From: Lytechinus pictus
Lineage: Eukaryota
Direction: 5' to 3'
DNA: 64,000 bases
Assembly (NCBI RefSeq): GCF_037042905.1
Contig: NC_087245.1
Location: 22,136,001 to 22,200,000, forward strand
Part shown: positions 1-64,000 of the stretch, piece by piece
How positions within the stretch are numbered: the stretch's first letter is position 1
Layout: each line of letters begins with the position of its first letter
Notes under the pieces: model-generated
Told to the model about the DNA's origin: nothing
Databases searched by the model: none
Seen by the model: the letters and a program-made list of their open reading frames with translations, nothing else
Translations under genes and position numbers: made by a program

Positions 1-1970
1 TTCTAGTGACTTCCTAAATTGCTTCCCAGTGGCAGATCTAAGATTTCTTAAGGCCCATAAATAAAATGATATTTTTTCCCAAAAATCTGACATGCAACAT
101 CAAATAAATGAAATATCTTGTATGTTAAATATTTCAATGACCTGCCCCACCCCCCCCCCCCCACTTCCTGGGTTCTATACTGCCATAGCCCGCCTACTGT
201 GTGGCAAGCACTTTTTTTCCTTTTGTCCTTTTCACAAAATATCCAACATCATTTACCTTCCAAGTTAGCACACTTCAATACCAAGAAAATGGGAATGGGT
301 GACCTTTGAATTTATTGAACTTTTTTTAAGATGAAGAAATATTCTGAATGTAAGATTTATCTGCAGGAGAGAATATCCCAACATAGTTGAGAAAATTTTA
401 TTAAATTTGGCTTTTTGCAATTTAAAACAAAATAAATTATTTATCTGGTCATGTAGGTTTGATTAAAATGTTAGTCTACCTATCCATGGCCTCTGATACT
501 CCCCCCCCCCCCCTTAGCTCTCTCCCAACTTCCCCCCCTCTCTCTCTCCCAACTTTTTCTGCCTGTCTCTATCTTTCCATCTCTCAATATCCTCTCTCTA
601 TCTTGTTTACTTCTGTCAAATGATATCTTATTGCTGCAATTTTTGCACTTGAGTTTACAATTTCAATACCGGTATCCATAAATAAATTCCAGTTTCAAAA
701 AGACATGCCTAAAAGACCCAAACAAATAAAATAAAATAGAAAAGTAAAAGAGAATTAAAAAAAAATCACTTTCACAATGGATAGGCACATAAAATTTCAA
801 TATGATAGTAAATTCTATTTTAATATCACTTCAATAGTATGTTTCAAACACATTTTGAAATTCCCCTTTGCTGATATAAGTTGTGTATACAAGCTGCATG
901 ACAAGTTGTAACAATTTGTAATGCTCAGATTCATACAGATTAGAAATGTTTTCAGAGACATTTTGAAATCATTCCATGTTGATTGTTCCTGTAGATTCAT
1001 ATTCTGGCCCACGTTCAGCTATGCATGCTTTCAACATTATAAACTTCCAGAGTTATTGCCTATTAGAGGTACATGTATGTCTAGTGAAGACTGGCAAAGA
1101 ATTAAATACATGTCGACATCTCTGAAGCATTGAATATCGTAACGTCCATGGTATTCACCCATTTCATAAAACCCACAAAGGGATACATCTCAAACAGAGT
1201 ATGACAAATCACATGGGTGTACAGATTCTATAATAACTGTCAATAGATTTGACTTCCACGATAAGAAACCACATCTAAATATATGATAGAGATATTAGGT
1301 TGTAATTTTCTGGCGAGTGATATTGATATCAATAACTTGTGGACGATGACTTTGCTCTCATAACACAAGTAGTATTATTTTGTGAAAAAATATGTCTGAA
1401 AATATGACCAGATTCGAAGATAAATGTAATTGGAAGATTTGAGGAGAAACCACAACTATGGTATGTTTGATACATCGTGAGACAACTGGTTATTTCTTCT
1501 ACTCAAACCACATGTAATTTAAATCAACAGAACGCAGCTATGGCTATCAGATTGTAATTTCTGGACTGTACTGTATTGATACCTAGTGCAAAATGACTTG
1601 GCTCTCACAACAGAAATTAAGGTCATTATATGAAATCATAAGAAGTATCGTTGATGATCAATATATTGGGCTGAGAGGATGAACAACATTTTGAAAAGTA
1701 CATATTTCCAATGTGGATGGCTTTCAGAGAAGGATGATAGTTATACAGATTCAAGAATATATCAATGAGGACCTGCTTTGACATCGCTTCAAATAAGAAG
1801 ATCACAGGCAAACAGAGCTCCATTTTTCTGAAATCCTTCTCGATACCCGGCTCGATACATCCCATGCAGCTTGCAAAAAATCACAGTTCAGGCAGATAAA
1901 GACTTTGATGTAGAGTTGATATCGACGATGTCCTTCTCTAAATTAAAAGACAAAAACAAAGCAGCTCTTA

Positions 1971-2121
1971 TCAATGGTGTCCATGGCCATCATCTTTGGA
2001 AAACATCTTCTCAAGGCCGACTGCAACGACAAACAGACTAGCTCCAATGGGCAGGCCTCGGAAGATGAACCTCCACCAAGGGATTGGTTTGAAGCAAGGT
2101 TGGTATCGCCACACCTCGTTC
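1971..2121 (-). CDS. NDUFB3: NDUFB3 coding exon 2
   Basis: Acceptor TTTCCAACAG|G; encodes NEVWRY...GHGHH and TGA at 1973-1971. Confidence 0.95.
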
Positions 2122-5100
2122 CTGTTGGAAAAGAAATAACAAAAACAAAATCAATAATAATGATGTAAAAAAAATGGTCCATGTATACTTGCACAGCTAT
2201 ATATGTATTCTGTCATTTCTGTGGCACTTATATACATGGTATAGTATTACCCCCAACTGTTGCTGATACTCTGTAAACTATTCAGTCATTCAGCACATGA
2301 TAACATTCTTTAGATCCACTGATCATATGGCATGGTGCCCCTTGTCTGCACATATGCATACACACACAATTCTAAGTAATCAAAGAAGACATGTAAATGA
2401 TCACAAACTTTGCATCTTCAATAAACAAGGATATTCCTTTAAAATTCTCCAGATGGTGACATATTTTTAATTTTCAGGGGTGGTATTCTGACTGAGATCC
2501 ATTTTATCTGCATAGCAATGGTTAGCTATACAATGGATACGTCTACACAGGCACTTTAGATACGCAAGATAAAAGTTCACCTAAGAAAAAATTTCATATT
2601 TTATCTGAGCGATAAAAAGTGATCTCAGAATACTAATTTACTTTTTAAAGATGCAATAAAATACTTTCAAGATAAATGGCCTCAGAATAACACCCCAGGA
2701 ATCTCATGTCAGACTAAAATTTAATATACACTCTCCATCATTACAACCCCTCTAAAATCATGTGTAAAATTAATGTGTGTGGAGGAATGGGGCAACATTT
2801 TCTCTTCTTTTCCAACAATGACGGGCTGCAGTTTGTAGTTAGAAATTCATAGGTTTTCTTTTTTCTCAAATTTTGTCTTGTTTATATTTTGTCATTACCA
2901 TATGTACAAAGGCTGTTTTGGTTTTGGTAACGTCAAATAGAGAAATCAAGAAACCATAGACCTCATGTCCATGTCGTGTGGTCGTCGGCGTGAACCCTTT
3001 TATTATTGACCAGAGCACTCAAAAAACGAAAATTAGCATATTTTTGCAGGGGGCATCTATTGGTGAAAGCACTTTCATACTGCACAACCACCCTGCCTGT
3101 TTGGTATCCACATGTAGATCTATGCAGTGTACAAAACACATTTGAAAAATATCACTTTTGTAACCAAAAATTCTCATTTCCATACAGTTGCAATTTATTT
3201 TTCATTATTAACTTAGGGATCATTTTTTTTATTCGCCAGAGCGCTCAAAAACTTGAATTTTGGGCATATTTTTGTGTAGGCCCTCTATTGGTGGAACGTA
3301 AAATTGCAAGAAAATTGTCATTCAACAATCTATGTTTAATTTAGAAAAATACAATAAAAAGAATTCAATTTACTTAAGAGTAAAGTTATACATAATAGTT
3401 GTAATAGACACTGACAGTGTCAAAAAAATAAAGCATTTGTCCCCAAGTCCAAGAACAAGAGAAAATAAGCCAAACATTGCCAACCTTCTTTTACCACTTG
3501 TTCAATTGAATGAGTGGGTAAAAGTCAGGATTGGAAAACCAAAAACTCTCTTTTTGATTAAAAAAATAAAAGATTTAATTTACTTTCAAGTCAAGTTTCT
3601 ATGATGAATAACTGTATTACTATTAGACACTGACAGTGTCAAAAAAGAAAGCAGTCTTAGTAGGCTAGGTAATGGCACTACATTTGTGCTGTAGACATGT
3701 GTCCGATTTGAGTGAACAATGTAGTTAAACTGAGCAACATCTTCACATTTACTGGCAGCCAAGTTGATTATCTATTGATGTGACATGTTTCCATGGCTCC
3801 TCTCAGAGGCTCACACAGTCCTAGGTCAGCATCAAGACTTCAAATGCCTATTTTTAGCCACTAGCACACACAGTACAGCCTTTAGTATAGGGATGCACCA
3901 ATCATACTAGATCAAAAGCTTCGGTCTCTGTTGTCTTGGTTGTTCCACTGAACTCTGTTGGCTCCACTCACCAATTACAGAGACCGAAGTTCTAACTCGA
4001 TCTGTACAGGGACTCAATACCCATATGTTTATGTATTAAATTCGGGAAGTTTATTTTTTCCTGTTTTGGTGCATTTCAGTCCAAAACGGAATAATCTTTA
4101 TTTTGGTCCAGTTCTTTTAATACATTTTTATGAAATAAAGACAAAAATCAATGAACCCCATCGGGGGGATTTTGCATTGTTAACCCCTTAATGGCGGCTA
4201 CACAATCGCGAGCCGTCTGTATACGAGGAGAAATAAAAAATTAAAAAATGTCAAAAAAAACTCCTCGAAACAGACGGCTGCCAGCTGTCTACAATCATAC
4301 ATGCATTTCCAGCACATTTTATGGAGTATTTAAACCTTATTTTTTACTATTTAGGAAATTTTGAGGTAAGTTTTGAGCAATGTCTGTGATAATAATACTA
4401 ACAAAGAATATATGAAGGTATTGCTTTTTAGTAGAAATGCTCTATTTTTTTTTTTTTTTGTCCTACCTACCCTTGTTGCCAAGTCAGAGAAAAATAAGCG
4501 AAGCATCGTCAACCTACCCACATTGACATTAATAGTCACAGTCACAGGGGGTACTTCTTCCTTCACAATCCAGCTAACTCATATTCTGAATTCGGGGATT
4601 TATTTCACATGACAGACGATTAGACAATAACAATTAGATAATAACTTTAAAATGCAGTTGAATCTCAAACAGTTTTACTTTATTAGACTACTCTGGCTCT
4701 ATGTACATGCACTCATTCAATGAACAAGTTTACGATATAACCTTGTTCTCTGTTAGTACTCGTGTGTGGCAAAATAAGTTTGGCAATGTTTGGCTTATAT
4801 CTCTTTTTATTTGGTACAAATGCATGATTGTTTGACTCTTGTCAGATTCTATTACAGCTAATTATCATATAACTTGGCTCTTAAGTAAATTTGATTCTTT
4901 TGATTACTTTTTCTAAATTAAAAATAAAGATTGAAAAAATTGTGTTTTTTTTTTTTCTAAACAAATTTTCGGCATTACTCCTATGTGTTTAAGATCGCAT
5001 GCTCGATCTGTAATGAAAATAATAAGTCAGAAAAAAATTGGAACCAGTGGGATTCGAACCTGTCATCTACTGCTTTCCGGGCAGCGACTTAACCACCAGG

Positions 5101-7508
5101 CTATTCTGGTTCACGGCTAAATCACGATGAACTGGAATACAAATACCCTCAATCCTCTTTTTTCTGACTAATTGATATGCAAATGCAGTCTGCCGTGGAC
5201 AATAAAAAGTAAATAAAGAGGCTTTAATAGGAGAAAATTATAATTTGTAAACAAATTTTTGGCATTACTCCTATGTGTTTAAGATCGCATGCTCGATCTG
5301 TAATGAAAATCATAAGTCAGAAAATATTGGAACCAGTGGGATTCGAACCTGCCATAGATCTACTGCTTTCCGGGCAGCGACTTAACCACCAGGCCACCGA
5401 AGGGTTCATTACATGCTGCCGTGCACAGAAAAATCAAGCCATAGAAGTCGTGTGTTGTGGACACCAGGGGAGAGTTTCATCAACATTTCTGTCCGACAAG
5501 TTGTCAGGTCTGACAATTTTCCTTGATTTTGATTGGCTGACAAGCACCGTTACTATGGTAACTGTCGGATAAAACAGGACATGTCGGATAAAACGTCCGA
5601 CAAGTGCTTTCATGAAACGCTCCCCTGAAGTGGGATCGCAGCACGCACGACCAACTAGTTAGAAATCCACTGCCAAACGTTGTTCATGGTGCAAGGTTAG
5701 TATACTAATAGTAACCTCGCAATACGTGTAAGTGCCACCAGGCTATTTAACTTCTGGTTTACAGCTTAATCACAATGTATGGTGATGTGACCTTAAATGA
5801 GAATGAAACTCTTGGAGCAAGTTAGCTTTTGTGAAAGCAGAAAAATCAAAGAATAAGATCAACAAAAGTTTGAGTAAAATAGGACTAGCAATAGAAGAGT
5901 TATGAGCATTTGAATATCGAGATCACTAATGCTATGGAGATCCTCCCATTGGCAATGCGACCAAGATCGATGATGTAACAGATGAACAACTCTCCCCTTT
6001 TGGACACTGAAAATATACCCCAAAACATCTATTTTTGCTCATTCTAATCATATGACAAACGATTCATCAATGATATAATGTTGTGAAACCTCTGTACTTG
6101 TGAAACCTCTGTACTCTCTCATAAAGAGAACACCTCACCTTGTGATAGACTCTGTAAAAGTGAGAATATAAGTGAAATAAGTACTAAAGTAATGAGGGAG
6201 TTGTACGTGTGTGACATCACAGATCTTGGTCGCATTGCCAATGGGAGGGTCTACATGGCATTAGTGATCTCAATATTCAAAATGCTCATAACTTTCTTAT
6301 TACTCATTCAATCTTCCTCAAACTTTCAACAATATGTTTCTTTGATTTTTCTCTTTGATATGGATTCAGCTGGTTTCAAGGGTTTCATTCTCCTTTAATT
6401 CGCGCATTACCTAATTTTGCGCATGGTCAAATATCTCTTTATCTAATTAATATCTTAAACAAGATGAATGCCTCTGGCCGTCTCACCTGCATCACGCGAT
6501 TCAATATAGCAGCATATAGCAGCACTATAACTCGCACAAGATGTTCAGTGATACTTGGTTACTCTTATTTCCACGTTTTATAAACTAGACCAATACACTT
6601 ATAGAGATATGATGGTAATTCAAAAAATACCCCCAACGTGGCCAAAGTTCATTGACCTTACATGACCTTTGACCTTGATCATGTGACCTGAAACCCACAC
6701 AGGATGTTCAGTGATACTTGATTACTCTTATGTCCAAGTTTCAAGAGAAAGATCCATCAACTTTCCAAGTTATGATGGTAATTCAACAGATACCCCCATT
6801 ATGGCCAAAGTTCATTGACCTTTGACCTTGGTCATGTGACCTAAAATGCGCACAGAATGTTCAGTGATACTTGATTACTCTTATGTCCAAGTTTTATGAA
6901 CTAGACCAACACACTTTCAAAGTTATGGCGGTAATTCAACAAATACCCCAATTTGACCAAAGTTCATTGACCCTAAATGACCTTTGACCTTGATCATGTG
7001 ACCTGAAACTTGCACAGGATGTTCAGTAATACTTGATTACTATTATGTCCAAGTTTCATGAATCAGATCCATAAACTTTTAAAGTTATGATGGTAAATCT
7101 ACAGATACCCCCAATTCGGCCAAAGTTCATTGACCCTAAATGACCATTGACCTTGGTCATGTGATGTGAAACTCATGCAGGATGTTCAGTGATACTTGAT
7201 TAACCTTATGTATAAGTTTCATGAACTAGGTCCATTTATTTTCTAAGTTATGATGACATTTCAAAAACTTAACCTTAGGTTAAGATTTTGATGCTGATTC
7301 CCCCAACATGGTCTAAGTTCATTGACCCTAAATGACCATTGACCATGGTCATGTGACATGAAACTCAGGCAGGATGTTCAGTAATACTTGATTAACCTTA
7401 TGGCCAAGTTTCATGAACTAGGACCATATACTTTCTAAGTTATGCTGTCATTTCAAAAACTTAACCTCAGGTTAAGATTTGGTGTTGACGCCGCCGCCGC
7501 CGCCGCCG

Positions 7509-7545
<37 letters not shown>

Positions 7546-10500
7546 CGGAAAAGCGGCGCCTATAGTCTCACTCTGCTATGCAGGTGAGACAAAAACTGAT
7601 ATCACCAACAGAAAGAGCGACCCAAAATTACTCAGTTTAATAATTTTCTTGAAGGTAAGGTCTCAGATTGTGAAAATATCGGCAAAACATCGGCAAATTT
7701 TGTTACCTTTTGCATCCGCTCCGAGAATATCTGATCTTTTCGACAAGCATCAAGAAATCGCCAGTTTGCAAGCAGAGGTCTCCAAATAAGTAAGTAAAAT
7801 GTGATTGCAACCGAATTTATGGCATTTTAACCTCCATCTGATATAATTATCTTACCTTTGTGTGCTTGATTTCTTTTCTAAAGCTTTGCAAAACGATCGT
7901 GCGCAAATTAAGGTCACACTTTTTATGACACATTCAGCCAAGTGCGCACTAGCCGATCGCCATGGAATTTTGAGATTGCTATACGAGCGAAACCCTTGAC
8001 CTACTTTATAATTCTGTCCAGCGAATTTGACTTTGGATCACGCCTTCCATCTGGTATTTATGATTTTGATTAATTTTGTATGAACTGTGGGAAATTTTTG
8101 ATTGAAAATCAACTTCATGATAATTTTTAAAATGTGTGCAAATTATGGTCACCCCATCATACTGGAAATCAAATACCCTCAATCCTCTTTTTTCTGACTT
8201 ATTGATATGCAAATGCAGTCCGCCGTGGACAATAGATAGTAAATAAAGAGGCTTTGATAGGAGGAAATTATAATTTGTAAACAAATTTTCGGCATTACTC
8301 CTATGTGTTTAAGTTCGCATGCTCGATATGTAATGAAAATCATAAGTATGGTCAGTTCCCCCATGTCTGCGCGGTCTCCCAAGTCTGCGCACCCGCGTAT
8401 CTGCGCGATTCTAGTAAAAGAAGATACGCAACGAGCAAGAACTTTACACATGCAATACATAGACAGGTATTCATAAAAAAATCTGACTCAAAATGGTGGA
8501 AAAATAATGAATTCAGGGCATTTCATGTGACGGCCTCAAAATGCAGCCTTTGTCATCAAAATCCCCGAATCGTGTGCAAAGTGAATGAGTGCGCAGACAT
8601 GGGGTACCGCACTTGTTCACTGCAACCACCCTGCCTGTGGGGAATCTACAGGTAGGACTATGGCATGCCAATGCTGCACAGAGCACACACTTTAAAAAAT
8701 CATTAAAATATAATTTTTGTGACCAAAATTACTTATTTCCATACAGTTGCAATTTATTTTTCATAAGTAACTTGGGAATAATTTTTGTATTCACTAGAGC
8801 ACTCAAAAACTTGAATTTTTGGCATATTTTTGTGTACGCCCTCTATTGGTGGAAAATAATATTGCAAGAAAATTTTCATTTTCTTATCTCTATTTTTAAT
8901 TTTAAAAAATAATTTAAAGAATCAAATTTACTTAAGGGCCAAGTTGTATGACAAATAGGTGTAATGGAAACTGTCAGTGTAAAAAAATAAAGCATTTGTC
9001 CCAAAGAAGAAGAGAAAATAAGCCAAACATTGCCATCCTTATTTTGCCACACATGGAGATATAACTGAGAACAAGGTTATATCATAACCTTGTTCATTGA
9101 ATGAGTGGGGTACCGTACCATTTTTTTTTTCAATCTGAAAATGACTGCCCAAGGTTTTTTCAAGAAAATCTTATATTTTCTTTCATTTTTTAATGAGAAA
9201 TTTGGTACACTTACTCTTAATAATATAAGGAACACTATTAACCAAAAGATTTTGTGAAATAAGAAGAAATTCATGTTAAATCTTAACTCAAATTGTTAGG
9301 TGCGCAGACTTGGGGCCCACCCAACGTTCTCGCCAGGTTCAGTTTCACGGTTGTCGGAGCGAAGCTCCGACGTGCCGCGCAGCGGCCTCGATGCGTGCGA
9401 CGCAAGCATAGGGGGGTGGGTGCGGGAGGGGGGATGTGCCCCCCTCCCGCGCGAAGCGCGGTTAGCTTTTGACATTATCCGTATCGAAGAGCTTATATTG
9501 CAGCTAAATGCATCACATTAACCACTTTGCTGCGGCGGATAAATGATTTTTTTCGGCGGCTTCGGCATTGAATTCTATCAGCTAATTACACACAGGTCAC
9601 AGCGCAATGTTGAACTGACAAACGAGCCGAGATTCTCGGCGAGTGGCGAGAGTTCGTGCCCCAACGTCTACCGAGCCTTGCCGTGGAATCCTGACCATGT
9701 GGCCGTCTATTCGATTGCGTTGGTGGAATATTTGTCAATTATTAAAATTGTAGGCTTATTACTGTTCCATGTCTCGTAATCTGCATCAATGAAGAATTAA
9801 AAAGTTATTCCTTGTTTGTAACCTTGTCCGTATTAGATGTAGATTTATCTCTCTAGTACTAAGTTAGTAGTAGCCCCTTTCCTTGCAAACCGCACAAGAA
9901 CCCTGCCGTTATCGTCAAAGACTTAGTGATAATCCTTCGATCGATCAAAAGGCGCAGCTAGCGCACAGGCGAAGGCTTCAAGATCTTTTTCATTAGCTAT
10001 TATTTTGCGTCTTTCGATTCAACTTTACAGTTGGATTGGACGCAGTTAATTTATAACAAATGGAATAATTATATGTATTACGAAATCGCATTTTAATGAT
10101 ATCACTCGTTATTAAAAGAAAATGGGAAATTCAAGAATCTACACCTTTGGTTTTCATGTTAAAACTGAGGAAGAAAGACTGAAAGAGAGTGAGAGCAAGA
10201 GAGACACTGAAAGGTCCGAACTTGATTAAAATGAGATCAACTTGATACTCACTCTGTCATGGGTCTTTCATAATCACAAAACACGATGCATACTCATTTA
10301 TTTTATGGGAAAGACTTACTGAATCGTATTTTTTGTCAAACATCTAGGTCTAACTTTTAACAAGAATACAAATCACAATTTGAGAAAAAGTAACGACTAA
10401 ATATGACCATAAATAGGTCTATGATATGACATAATCATGATCGAATACACCTCTCTTTTCCAAGTACCGCTGTTCATTCTGTGTGTCCTAAAAAGGCACT

Positions 10501-13500
10501 GACTGACAATAAATCCCTTATTCCCAAGGGCCTCATGAGCTTGACCACAGCCAAGGATTTTCACTGCGTAATCATGATTCGGATCATTCAATTAAGTAGG
10601 GCACGCGCCTTTGTTTACAAAACATGCCAAACATGATGCTTGTCTGCAAGTCTGCATATTCAGACTCTATTTTGCTTTGAATTTTCTCTAAATCCGCGAT
10701 TACAAGTTTTCTCAGGTTCTCATCTTTGAATCGAATCATTAGCGATATGTTGATTTAGATATACAAGTAAATTCAATATTACAGTTACAGGTTATTGGTT
10801 AACAGTACAGTGCAGCCGAATTGAAGATTAAAATTAAAGCAATTGCAAGTGTGCGTTATAGAGAAAGACTAATCACCAATTGAACGTGGTTACCAACCAA
10901 GGAAAGAAGAAGTGGTCCGATTTCTCCCCACGTGGACATCGTGGCAAATCCACATTCATGGCAAGTCTGCCCTTAGTTACGATGCCGGTGGCGCATGGAT
11001 GGTCAGTACCTATTCATACTTATTATCATCAACGGACCCATTTATCCCTATTTATTGACATGTTCATGATGTGATTCTATTTTGTATTTCTATTTTGTGG
11101 TAGTGCGGTATTTCTCATCGAAATCATCTTCAGGATTATATTACCGACCAAGGCAATGTATTTCATCGAACGAGCGAATTTCGAGAAATTGCATTCTAAC
11201 AACATTCCCTATTATGCGCGGGAATATGTCCTTAGAGAAGGGTAGGGGTTGCCTTCTGATTTTCCGAGTGAAAATTGGGAAGGAGGGAGAAAGAGAAAGA
11301 ATTGTAAGAAAAGTAGGAAAAACAGGAGAGGTTCGGGCGGGTCGTATTATTCTGATATCTCTATAATTCACAAAATACATTACAGAAAATCACATTGTCT
11401 TACGGCTATTGCCCCCTCCGCATTTCAAGTCAAATATCCTGGCACTCAATGCTCCTGCCCTGCCCCATTGAATTTCAATCAGAATATGGCAAAAACGGGA
11501 ATTTATCTTTTTTTTCTCAGAGTGATAAAACGGCTTATTATTGATTTTGTATTTGTTGTTTTTTTAACTGCAACTTTTGAGGATTTAATATTAACCAAGA
11601 ACGACTGGTTTAATAATAGTGTCCATCTGAAAACTAGATAAAGACTCAAGCATTGTTTTTGGTAAGAGAAAAATACAACCGCGTGTGGCGCCAGAACAGA
11701 ATTTAAAGATATTGATTTGTTCATTTCCGCTCTTTTACATGAAATTATATATCAATGAAGGAACTCCACAAAAAAGCGACATAGGCCATGATGTTACAAA
11801 GAAATATAAAACATGAATATCGGATACAATTATTATACAGACACAAATAGAATGCATTTACTACAATGATTTTGAACATGATGAAGGGGATAACATTAAT
11901 TATGTTTGGAAGAGGGGCGTGAGCCTGAACATCTTGTTGCTATTTAAGCACCGTCTCACTCTTAATCAGTTGGAAAGTTATAACGGCCTATGACTTGTAA
12001 GAGGCGCTCGCGAGTTTAAAAGGTTTAGCGGCACCCAAATCCCCCTTTTTTATATCAGAAACTGCCAATGAATTGCCTAAACCATGAAGGTAAAAAAAAA
12101 ACTGAAGCGTAGAATCTTGCTTTAATCTAAAATGTGGAGTGCTCATAATGATCATCTCATCAGGATTTCAGGTATGTGATAATGTCGTCATAATTTATAG
12201 CTGTGGTTATCGGGAGCGGGGACCCCCGAGTGTGACGTAAGTGCTTTTAAACGACCGGTTTCGCCCAATAGGCAATTTTCGCTTGCATGTTCGACGTGAT
12301 AACATATTCATTGGGCAATCCCGTAAACGATCCCCCATGATGTGGGATGAACTGAGATCTTAAGTGAAGTGATTTGTCATGGCTCAATCATAATTTATGT
12401 AATGGCTTGAGATGTCCGAAGAAGGGTCACTGGCCGAAGTAAGAATATGGAGGAAGGGGTGGCGGGACGTCAGAGAGTGTTTCGTGAATAGCAACGTAGG
12501 CCTAATTTTCATTATAACTACAAGTATAATTTATTGTCAACGAGTAAGAACAAGTTCTTATAGCTCCTTGGTTCTAGACATGTCTTTATGCATATTCATT
12601 GGGTTGGCAGATGATGACATATCCCCACTTGTTCTTATGTATTTTATTAAGGCGGCAATTGCCCTCACGAATACAATTTTTGAGCGAAGAGGAGAGAGGC
12701 CACTGCCGCCAAACACGAAGTCTCGTTAGAAAAAAAAGAAAAGGGGGAGAGACGGAGAGATATCCGCTCTGGGCGATATGCATGCAGCGCATGCTGCACA
12801 GTCATGACAGTGGGCCTTTCGAGCGAGTTGCACGCACGCTAAATAGTAAGGGCACTGATCGAGCGAAAAGCCAGTGAATGGAGAGAAGACGGAATTTAGG
12901 AGGGTTCTCTGCTCGAAACCGAAGCAGACTCAGTGGCGAGGCTCAAATTTCTGACAAGTATGTCTTAAAAACAAAACTTTCATGATGAATCTCGTTCATT
13001 TCAAAACTTAGTAATGACAATATCTAGCGTGTTTCACGGTTGTCGGTCAGGGTTGTCGGGGACATTCACGGTTGTCGGCCAAGGCTCACAAAACTTTCAC
13101 GGTTGTCGGCGGCCGACAAAGGTGACGCGTGTTGGCGAGAACGTTGGCGCCCACCATCATACTTGTAGATCTACATGACATAAAATACAGCGTATCGGAC
13201 CAGGATGAACTTGCTGCATGATTTTGAATAGACAGCTGGCAGCCGTCTGTTTCGAGGAGTTTTTTAACTTTTTTTTTTTTTTTTTTCTCCTCGTACCGTA
13301 CACAGACGGCTCGCTAGCGTGCAGCCACCATTAGGGGACTTGCAATGCAAAATCCCCCCCGTCGGGGCTCTTCAATTTTTGTCTTTAATGAATAAAAATT
13401 TTGAAAATTAAAGCGACCAAAATGCAAATTGATATTCCCTCTTGTCATTAATTGCCAAAAAACGGAGAAAAATCAAGTTAAAAGGAACAAAAACAGTGAC

Positions 13501-13827
13501 TTACCTCGGCTGTCGCGCAAATTCACTTCCCCGTTTTATCCGATCTTAAGTACATAAACATATTGCCATTGAGTCCCCTGTACAGATCGCGCTAGAACTT
13601 CGGTCTCTGTATTTGGTGAGTGAAGCCAACGGAGTTCAGCTGAACAACCAACATAACAGAGACCGAAGCTTTTGGTCTAGATTTTGAACGAAATCCATCA
13701 ATACTTACCTCAACCACGGATCTTTCAGACCTCTAAGTGCTAACCTTTCCTGCACAGCTTTCAACTGAGGTACATCTTCTGCTTTGTAAATACGCCAATC
13801 CGGCACCTCGATGCCTCCTTTTCCCAT
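1971..13827 (-). CDS. NDUFB3: NADH dehydrogenase (ubiquinone) 1 beta subcomplex subunit 3; join(13709..13827,1971..2121), 89 aa
   Basis: Manual splice gives MGKGGIEVPDWRIYKAEDVPQLKAVQERLALRGLKDPWLR|NEVWRYQPCFKPIPWWRFIFRGLPIGASLFVVAVGLEKMFSKDDGHGHH*. It has the family motif GLxDPWxRNExWRY, one TM helix and a His-rich end. The intron is GTAAGT..CAG, phase 2 on both sides. Confidence 0.95.
2478..2695. mobile_element. PIF/Harbinger-like MITE
   Basis: TIR GGGTGGTATTCTGA / TCAGAATAACACCC flanked by CAG on both sides. Confidence 0.6.
3908..4291 (+). mobile_element. Interspersed repeat with TAG..CTA ends (Academ-like MITE), copy 1
   Basis: Inverted homologue at 13229-13679, sharing AAAAGCTTCGGTCTCTG and CTCCTCGAAACAGACGGCTGCCAGCTGTCTA. 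Confidence 0.6.
5039..5112 (-). mobile_element. tRNA-derived (SINE head or pseudo-tRNA) sequence; truncated second copy at about 5328-5394
   Basis: Minus strand has A-box TAGCCTGGTGG, B-box GGTTCGAATCC and acceptor-like stem GAACCAG/CTGGTTC, but the T-stem is broken. Confidence 0.6.
5468..5624. mobile_element. Harbinger-like MITE
   Basis: TIR GGGAGAGTTTCAT / ATGAAACGCTCCC with CAG/CTG (CWG) flanks. Confidence 0.6.
5793..6398. mobile_element. TTAA-flanked non-autonomous DNA transposon (Kolobok/piggyBac-type)
   Basis: TTAA at both ends; long imperfect TIRs (GAGAATGAAAC..GTTTCATTCTC; CCCATTGGCAATGCGACCAAGATC and its reverse complement). Confidence 0.75.
6458..7592 (-). mobile_element. Helentron-associated element (HINE/DINE-1-like) with about 6 internal tandem units of ~160-190 bp and a (GCC)n tract
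   Basis: Perfect subterminal IR GTCTCACCTGCAT (6480-6492 and 7578-7590), terminal hairpin, CTTGTT end, insertion into an A/T run with no TSD. Degenerate relative at about 36060-36490. Confidence 0.75.
8620..9110 (+). repeat. Interspersed repeat, also at about 3080-3560 (direct) and about 4710-4930 (inverted)
   Basis: Shared CAACCACCCTGCCTG, CCATACAGTTGCAATTTATT and AATAAGCCAAACATTGCC. Confidence 0.7.
9322..13146. mobile_element. 3.8-kb non-autonomous TIR DNA transposon (hAT-like)
   Basis: Perfect 14-bp TIR CAACGTTCTCGCCA / TGGCGAGAACGTTG; flanks GGGCCCACC / GCGCCCACC; subterminal TTCACGGTTGTCGG repeats; no transposase ORF recognised. Confidence 0.8.
13229..13679 (-). mobile_element. Same family, copy 2 (inverted), about 30 nt from the NDUFB3 donor
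   Basis: Reverse-complement match to 3908-4291. Confidence 0.6.
13709..13827 (-). CDS. NDUFB3: NDUFB3 coding exon 1
   Basis: ATG at 13827; 119 nt encoding MGKGG...GLKDPWL(R); donor AG|GTAAGT. Confidence 0.95.
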
Positions 13828-14186
13828 TTTTTAAAGAATTTAATCACAGGATTTTGGTAGTCCGTACGGTACAGAGATTATACGAAACCCCAAACTAAGA
13901 TTTCTAATTCAACAAGAGATGGGGCTATAACATGTTTCTATTAGAATTACTTACACCTAACAAGCACTGCTTGGTTCGTTTCTTTCTTTCTTTCTTTATC
14001 GTTTTTTTTTTTTTTTTTTTTTTTTTTTTGGGGGGGGGTTTGGGGGGTATCATTTGTACATTAGATTTATCTATATCTATACTATAGCTCCATCCAGTCA
14101 TCAATCCGTCCGTCCGTCCATCCATCCATCCGCCCCGGGATCCGCCCAGGCATCCATCCATCCCTCCATCTATCTATATAATTTAA

Positions 14187-14437
<251 letters not shown>

Positions 14438-17430
14438 AATGTATCTGTCCAGCTTTTGAGAGAATAAATTTATAAAGCCTGTCGGCGCTTATGAAAATTT
14501 GGCATCTTGACCAAAAAAAATTAATTAGTTTTATCCTGGACCTATTACAAACAATGGTTTTATAAGCCCTGCTGTATGTTGTCTGTCAACGATTTTAGAG
14601 AATTAAGTAAATGTAACCTTATTGCATTAGCAAAAGTTCGTTAAGCAAATACAAATGGACTGGTATCATACACTCGTTATTCCTCTTTTCTTTCTTTTTT
14701 ATTGAAATACTTTGTCCTTTGAAATATTTTGTATTCATGATAATAAAAACAAGTTATTTAAATCATAATGATTTACAATAAAAGCGATTTACAGACGTGT
14801 TTAAGGAGGGGGACAACCATGCTTTATTTTACTAGATCGGGGAAATACTCCCGTTTTCACGTGATAGAATCCAGGAGTAGGATATATATGTAAAAACGTG
14901 TTCGACATCGCAACATTTCCCACATTTACATACTACCGGAATTGCGACTGTCTCTTCTTTGTAATTCTGAAATGTATTAAAAATGAATTTCGAAATTCTT
15001 CTTCTTCGATTGTTAGGGACAGATTTAAGAAAAAAAAACTTTTTATCCATTGGCATTATGGGTTTGTTTAAGAAATTTCGTCAAAAAGATTATCGTTTTT
15101 CTGTTCCATTATTTAAATGACAACTAGTTTAATATCCCTTATTATTTTTATATGAGACTAATGAGCAGCCCCATATTGTCGTTTGGAGAATATGAGCCGA
15201 ATTAAAATAATAATAAACATTCCTTTCAAAATGGCAAAAGGTACTTTGTGTCTAAATATTATTTCCTCTTAATTCCCCCCAATTTTTGTTAGGAAATACT
15301 TCGAAATTTGTTTTATGAATTTTCCAAAATCTATCACATGCTTTTCATATCTTCCTTCAATTCTCTCAATATTTCATACCTCTATATAAACACTACTGAA
15401 AAAATCAACACATCTGGTAGATCTTTTTTAAAAGTATACGGTTTATACTGGACCTCTCGAAAGAACAGAGCCATTATATCAATGGCTCTGAATAAATTGA
15501 CACATCCGTATCTTTTTAAATGTTTATATCTTGTACAATGCATTTCGTTGTGATTTTTATACGGTAAATAAAACCAAACCAAACCAAACCAAAATCCATA
15601 AAAGGTCTATATACAGCAAAATTTATCAAACTTCAGTTCACTTATAAATCTTGTCATTCACGCAAAATGTAACATAAGCTTGGAAATAGTACTGAATGGA
15701 ACATGACACATTTAGGCTTTTCTTGATATTTAGCAATAAAGTTGTATCATTTATATACACAAAAATATGTCAGTTTATATAGTCTTTATCAATATTATTT
15801 CACTATAAAGGAATTGATGTATCTGTTGCCATTTCCCTTTTTGCAACGATAACATCAATCCATGACATTGTAATCTGTGCTGATGGAAATGATCGCCTTT
15901 AAAGGGATGGTTATGACAAATCAAATACGTTTCTGACTATATATATATATATATATATCGTTTCATCAAAGGAGGCACAGTGTCATTTACCATAAACTTT
16001 TTTCACATTAAAATACAATTTTGTATTATTTTAAAACTTATACAAGAATGCAAATATACTCTACATGAATATTTTGACAAGTATAATCATGGATAATTTT
16101 ACGAAATGTATATTAACAAGGTAATGTTAAACACTCAAGTTGCTTGACAGCTAACAAGTTTTAAATCTATCACCGTATTGATTTGATTGTTTCACATACC
16201 TCCAAAAATACATATTATTCGTCTTGAACATAATACAAAAATATAATGACAAAATAACATTTACAGTTGACATAGAAATACAATAACGTGAATTATGGAG
16301 AACATTATATTAAAAACACAGCTTGTAAATACACAGAAAAATTATATTGATTAAAACTCCTATAACGCAATGAAGAAAGGTATTTTAACGGATCAAAAAT
16401 ATTTCTATCCCTATACATTATATATCACCGTGATATGTTTGTTAACCATGCAGTTGGGGCATAACCTTAAATCAAATTTTCATATTATTATTATTCACGT
16501 CAGGCGTTCAATCAATTTTATAAGGAAAAATAAACACAAATATTCAAGTCTCAACAATTATTTCAGTACTTTCTTTAAAAAAAAAAGAATACATTACAAA
16601 ATCTAGAATCGAGTGCTGCCTTTATTATTCTGAGAAAGGTTTCAAACAAAAATGCGAATCAACACCTTTTCCATAAGTGCACTTAAAATGGATAACCTTC
16701 ACTACAAATCCAACTAATGTAGTATTACAAATCCAAGTAATTAGTAAAGTCCATATTTTAAGCCAAATTAATAAAAGGTATATACATTATTCTTACATAA
16801 TGTTGACAATGCTAACATGGAAGGAGCAACAATGTTAACTTTACTAGCGAAAGCATATTGTATATCATGGCAAGTTCTCAGATTAGCAAATTTGTGGGCA
16901 AGGATGCAAGATAGCACTAAAATCAAATACATACGAATGTAGTAGTTACAAATTGATCACAATTTGTGGATAATACATCATAATGTTAGAATGAGTGAAG
17001 GAACAACAATCTTTGGATAAGAAAAACAAATGTGACTCCAATATTGTATACTATTTCTCGAAAAAAAAAAACATGCCAAGCATAAAAAGAGATCACCTTT
17101 TCTTGGGAATAAAATGACAAGCGAAAAGGCGGGTCTTCACTTAGTTTGTGAAAGGGTCGCCCCCCCCCAAAAAATGGACAAAAGAAATCTATCACCAAAT
17201 CACCGCCTACGATAATTATGAACTGTGGCAAATAAACTAGTATGCATATTACAATTTTTTACAGTGGGAGCATCAATCAACTTTGCATAATTATTTCAGC
17301 TTCCTCGACAAAAGTGACTGAGAAACACAATACGTAAAGCTGTTTGTAACTTTGTGAACACCATGGGTGCTCCTTTCGTTATTATCGTCGGTCCCAGAAG
17401 AATAAAACTAGTCATTATTGGACTTAATAG

Positions 17431-17614
17431 CAGGGGCCGCGGAACCGGGGGGGGGGGGGCTGGGGGGCTTCAGCCCCCCCCCCCCCCACTTTTTTCAAAA
17501 ACCGTGTACAAAAATGTAAAAATGACCATATGATTGTGATTTTTAGCATGGTCAGCCCCCCCACTATTGGCTCAGCCCCCCCCCCCCACTTTAAAAACCG
17601 TTCCGCGGCCCCTG
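17431..17614. mobile_element. MITE (hAT-like CAGGGG termini)
   Basis: TIR CAGGGGCCGCGGAAC / GTTCCGCGGCCCCTG. Confidence 0.7.
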
Positions 17615-18175
17615 CATATAGTACAAATTTTCCAGATTAACAAACTATATCATTATTCCAGCCATACACAGCAAAAAATATGGTTTTAACAGTTGTACAT
17701 AGAGGTCCACACTAGTTTTTTTTTACCGTGACACCGGTGTTAAATTTACAGTGTTAGTTTAACACCTATAGGTATCATTAAAACACCTTTGGTGGTTATA
17801 TTTACACTCTTTGGTGTTATGTTCAATCTGTGGGGTGTAATTTCAACACCTCAGGGTGTGGTCCTCTATTAACGCCAACTGGTGTCAGTTTTAACACAAC
17901 AGTTTTTACAGTCTATTGACACAGTAGTCTAACCAAAGATAAATGACGAAAATCCAAATGATATCACCAGCGTTCCCAATAAACGTTACAATAACTGAGA
18001 ACAAATAGGTGTCTACAAATATCATTTCAACTCTATAATTTCCTTCATTTTTACCAGAATTATGGTAAAATTTAAACGACATTTTTTTTCGTAATATTAT
18101 GTCAGATAAAATCCTATTCGAATACGGAGTAGATTTTTCCAACCGGACTTGTGTTCCTCAGTGGAGATTCGTTGC

Positions 18176-18199
18176 TCATCTCTGTCCATAGTCAGGTTC
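18176..18199 (-). CDS. Mucin terminal exon
   Basis: Strong acceptor TTTTTTTTTCAG|, then EPDYGQR and TGA. Confidence 0.7.
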   Translation of the reverse strand, partial: EPDYGQR

Positions 18200-18413
18200 C
18201 TGAAAAAAAAACGAGAAGAACAATGGAAATAAATAAATATTTTTGGGTCATAATGGTTTAGGAAACTTTCATATTACAAGCATATCTTGATCTTGAAGTG
18301 AAAATTTAAGTTTGATCTTAATTTACACGAATAGCAAAATTACATTATGACAGGAGACGCCAAGGCGACACACTTACATGACGAAAATATTACCCCTCCA
18401 CCCTCTCTCCCCC

Positions 18414-18455
<42 letters not shown>

Positions 18456-21400
18456 GGTACCCCCACCCCTCTCACCCCCTAAATTTCGCATAAACGCACA
18501 CAAGCTACATCTATCTATATCCTACATATCTATCTTTATACCAAGTTATCCAGAGTCTATGTAAATTGTCTCAGTTATGCATCAAAAATGTACTTTCCCC
18601 TGCTATTTTAACTAAAAAATAATGTGTAATCTAACGTCTTGAAGTTAATGTAAACCAACAAATATTTTTAATGCGTTTCTTAATATACATGCGGGGGGGG
18701 GGGGTGAGATCATATATATAGGGGATCCACGCTCTACAAGCAATGCTTTTTAGTGGATCCCCTCATTTCCATACACGTTTTTTTACTGTTTATACAAGCT
18801 TTTGTTATATAATTATGCTGAGGTAAAATTGATTTTGTACTCGTACTTTGAGTTGTATCTGTATTTGATTTATATTTGTCATGGAAATGAAATAAACTTC
18901 TTGAATCTTGAATCATACCGGAAAGCCCTGATAGCCAGAGGGATCCATGGACAGACGTACTTCACTGTTACCAAATGAATAATAATTGCTGATTCGAGGT
19001 CGCTGAATCTTATACTACGAGGAAAATAAAACACAGAACATTCATTTAATAAATCTGTTGGGAGTTAGAAAAGTTTAAATGACATCGATTCGCAGAGAAA
19101 GGATTAGCCTCTTGTCGAGGCCCTGTCGGCTGCTTTCCGAGCGAACATGGCTAAGCAAGGGAGAGAGCGAAGCAGAGCGCCGCGGCCTAATTCGCTTCGC
19201 GAATTAGGAAATCCCTCGCTTCGCTCGGGAAGCAGCCGCCAGGGCCTCGACAAGAGGCTAAGAAATGATGACCTTCTGGTTCTAACAAAAGAAGCAAATT
19301 TATAAGGTATTTCATTTTATATTGATTTGGGGAAAATGCACTTTATATAGGAGAGCAATGAAAATCAACATTTAGATTTAACTGCTGCCTATACATGGTT
19401 TAAAATGAATGATACCTGAATGATTCATTTGCATTTTAAAAAATCAACTCGGAATGATGTATATGGAGAAGTTTTTGATAGTGATATAAATCTGAGTGAT
19501 TGAAGTAAGATTTATTAAATTTTAGTAATATTTCTCATTTAATGACTGATGCCATAATGGTTTTAATTTTCTGAAAGAAAATTCCTTATGAAAATTAATT
19601 ATAAATTTAAGGATGAATAAAACACTTCACTGAAATCCTCATAACAAGAAAAGTAATATGGCGATCGACAATAAAGTGAACTGCGCTCCCATTTTCATTG
19701 ATTTCACATGTTTTAGAATTCATTCCCTTCGTGGATCGTGAACACATGGGTAAAGCCTGAGTTACCCTGTGCCAAGGTGGGATTCGAATCTTGGTCCCCG
19801 TGATTCGAAGTCTGGAGGATTAATTTGCTATACCTCTTCATTCGTTTATGAAAACAAATCGGCATATTATATGATTAATCTGGTGTATGAAATTATTCAT
19901 TTTGTATGGCTTTATGTTGTGAGCACTGATCATTGCTGGAGAAGATTTTAAAAAATTACTCTCTTACACTTTCGTTATAATAAATAAAAATAATGAAGGA
20001 CTTGTATAGCGCACGTATCCACCGTGTTAGGTGCTCAAGGCGCTCTTATTACAGTGCGTCCCCCAAAAAACTATACACTTTTGAAATGGCTGCCCAAAAC
20101 AAAATATATCACTTTAGGGAAAAACACTTACATAATTATGGAAGCCAGTAAAGTCAACTTTCAAATAACACCAAAAAGTTGGAAAACTAGTCATGCTTGA
20201 GCGAGCACTGCCCACTGAAACAAAGGGTATGAAAATTAGGCTGGCTGGAATTAGCCTTCCAATTTCTGTCAGTTTTTGAGAGGCAAATCCTTTGGAACTT
20301 GCAAAGTTAAGGGCGTTGTGATAAATTAATGATCAACCGTGAACAGTTTTGGTTGTTTAAGCAAGTTTCATAAATTATTGAATTTAACTTTAATGCATGA
20401 GTGAACACAAATTTCACTTTTTGGGGGCAGCGTTTCAAAATTATCATGTGGATCTCATCAATGTGTTCATGGGAGTCGGGAAAATAGGGGTGAGATAGGA
20501 CTTAGATGGGAGAAGAAGGGTGATGGAATAAGGGTCAACAAAACATTTAGCCCCCCCCCCCCTCCCTCTCTCCCGCCCTCCCCTCCTGTTGAGTGACTGA
20601 TTGCTATTGTCATGTACGCGTGAAGTCCAGAGCAGTATGTTGATTTAATGATATTTTCCGAATTGGGGCATCAACTGTTTCCTATCAATCATAAATCAAC
20701 AATTTATCAATAAATCAACTATTTCAATGTGCATTGTGATCAATCAAACATTCAGTGTTTTCAATAAATTATTTCATAAATCATCATAATCAGTCAATAT
20801 CTTGGTAATCAAATTCAATGAAAAAAATGATTATCAGCCACCGGTCACTTCAGTGGCAGTTAAGTTTTGTATAGGCTACAATCCAGGAAGTGAGACAGAG
20901 AAAGGGGGGAGGCTGGGAAATGGAGGTGGAGGGGGATACATATGACTTTTAATTTGTAAAAGGACAAAAAAGAAGAGGAATGCCCTTTTAATCAAGTCTT
21001 ACCATATCTCGCCCTCTTGCTTGTAACAGGTACCATCACATTACTCTGACTCTCACGAACACACTGCCGAGGTCCACTAGATGAATATGCTACACTAAAA
21101 TTACAATTCCTGTTCACTCATGCATTAAATTTCAATTTCAATTTTCAATCCAATTTGCCTAAGAAACCAAAACTTATCTCATTCATTAATTTAGCATAAC
21201 ACCCTAAGCTTTGCAAGTTCCAAATGACTAACCACTCAAAAAACTGTAAGGCTAATTCCTGCCCAGCCTAGCCGAGTTTAGTCTCTCAGGAGGAGAGAAG
21301 TGGGGGGGGGGGTAGATATGGAGGAAGGGGTTGCTAAATGTTCTGTTGACCTTTATCCCATCAACGTACTTCACCTTCTTAAGTCCTATCCTACCCCCTA

Positions 21401-24400
21401 TTCTCCTGACTCTCATGAACACATTGCTGAGATCCACATGATAAAGTCAAAATGCTGCACTAAACATTGTATATCATGATCACTCATGCATTAAATTTCA
21501 ATTTAATAACGCATGAAATTTTCTCAAACAACAAACTGATCACAATTGATCATTAATTCATCACAAAACCCTCAACTTTGGAAGTTCCAAACAAAAAAAC
21601 CTGAAAGAATTTGGAAGGCTAATTCCAGCCCAGCCTAATTTTTTTGTTTCAGTGGGCAGTGCTCGCTCAAGCATGAAAAGTTTTCAAACTTGTTGGTTTC
21701 ATTTTAAAGTTGACTTTATTTTCTTTCTATATATATAAGTTTTTCCCCCCAAAGTGATATATTTTTTATTTGGCAGCCATTTCAAAAGTGTATAGTTATT
21801 TGGGGGGACGCACTGTATAACCCGGCTATGCTAGTCTACCGATTCCGGTGCTCAGACAGCTTTTTGAGGAATTACTTCCTGCCGGTAAACCCATTTACCT
21901 CACCTGGTTTGGGTGAGGGACACTATCATCGCTATCATCAGCATTGCTGAGGAATGGTTCAAGCTTGATATGTTCAGCAGCCGAATCGCCCCAGAACTCT
22001 GAATTAATCATCTCCTGATGAGATCCAGTATTTGAAGATTGAGAGTGACGCTTTGAAGAGTCATCGATCACTTCTAGTCCGCTTTCCTATAGGCAGCAAA
22101 TGAAAAGGGGGTATTGTCTTTTACCCACAGGTACTTAAAGGGATGGTCCAGGCTGGAGATAATTATATCTCAATAAATAGATTAAAATTCACAAAGCAAA
22201 ATGCTGAAAATTTGATCAAAATTGGATAAAAATAACGAAGATATTGAATTTTAAAGATTTTCATTATTCCAGTGAAACTGTTCTAGGCATGTATTTATGA
22301 ATATTCATTAGATGGGCTGATGATGTCATATCCCCACTTGTTCTTTTGTATTTTGTTATATGAAGTTAGGTTTATTCAAAAAATTTCTACCAACAACTAA
22401 AACAATTGGATTGACAACTGATTAAGTGCATTAATTATTTATTGCCGCAACTTATTACATCATAATGGAGACACATCATTTACACATGTATGAAAAATGA
22501 AACATTTATGATTTCATGTAATAACATAAGAAAAGGGAAAGTGGGAATGTGACATCATCAGCCCTCCTAATTAATGTTCATGACGATGTGAATATAACTG
22601 TTTTCTCAATATTGATACACTTTTAAAATTCAATAACTTCGTTATTTGTTATCCGATTTTGATGAAATTTTCAGCATTTTGCTCTGTGAATTTTACTATA
22701 TTTATTTATATATAAATATTTTCAATCCGGACCATCCCTGCAAGTTTTAAAGTGCCATCTACAACAAAGAAGACGAGATATTTTCTGGAGCCACGTCCAG
22801 ATGGCTAGATCTTGCCAAGTCGATTACGAAAGTTGCATGTCATTGAGAGATTTCTTTGAGAGAGATACGTGGGAGATAGCGATAATGAAATTCGCTATGG
22901 CGACGTTTAACTTTTATAAGTCGACTTAGCAAGATAACGTATCTCGCTATTTTCCGCTGCAATTATTTAACCATGAACTTCCAATTCATTTCAATTTAAT
23001 TCTTTATTTAATTTCAATTCAACCATAATACAAAGTAATATAAATGGGATATTACTTAACAGATTGACATTTTAAAGAAAAGCAGTATAAAATATAGCAG
23101 TGATGGGGTGACCATAATTTGCGCACATTTAAAAATTATCATGAAGTTGATTTTCAATCAAAAATTTCTCACAGTTCACACAAAATTAATCAAAATCATA
23201 AATACCAGATGAAAGGCAAGATTCCAAAGTCAAAATCGCTTGACGGAATTATAAAGTAGGTCAAGGGGTTCGCTCGTATCGCGATCTCAAAATTCCATGG
23301 CGATCGACTAGAGCGCGCTCGGCTGAAAAAGTGTCATAAAAAAGTGTGACCTTAATTTGCGCACGATCTTTTTGCAAAGCTTTAGAAAATAAATCAAGCA
23401 GCCAAAGGTAAGATAATCATATAATAGCTGGGGGTGAAAATGCCATAAATTCGGTTGGTATCACATTTTACTCACTTATTTGGAGACCTCTGCTTGCAAA
23501 TTGGCAATTTCTTGATGCTTGTCTAGAAGATCGGATTTTCTCGGAGCGGACGCAAAAGGTAACATAATTTGCCGATGTTTTGCCAATATTTTCACAATTT
23601 GAGACCTTACCTTCAAAATATTACCATACTGAGTAATTTTTGGGTAGCTTATATAACAAAATTCTGTTGGTGATATCAGTTTTTCAAGATATTAATTAGA
23701 TAAAGAGGTATTCGACCGTGTGCAAAATTAGGTAATGGCGAATTAAGGTCACAAGGGGACCTTTTCAAAAGAGAAAAGAAAAAAGGAAAGAAAATGAAAT
23801 GAAAGAGAAAGGGTGAAATATGATATCATTTTCTAAATATGTCAAAATCTATCACAAAATTTGAGTTTTGGAATAAAATATGTCAAACTTTTTGCTAGCT
23901 CGCTTCACTCGCTCCCAATTTGTTTTAAAAAAAATTTCCCGATACGCCATATCTTACCCCTCAAAATTTTTGGCTCGTTACGCCACGGGGGGGGGGTCCA
24001 TTTAAAACTGTGGCATACTTCCAGACTACAACTACTCACTCTTTTGCCCTCATGTCCAACACCGCCATTTTGTTTTTGTTTGGTGATAAAGCTGGATGAC
24101 GTCATATCGGTAGGACCATCCCCTTTGTTATAGATGTATGAATAAGGTCTTCGACGCTGTAGGATATCACCATTATCGATATCATCAATGGGCGGGAAGA
24201 TGTTCTCGTTGCCATTAACAAAACCGTGATTTTGAAAGGCATTGATGACGTCATCACCGTCTACGGATGATTTCCCCGTCCTTTCACATGTTTGGAATAG
24301 AAATAAGATAACGGTTTAGGATTTGATCTTAATTAGAAATGTGGCATAGTGTTTGGGAAAAGACAAGTACGTGCAGCAGTATCGTAATTTACTGCAAATT

Positions 24401-25787
24401 TCTCAGCACAGTTCATAAATTGAATTGAATTGAATCGGTTTCAAAGCAATAGTGTGTGTAATTTCTTCTTATAACAAAATAACATTTTTATTTTGAATAG
24501 CAGAAATGCTGCATTTCAAGCTAAACAAATAAAACAATACATAAGTTGAAAACCAATATTTAGTTTCGTTTAGTATCTTCGTTAAAACCCCCCTAACAAT
24601 AGGGTCTACGTCATGGACGGAAATCCCAGGGGGGGGAACAGGAGGACGCGTCCCCCTACCATTTGGAAAGGGGGGACACAATATCAAATGCCCCCTACTA
24701 TTTTGTGGTATTTCATGATGGGAAAAAAAAACATCATTCCTTTTGAAAGTGATTCCCTTTTTTTTCTTGCTTGTCAAATATACTTTGGACGAAATGACCT
24801 AATTTTTTTGCTTGTCAAATTTTCCGGGGGGAAAAAAATCCTTGATCCACCCCTGGTCCCCCCCCCCCTACCTTCGGGGAGAGATTTCCGCCCATGGTCT
24901 ACGGCTTCAACATATACGTTTAATAAAATGAAAGAGTGAAAATCAAACCATTGATATGCCAATAAAATCGCCAAATGAAAATATCAGTTATCACATTAAG
25001 GGAATTATCGTTGTTTTGTCCTTATCATTCCTTTCTTCTGTCTCATTGTTTTGCTTCTTGCTGATAGTGCAATTATCATTTGATACTTTGAAAATTTATC
25101 AGTAAATGTTATATGTTTCAATAAACAAAGCTAAAGTAAAGATAATTACTTCTCAGATTTGTCCATTGTTTTTGCATACAGATACCCAATAATTGAAACA
25201 AGGAGTACGAGCAATACAGCGCCCCCACACGAGCATCCAATGATCAGGTATGTTTGATCGACGTGATATTGGCAGTTGTAACCCCAGTACCATTCACCGT
25301 TGTTCCAATCACAGCTGAAAAGGAGAAGATAGAGGCAAATGTTAAGTTTCGGTGTATCAATAAATCACATTTTTTCACATTAAAGAGCATTTTATTGATA
25401 TTGAATTATTGCAAAACTTTTCACGTCATACATCCTCTTTTATCTTTGACTGTGATCATCACTTTAAAAAAAACAGGCGATCGCCCTAAATTGCCCTCAC
25501 CCACTTTGGACTGTCAAGTATGAGTTTTAGAGGCTTGTAAATCGCTGAATTTATATATCACTTCATTTGTTCAATCTGTATATATCACATTCCTATATCA
25601 CAAACTATGATATACTTGTAATATTTTTAACAGTGTTTCTTAATCACCGCTATCATTAATATAATTATGCATAATAGACCACACAGGTTCAACATTAGGA
25701 ATAACCCTAAGGAGAATAATGGGTTTATTCTGTTAATAGTAGAAGTTGTTAGGCCTATAGTGGTAGCAGCAGCAGCAGCAGCAGCAA

Positions 25788-25829
<42 letters not shown>

Positions 25830-25879
25830 CAGCAGCAGCAGCAGTATAAGTAGTAGTAGTATAGTATTTACTACTATTG

Positions 25880-25926
<47 letters not shown>

Positions 25927-25951
25927 GCCGCTAATATTATTATTATTAGAA

Positions 25952-26011
<60 letters not shown>

Positions 26012-26012
26012 A

Positions 26013-26083
<71 letters not shown>

Positions 26084-26099
26084 ATAGTAGTAGTAGTAA

Positions 26100-26185
<86 letters not shown>

Positions 26186-29100
26186 TAGTTAGCTTTGAAC
26201 CAGTGAGCTCACCTGCAGATTGGCCCCTCGTTCATGTCTTCTTGCCAACATATACCATTTTCGCTACAGTATTCTCTATCGGTGATGCATTTCGATTCAC
26301 AATTCAAGTAGCCAGTTTCACAAGTTTGATCGAAGCCAGATGGACAATTTGCATGTAAGTCTTGACTACAAATGTCACTTGTTTCTGAAGAGAATATGTA
26401 AAATAATGAGAACAAATGATGGGCAGGAGTAGGGGAGAAGTAGAAGGAGGAGAAAGAAGAAGAAGATGAAGGAGATGAAGAAGAAGAAGAAACTCGTATG
26501 ACTCGTATGGAAGTGATTTTCTGATTGAATAAGATGTATATTTAGGTTTTGTATTTCGCGAGCGAGCGTAGCGAGCGAGCGGTTCGGAAAAAATTCAAAT
26601 CTGAAGTTGTAAAACTCGCCTTTTGCTGAATCATGGACCTTGCGAGATGTTGCGAGCGCGAATCACAAGCTCAAACTTCAATTGGAAATTTCATGTAATT
26701 AGACATGAAAAGTAAACATTCCGAGCAGTTTTTGTAATCATGGAAAAGGGATGTGAATCCAACTAAAGAATTAACGCGAGCAAATGACTTCCTTTAGTGA
26801 CCCATGAATAGCGGCTACATATCTCACCAATCGAATAATGCGAGCGCGAAGCGTGAGCTGAATATTTGTGATATTCTAACCAGAAAACTGGACATGCTAC
26901 GCATTTTATTTTACCAGGAACAGAATGACTACCCTAATAAACAATAATTGGTGCGAGCGCAAAACACGAGCCCAAAATTTGTGATATTCCAACCTGAAAA
27001 TTGGACATTTTAAGCATGTTTGTATAAACAGGACGAATAACTAATACCAAACAATAATTGATGCGAATGCGAAGCGCGAGCAAAAAATGTTGTGTTTTTT
27101 AACCTAAAATGTATTTCAAAAGGGTTAATTCATTTTGAAAAAAAGGGAATTTTTCAATTTCAAAAAGTGCATTTTATTCCTATGAGGAATTTCATTGAAT
27201 GTGACTGCCCCCCCCCCCCGGTTCCGCCGCCCCTGACTGAAGTCCTTCCAATAAGAGAGCACTCGAGTTGCAAATAGGCCAACACGGATTAGAATCTTTT
27301 CAGTTAATTTTGTTTTTGTTTTTTATATTAATTCTCTAGCTCTTTAGATTTTTTTATCATTTCTCAGAAATGGACTTCTATCATCATTAACTTCTTTCTT
27401 TTCATTATTTTTTCTCACGTTTTCTTCTTCTTTCTCTCCATTGAATGTTCCTCATCGCAATCAAGACCGTTGACAATTTTTTTAATTGCAATTTATAAGA
27501 AACAACAACAAAATCAAACCACCAACGAACCTTCAGGTGGTAAGCAACTCCCACAATCATTTTCGATCGTATAATTTCCTAGTGTCCCATCGTCTACTGC
27601 TTTGCCAATGGTCTCGTCGTAGAAGTCTTGCGCCGACATCTTTCTTTCTTCCTCGGACATGCTGTTATACGAATACGTCACATTATGACTTACGATGACG
27701 CTTCCAGCTCTAGAAGATAAGATCATGAACGAACGAGAGAGACATTGACCTTTATTTTAAACTACAACGAAGTTGAAAGGCTACCTCAAAGACAATTATA
27801 ATAATAATAATATAGGGTATTTATATTGCGCACATATCCACCTTGTTCGGTGCTCAATTCGCCTTGATATATCAAATATATTAATTGATTATTTATCTAC
27901 TTTTTCGTTTCTGTATTCATTCAAGAATTTATTTATTATATTTCACTTATTTAAACATAATACTTGTTCAAATTTCAAATTTCGTGCTTTTCTTCTATTT
28001 CTATTTATTCACATGACATTGCACTCGACTGAGATATCCACCCCCCCCCCCCCCCTCCTGTTAAAGTAAATTGTGTGCATAATTATATTCAAACTAGTTG
28101 TGGTTCTGATTACTCTTTTCCATTTTGTTTATGGACATACCACGCTCAACTTTCATATTTTGAACTTTGAATCAGCTTGTATTAAATTCTGAAATTATCA
28201 AATGCAAGGTGGCGCTTCAGTTATCTTCGGAGTAGTAAAAATAAAAACAAGAAGGGAGCAAAAGGGAGAAAGAAATGAAATTGAATTGCTTAGGAAAGAT
28301 GGCACAAGACCTACAATTATTGACGTGAATTATTTCCCCCTTTTCTTCGAACCAATGTCATTACATTGTGGATCGTGTGAACATAATTATACTTACCTTA
28401 AGGCTACATCAACGGACACAAAGGCAATATTCACTTCATATAAAGCTTCCAACTAAATATAGACAAAATGAAGACACAATAATGTAAATATTAATAACAA
28501 AATAATCATGCATGTTAGAAAAACCATTGAAGATAGCTAAACTTCTAATAATGCACTTTAAATTTTGTTTTCTCCAGTATATACACGAAAAAAATTGAAA
28601 ATTTAAATCATCCAGCCTATATGGGGAAAATATTATTTTCAAACGAAAATGCATGTTTATGATTGGTTGAATTTTGGAGTTGCATTGGAGTAACTCGTCC
28701 TGCAATGGGCATTGTTATGGAGGGCTCACGTCATAAATTTTCGGCAGCACATAAGTCCGTATGAAAAACTCGACTTATGACTTTAACAATCACTTTTGTA
28801 GGTGGAGGCATAATAAAAACATAGACCGTAATCGTAGAAATCCTAACAAGCTTATCTTGTCGGCACGAATGACTTTCAATATATTTTTGTCGAATGTTAT
28901 TTTTTTCAAGGGGCCCTTTCACAGAGCTGATATTGACTTGTCTCGGGTAACAGTGTTAAAATCAGATTTTCAAACATGATGAAGTTGAAATATAGGCTTC
29001 TTGTTTTTAAAATGTGTTTAAAACCAAGATATGTGTCAAAATTAAGTCACACTTTGCTCAAACACTTGGAATGATATTCGGGGTGTCCCATTGAGCACAA

Positions 29101-32100
29101 GTACATGTTCCATTCGAAAGTAGGACCAAGCACATCCTTACTAACAGCTATATGTTAAAAGACATGCAATTATTTCGTGTAGAAAGTGTTTTATCATTAA
29201 AATCAATTACCTCCAGTGTGACGCTAATCTTGAAGGTTCGACATGCTTCAGTGGTAAGGTTGTCACTCGTACATCCCTCTGCCGAGTTCTCTTCTATCGC
29301 AATCTCAAATTGATAGGTTTTATTGAAATCTTCATCTAAATAAGAAAAAGGAGAAAACCCAACTTATTCTAAGTATACCTGTATTAGCCTTAATTACCTC
29401 TTTTGCAAAGCGCACAGAGATTCTGTCGAATATTATTTATGCGCTATATAAGCATCTATTATTATTATTATTATTAAGTCACAGAATTGGGTTAGGTATC
29501 TTTTTTTAAAGATTTCTATTCATGTTTTCGCCAGTTGACTGCATTGCTAATTGAATTCAAAACTACATATTTTTAGAACATATAACTATTTCAAGCCTCA
29601 CTTATGAACGCCACAGGGCGGGGGCAGGGGCGATCGTCCTCTTATTAAAAGTAGCATAAAAAACAGAGGGGAAAAAAAGAGTAAATGGAGGAAGGATTTC
29701 TTTTTTTTTTCGAAATGTATGTTCTTCTTGTCACTTACTTTTTTTGTCATGTTACTATTATAATACGGCTGTTTTTACTTTGTTATTACCTTACTTTTCT
29801 CCATTAATTATACCAATGATATGTGAATATTGTGATTATGTTTGCGACTGTAAAACCAATAAAACTCATAAATAAAAAAAAAAAAAAGAAGAGTATAAAG
29901 ACCATATGGTATCCCTGTAGGCCCAATTGAATTTAGAAAAAAAAATGTATCGTCACCGTGAGTTCGTCCTGCCCACCCAACCCTCTATAAAATGGTACAG
30001 TCCGTAATTCTGATGGTTCGTTATTCCGAATGTTCTTTATTCCGAAGGTTGGTAATTCCAAAACACGTAAATTGCCTACACCTCGCTATTCGTTAATCCG
30101 AAAACGAAAAAAGGTTCGTTATTATGAAGGTTCGTTAGTCCGAAAACGAAATAAGGTTCGTTACTTAAACCGAAGGTTCGTAAGTACATAAAAACAAAAT
30201 AAAGTTCATTATTCCGAAGGTTCGTTAATCCGAAATGAAATGAGGTTCCTTATTCCGAATGTTTGTTAATCCGATAAATTATACAATGTGTGGCGAAGCC
30301 GGGAAAATAAGAAAAGCAAACGTGGTTGGGGTAGAAACACAGTTGCTGTTCAATTTTTATGGGGATGGGAAGGCAGGGGCGACGGAACGTATTTTTGTTT
30401 GGGGGGGCAAAGCCAAAAGGGGCACTTATAACATGTCAAAATGGGAATTTTGGTGCAAACGGATATTTTCACTATGTAATTAATTTTGCTTGAAGTCGTT
30501 GTGTGTTTTTTAGTAGTAATTAAGTTGAGCAAAAGCTTTTTGAAGTGATTTCTGATTATGATAAGATTTATGTATAGGCTTTATTTTTTCCACGAGGGAG
30601 CGTGGCGATCGAGTGGTTTAGTTTTTTTTTGTCAAATCTGAAGTTGTAAAACTTGCTTTTTGGTTAAAATATGGCATCTAATTATTGTTAACAGGGCATC
30701 CTTGCGAGATGTTGCGAGCGCGAATTGCAAGATCAGACTTTTGGACATTTTGATAAGAAATGAAAATTAAGCATTCCGAGCAGTTTTTGTAATCATGAAA
30801 AGATTTGTATCGAACCAAAGAATTAATGCGAGCGCAAAGCGCGAACTGAAATTTGTAATATACTGACCAGGAAAGGAACCTGCATTGAGTGACTCATGAA
30901 TAAGATATATACTTCACTAATTAAATAATGCAAGCGCGAAGCGCGAGCTGAAAATTTGGGATATTTCAACCTGAAAACTGGACAGCATTTCTATAAAAAG
31001 ACACGGGGTGAGTACCTTACTAAACAATAACTGATGCGCGCGCGAAATTTTGTGGTTTTTCTAACCTAAAATGTATTATGTTGTACTTCAAATAGGGTAT
31101 TTCATTTCGAAAAAGGGCACATTTCCTTTGGAAATAAAGGCATTTTACATTTTGAAAAAGGATATTTTTCCTACGGGGAATTTTTGGGGGAGGGCAAGTG
31201 CCCCCTGTCCCTGGTTCCACTGCCCCTGTGGGAAGGGGCTGATCTATAGTTACCAGGGGCTTTTACGTACGTATAATTCTCTCAGAGGTGTGATCATAGG
31301 CTTATGATGTTAATTCATGTCATTGCCAGACCTGTCACTTTTGCTAGGAGAGTAGGCCCATTGATGCATTTTGAAATTGTTTTTGTCCAAGTTCGAAATT
31401 TCTACTAAAAAATATCAATTCCTAATTAATGTGTACCACTTACAAATCCCCCCAAATCACTCTGCGCGTGTGGGAATGTGGATTGTTTGGACCAGAATAG
31501 GAGCGATTAAGACCTCAAACAGGGACATTGATCCCCTTTTTGGCTGGGGTGGGCAAAACAGCCACCACACAATGATCTCATGGTGAAAATATTCGTTTGC
31601 ACCGAAATGCCCATTTTGACATATTATAAGTGCCCTTTTTGGCTTTGCCCCAAAACAAAGATACGTTTCCCTACCTTCCCATCCTCATAACAATTGAACA
31701 ACATCGGTGTTTCTCCCCTCCCCCCCCCCCCCCCCCCAACAGCTGCCCTTCCTGTTTTCCCGGCTTCGCCACAGATTATTTCATTTTTCGGATTAACGAT
31801 CTCATTTCCGGATTAACGAACCTTATTTCGTTTTCAGACTAAAGAACCGCAGAATAACAAACCTTATTTCGTTTTCGGATTAACGAACCTTCGGAATTAT
31901 GATCCATCGGAATTACGAACCTTCGGAACAACGAACCTTCGGAATATTCGAACCTTCGGAATAACGAACCTTTGGAATAACGAACGTAACCCTATAAAAT
32001 ATATCCTTGCGAAATCCGTTTCAAATAATTATGACATATGGCATATGTTAAAATAGGCCCCTCTCTCCATCTCTCGCTCCCTCTCTCACTGTCTCTTTCT

Positions 32101-35100
32101 CCCCCAAACGCACTCTGTCTCTTTCTAAAGCAACGTTTCCACTTTAGCGAGTTGGAGTTGCGAGTCGTACGCGAGCTGCAACAGCAACAGGATCGTAATC
32201 AATGATCAAAATGTGACTAAAACTGCAATGCAGAACTTACAGCTTTTATAAATTCAGTTCTTAGGTAAAATGTCGATTCATTATTTGGTATAGTAAATAT
32301 AGCAATATGCAACTAATAATTTGATCAAATTTTCTGATGACCTGTTAAAATGAAAGGGACATATTTGCATACCGAGCAAGATTTCATAAATTGTTTACTT
32401 TACATCCAATATTGATGAAATTTTCATTGTTATGCTTGTTGGATTTTTTTTTTAATCAACTTTTGTTGGGGTGGACTTGTCCTTTAATTAATTCAATTAT
32501 GCGCGTACACTTCTATCGATGATGCAACGTTTGCCTGCCAACGTTGAGGCAACGTTGGGAAAAAAAATTTGGGAAAAAATTTCCAAACGTTGATCCAACG
32601 TTTGTCCAACGCTGTATTGTTACCTGGGTATTCATGGATAAAAACGTTCTTTCAATTTACTAATGGCGCACTGTATTAGAACCTTAAAATAATGTGAATT
32701 ATCTGTGCGACCAAAATTAATTTTCAATACATTCATTATAAATAGAAGAAACTAATTTACCTATATCTGGCACTGTTGCTTCTGGGATCGGGCCTACTTT
32801 GAGAGGTGTCGTTGCAGGTTCTTCTGGTGGTTTCGTTGTAGGTTTTGTCGTAGCTTCCGTTTTAGCCTCCGTCTTGGGTTTTTCCGTTGGCCGTACAGTC
32901 GTCATTGTCGACTTGACCGTTGTTTCATTCACAGGCCTAGTTGCCGTTCCTGTCGTAGATATCGGATAAACAAGATCGCAAACAATGAAATAAGTTCAGG
33001 TACACTTTAAACATATAACTGATATAAAACTTCGATTAAACAAACCGTTCTCATATTCTAAACATTTCAATTCATACTTTACATCACTGACGCAGGTTTA
33101 TATTGCTCTTCAACCCCGGAAAAGGGGGCGAGTTGGTGAACATTTTTAGAGGTATAATATACGCCTGCTCAAATAAAATGATGCCATATTCACGTCGTCT
33201 CTTTATTGCACAGTTTCGATAGAATACTTATGAAGTTTTAACACATGCCAAAATGTGACAGCGGATAAGTTACATGTACATTTTTTTTCGCAAAATCTTT
33301 ACAGTTTAAGAGTATAGATGATCTATTTTGTATAGTTAAAATGTTTACCGGGTTGGGTTTGGTGGTATATTCATCGAGGTGATTTTTTAAATTGCGGATG
33401 ATATTGTTTGGAAACGTATAACTTACCAATACGGGTTTGACCTGAATTAACAAATCTTTACTGACATTGATTTAAATGTTGATTTCATTTTTAATCGATA
33501 TTGTTTAAGAGGGTACTTATAATGTAGTTGAATAAAATATACTCACCAGCATCGATTGTCGATGGTAGGATAGTATTCCCAGCTGTGGTGGTCATATCAA
33601 ACGTGGCCGTTGACGACGTTTTTGTATCAGTATATGTCCCGGCGTTGGGCGTGGTCATTGGTGACGTTGCTGTATATATATCTGTCGTCTCGGTGGTGGA
33701 TACAGTCATTGGCAACGTTGTTGTATCTATACTTGTCGTCTCGGTGGTGGATGCGGTCATTGACGACGTTGCTGTATCTATATCTGTCGTCTCGACGGTG
33801 GATGCGGTCATTGGCAACGTTGTTGTATTCATATCTGTCGTCTCGGTGGTGGATGCGGTCATTGACGACGTTGCTGTATCTATATCTGTTGTCTCGACGG
33901 TGGATGCGGTCATTGGCAACGTTGTTGTATCTATATCTGTCGTCTCGGTGGTGGATGCGGTCATTGACGACGTTGTTGTATCTATACCTGTCGTCTCGGT
34001 GGTGGATACAGTCATTGGCAACGTTGTTGTATCTATATCTGTCGTCTCGGTGGTGGATGCGGTCATTGACGACGTTGCTGTCTCTATATCTGTCTTCTCG
34101 ACGGTGGATGCGGTCATTGGCAACGTTGTTGTATCTATACCTGTCGTCTTGGTGGTAGATGCGGTCATTGGCAACGTTGTTGTATTCATATCTGTCGTCT
34201 CGGTGGTGGATGCGGTCATTTGCGACGTTGTTGTATTCATATCTGTCGTCTCGGTGGTGGATGCGGTCATTGGCGACGCTGATGTATTTATATCTGTCGT
34301 CTCGGTGGTGGATGCGGTCATTTGCGACGTTGTTGTATTTAGATCCGTCGTCTCGGTGGTGGACGTGGTCATTGACGACGTTGTATTATCTATATCTGTC
34401 GTTTCGACGTCGGACGTCATCATTGAAGTATCTGTAATTGTTTAATACACAGCAGTGTGTAAAAATTAATAATACTTAGTCCTACACGTCATATACACCA
34501 TCCAACTACATTTTTAGTAGCTTACGCATCGTTATATTAAAGCAAAAACAAAATAATATATTTTTCCTCAAATCAGAACAGATAAAATAAAACATAGGCT
34601 ACATAATTTAACAGTGTCAAATGGACTGAAAATCGCCCCTATATATTTTTTTAAAGGGAGGAACGTATGAGGGGGAAACAAAAAAGGAAGAAGTGAAAAA
34701 AAGAGATAATGGTCGGGTAATGTAAGACCTGCACCCTGCCCCCTCATCAACATACCGAGATGCCGCCCCTATATGCAATGACGTTGAACCATTATGACAG
34801 TTATCATCCTAAACCCGCTGGGTGTATCCCTCAAGACAGATAACTGTATACTAAATGGTCACCAACTGTGAAAGCGTTGGACTGGATCGACTTATCATCC
34901 CTAATGATTATAACAAGTGATTAGAACCAAACCACTCTGTAATGCGGCTTAAGATTTGTTTTTAATATGTTTCTTAAGTACATGTATACGCTGTTTATTG
35001 TTTAAAATGAAACAAATAAATTCAAATTTACCATGTTACTACCACGCCCCCATATATGACAGTATGTCCATAGTTCTAGCGTATTAATATACCACGGGCG

Positions 35101-38100
35101 GTACTGTATCTCAAACATTTTATTCAGACATAAATGTATAATGTCTGATATGACAATGGGAAAAGCGTACTTATCTTACCCTGAATTTTAACTTCTTTAG
35201 TACATCATCCTGAATTCGGCATTGGCTGCCAATTTTGTCATAGTCTAGGCGAGGGGTTAAAAAATGTTCAGATTGTGCTTAAAGCATGAAACTTGGCACA
35301 CATGATCAGAATAACATTTAGAAAATGTTCAGGGATGGTGCCAAAATGAACTCTAATTAGTATGGCAACGGTTGCTAGGAAACGTATTTTCATTAGCAAC
35401 CAGAATATAGGATTGCTATGGACCGGTGATTTTACATAATTGTTATGCAAGTTAGCTTTTAAAACTTCAAATATCCCATGAAAAAGTATTTTTGAAACTA
35501 CGTTGCCATAGTTACATCATATTACAACAATTAATCTGCAAAAATCATGCGGATTGAACCACTTCTTCATTTTATGACATATGCTCACGAAATTTGATGC
35601 ACACATGTCTCCATAGCTAGAGAGATGAAAGCCACATTTTTTCGACAATCTCAGAAATTGTGTTGCCATGGCTACCGCATATTAAGGCCAAAAAGCCAAG
35701 AAAACTCATTGTGGATCAAACTACTCCCCCGGTTTTCAGCCAGTGCTCACGGAGGTTGGCACACATGTTTTGAAAACTGCATTACCATGGTAACGGCAAG
35801 ATGAGGGGTAATAATCACCTTTTGGGGACGGGAATAGTTTGTACAAGTAAAGGCCTACCCCATACTTCATACTAATATAATGACACTGGCGTACAGATAG
35901 GGTTGGGGGATTAGGATGGACCCCCAAAAAGTCACGACCCCAAAAAAGGAGACAAGTGGAACGCCTCTGGTAGTCTTTTCTGTGTTACAGCATTCAATAT
36001 AAGGGTAGTGTTGACTTGAAAAGATGAATTCACAAATGACACAGTTCATATGATAATATAAGACTAACTTCATTGACCAAAAATGACAGTTGATCTTGAT
36101 CCTGCTGGAATTCGTGCAAGACGATCAGTCACACTTGATTTCCCTTATGTCCTCTAAACTTTGAAAGTTATGATGACATTTAAAAAACTTAACCCATAGC
36201 TTCACATTTTGATGGTAATTCCCCAAACTGGTCAAAGGACATGTACCCGGCCTAAATGACCTTTGATCTTGATCATGTGACCAACTCTCGGGCAGGATCT
36301 TCAATGATACTTGTTTAATCTTACATGTACAGTATGTCCACGTTTCATGAAATAGGTCCATGTACTTCCTAGGTCATGACGACAGTTCAAAAACTTAACC
36401 TTCGTTAGAATTAATGTTGACGACGCCGCCGCCATCGCCAATGCCGCTGTCGCTGTCTGAAAAACGGGCTTCTCTGCTGTGCAGGCGAGAGATAAGCGAA
36501 AGAAAAGTAACGGGAAAAGGATGACAGATGATTTCATCTGAATATTCTGTAAAATCCTATTACAAAATTAGATTTTTGTATAAAAAAGGTCAAAAATTTT
36601 GCTAGCTCGCTTCGCTCGCTCTTAGGTTTCATACTATGTTGCCCCATACACCATATCTGTCCCATGAAAATGTTTGACTTATCACGCCACTGAGTGTTGA
36701 AATTGGTCAAATTAATTCCGTTTCTAAATCAAAAGAACAGTGTTTCCCCTATCTATGCAATTACTTATGTGAATGAGCTTTTGTTTACAATATTTAATGT
36801 TTTATAATCTCAAAATATTTTTCTAAACTGTTCAAAACCATTACATTCAGCAAATATTTTCCATTTCGTCTGCATCAATGTGCTATTTTCCGATGTTGGG
36901 GAAGTTTACATGGCGGTCTGGGATGGCATATTTTTCTTAAGGCGCACACTCATTTCTGATAATTATGATGACAACTTTTTCCATTCTCATCTCACATGTA
37001 ACCAATGAGGAAATAAGTTTTCATTGAATACATTTAAAATATTTAATCTCCATTATCTCGTTTTGGTTTGGAAGAAAAACGGTTTTGGACGCAATTCAGT
37101 ATTCCAACCAATGAAAATTTGCTCGCTCGCTTCACTCGTTCGCATAATACTATTAATATGCGTGGTCAGCCCAACCGTAATTCAGTATTTATGTACCCTG
37201 TTTACATAGAATTGGATGTTTGGGTGCCCCCGAATTGTGTAATTTTCAGTTTGATATATTGCTATTATCCCCCGCTGCTCTGGCCGGATTTCACCACTGA
37301 TTCTTAGATTGCAATAATCAGGAAATACTATCACAAAAATATTTGGTGGCCATCTAGAAGCCATTTTGAAAATACGTCTCAGGACAATTTTTTTTTTTGG
37401 GGAGTGGGACATCCTGGTTGTGTCTTGGAGACATCTAGGAAAGTTAATCGAATTGGCTTTGTTTATTTCTAGGGTAGCAACAAAAGAATAGGGATTTCCA
37501 TGTGGTAGCTGCCCTTAAAATGCCTGTTGTTAGGGTAATTTTGTTACCTAGAAACCGTTGCTAAGAAAAGTATGGACATTTAGGGTTAAAATGATCAGTA
37601 TGATGTGAAGTATGATTGTGCCAAGTTTTTTGCTTTTATCATTTTCTGAGCAAAAGTAGCTATTTTTTGCACCCCTCGCCTAGACTATCACCTTTTGTTT
37701 TCGTTACGAGGAGATTCGAACTTATACCACTACCAGCGAAACCCTACAATATGATCTACTTGATATTTTTCTTGGATCTTGACGTTTTGATATAGGTGTA
37801 CAGTTATATTAGTAGATTCCTTCGGGTGTATAAATTGTTATTGAATATCACGCAACTCCATAATTAATGATGAAATATTCGTCAAAATATGGACACCCCA
37901 GATCATCCCTATGATACTGGATAGAATACGGTGTACCACAGTGTGTGCCACAGTGTGTTCACAGTGTGGAACACAATGTGAAATCGCGTTGAAATTGCGT
38001 TTGAAAGTATTGAATCGCAGGTTTCTTTATTTTTATTTCTCAAGACATAATGCTATGTAGCACAGGTAGACACATGCGAATTAAATATGTTTGTTTAAAA

Positions 38101-41100
38101 AAATATTTTGAGGACTGCTTTCCAACTTCTTCTAAGCAATTCTCTCACAAATTTAAGAAAAGGACAGAGGGATTTCTTAACTTTATGCACACTTAAACTC
38201 TAAACCTATTTCCGTCCGAATAATTAATCAAATACGTTCGCTGCAGTTTCATTCCATCTTGCATAATTTCATGTTATTGAAAAACAAATGTTACCCTTTC
38301 TGTGGCAAAGTTTTGATCTATAAGACTGTATATCAATTTATCAATGGATAAATATTTGACTTAGGGGCGTCGAAGTGGAGGTCTGTTCAATAAAGAAGAC
38401 ATAAAGATAACAAAATTACTTTTAAAAAATGAATGTGAAATATATATCGTCATGATCTTTGGTCAACAAATCTTTGAAATGTAAGCGATCTAGAAAGATT
38501 TGGGGGTAAACCTCGAAACTCTAAAGAGGGATGGCTTGCTGGTATAAGGAGTTCACATTATTCGCATGTAATTTATGACATACCCTCCCCCATACCACCG
38601 TATGACTATTATTTTGATAATGATAATAATTCACAACATTTATTACAGCGCGTACCACAAAGCGCTGGCTTTGCAAAATGAAATAAAAATAACACTTTGC
38701 CCCTTTAATTACTCTCATTTTATAGTACTTTTTCCTTTATTGCTGAAGTTAGGAAATAACAGTCATAATACAAAAGAAAGAAAAACAGTTATAATACAAA
38801 CACCTTCAAGGTCTGTGCTCTACATACACATAAAATACACATGTATAAAATACACATGTATAAAATACTTAGATTTGAGTTATGATTAATTTTTGTACTC
38901 ACAGATGACTTACATTCAATTCATTTGAAAACAAGTATATTAGGTAATAATAATAATAATAATAGACCGTTCTAGTATAGCATATATCACATTATGAAAA
39001 ACGCCTCAATGCGCTTAAAAAGGACTGTAGCTCAAGCAGCCTTCCAGCGCTCAGTGCATTTCAAGGAATAAATTCCTGCCAGGTACCCATTCACCTCATC
39101 ATCTGGGTTGAGTGCAGCACAATGTGGATAAATTTCTTGCTGAAGGAAACTACACCATGGCTGGGATTTGAACCCAGGACCCTCTGTTTAAAAGTCTGGA
39201 GACTAGTCCACCGGGCCACATTGCTCAACGTTGTAAGTGTGGAATATGCTACAATTTATTTTTTTACAAAATAATTTTTGCTGCATGAACTAAATAAGTG
39301 ATTTTATGGAACCTCTCTACATGTCATAAATTGAAAATACTTGGCAGGACCATGAAGTCAACACTTGAATATTGAAGAACTCGTTATCTATATTTGTCAA
39401 GTTTCGGTTCGGCTCATCAACATTCCACTCTTCTGGCCTTGAAGTATGATCCATAAACCCAAATAATTCATATAAAAAATTAAATTAATGACGATAAAAT
39501 GATAGAGTCAGCGTATATATGTTTGTTTTTTTATTTCATAATTGCAAACACTAATATTTATCATGGCATCGTTTTATATGGAATTGTTTTTTAGCACTGC
39601 AGGTTTTAAGAGACGAAACGTGAAAAAAGGCTTACACCCTAAACTCAAACATGGGAGACAGCCAGAAAAAAAAACGGTCGGCGACCAAATAGACCCGAAT
39701 ATTCGAGTCGGTCTGACAGCGATTCTGAGGTCATGTGACCAAAATATTTCACAGTCCTCCCCTTATTACTTCGATTAACGAGTATTTTTTTATATCTTGT
39801 GAATGTTTTTGTTTTAATTTCTTTCATTTTGAAGCATTAATCCAATATACTGCTTACAAATCAATTTGCTACAAGGCTTCGTATTTATTTATTTTTTAAA
39901 TGCGCATGAAATTTGAATTACCCCCCTTCCGCCCCCCAAAAGAAAAAAATTACGTTGAATGAAATATACTTCCTCAGGGGCGGATCCAGCTTTCGCAAAT
40001 AGAAAGGGGGGCGAAGAAAAGTTCACCCATATTTTCCCCGATCGGCCGCTCAAACTTGATTTTTGTTTGTTTCTTTGAAGGGGTATAGTACTAACAGTCA
40101 CTGCATGCTTAATTTCATTCTCATAAAACAACATAAATTACATATTCTCATCAGCCCTAATTGAATAGTGCATGCTATTTTCTTTTCTTTTTTATTTCAC
40201 GTATTTTGTCCCGAAAACTGAACATTCTGAGCAATGTTTCTGATCCTGAACAAGATGCCTATGTAACTAAATAAATTGGATATGGATCGCACGTAATAAA
40301 TGAAGTTCAAGCTAATGAAATTTTGTCATTATATGAAAATGTTGTTGTTGTTGTTTTAGCTTAAACAACAACAACATTTTCATATAATGAAACCAACAAC
40401 AACATTTTCATATAATGAAAATGATGACTATCTTCCTAAGTATTCTTCTTCCCAAGCGCGAGATGAAAAAATAACGATATAATTATTAGGAATTCATGAT
40501 GTTTACTTACCTTATTTTCTATTCTAGTAAGCCTAGTGAGAGCGCGAAATTTGTTGATATTAAGGCCTGTAAATTGGACATTTTAAGCACTTTTGTAATT
40601 ATGAATAGGATGCACGGGTATTATATTTTTAATAATTGATGCAAGCGCAAATCAAAAGATGCCATGAAAAGGGGATTTAAAGTAGCTTGTTAGAATATAG
40701 AGGTATATAGCTCACCAATCAAAATGCGAGCGCGCAGCGCTAGCTGATACGTTTTGACAATCAGACCTGAAAAGGGATATTTTGATAAAAGCAAATAATG
40801 CGAGCGCCCAGCTCGAGCTGAAAATTTTACAGAGCACTCTTTTAAAATAAATTGGTAAATCAAACAAAAAAATGAAAGCTCGATGCAGAAATGCATTTTG
40901 TATACTGACTTCAACTGTTCAAAACTTGATGTTTTAAGCTCCATATCAGCCTATTGAGCAAGATATGTATTTTATCGAACAAGCAATGCGAGCACGAAGC
41001 GCGAGCGAAAATTTGATATAGTGACAAGAAAGTATTTTTTTTTCTTCATTTTACAAGACTTCCCCTATAACCTTATTTTATTTACTCGTCTTTCTCCCCT

Positions 41101-44100
41101 TGTTTTTCCTCTTATTTTCGCCTCACCTTTCCCTTCTTTTTCTTTTTCTCCCCCCTTTTTTTGCTCCACCAAAGGGGGGGGGGGTGGGCCTCAGACCCCC
41201 CTGGATCCGCCTATGAACTTCCCTGCGCAAAGTTTGTGCATGAATGTCAGCCCATCAAGCTCAACTCTAACTTTTAATGGGAAATATTTCGCAAATAGAA
41301 TTTTTAAAAACATATAAAACGTGAGAAAGATAACCTCTTAAAAAACTTGAAATAAATGGGATATAGCTGAATGGATATTGATATAAAAAGACAATATACA
41401 TGTTGAAAATTATCAATTTATATTTGATACTGCGGATATTCAGTGGTACTAACATGCATGTAATGTCCCTTGTTCTTTATGTGGTCCTCTGAAATAAATC
41501 ATGTAAACGGGAGATTTGTAAACCCGTGTCACACGGCTACTATAAATGTAGGTCTTAACGATAAAAAGAATGGCAACACATACACATTATTTAATGGCCA
41601 TGCAAATATTTGCGAAAAAAGTTCGCGATTATGATCATTTATATCATGGATTGAGAGCGCGGGGAATGTGACATGTTTTTTAGCTAATAAATAACGAAAT
41701 ATTAATTGCTTTGGGGCGCTGCTAACCATATGGCACATGTTAATTATTAGCTCGTCTCTCTTTACACACACCATGAATATACGATTGTGATTTTAATGTA
41801 TGCTTTATGTTAATTCGGATTGCATTGGAGTTTTAAAAGCCTCGGCAGAGGTTTTATTTATTCCTTGTATTACACGAATCTACTAACAGAATTTCAATAC
41901 ATTGTAGCGTCATGATCATCATATTACAAAACATCGTTTCAAACGAAATACCGTAGAACAAAACGACCATTGCAAAACAATGACCGAAAGTAAGGCCCAC
42001 TTGCAATCGGTGCAAACTGTTTTTAATGAATTCAAACTGATTTACAAAAAATACTTTGAGGCCGCCATCGAAATCAAGTAACACATTCATTGTGACGGTT
42101 TACCGCGTTCACAAATTATATCAATTTTTTTTTAAAATAAAATTTTCCCTTTAGGTCCATTGTTTTTAAAGTAAAGTGTTCATATATAAAAATATGTATA
42201 TCGTATTTCGTAAATATTATATTATTTTGCATCATGTTATTAACCACACAAAAAAAATCAAAGAAAAATATCTGATTTCTCATTAATTAAACGACCTATG
42301 CGTAATTGACGCATGTAGGAGAGGCCTGAACGTTTGTCTATATAGATATAATACCCGAACCTCAGCGATTGCAACAATTTGCGTAATTAAACAAATTTCA
42401 CATTTCCCAACCTCACCCGCCCCCCCCCCAAAAAAAAAAATATATATATATGTATATATGTACCACCACCGGTGCACCATGCTTCGGCTCACGACCCCCA
42501 TTACATCTACCAAGGAAGCAACACAAAGAGACATGAGGGACACCAGCTGCTACCCCTCTCAGCGGCAACAACTCCCAATAAACTTACAGGCCCGTATTCT
42601 GAAGTCAGGTTTAACTCAGACCATGGTCTAACTCTGTGTTAAAATTATGGGAAGCCAAACGTGTCAAAATGTGTATTAAATTGTATGTTTCTTATGTTTA
42701 CTGTGCTCTTTCCTGATTCATCGATGGTGAAGACAATCATCTATTTATACTTCCGAGACAATTATGAATGATTTGAGAGCCAGTGAAATGTGATATCTCT
42801 ACGGTCAGTGATTTATGTAACAATTGGCTATCCATACTTAAACCACAACTTTAAACCCTGAGTTTAAGTTAAACCCGACTTCAGAATACGGGCCACAGGG
42901 TTTTCGTACGCAGAACAAAGTCAAGAACACAGTAAATGTATTGAAAATCCAAATCAAATCACAATAGACAGCCGGGAGGTCTTTGTCGAAAATTGGTGAA
43001 CCGGAAGAGCAGATCGACCTAAGTTTCACTTTCAGAGCTGACGAAAAATTGCAAATATTGTCGTTTGTCCAGAGTCCAGGACGAAACTGCTGTTCTGATT
43101 TACCAATTTTCGACAAAGACTTCTTGGTTGCCCGTTGTCACGAAGGGCACTTTACAATACATTTTCTATGTTCTTGAAAGTGTTCTGCGTCCCGGTGTGA
43201 CATCATGTCACGGATTTCATCAAAATAGTTTGTGTAAAGCGATGATGATGCTCAAATGTTCCGCGAAGGGTGGCACTAAAAATGTATCTACAATGAAAAA
43301 AAAAATATATATATATTAAAGCCATATCACCATAATAACAACAAACAGAACGATACATTTCAGGATTGAATGCCATGTTGTGTCCCCGCACCCCATTTCT
43401 AATTTGATGGTCACAGAAGGCCTCCCACCCTATCAGCCAACTTTGTTTTATGCCATCACATATTCACGAGTTTCACGATTTTGGGTGTGTCACATGCATG
43501 TACCATGACGTGCTGACTTTTATAAACAGAAATATATAATCGATATCATAATATGGATGAATATCACAAAATATGTACCTCCAATGTATGTTTGAAACCG
43601 GAAGCCAGGTATATAAGATTAAGCAAAGCAGATAATAATTTTGGTGTACACAAAATGTAATTTTCAAACACATCTGAAAAAAAAACCTAAACAATCGGAA
43701 AGAACTATTTCCGTCCAAATGGATTTCGATGAATTATGACCAGTGTTTTCATAAAACTTCAGTCATGCTTTCACTGAAATCTTGGACACTTCACACCAAT
43801 TTTTTTGCATTTCTTACAATAAAGTGCTGGTGCCTATAACCGTGATTGCGTCCAGCGTTTTAGTCAACTTCCCGACTGTTGCGAGTGAAGTCAAGTTTCC
43901 TGTATTGTTTTAAACGGGTGTATAAAAAGTATCAAATGTTATTTTAGAAAAGGTATAATATTGAAATGCAAATGTTTGCCATTATGTTTTTCATAGTCTA
44001 CCAGCATATCGTGAGGGGGGCAAAGGTAAATAAAGAATGGCGCAAAGCGGAACAAATAGGGCTGGTGGATTCAGGTGGAGGGGAACTCCCATACTAAAGT

Positions 44101-47100
44101 GATTTGAAGTATAATGGCTTTCAAGTAAAAGACAAATAAAAGTTTGCAATTTGGATTTTGGACTTACTCAATTTTATAAATGCTATCTGATAAGATTCTT
44201 ACATGGGTTAAGGAAGGAGAATAATTTGATGAAAGAAGCTGTCAATATTCTATTTAAAAATGAAAATATAGCACTTAATTAATTGAAAAGTGATCGATCG
44301 ATTTTATTGGTTGGTTGGTTGGTTGATAGATTGATTGATTGATGGATTGATTAATTGATTATTTGATTGCTTGCTTGATTGATTGATGATTGATTGATTG
44401 ATTGATTGATCGATTGATTTATACGAATTCTTTTTTTTAATTTCATATTCATAACATAACCTTCAAAGACCATAATATTCAGAAGAAGTTTGATTGATTG
44501 ATACGATTTATTTTCAACTCCTTATTAATAGCAACTGTTTCATTTTTCAGAAGTAGTGGAAGTTGCAAATCACATTTTTGAAAGGGATTATGCGATGAGA
44601 GGATGCACTTGCAGAAGGAAGCAGAACGCTGAATAAAGAAACCGGGCGCTCATCGGGCACGATAGGAGTGTTTTTTTTTTTTTGGGGGGGGGGGGCAATT
44701 TATATGATATGAAGAACAGGCACCTATGAAGAGGCAAATTGAGGCACTCGTTAACACATAAAACGGGTCCGTCTCAGGTGAAATGGGCACAGAACACGTT
44801 CGTGAGGGGTACTTTTTCTTGGGTAAAAAGGGACACTGATACGAGAAAGGGCACTTACAAGAAAGCAATGGGCATTTGTTAACGACATGAAACAGGTCCT
44901 TCTCATGTGAAATGGGCACAGAACACGTTCGTAAGGGGCACTTTTCTTGGGTAAAAGGGGGCACTGATACGAGAAATGGCACTTGATAGCACCATTCTTG
45001 CGTAAAAAGGACACTTTTTAAGTGTTTCAAAAAGTGGGGGCACTGTGCCCCCGGTCCCCCAGGATCGCCGCCCCTGTTCCATCACTTGTGTAGTGTGTGT
45101 AGGCCGCGTGACCGTTTTCATGGAGTTTCTTATGAGACATCATTATTGTCGGGGAGGGGCTGATATTCGAAATTGATTGTCAAGTATCTATGTTCTCACA
45201 ATATATCTAACAACTGTCTCACCGGACTCCAAAGATGCCTTGTTATTCTCCTATTATTGTAATACACTATCAACTATCAAAACATAGATTCAGTCACATA
45301 TATTAAAGCAGGGGTGGATCAAGCCTTCGCCGATAGGGGGCCCGAAATTTTTTTCCAGCCATATTTTCCCCGATCGGCCGCTTGAAGATGATTTTTTGTT
45401 TCTTTGAAGGGGTAGTCCTAATAGTCACTTCTTAGCTTTATTCTTATAAATGAACATAAATATATAATATCATAATCCTTATTGATATAATGCGAGCGCG
45501 AAGCGCGTGCTAATTTTTTTTTTGAAATCTCATGTATTTTTTCCTGAAATTTGAAGATTCTGGGCAGTGTTTGTTATCCTGAAAAAGATGTGTATGCAAC
45601 TAAATAATTACTACGAATGCGAAACGCGAGCAGCAATGAACTGATGGGAAAGGTACCTGTTAAAGACTGCATGCAGTTAGCCATGAAGACGTTACATATT
45701 TTAAAAATCAAATAATGCGAGCGCAATGCGCGAGGTGAAATTTTTTGACATTTTCACCTAAAGAATGGAAATTCTTAACACTTTTTGTAACTTAAACAGA
45801 ATAGGTATATAACTTAACAATTGATGCGAGCGAGAAGCGCGAGCGGAAAATTTCGAGATTTAGACCTACTGAACGAGACACTCTATCATGTTTTGTAAAT
45901 CATGAAAAGGATGAGAAATTGGGGATCTTCCTTACATTAATACTGTGAGCAGAAAATATCTATATACGTTTTGAACTGATCGAAAAGGTACCTGTTAAGG
46001 ACTGCTTGCACTTAGCCATGAAGACGTTACATGTTTCAATAATCAAATAATGCGAGCGCGAAGCGCGAGCTGAAAATTTTTGACATTTCTACATAAAGAA
46101 TGGAAAATTTTAATCAATTTTTGTAATCGTGAACAGGATAGCTATATAACTAAACAATTGATGCGAGCGCGAAGCGCGAGCGGAAAAATTTCAAGATTTA
46201 GACATTTTTTTTAAATCATGAAAAGAATGAGTAATAGAGGATCTTCCTACATTACTAATGCGAGCACAGAGCGCGAGCAGAACATTTTTGATATTGTGAT
46301 CTGAAACTGGATAATGATTTAAATATAGAACAAATTGAGTATCTGAATAAACATGCGCGCGCGTGTTTCATAATTAGACCTAAGCGCGAGCTTAAATTAT
46401 TTGATATTCCGATCTGAAAAGAGGAGTCAAGTTCAGCTCTATATTTTAAGCACTTAAACGGAAAATTGTGAGGTGGATATGGATCTTAATAAAGAGCTGA
46501 TATTTTTAATTATAATTACTTTGAGTTTTGACATAGGACCGGGACATCCTTAGGATATGTCATCATATGAAAATGATGACTTTCTTCCTATTCCTCTTGC
46601 TAAGCGAGAGATGAAACAAAAGGGACAATTCAATTATTAAATCAATATCTTATTCATTAATGCCTAACGAGGGCGTGAAATCTGATGATATTATGGCCTG
46701 AAAACTGCACTTTAATAATTATAAATAGGATGCGTCATTAATGCGAGCGCAAATTGCGATCCTAAATTTTTTATACACTGTCATGGAAAGGGGATCTTAA
46801 TTAGTTTGTTGTATAATCAATATTGAGACAGACATAACTCGCCAATCAAAATGCGAGCGTGCAGCGCTAGCTGATACGTTTTGGCAATCAGACCTGAAAA
46901 GGGATATTTTTAAAACTTTATGGAATACACGAAAATAATAGGTACCTGATAAATCAAAATTTGCGAGCGCGCAGCTCGAGCAGAAAATGTTAATATTCAA
47001 ACCATAAAACTGGCAGAGCACTTTTTGAAAATAAATTTGTAAATCACACAAAATAATGAAAGTTCGATTTCCGAGATGAAATGTGTTTTGCATATTGACT

Positions 47101-50100
47101 TCCAAACTTGATATTTAAACTCCATATTTAACAAGATATGAAAATCACCTAACAGGCAATGCGAGCGCGAAGCGCGAGCGAAAATTTTATATAGTGACAT
47201 GAAAGATTCTTTTTATTTTCCAAGTCTTCCCTTCATCTTATTTTATTCACTTGTCTTCCTCCTCTTCTTTTTTCTCCTCTCTTTTCCCTCCTTTTTTTTC
47301 TTTCTTTCCATTTCTTCCTTTTTTTTGCTCCGCCAATAGGGGGGACCCGGGCCCCCTGGCCCCCTGGATCCGCCTATGTTAAAGCCCTCCATAACAGCAC
47401 AAAAACAAAAACTTCAATCACGTATATCTTTAAAAGAAAAGGGTTTCTGATGTTCTTGTTAAGTCGGTTCTTCAACTTGGTGACAACTTCGCGGTGAATC
47501 TTGTCAATACTGCATGACACCACCCCGCCACTGTACCAGTATTTCTTGTCAATTCTATCAGTCACTAAATACGTTGTAAATATTTTTTATCTTCGCTTGT
47601 CCGCCCTACGTATCTTGTTTCAGGATCTCCTATTCATAATTACTTCATTCTATTGAAAGTAGGTCCATGGACATAGATACAGAAAAATTCCCATATTTTG
47701 TCGTTATAAAATACTTGTACGGAAGGAGCATCAATCCATTTAGCATAATTAAAGGTAAACCACCCCACCAAAAAGTTATTTTAAATGAAAAGAGAAAAAA
47801 ATCGAACAAGCATAAATCCGAAAATCGGATGTCAAATAAGAAACTTTTTACATTTCAAAATTTCACTTATTTATTATTTTTTACAAAGCAGTATGCACAA
47901 TACAGCAATATGCAAATAACAGATGGCACTTTATTACTATTTTTGTGTGTTTTATTGTTTGAATTATAAAATATTTCATTTTTGCAGGCCTGATTGATAA
48001 TATCTCCATCAACTCACAATAGGATACAACAATGACAATTATATATGTTCAGGGAGGAATCAATCTCTGTTTCATATTATGAAGAGAAATTCAAATATTT
48101 CATATTTCATACCTTCAAATACAAATGAAATAGTGAATGTGTAGCATCATCGATTTCCCAATTATTGAATCCCGATCAAAGGATGAGTATATAACCGTTC
48201 TGAGATATTAGGCAAAACATTACGTCGCTAGGCCCTACTTTCTTATTTGAAATCCGATTTCGATGAAGTTTTCAGCGATAAGCTTGTTTGGATTTTCTCT
48301 TTATTTAAATCATTTTTTAGCTGTGGTGGACTTGTCCTTTAAGTGCAGGCACTTCGTGTTTAACTATGTTTATTATCAGTTTATATACATGTTTAGCACC
48401 TGTGTCAGCATCTGGTTTTGGTTTCAGAGCATTGTTAATTGAAATATGTAGCCCTTTGTTTTCTTTACAAAGTTCAGTATTCCGGTAATATACAACAATA
48501 GAATCTCGTTAACGTACTGAAATTAAACTCTGAATAAACAAAAATTCCCCCGTTCAGTTCACAGAAAAGAAAATGCCGTAATACAGTACACTCTTAAAAA
48601 TGTTGGGCAACATACGGTCCACACAACAATTGGTTAAAACTTTATCCAATTCTGGGTAGTTTTACACCAATACTGTGTAGTTTTCACCCAAAGCACACAT
48701 TATTGGTGTAAAACTACCCAGAATTGGATAAAGTTTTAACCAATTGTTGTGTGGACCGTATGTTGCCCAACATTTTTAAGAGTGTAAGAAGATAATAGTT
48801 ACGACGTAATTGGTCTTTATCTTAATCCCAAAGATTACGTTGCTAATCTATGATAAGGAACATCGTCAATTAGAAAACTATGATGAAAAAATAAAAATTC
48901 AGGTGTACATATTTCAAAAATCGAGTCTGCAAACATATAAATATATGATTCGTATACTGAGCAGTAGCGAACCGTAATTAGTCTGAATGTATTTGGTATG
49001 TAATTTTAAAGGCTTGCTAGAAGTTTGAAAAATATTAAGACATTTTCTGTTGTCTTTTTATGATACTTTTCTATCGAACATGCGGTCTTAATCACTGGGT
49101 ATAAGCCAAAAATGTCTTTAAATTAGTCTATAAATAATTATTGATAATAATTATATTCCGCTTTTATATATATTATAGGAGATATCAAATCGGGAGCGCT
49201 TTGCAGAAATATCATATCCCCATCGGTCATTGGATTCTGCTTTGCCCGCATACGGTGAATTTGCAGTTTTCACTCCCTGTGGAGTAATTGCTAAGCAAAA
49301 CGACATTGACGTTCTCATCCTACTGGCTTTAATATGCAAAAAAAAAATGATAATCCGAATTGACGTTCTCATCCTATACTGGCTTTAATATGCAAAAAAA
49401 AAATAATAATCCGACATTCATCCTACTGGCTTTAATATGCAAAAAATAATAATCCTAATGTCGGATTATTATTTTTTTTGCATATTAAAGCCAGAAGGAT
49501 GATAATGTCAATGTCGGTTTGCTTAGCAATTACTCCCCAGGGAGTGAAGATTGCAACTTTTGTTTAAAGTTCATGGGTGTATGTAAAATTCTGGCCTCAA
49601 CTGTAGCTTCTTTGGAAAATGGAATTACACAACATAAGATGATAGACGTTTGAATACGAGTGTTTCCTGTCGGTGTTCACGGGAATTAATAAACGAATTT
49701 TTCCAATAAAAATAATATAAAAGCATCCACTTGACAAATTGTGTGTATGAATTTCATGACATTTGGAATGCCGTGTCTTCAATGAGGAAGTTTGATCTCG
49801 GTAAATAGAAGGCTGGATAACTAGGGGACGGGGTGGGTGTGAAAATAGGACACGGACACTAAGTAGGAAGGAATTATGTCACGTGAAGGTGGTGCCCCCC
49901 CCCCCTCCCCCTTTATACCTCCCTGCATCAGCTTCCACAGCCGCCAAGGAGGCTGATGCTTATGGAAGTATTAATGTCGGCTATGGGATAGTGAGAGTCA
50001 GTAGAGAGAAGAAAGGATTCTAACCATGGTCAAACAAGGGAAGTCGTAGTTAGAACTCCCACTTCCCTGGTTAAACGGAGGGGAAGAGAGGGTGGATAGC

Positions 50101-51661
50101 AAAATATACTCTCGGTGAACAATCTTTAGAATCTGAAAATTAATCAGTCGGTGGGATAGTGCATGAGAATTTCTATTTTAAAATTCTTGTTGGGATAAAA
50201 AGATTTAACACATCAGATTAGATGGCAAGATACCTACCTGTCTTTATGACAATATTTTCCATTTTGATAGAACTTCCTCTCTGATAAGGTATCTAAATTT
50301 AATTACTAGTAAATCAATTTCATTTAATTTTAAAGCCAGTGATAATAGAAACAACTAGTTCTCTGACTAGTGTGCTTTTTGTTTCAGATTTTAGAAAATA
50401 GCAGCCTCAAAAGAATCTGAAAATTGTGATCGGACAAAGATGATAATTGGCTTTCATAGGGTAAAGAATTTGTTGTCACCACCCCCCCCCCCCCCATTTC
50501 ATGACCAACCGGGGGGATGTGTGAAATATGATAATATTTGATTGACATTTTCATGTCAATATATCTATAGAAAAATTAGATTATTTATTTTGAAAAATTT
50601 AACAAAAATAGACTTTTAGGAATTTTTCTAAACATACGCCATGTTGTGACACATCAAAATCATGGGCTCATTATGCCACTCTACATCATTTATGATTTGT
50701 ATTTATCATATAAGCTAACAGAGGATCGTTTCATTTCGAAGGTAATTGCGAAGTATTCAGATTTAGGGCGCCGAGTATCGTGTCGCCAGCAAACAAGTTT
50801 TAAGTTTGTATCATGAGCGGCAGAGAGGGCGGGGGGAGGGGCGATGAGGTATAAGAAAATCGGGCAAAGAGTGGAGTGGGCGAGATGGTTACCATAGTTA
50901 TTATAGGATGATGAGGCTACATAAAGCTCAGAACTAACAAGGGACGAAGTGAAAGGTAAAAATAAACTGGGGGGAAATAAAGGGTAAAAAATCGGGTAAA
51001 GTGGGCAGGGTCAGCGGAGTTTAATTCCTCTCTTGATCAACTTGCAACCTGAGAATTCAGGAATGATGGAATAACTGAATATATTTCTGAAATTTATAGG
51101 CTTATATGCGACATAATTATGTGAATACCATAACGTAGATAACATAATTATTGTGTAGAGATACTTGATTTAAGATGTTTACAACTGTGACCAATATATT
51201 AATACTAAATATATATAGCCTGTATACTGGGGCTCATTTTATTAGTTTACGCAACTCTGCAAGACATTAGAATTGAAGCAGGAATATTTGAAAAGCGGAT
51301 CCAAAGTGATATCCATGATGAGATTATGACGATAACATTATAATGTGACAATACAATGTGGCTATATAGGCTACAATATATGGTAACATCAAAGTATATA
51401 TCTTAAAACGAATGTAGGCCAATAAGTGATAGATGTACTCATAAGTTGCTATAATTATGACGCATTAATTAATAAGACTTCGTAACGGGCGTGCACATCT
51501 TACATTAATAATTTAACTAAAATTTCAGAGTACAGTTCTATCCCCATATACTAACCTATGATGGTGGTCATTTCCGTGGTCTGGGCTAACGTCGAGTTTG
51601 CTGATACTGATACAACCATAGGGTTAGCGACGAAGACCAGAAAGACAATGATCTTCTCCAT
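18176..51661 (-). CDS. Type-I transmembrane SEA/EGF mucin (MUC3/MUC12/MUC17-like), 12 exons, 2421 nt, 806 aa
   Basis: Exons 51556-51661, 33547-34431, 32761-32949, 29211-29335, 28397-28452, 27531-27709, 26213-26384, 25150-25314, 24040-24280, 21904-22086, 18919-19014, 18176-18199. All introns are GT-AG with matching phases (1,1,1,0,2,1,2,2,0,0,0) and there is no internal stop. Domain order is signal peptide, PTS, SEA, EGF, TM, tail. Extra exons in the 17-kb first intron cannot be excluded. Confidence 0.88.
18919..19014 (-). CDS. Mucin exon 11, cytoplasmic tail with IQRP motif
   Basis: YKIQRPRISNYYSFGNSEVRLSMDPSGYQGFP; 96 nt, phase 0-0. Confidence 0.82.
19105..19260. mobile_element. Palindromic MITE
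   Basis: TAGCCTCTTGTCGAGGCCCTG / CAGGGCCTCGACAAGAGGCTA, with further internal symmetry. Confidence 0.8.
19977..21915 (-). mobile_element. 5'-truncated SINE split by a Tc1/mariner-type insertion
   Basis: Segments 19977-20051 (AT-rich tail, TGCGCTATACAAG) and 21818-21915 resemble the SINE at 38945-39226. Confidence 0.7.
20052..21815. mobile_element. Non-autonomous Tc1/mariner-type element with long TIRs
   Basis: TA|CAGTGCGTCCCCC...GGGGGACGCACTG|TA; about 500-bp imperfect inverted arms and an internal partial third copy. Confidence 0.85.
21904..22086 (-). CDS. Mucin exon 10, cytoplasmic tail
   Basis: ESGLEVIDDSSKR...LEPFLSNADDSDDSVPHPNQ; 183 nt, phase 0-0; donor CAG|GTGAGG lies in SINE-like sequence. 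Confidence 0.8.
22135..22740. mobile_element. TTAA-type MITE; related copies at 47749-48342 and about 32300-32487
   Basis: TTAAAGGGATGGTCC / GGACCATCCC, with long imperfect inverted arms. Confidence 0.7.
23098..23753. mobile_element. Interspersed repeat, uninterrupted copy; inverted interrupted copy at 5786-8164
   Basis: High-identity reverse-complement match to 6399-6457 plus 7591-8164. Confidence 0.8.
24040..24280 (-). CDS. Mucin exon 9, cytoplasmic tail
   Basis: KTGKSSVDGDDVINAFQNHGF...GHEGKR; open frame; donor AGA|GTGAGT; the AAG acceptor is weaker. Confidence 0.8.
24612..24896. mobile_element. hAT-type MITE
   Basis: TIR CATGGACGGAAATC / GATTTCCGCCCATG; 8-bp TSD GTCTACGT / GTCTACGG. 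Confidence 0.8.
25150..25314 (-). CDS. Mucin exon 8, end of EGF and transmembrane helix
   Basis: SCDWNNGEWYWGYNCQYHVDQTYLIIGCSCGGAVLLVLLVSIIGYLYAKTMDKSE; completes a 6-Cys EGF followed by a hydrophobic segment. Confidence 0.9.
25757..26184. repeat. Compound (TAG)n/(CAG)n/(CTA)n microsatellite
   Basis: Trinucleotide tracts with an internal inverted (CTA)n block. Confidence 0.97.
26213..26384 (-). CDS. Mucin exon 7, Cys-rich/EGF-like
   Basis: ETSDICSQDLHANCPSGFDQTCETGYLNCESKCITDREYCSENGICWQEDMNEGPIC; 8 Cys; donor AG|GTGAGC. Confidence 0.9.
27531..27709 (-). CDS. Mucin exon 6, SEA C-terminal part with GSVIV motif
   Basis: (R)AGSVIVSHNVTYSY...CGSCLPPE; lies within ORF 27514..27726; phase 2-1. 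Confidence 0.9.
28397..28452 (-). CDS. Mucin exon 5, 56-nt SEA exon
   Basis: LEALYEVNIAFVSVDVAL(R); phase 0-2; donor AG|GTAAGT. Confidence 0.85.
29211..29335 (-). CDS. Mucin exon 4, SEA domain N-terminal part
   Basis: DEDFNKTYQFEIAIEENSAEGCTSDNLTTEACRTFKISVTLE; acceptor TTTAG|, donor GAG|GTAATT. Confidence 0.85.
29994..31991. mobile_element. Foldback/Mutator-like element
   Basis: 9-bp TSD CTATAAAAT (29985-29993 and 31992-32000), GG..CC termini, mirror arrays of GGTTCGTTATTCCGAA. Confidence 0.8.
30374..31228. mobile_element. hAT-type element nested in the foldback element
   Basis: CAGGGGC..GCCCCTG termini with a perfect 8-bp TSD TGGGAAGG; related partial copy at about 26500-27236. Confidence 0.85.
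32761..32949 (-). CDS. Mucin exon 3, Pro/Thr/Lys-rich linker
   Basis: 189-nt phase 1-1 exon, GTATRPVNETTVKST...PEATVPDI; donor G|GTAAAT. Confidence 0.85.
33547..34431 (-). CDS. Mucin exon 2, Thr/Ser-rich tandem repeat (PTS) domain
   Basis: 885-nt phase 1-1 exon inside ORF 33491..34423; acceptor TACAG|, donor G|GTGAGT; about 15 copies of a 17-aa unit MTASTTETTDIDTTTLP. Confidence 0.92.
33608..34423 (-). repeat. Coding 51-bp tandem repeat (mucin VNTR), about 15-16 units
   Basis: GATGCGGTCATTG..GTCGTCTCGGTGGTG recurs with a 51-nt period. Confidence 0.95.
35241..37687. mobile_element. Academ-like non-autonomous element with nested fragments
   Basis: TIR TAGTCTAGGCGAGGGG / CCCCTCGCCTAGACTA with 3-bp TCA direct repeats. 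Confidence 0.7.
38945..39226 (-). mobile_element. tRNA-derived SINE with (ATT)n tail
   Basis: Minus-strand B-box-like GGTTCAAATCC, core AATGGGTACCTGGCAGGAA and (TAT)n tail. Confidence 0.75.
39975..41215. mobile_element. hAT-type non-autonomous element (shorter copy)
   Basis: CAGGGGCGGATCCAG / CTGGATCCGCCTATG; degenerate 8-bp TSD TACTTCCT / AACTTCCC; homologous to 45309-47378. Confidence 0.75.
42589..42894. mobile_element. Harbinger-like MITE
   Basis: TIR GGCCCGTATTCTGAAGTC / GACTTCAGAATACGGGCC with 3-bp ACA flanks. Confidence 0.8.
44305..44420. repeat. (GATT)n/(GGTT)n microsatellite
   Basis: Degenerate tetranucleotide tract. Confidence 0.9.
44651..45076. mobile_element. MITE with internal GGGCAC-containing tandem duplication
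   Basis: About 130-bp internal duplication; GCCGCCCCTG right end. Confidence 0.5.
45309..47378. mobile_element. hAT-type element with internal tandem GCGAGCGCGAAGCGCGAGC units
   Basis: CAGGGGTGGATC / GATCCGCCTATG termini; homologous to 39975-41215. Confidence 0.8.
48589..48784. mobile_element. Hairpin MITE (CAC termini, 2-bp TSD; EnSpm/CACTA-like), copy 1
   Basis: About 84-bp perfect inverted arms with TA flanks. Confidence 0.9.
49261..49556. mobile_element. Hairpin element with triplicated left-arm unit
   Basis: TTCACTCCCTG..GGAGTAATTGCTAAGCAAA is mirrored; ACTGGCTTTAATATGCAAAAAA occurs 3 times on the left and once on the right. Confidence 0.7.
51556..51661 (-). CDS. Mucin exon 1, signal peptide
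   Basis: MEKIIVFLVFVANPMVVSVSANSTLAQTTEMTTII; hydrophobic N-terminus; donor G|GTTAGT, phase 1, matching the next exon. Confidence 0.75.
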
Positions 51662-54600
51662 ATTCGTTTCCTTTTGTCCCAAGTTTGAATTCCGCAATAA
51701 CTCCTCCGACACTGAGGAAATGTTATATCAAGCCGCAGTGTTCAAAATGTCCAGTTTAGGATAAATTCCAAAATTATAACTTTGAGACAGTTAAAAACGG
51801 TCTTTCATCGACTTCCAAATTACTTATTCAGGGATGTAACATTGATATATTCACTAACATTGGTATAACCGAAGTATCACTCCTCCAGCAGCATCCAATA
51901 TAGTGAGAAGTTTACAAGTATTAAGCTAGGTTATATAAGGAGAAAGAGAGTTGTGAACAAGGAGCATAACTGTATGTGGTGATTTCCCCGGACGATGACT
52001 GCAATGTGAAAATGTTGCACGGAATGCACCAATGTTATCCAGTGGCAGTGTTGTTTCCCATCAAGCACCAGTCAAGTTCACGATGTATTGTGTTATTTGT
52101 GTAGCGCGTTATCTCTGGTCTAGGTCTCTGATCCTTACTGCATACGGAATCTATCCGCATCCTATAGCCTGGTAACCGGGAAACACCAAGCAGCTGAGAG
52201 TTGATTTGGAATCAAATAACCTATGTCGATTTACGATCAGTTTTGTGACTGGTACTTCAGCACGCTAACTACAAAAGACATATGATCCTCCAGCGGAGCA
52301 TGCGTGTTTATATTACGACTACCCCATACAATATAGGCGAAGGTGAAACCGTTTTTAGGAGATACGAGCTTGAAATGCCTGGTATCTAAAATCGAAATCC
52401 ACGATAAAAGTATACTTGTCAACATTTTGTTGTATGATCAAATAGGTATTTATCAGTTTGATATTCGTTATGTGATTTGGAATTATTAGTCTCCAAATAT
52501 AATATAACCATAATTATCAAGGCCGGGTGGGTGTGTCGGCGACCGTGACACTGATTCGATAGAAGTTGGTCCCTAAATCCCATGGCCCTAACCTCCTTTA
52601 GGATGGTACAAGGAAGGGGACTATAGCTCAATCACCTCAATGGTGTAAATCCGGTCCGAGTAGTGGGGGATGATAGCAATATTGACATGAAAATTCAAAA
52701 CTTGGGGGACATCCAAAACACGGGGGTATATGACCGTATACATAATACTACCACATTGTTCACTTTATAGACCTATATCACAAATTTATTTCGATGACTA
52801 TTGTATTTTTTGTTGTTGAATTATTGACTAATGGCAGTTATAACTATTCGAGAAAACGAAGCGAGCGAGCAATTTTTCAGTAGTTTGAAGACAGAATGGT
52901 GTCCATAAACATATACGGAGGTATAACCGTGTACAATACTCCCATCTTTCACTTTTGGTGATTATGGGCTGTTACGTTTTTCTTTTTCGATGGCTATTGC
53001 CCGGGGCTATTGTAATGGTTTTGTAGTGATGTAAACTACTTAATTGCAGTTCATATCCTAATGCAAGCGAGCGAAACGAGCGAGGAAATTTTCTGTATTT
53101 GAAAGAACGAAAGAATGATGTCCAAAAGAGTCTTTCATAATGAATATGAGGCGAGTGAGCATAGTGAGCGAGCCTTGAAATAGGTGCCTCGGTCTTGAAA
53201 AACAACGTGTATATATTACAGAGCACGATAGGGGTAAGTTATCAAAGAAACGAAAACTCTACAAGAAAAGGAAAAAAAAGAAGTATAAAGTTCTTATTCC
53301 AGAAAGAGCAAATAAGGATTAAACAGTTGAGATTTGTTCAATGAAAACACATTTGCTCACTGATGAGAGGTGGGATGAGAATGAAAAAAATGAATCATGG
53401 TTATCGGTAACAAGGCTGCCTCATAAAAATGTTTTAGGCCATCACAGGCCATAATATAAATTAAGAAAAAAAACCTAAAACGTGAAAATGGTACAATGAT
53501 GCAAATGAAAAGGAAAAGATCACAGAAAGGAAAGGTTTTGAATAATCTTTAAGATTATATTTGGAGATGATGTAACATTCAAAATTTTGAGCAAAATTCA
53601 TATTTGAAATATTTATTTTATTAGATTATTATATTAATTCATGTAATTTAAAATATCCTGTAAAATTGATGAAATTGTAAAGGTATGTGGGAAAGAATTA
53701 CTGTCCTAACATGCGCTAAGTGTTTTAACGGCATTGGCGGCATTGATTTTGATCAATGTCGACAACTCATCGTAGTAATCCATCACTTTATTTAGCAATC
53801 AATTTGTTAAAAACAAACAAAGAAGAACAGGGTACGCCTTGTTTTGTATAATTCAGTTACCCCCGCTTCCACAAAGATACCAGGATATGACCCCCCCAAA
53901 AAAAAAAAAAATTAAAGGTATTAAGGGTTGTTTTCATTTGATTCGTTCTTTATAAAAGTCATGGAATCGTATATTTATAAATGGACTTATTATAACCATA
54001 CTCCCATGATGCAGCGGATATAAGCTTTGCAATAAACTAAACGTAGAGATTTGCCATGGCCAAATTTTTGTAAGAATAGAGTGAGCGCGGGAGCGGAGCG
54101 ACCGCGCGAGAAATTTTGTGTTTTTAGAATGCAAAATTAGTAGTAAGTAATAATAATGATAAGGGAAAAAAAATCGTTCTTGTCTTGAAAAGTGTGGGGG
54201 GGGTGGATGATTGTATATGCCACCCCGAAAAGTGCGGGGGATATATCCCCCATCCCCCGGGATTTACGCCCGTGGGCTACAGTAAGTCCCTGTTAATGTA
54301 GGCCTACTCCGTGTAAACACCGCATTTTATCAAGTTCAGTGATGAGCTTTGCATCAGGATGAGATTCCGCACATATGACGTATACTGTGCGGAGGTCATG
54401 CGAACAGGTCGCGGGGATCTTGAAAATAACTTAGATTTAGGAGAAAAGTTCACGTTCTCGATTTAGGGGGTCACACCCCTTTATAATGATTGAACCAATG
54501 TATCGAAAACAACCGATCAAAACGATCCAGGCATGAGAGTAAATTATCGAAATCATGATAATACAAAAAAAACACCACATGAAACAGAATAACCAGATCG

Positions 54601-57600
54601 AGTGATTTATTTTATGATGGAACGTCAGCATGAAAAGGGAAAAAATAATAGGGGAAATGTTTTACTAGAATTTTGTCATTTTTAGCTTTAATTTTGTCGT
54701 TGTGTAGATAACTGTGTTATTAATTTATTCAAATATTTATTTATTCTTGAATTCATTTTTCAATGAAAATATACGTAATTGATGTATTCATTCATCCATC
54801 TTTTTATTTATGTAGGCCTCTGTTTATTTCATTTGCACGGTACTAATACTGATTTTTATTCTTTTATTTTTTATCATGTTAATTAACACCCGCGGCTGCC
54901 GCGTACACCTTCTGGCACTTGTAAAAGTATTTACATAAATATTTTCATAAATGACATTTACACTGAAGTTAATCTGCTTATAACAACTCCATTAAACAAG
55001 TATAACATGCGCTTAATTTGCATCGAGTACAGTCTGAAAAAAAAAACGATATGGGGGTGTGGGAATAAAGAGCAAAAAGTATGGGCTATTTAACGGTGAC
55101 GGGAAAGAGTGAGTTATGACTAGTCTATTTTTAACTCATCACGAAGGTAAATCACTATTCTGAATTTACTTTTCAAGAGCACATCTGTTAAATATATATA
55201 TGCCCTCATGCGGGGTGGGGCTAGTAACAGTATAAAAAAGTGTATTCCCATTGTTTTTAGAGAATATGACATTTTTTGGGGAGGGGGGGTATAACGGAGG
55301 GCAGAATGGAACCTCGATGATATATAATTTGTAATTATCAACCATTATCCTAATGAATCAAGTTCGTTAGAAGTCAAACAACGTGATTAACTTTTTAAAA
55401 ATGTATTCAATCGTATAGCGTTTTAGCCCAACAAAGGGGTTTCTCTGTCTCTGCTAAGTACCCTTTAATAATGGGTTAAGCGTAGGGTTCCATTTATGAG
55501 TAAGACTGGCAAGTGTATTCAGTGTTGAGAAACAATCACCAATATTGTCTACAGAGCGCATAGTCCAAAGAACACATTTGTATCAATTTACAGGTTAAGA
55601 TAAAGATTAATCAAGGCGTTTCCGAAAGTGCATTGTGTCATGTGTAATTTAGTAAGTCTCGATAACATGAAATCTATGATATCACTGAACAAAGAGGGGA
55701 GTTAGAGTCGAATGAATACAAAGATAAGGTTTGGAGATAACGCTCAAGAACAGACCAATAAAAACAGGTAGCATTAACAAAAAGGTGGTATATAATAAGC
55801 ACTAATCGATTGGGACTGCCCCGGTCAGGTCATTCCGGTTAGAGTTGTAGATTGCAACACAGTGTCTTGTTTGTCAGACGATGAGTAAACATAAAATAAT
55901 AATATACGCTATATATTTGACCATGTGTAGCAGTTTGTGATTACACGAGGGCGCTACTGAAGGGGGCAGGGGCGTGCGTTCGCCCCTATATGATTTCAAG
56001 AAGTAAAGTAAGGGGATACCACCCCCTGTGATTATCTACAGCTATATATGCACATTGGTCGCACGTTAACTTGAAGCATAATACTCTGCTAGAAGAGAAC
56101 GAACGTGTATAGTTATTTTACAGATAATGCTTTAAAAACATTGTGTAATAAGATTATATTTTACAAAACATAACACCATTGTTCTTCTTAAGAATGTTAA
56201 AGAGGAGACTACGACCAATAGCTTGCAAGGTTTTTGTTTTGTGTGTGTGATTTGGTGTAACTAGTTTATTGAACACCATTTCTTTAGACGAGACCATTGA
56301 ACTTAATTCCATTTATTTCATATGACTTCCTCTCACTGAATTTGGTGATAAAAATATTCAAGTCTCGAGTAGGTCCATTTTCTAATGAAAAGTGATGTAT
56401 CTTTATGACGCCAGGGGCAAACGGGGGCAAACATTAAAACTGACCCCTTGTATATTAATAATAAAGTTTCTAAGTTTGCTTAATTTCACTCATTTTCTTT
56501 TCCTCTTTTTCATTTCTGGACCCCCTTCAAATGGCCTTCCTCATTGGTTACATTTTGCCAAATAAGATGATATTTAGTCTTTACCAAATTAATGCTGCAA
56601 GCTTTGAATCCCGATTATGCCTATATGTAAATTGTAATTTCAGAACTCTCTCACTGGCGCAAAATTCTGTGATTCTGAGAGATATCATGTGAGGTAGCAA
56701 AGCAACCGAGCTTTACCAATTTGTGCCCTTTAGTCGAATCCTATAAAGACTCGTTTTGATATAATATTCTTAAATTAAAAAGCGCATGCAACAATCCTCT
56801 TAATATTATTATTTGTTAATTTAAGTTCTTCCTCATTTTTCATTTATCTCTTTTTTTATTTGTTTTGTTTTGTTTGCATTATCTCAAATTTTTGGGGAGG
56901 GACATTATCGATATCATAAAGAAATTACTGAACATAAATTCCCTAAAAAGAATCGTCATTGAGCAAATATCCACATTTTATGACATATACCCATATAATA
57001 AAGTAATCATTATTTCAAATAAAGGTAAAGAATGCTCGAACTTTTTGAAGTATCGTGGTCCATTATTGGTCATAAAGCACCTGCGTTACTTGAGATTTCC
57101 TTATCGGAATGGGTTTCACTCTAGTATCTTTACGCAGCATAAATTATCTAGATAATAACTTAAATTGCATATTCTTTTGACCTTATAAATATAATGCACA
57201 TCTTGCCAAACAAATACTAGAGCAAAAACGAAAGCTCTTTTTTTTATATGAACCTGAAATCGGGACATTTCAATAAGCACTTTTTGCAATCATCAATATG
57301 GTGCTAAGGCCTTTTTTTTAATCTATATTATAAACTTTTGCGCTTAGCGCGAGCTGAAACTTTTCATACATATCATTGTCCAGAAAAGGGACCATTTCAA
57401 GGACTGAATGATATCCCACGTTTTGGATTCTTATTCAAGAATTTGAAAAATCACTCTCAGTTTTCGAAGTATCGTGGTCCTTTAATGGTCATAAGCACAT
57501 TTTTTTACTTGAAATTTTCTCATTTTGATAAGTTTGATTCTAGTATTCTTCATTCGTATATGAGATAACAAACAACCAAATTTCAGCATAACACAATGAA

Positions 57601-58537
57601 AAGGAGTCCAGTAAATTTCACACTGTTGGGGCAAATGTAAAATATCTAGAATTTCATGTGATAAAATACTAAGGAAAAGTGACAGTTTGGTCATTAGCTA
57701 ATTTCATTTGCCCAAGTCTACGTTATTCATCATACGCTTTATGCTAATATTGCTAGACATGATTGTATATTGTTATATATTTGTAATTCACATCGTTCGA
57801 CAAGGCTTCACTTGTTTGTCAACCTGTTCCCTCAACAATTGAATAAAATCAACTTTACTGATATTTTGAATGGACTTGATTTGTAAGAGGGATAACAGCC
57901 CACTTTATATTCGACTCCTCCCAACAGGATGCTCGCCAGTCTCCCGCCCAAGCAGTGCTGACTGTGCCATTGGCGAACCTGAACATCATTCTGACAGAAA
58001 AAGAGGAATATTATACTTTTTGCCCCTGGTCAATACAGCATAATCTATATGGAAAAGAATGTGTTTTTGTGAATGGAGCGAGGAAAAGTGGGAGAAAATG
58101 GGTGAACCATGTTTTTCTCGTCAAGTCCGTGACCTGATAAACTCGAGGATTTCAGGGTTCATATCGTTTGGCCTATCAACCCCCACGCATATTGAGTAGT
58201 TTCGTTTGATGAAGTAGCCCAGCCCAGTTATGTTGGGTAAATTTTACATTTTTTAGCATTCGAGATCATTTATCAGGTTTCTCTCATATCAACCCATGCT
58301 TCTGTCAAAATATGTGCACTTAGTGGCCGTTTATTGGTACATGAACTAGATCATCCGCCCCCTTTCCACTACCATGCACCGCTCTATCACTACCCCTCTC
58401 TTGTTCTTATTCTCTCCCCCTCCCTTCTTCATCTGCCCTCTCTTCCTATTTCTCACTCTCTCACATTTTCTCTTTAATTTACTCATGCCTCCCACTATCT
58501 CTCATTCTCCCTCTATCCCACCATTATCTGTTTTCTG

Positions 58538-58736
58538 CACTTCCATTAAATGTTGGGCAACATACTGTCCACACAACAATTGGTTAAACAATTTATCCAA
58601 CTCTGGGTAGTTTTCAACCAATACTGTGTAGTTTTCACCCAAAGCACACATTATTGGATTAAAACTACCCAGAATTGGATAGAGTTTTAACCAATTGTTG
58701 TGTGGACAGTATGTTGCCCAACATATTTTAAGAGTG
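58538..58736. mobile_element. Same hairpin MITE, copy 2
   Basis: Near-identical to 48589-48784, with TG flanks. Confidence 0.85.
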
Positions 58737-61598
58737 TGTCAATCATGCCCTTCTCACCTCTATCTCTCCTTCTCAGTCATTCTTCTATCTTTCTCTTTCT
58801 TCTCTTCATCTCTCTCCTTCCCCTTTTCTTCCTCATTCCTCTCATACACGCAAGTGACTGGATTGTTGTTGCACATTATCATTTTTTGGCATTCTTGTTA
58901 GTGTAATACATAAAGTGTTTTATACTCCGTAACCCAAATTCTCCCAACTCTCAATACACAGTGAAACTCAAGAATGACAATGACATTATTCATAAAATAT
59001 CATGGTGATGGATTATCCCCGGGGATTATCATTGCTTTATTCACCACTTACCCCCAAAAGACATGGTAGAGTGCAACCATCTATTGTTCCTGCATGTTAC
59101 TGTGTCATTCACAGTCCTAATAAGAAACCATTATGGTAAGTTTGAAGTTTACAAATCATACATGTGACCATTACTAACTGGATGATATTCAATCATAATA
59201 GCAACTTCTACGAAGCTAGCCCAAATCAAATTCATTTACAATGAAGGACAGACGCCCAAGTCACAAGTTTGCACAAGAGACAATAAGACAGAGGGGAAAA
59301 ACAAAACACTTACAACATGTAACAAAATTAATCTACTCTGTTTCTGGCTTTTCACATTACACTACATCTGTGCAAGTTAACTTCAATATCTTGCCACAGT
59401 TCAATTTTACAATAACATGATTCATAAGTCACGTATTAATTACAGCCTATCAAATCACTATGCACACATTATTCTACTAGTATACAATGCAATTTGTTTT
59501 TGTTATTGCCCCTTTCCATATACAATGATATAGCACAGAGGTAAATAAGTTTATGTAATTATCTCTCATCACCAATATAATATGGTGAAATCCTTTCATA
59601 AACAACAACAGAAAAAATAGCACAGCTTTGATTCAGATAATTGCAGTCCAAATAATAAATTTACCATTTTTTTCAAACAGATCAGTGATTTAATAAATGT
59701 AGTTTTGTTTTCAATCGTTTATAATGCTGAAAACAGCTATTTTTTAGAATATAAAATATAAAGACAATTTCAAGTAAGATAACATCACATTTTAAAAAAA
59801 TTCCGAAAACAGTTCCCACTTGATTTTAAAAACACATTCAGGAAGTAAAAAGATGAAAGATGTCAGAGATTTGAAGAGGTAAAGACAGAGTCTGTTCTCA
59901 CTGGTGCAAATATTATTACACATGTGGTGTACATCCCTACATCTCCTCCTTCCTCTCATATTAAAGAGAGATAGCAGTAGTGATTTTTCAGATTGTGTTC
60001 ATTGATTATTACAATGTGAACAATGTAATTGTCAGTAAAAGGTACTACTGCTATTCTATCAAAAAATAATAACTGGCTTGTTCTCCACAGAAGACAGTTT
60101 TAAAACACCAATGGGAACAGAAATGGAAATTTCAGTCGACAGATAGATTACAAAAATTATAAAAAGATTACAATTTCATAGATGATTGTTATACATGATA
60201 TAAATGATTGTTTCAAAAATAGTTTGATTGTATTACTGTAAACATGATTTGCAAATATCTTTGATAGCCACTGTTTGCCAAGGTATGAAGTGAAAATATA
60301 TAAATATAAATTTCTCTCTTTTAAAATTCATTTGTATACTTTCTTTATAAGTCTGTGACATTATTGAATAATTAAATTTCATTTTCTGTTATAAATGGCA
60401 TTAATATAAATACAAAATTGATAAAGCACTTTGGGTTGAATTATCTAATGAAAGACCCCATATAACATCTCAAATTGAATATCTTTTATCAAAAGTTGAT
60501 CCACTTATTAAGTTGTGAACAGGGGATTTCTGTTAACATTTTTAATACCTTTCCAATTACATCACCTGTTGACATTAAATCATGCACTGATACATATTTA
60601 TGATCACAGAGCCCATGTGTAATAACATGCATGTATAGTTGAAAATTTTACTCCATGAAATCTATTCATCATTTACTGTTTATTAACTTGGTTGCCATGG
60701 CAATACATGTAGTATGATGAATGACAGACATAAAAAAGATGACAGAAAAATATATGAAAAATACGAAACTGAAATATACACAGCACAGTCACACGATAAG
60801 GTAGGAAACTGAAATAAAATATTGTAATTATCTAACAGCAACCTAAGCAATTTTTTAATACTCGGAGCAAACTATATATATGCCTTGTTAGGACTACACA
60901 ATTGTTGCAGCAAATAAATTATATTTCATAACACAATGCAAAACTAACTATGCATTACTATCAGGTTTTTAGGTGGTTTCATACGGAAGGACTGATATGA
61001 AAGACTGGACAAGAGTATTAAGTAGAATTGTTTTCTTTGAATATCTGAGTAATATATTTTCCTGTAAAAGGGAAGTATCACTCTTTTATTAACTCTCATA
61101 TCGCTCATGTGAAATTCACATTTGATATTTTGAGGTTCTGTTTCTTTGTAAATTCTAAACATATCCACGATTAACACTAAATACATTTTTTAAAGTCTGG
61201 TCCATTAATGATTTAGTACCCCACATTGGTACCTTTAATTATCTTACTGAAACATAACTCTAAAGGTGTGAAGAGCATCAGCTAAGCTAGATCTCTACCG
61301 TCTACGCTGAACAGCGAAAGCACAACAAAAAGGTGGGCATAAGGATACGACAATAAACAATTTTTACAAGAGCCTCAAACATCTCTACATCCCCATGCGA
61401 TGGAGTTACACAAACCCCCTAACCCTTAAAAAACCTCATTGCATCTTGTCTAGGCACACCTCGACTGGAGGTGGGATTGAGGATTCAACTCACACTTCAT
61501 ATATATTAAAAGATTTCATCTTGCCTATAGATACGTGTCAGAAAAAAAAACATACATGTAATCTAAATATACACTGAATGTTGCTAGGACACTGTTGA

Positions 61599-61712
61599 TT
61601 AATACATGCCGGCTTTCTTTTTCAGATTGTCTTGTTTCCACTTGGGAATCGTGGCGTATTTCTCATAAGGCATACCAAAGAGCTTCTCAAAATCTTCCTT
61701 TGACAGGTATTT
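61599..61712 (-). CDS. Headpiece protein terminal exon (HP35)
   Basis: 114 nt ending in TAA; conserved aromatic core and Trp. Confidence 0.92.
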   Translation of the reverse strand, partial: KYLSKEDFEKLFGMPYEKYATIPKWKQDNLKKKAGMY

Positions 61713-61764
61713 CTGTAGATACAGATATAGAATTGGTGAGAGAGATGCAAATAGACATAAGAAT

Positions 61765-61799
<35 letters not shown>

Positions 61800-62546
61800 G
61801 GAATGAGATACAAGGATGAAAACAAAACAGGAGTTAATTGGTTAAAATTTCATTTTAAAGTCATTTCACGAAGTACATTTTACTTAAGCTTAATTTCGGT
61901 TTCACAGAAAACCTTGAAAAGTTTGGATCAGCTCCTTAATGATTAAAAGGTAGCTACATCATCATTATGATCAAGAATTACTTTCATATTATACAGCTAT
62001 GGGGAGGAGGGAGGGGTTGTTCAATAGCCAAATTTCCAATGAAAAAAAATGTCACCATTGAAAAATTTACAATTCATTAAACTATGAAGAACCTCAATTT
62101 GTATGATTTCAGTGTTGTAACTTTGCCATTATAGCAACTACATGGTAACCTTGATTTTGATTGGCTGCTGAGCCCCGTTACCATGGTAGTTACCATAATG
62201 GCAAAGTTACAATTACTTGTAACTCTTTATGAAACGGGCCCCTGAAGTTTAAATCATTTTTTATAACCCTTTGAATATATGGTTATAACTGAAGTGAATA
62301 TTAATTGTATCGCTTATCGTTTGACTGTACAATATACATGTAGGTTTTTTTTATACCTTAAGTACTACTTTATCTCAATACCAAATCAATAAATAGCAGA
62401 GGAAATGCACTTGAAAATTGCAAATGTGAATTCCTTACTTCTTTCTTGCTGGCATTGATTCCTTCTGGAGGTTCCTTGGCCTTTAGTTGATCAAGGGAAT
62501 ACTTGGGACAGTTCTCAAAACTGTCTTCTTGTTCTTCAGCCGCTTT
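61599..62546 (-). CDS. Villin-type headpiece protein (villin/advillin-like), last two exons join(62439..62546,61599..61712); gene continues beyond the window
   Basis: KAAEEQEDSFENCPKYSLDQLKAKEPPEGINASKKE|KYLSKEDFEKLFGMPYEKYATIPKWKQDNLKKKAGMY*. This matches the HP35 pattern LSxEDFxxxFGM...PxWKQxNLKK; the intron is GT-AG, phase 0. Confidence 0.9.
62439..62546 (-). CDS. Headpiece protein penultimate exon
   Basis: 108 nt; acceptor TACAG|, donor GAA|GTAAGG; headpiece N-terminal subdomain. Confidence 0.85.
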
Positions 62547-62574
62547 CTGTATCCAGTTCAGACAAAAGAGGGTG

Positions 62575-62775
62575 TGAGAGAGAGGGGGGAGAGAGAGAGA
62601 AAAACAGAGAGAGAAAGAGAGGGATAATGAGATAGAGGGAGAGACAGATACAGAGATACAGAGAGAAAGTGGAAGAGCAAAGAAGGCAGGGATAAAGAGA
62701 AAAAGAATGGGATAGAGAAAGACAAAGAAAGGGAGAGAATGTGAGAGATGGAGAGAGAAAGAAAGAAAGGAAGGT
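62575..62775. repeat. (GA)-rich low-complexity tract (polypyrimidine on the gene strand)
   Basis: About 200 nt purine-rich tract just upstream of the headpiece exon acceptor; a shorter (GA)n lies at 61768-61797. Confidence 0.85.
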
Positions 62776-64000
62776 GGAAATATTTATCAGATGAAGTTAA
62801 AGTATAAATCTGATCGACAACATTTTACAATACAACAACTTGGGCCTGTTGCATATAGAAAGACTCTGGCATTTATTTCTACCAGAGTTTTTCAATGTGT
62901 TATTGTCAATGGCATATTTTTGTTTACAAGAGTTTTTTTTAAAGGCAAAAGTTTTATGCAACTGGCCCCTGGTATCTAATTGGCCATCACTTTTAACATC
63001 TTTGCATTTCAGTAATATATGGTTTGGGTGTACTTGTACTGTGCATTATCAAGAAATTAAAAGCTTGACACAACAAAAAATGAGAATGAGCTATAAAGAA
63101 CATGTAGTTCTACTACTTCTCAACATTCTCACACGTGGAAACATTAAATAACACTTTGATGAATAATAAAGATAACAAAGCAAAGGGGAAATACAATATG
63201 ACAGCATTGTGAAATTGTTGTAGTATATTATCATTGTGTATGACATTTATTAGAACACACACGTCTGCACACATCTCACAGGAAATATACTAATGCAAGT
63301 CACAACACGAATAACACGCACAAAAAATGTCATTAAGTTTGTTATCATACTGATAATGAAGTGTTAGTAAAGATATGAAACATCTTATGAAACAAGAACC
63401 AAAAGAGAACTATATAACATTACAAAAGGCAAAGGGTGTTACTCAAAGGGTAGTAATGAGGAATGAGGAAATTGATTTAAAATTTGAAGAAAAAAATGGT
63501 TTGGTATTCATACACAACTGGTATAAATGAAAGATGATTAATAACAGTATGAGGAAGGGAGTGGGTATTTATATTTTATTTTAAAGCTTGTAAGATATTT
63601 GTATTCTCTCCGCACAATGATTATTGCTACAACAATAATAAATTGCAAAATGATTTTCCACTTTAATGAAAAACGGACAAAGGCCAGTGTTTTATAGACA
63701 TATTGTTACCCCAAGTATCAGATTCTTGACTTCCTACTTCTGATAGACGTGTGTGTGCACTTCACCACCTCCAGTCCTAAACTACTCAAATTTTCCTTGA
63801 TTTCTAGCACAGAGTGCAACATTTTGATTGTGTAGTCTTATAACCATATCCTAACTAAACAAATAATTATTTATTCCCTTCTTTTTACACCATTCGTACT
63901 GCAAATACCTTGCCAGAGAACTAAATATTAAAGTATGCTACCAAACATTTTTGTTTTCCAATAAAGATAATATGGCCAGGATAATCTAAACCCAAATCAA

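Follow-up and report, generated by a model that had tools for sequence, protein, structure and literature searches.

A SINE-supplied splice donor and a probable relic of its predecessor in a mucin-3A-like gene of the sea urchin Lytechinus pictus

Splice sites supplied by an inserted retroelement are already known from NF1 'type 5' Alu and L1 insertions and from the canine merle allele, and the case described here from the sea urchin Lytechinus pictus involves no new mechanism. In the NF1 report (PLoS Genet 2011, PMC3219598), type 5 de novo insertions include a 5'-truncated AluYb8 in exon 12 (10a) and an L1 in exon 39 (30), disease alleles in which the 3' part of the exon is lost; the donor lies inside the element sequence there as in the urchin, whereas the urchin SINE sits at the junction, costs no host codon, keeps the frame and belongs to an allele common to two species. 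The merle allele, as reviewed in PMC7349775, carries a SINE at the PMEL intron 10/exon 11 boundary, with a splice site within the SINE, an in-frame extension (52 aa) and a duplicated segment of 15 bp that includes the original splice site. The position at an exon boundary, the splice site inside the element and the in-frame extension all have their counterpart in the urchin; merle, however, concerns the acceptor side, an antisense SINE, an original site still partly used and a polymorphism with a phenotype, while in the urchin the donor side is affected by a sense copy, adding six residues in an apparently constitutive manner. Amphioxus mirage minisatellites (PMC3087553) likewise feature an unused copy of an exon–intron junction in the intron, but as tandem units with the first, original site in use, whereas the two apparent urchin copies lie on either side of a SINE, both out of use. 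A literature search, with most subscription papers and Repbase reports outside its reach, returned no echinoderm case of a SINE-supplied donor.

The L. pictus mucin-3A-like gene lies on the minus strand of the window, the 64,000-nt stretch of DNA analysed, and is modelled with 12 exons, GT donors, AG acceptors and a single terminal stop (Table 1), RefSeq XP_054758411.2 (P0004) being contained in the model letter for letter. The encoded protein comprises a signal peptide, Ser/Thr repeats, SEA-like and EGF-like parts, one membrane span and a cytoplasmic tail, the same layout of parts as in the transmembrane SEA/EGF mucins (MUC3/12/17, IMPG2-like), from which it differs in that no family reached E 0.1 in a Pfam search. 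The nearest Atlas clusters (0.95) have SEA in 69% and 14% of their members, and the putative SEA assignment rests on this resemblance and a GSVIV motif.

Table 1. Features of the exon 10 junction and its surroundings (window positions; donor scores from a matrix built from the gene's other 9 donors)
Feature	Position	Strand	Remarks
Exon 9	24040..24280	-	joined to exon 10 in spliced contig (run X4, record 10)
Exon 10	21904..22086	-	183 nt, phase 0/0, cytoplasmic tail; RefSeq P0004 within model
Exon 11	18919..19014	-	96 nt, begins YKIQRP
Exon 12, coding part	18176..18199	-	EPDYGQR then stop; RefSeq proteins
Working donor CAG/GTGAGG	21898..21906	-	inside SINE core; donor score 8.4
VPHPNQ codons	21904..21921	-	18 exonic nt, at least 12 SINE-derived; first 2 are the putative old GT
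Putative upstream junction copy	21920..21933	-	Ser-Asp-Asp-Ser codons and old GT (21921-21920); GT has become part of a Val codon and is not used as a donor
SINE 5' half	21816..21921	-	5'-truncated, no tRNA head; start inside CORE-like segment
Non-autonomous DNA transposon	20052..21815	.	1764 bp; TA at 21817-21816 and 20051-20050; ends CAGTG
SINE 3' half, (ATT)n-type tail	19977..20049	-	81% to copy at 27857-27800; nhmmer E 5e-7; tail alignment
Putative relic donor	19962..19976	-	Asn-Glu-Ser codons, GT (19967-19966) and AAGA; downstream junction copy; donor score 3.1
Longer SINE copy, reference	38945..39230	-	tRNA-like head with B box, same core, diverged tail

Exon 10 ends in CACCCAAACCAG, which begins at 21915, and is followed by the donor GTGAGGTAAATGGG from 21903; these and the other sequences quoted in the original prediction lie where it had placed them. 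Its central claim, that a 5'-truncated SINE supplied the working donor of exon 10, is supported, with SINE homology passing 21903 and extending 12–21 nt into the exon. Against the copy at 39 kb, blastn finds 77% identity over 61 nt (E 1.5e-5), nhmmer with the core of that copy as query matches 21925-21843 (E 1.2e-5), and ungapped matches upstream of the donor amount to 10/12, 13/18 and 15/21 (empirical P 1e-3, 3e-4 and 1e-4, with CAG left out). Reads from other SINE copies, 2080 in run X21 and 645 in run X24, fit up to 21915 and then diverge from the exon, and the putative old GT at the start of the VPHPNQ codons overlaps a TGT microhomology with the SINE.

The two halves of the element are taken as one SINE because hundreds of reads of other copies link 20049 with 21821 or 21856. 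Between them lies a TA-flanked element of 1.76 kb, whose terminal arms are 95% complementary over 19 nt and whose long arms (~530 bp) are 79.5% alike; with reads of uninterrupted copies joining across it, the earlier proposal that an element later entered the SINE holds. An ORF scan of this transposon found none over 78 aa, and the label Tc1 is presumptive, from the TA and CAGTG signature.

Use of the new donor, with SINE bases in spliced RNA, is seen in one contig (run X4, record 10; 1897 nt, depth 30), and the RefSeq models agree. Letters 423-604 of this contig fit 21904-22085 with 0 differences and letters 605-846 fit 24039-24280; the genomic match ends exactly at 21904, and a further 422 letters remain for the expected exon 11 (96 nt), exon 12 and 3' UTR. 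The sole spliced contig seen thus ends at the proposed donor and not at a different one, and PHPNQ-YKIQRP is read in 5/5 Lytechinus RefSeq proteins. The joint 19014/21904 is absent from the 15 joints listed of 751, and the raw RNA runs have no bearing on donor choice, with depth 0 on exons 9 and 11 in run X21 and ~1-2x on exon 9 in run X24. Phase 0 is kept at both ends of exon 10, in line with the proposal that the SINE's own GT rescued the frame.

The exon 11 motif is kept as far as starfish and brittle star, allowing the stretch from an upstream Pro, an anchor of the analyst's choice, to the Tyr/Phe of KIQRP/RIQRP to be compared: it spans 10 residues in Strongylocentrotus purpuratus (2 proteins), Acanthaster and Amphiura and 17 in both Lytechinus species, which argues that exon 10 grew by VPHPNQ and one Asp. 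L. variegatus has the same six residues, VPHPNQ, while the S. purpuratus orthologues have no PHPNQ at this place, and an ancestral state lacking the SINE fits at the protein level in three outgroup species. The old exon end appears to persist in the Lytechinus exon as DDSDDS (S. purpuratus has DDNDS) with the old GT behind it, the upstream junction copy aligning with S. purpuratus NDS if one extra Asp codon is allowed; judged from the protein, the S. purpuratus donor would lie after this Ser. Eight of 10 distant homologues fetched have no KIQRP/RIQRP motif and yield no spacing, and in Holothuria (P0008) the alignment columns concerned are filled. The tail tolerates indels nearby, with FWG-to-Tyr spacings of 27, 27, 33 and 31. 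Among 284 candidates searched for short orthologue fragments of other urchins there were none (0/284), and the insertion can accordingly be placed no more narrowly than after the Strongylocentrotus split and before that of L. pictus and L. variegatus.

Directly behind the SINE tail, AACGAAAGTGTAAGA begins at 19976; it includes what is most plausibly the downstream member of an 11–14-bp target-site duplication of the old donor. The pattern N-[DE]-S followed by GT (expected 1.5e-5 per position; 4e-7 with RAG) has its single match there in 128,000 strand positions of the window, and S. purpuratus NDS stands directly before the exon 11 motif, both favouring the earlier idea of a relic donor. That the exon had once ended (Y)NES stands in part: the Tyr codon is indistinguishable from the (ATT)n tail, leaving Asn-Glu-Ser and GT to the relic. 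It is taken as a second junction copy because the old exon end and its GT are still in the exon, which is 7 residues longer than in the outgroups. No target-site duplication had been thought visible, yet the 11 nt that close with the GT at 21921-21920 agree with 11 nt of the relic at 8/11 positions, the last 5 without exception; this DNA signal is modest (anchored null P 0.013), the zones compared having been picked after inspection. The old GT in the exon scores -3.6 as a donor and is separated from the working GT by 18 nt. Read-through out of exon 10 reaches a stop at codon 63, so the relic is not productively usable from exon 10, and productive use of it is ruled out. In run X11, from a related organism, a DNA contig at single-copy depth (record 1) fits 19510-20045, with 69 letters unaligned at one end, and the SINE tail and relic region are therefore shared with that organism.

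The best explanation, with a probability of about 80%, is a SINE insertion with junction duplication, a donor swap, a gain of six residues and a relic left behind. The original prediction, by which the SINE landed a few codons before the donor without duplication and HPNQ took the place of (Y)NES at similar length, agrees with the match of the relic to the outgroup exon end and with three other SINE copies in which no duplication stands out (anchored scores 2, 5 and 3, against 6 here); it is nonetheless unlikely, given that the exon still ends its old part in DDSDDS and GT, aligned with the outgroup, and is seven residues longer than in three outgroup species. Under such a replacement the left and right pieces together would make an ancestor longer than every outgroup, and SINE homology past ~21925 is not significant (P 0.18–0.29).

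Equally low odds are given to a course in which a short mirage repeat arose first, as a tandem copy of the junction, and the SINE went in between the two units afterwards, itself making no duplication. Amphioxus mirage units of 10–72 bp are described in PMC3087553, but here just two copies are found, abutting the two SINE ends, the upstream one unused and without the intron bases after GT expected of a mirage unit; Tandem Repeats Finder reports no array at the junction, and two events would be needed where one suffices. A SINE start near the Phe-Leu codons (~21955), making the acidic stretch up to Gln wholly SINE-derived, is very improbable: MAFFT pairs a short segment of this region with the 39-kb copy, and Lytechinus has SNA against DRY/DHY in S. 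purpuratus, but anchored extension with gaps does not outperform random, coding or shuffled controls (P again 0.18–0.29), reads of other copies cease to fit at 21915, compensating frameshifts would be required, and DD-x-D-S is common to Lytechinus and the outgroup. The acidic stretch on the upstream side of 21925 was rejected as SINE-derived on this failure against controls. That the donor is SINE-derived and the downstream site a chance look-alike is just as improbable, since, for all that GT-RAG occurs 157 times in the window and the relic ranks 30th of 131 nearby GTs by donor score, the site matches an outgroup peptide that the author of the original prediction could not see and is a unique match placed directly behind the tail.

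Under the preferred reading of insertion with junction duplication, exon 10 would have ended Asn-Asp-Ser/GTAAGA in a shared ancestor of the two Lytechinus species, later than the divergence from the S. purpuratus line, when a SINE entered in the gene's sense orientation, presumably by target-primed reverse transcription. Staggered cuts would have doubled ~11–14 bp, the last 3–4 codons and GT, the copy being 5'-truncated inside its CORE-like segment and, as the overlap suggests, joined at the TGT microhomology. The upstream junction copy would have lost bases +3 to +6 and with them its donor function, and the SINE's CAG/GTGAGG, 18 nt further on, would have taken over, as seen at the level of the RNA contig. 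This distance of exactly 18 nt held the frame and lengthened the cytoplasmic tail by six residues, and the gene stayed intact because the SINE brought its own in-frame splice signal; the downstream copy would have kept the full old donor behind an in-frame stop, as a silent relic. Later one Asp codon would have been doubled, the six new codons would have diverged from their SINE original, and the SINE would have been split by a DNA transposon that targets TA. Most likely the disordered tail tolerated the change as neutral, the frame having been rescued by a 1-in-3 chance and no adaptation being involved.

The SINE is dispersed in many copies with a simple-repeat tail of (ATT)n type, further copies being found at 27.8, 29.4 and 39 kb and in a metagenome-scan locus (L003). 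Summed contig depth in run X11 is 88,833 in the donor bin against 21–33 in unique bins, a figure that is not a copy number. The head of the 39-kb copy reaches 17 bits (E 0.75) with Rfam tRNA, whose gathering score is 29, ARAGORN found no tRNA, and the copy has a 3-nt insertion at the donor position. A first metagenome scan, with a gap setting that missed the commonest spacing, gave 0 loci, a second gave 4, one SINE copy (L003) and 3 bare motif matches in GC-rich DNA, and a scan of viral contigs gave 0. Echinoderm CORE-SINEs include sea-urchin SP-4/5/6 and SINE2-4c_SP (PMC5804259; PMC4758252), and consensus sequences of Pami (Patiria) and Styp (coral) are printed in figure S1 of the PMC5804259 supplement. 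Just behind their tRNA heads these consensuses resemble, by eye, the donor segment of the Lytechinus SINE; the printed Pami has no GT at the donor place, whereas the Lytechinus SINEs do carry a near-consensus donor, and they differ in their 3' tail as well.

The destruction and replacement of a splice site in one step has left an unusually complete record at this locus, with both copies of the old site, the new one, the codons gained and the outgroup condition all readable. The published cases compared are recent mammalian disease or breed alleles, whereas the urchin allele is found in both Lytechinus species and has evidently been tolerated. The locus illustrates that a few codons gained in frame where an exon ends can be of SINE origin, although in a protein alignment they would pass for an ordinary indel. 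The near-consensus donor in the SINE core is present in reads of many copies, and CAG/GTGAGG recurs in L003; the core may, though this is rather unlikely, act as a ready-made mobile donor, truncated sense copies having swapped or extended the ends of many Lytechinus exons, each leaving a relic donor as its target-site copy. If so, a family-wide route of splice-site shift would exist in echinoderms, datable against related genomes, and selection could have acted on the six residues beside the conserved Tyr-Lys-Ile-Gln-Arg-Pro motif.

The exon 10 donor of a minus-strand mucin gene lies in frame within a SINE, is used in one assembled contig and lengthens the encoded protein. Exons taken from the window and joined by coordinates gave a 12-exon model of 2421 nt with a single, terminal stop, whose product, starting at residue 39, includes RefSeq XP_054758411.2 (P0004, 'mucin-3A-like', Lytechinus pictus) without a single difference. 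The protein comprises a signal peptide, Ser/Thr repeats, SEA-like and EGF-like parts, one membrane span and a ∼190-residue tail, the C-terminal end of which is encoded by exons 10–12; Atlas placement was with MUC3/12-type clusters (0.95), and a Pfam search of the protein returned no family. The RefSeq model for L. pictus begins in the Ser/Thr exon and lacks the likely first coding exon, which shares 18/35 residues with the L. variegatus N-terminus and agrees in frame with exon 2. A further RefSeq version, P0001, has a different count of 17-residue Ser/Thr repeats from P0004 and is also distinguished by an 8-residue exon 3 indel and by several SEA-region residues; these differences are allelic variation between assemblies.

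Features of the mucin locus (window positions)
Feature	Position	Strand	Remark
Likely first coding exon	51661–51556	−	signal peptide, 35 codons, phase 1
P0001/P0004 differences	34431–33547 and 32949–32761	−	
Truncated SINE tail	∼29420–29476	+	intron 3
Truncated SINE tail	27864–27800	−	intron 5
(AGT)n repeat, ∼400 bp	25768–26189		starts 24 nt behind exon 7 donor
Exon 10	22086–21904	−	gene model
Second SINE GT	21898–21893	−	GT at 21898, 5 nt behind working donor
1764-bp element	21815–20052		TA on both sides, inverted ends, no long ORF
Palindromic insert	19260–19107		long; late in intron 10, shortly before exon 11; repetitive among public-run reads
Exon 11	19014–18919	−	gene model
Exon 11 donor	18919–18913	−	weak; in-frame stop behind
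Exon 12	starts 18199 (18199–18176)	−	joined to exon 11 in RefSeq models; encodes last 7 residues, EPDYGQR

That the working donor sits inside a SINE, as the original prediction held, is borne out by comparison with other copies. Starting at 21902, the sequence aligns at 77% across 61 nt with the longer reference copy at 38945–39230 (−), and nhmmer widens the match to 21925–21843 (E 1.2e-5). On the exon side of the GT, ungapped agreement is 10/12, 13/18 and 15/21 (empirical P, CAG excluded, 1e-3, 3e-4 and 1e-4, respectively), decaying to 16/30. Independent copies were obtained by aligning four public runs to window positions 18460–24400: reads fitting up to 21915 and then continuing as SINE, not exon, numbered 2080 in run X21 and 645 in run X24, and a copy on a metagenome contig (L003) matches at 86% over 43 nt from 21918, with a donor motif identical to the working one. 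Because of these match limits and a gapped extension beyond 21916 that was not significant (P 0.18–0.29 against random, coding and shuffled controls), the SINE start is placed at ∼21915–21925. Judged by eye, the central part of the SINE resembles the published consensus of the CORE-SINEs Pami and Styp. The L003 copy occupies 385–550 of an AT-rich contig, its core truncated at nearly the same point as that of exon 10.

Use of the SINE donor is seen in run X4, whose contig 10 (1897 nt, depth 30) fits 21904–22085 with zero differences, its match ending at 21904, not 21899 or 21922, with 422 letters remaining on the downstream side; the 'RNA' label of X4 is a tool's guess, but the contig nonetheless joins exons 9 and 10 without the intron. 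The raw RNA runs X21 and X24 have little or no depth on the unique exons, and PHPNQ followed by YKIQRP occurs in all five Lytechinus RefSeq proteins compared, which are gene models and not independent tests. A crude matrix built from the gene's other nine donors (leave-one-out scores 1.0–10.2) gives 8.4 for the SINE donor, 3.1 for the relic behind the SINE tail, −3.6 for the crippled upstream site (GT at 21921–21920) and 8.6 for the second SINE GT. Since unspliced exon 10 reaches a stop two codons behind the donor and the second GT is out of frame, only the site at 21903 yields the full-length protein.

Homologue searches recovered three proteins among 91 candidates, four among 3806, and 56 in a profile-free whole-library search, ten of the latter being examined as distant homologues. 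In the S. purpuratus orthologue (53% across the C-terminal 415 residues), YKIQRP or FKIQRP is immediately preceded by DDNDS. From Pro (PFL/PMV/PIL) to the Tyr/Phe of this motif, L. pictus and L. variegatus each have 17 intervening residues, whereas S. purpuratus, Acanthaster planci and Amphiura filiformis have 10. This count omits the eight of ten distant proteins in which the motif is missing; Holothuria protein P0008 occupies those columns in the alignment. Measured from the FWG motif, spacing is 27, 27, 33 and 31, a variation from which it follows that the tail tolerates indels. Judged against these outgroups, the longer state appears derived; it is common to both Lytechinus species, with the last six residues identical and 56/61 overall. 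Lytechinus and Strongylocentrotus diverged tens of millions of years ago.

The former exon end predicted from DNA alone, (Y)NES, has its counterpart in the NDS of S. purpuratus. Asn-Asp/Glu-Ser codons followed by GT match once in the window's 128,000 strand positions, at 19976, directly behind the SINE tail (composition-based expectation 1.5e-5 per position, or 4e-7 when RAG is required after the GT). The original prediction was right in its observation and partly in its interpretation, which had the SINE replace the old exon end without duplication: the end was instead extended (17 versus 10 residues), the exon retaining the old junction as Ser-Asp-Asp-Ser codons then GT at 21921–21920, from which the working GT is separated by exactly 18 nt. 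Both junction copies abut the SINE and agree at 8/11 positions, the last five exactly (anchored duplication test on DNA, P 0.013); their arrangement appears to be that of a target-site duplication spanning the donor. Starting from the outgroup end, the upstream copy would be reached by a single substitution turning an Asn codon into Ser together with duplication of an Asp codon, and the relic by a single substitution. Counting against duplication, none was clearly seen at three other SINE copies, which are old and had their ends set by eye. A single-copy-depth DNA contig from a related organism (run X11) fits 19510–20045, the tail and relic region.

The two SINE halves are one element, split later by the 1764-bp insertion, in the order originally proposed: reads of other copies link 20049 to 21821 (109 in X21, 127 in X24) and to 21856 (447 and 746), and the L003 copy is uninterrupted across the insertion point. 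Without the insert, the SINE fragment measures ∼177 bp. The transposon arms are only 79.5% alike, and both insertions are therefore old. One arm carries an internal direct repeat of ∼367-bp period, giving three related units. The related organism's contig has 69 letters unaligned near the element, which may be absent there.

Insertion may have proceeded by target-primed reverse transcription with an 11–14-bp duplication, the 5′ end joining at TGT microhomology, and the switch to the SINE donor would have been immediate. Internal donors of a 5′-truncated Alu and of an L1 replace the natural donor in NF1 patients (PMC3219598). Dog merle is the acceptor-side mirror of this donor-side case: there the original site is duplicated over 15 bp and the protein gains 52 residues in frame (PMC7349775). 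Mirage repeats likewise strand junction copies in introns (PMC3087553); as a reading of the mucin locus, they failed the tandem test. No echinoderm example of such a SINE-supplied donor was found in the literature searched, Repbase entries and subscription papers lying outside the search. The simplest reading is that a lucky in-frame event survived in a disordered tail: a tidy, well-supported case in which a blind prediction was confirmed, its scope being one gene and six residues, and one that would gain interest if the SINE family supplies donors genome-wide.
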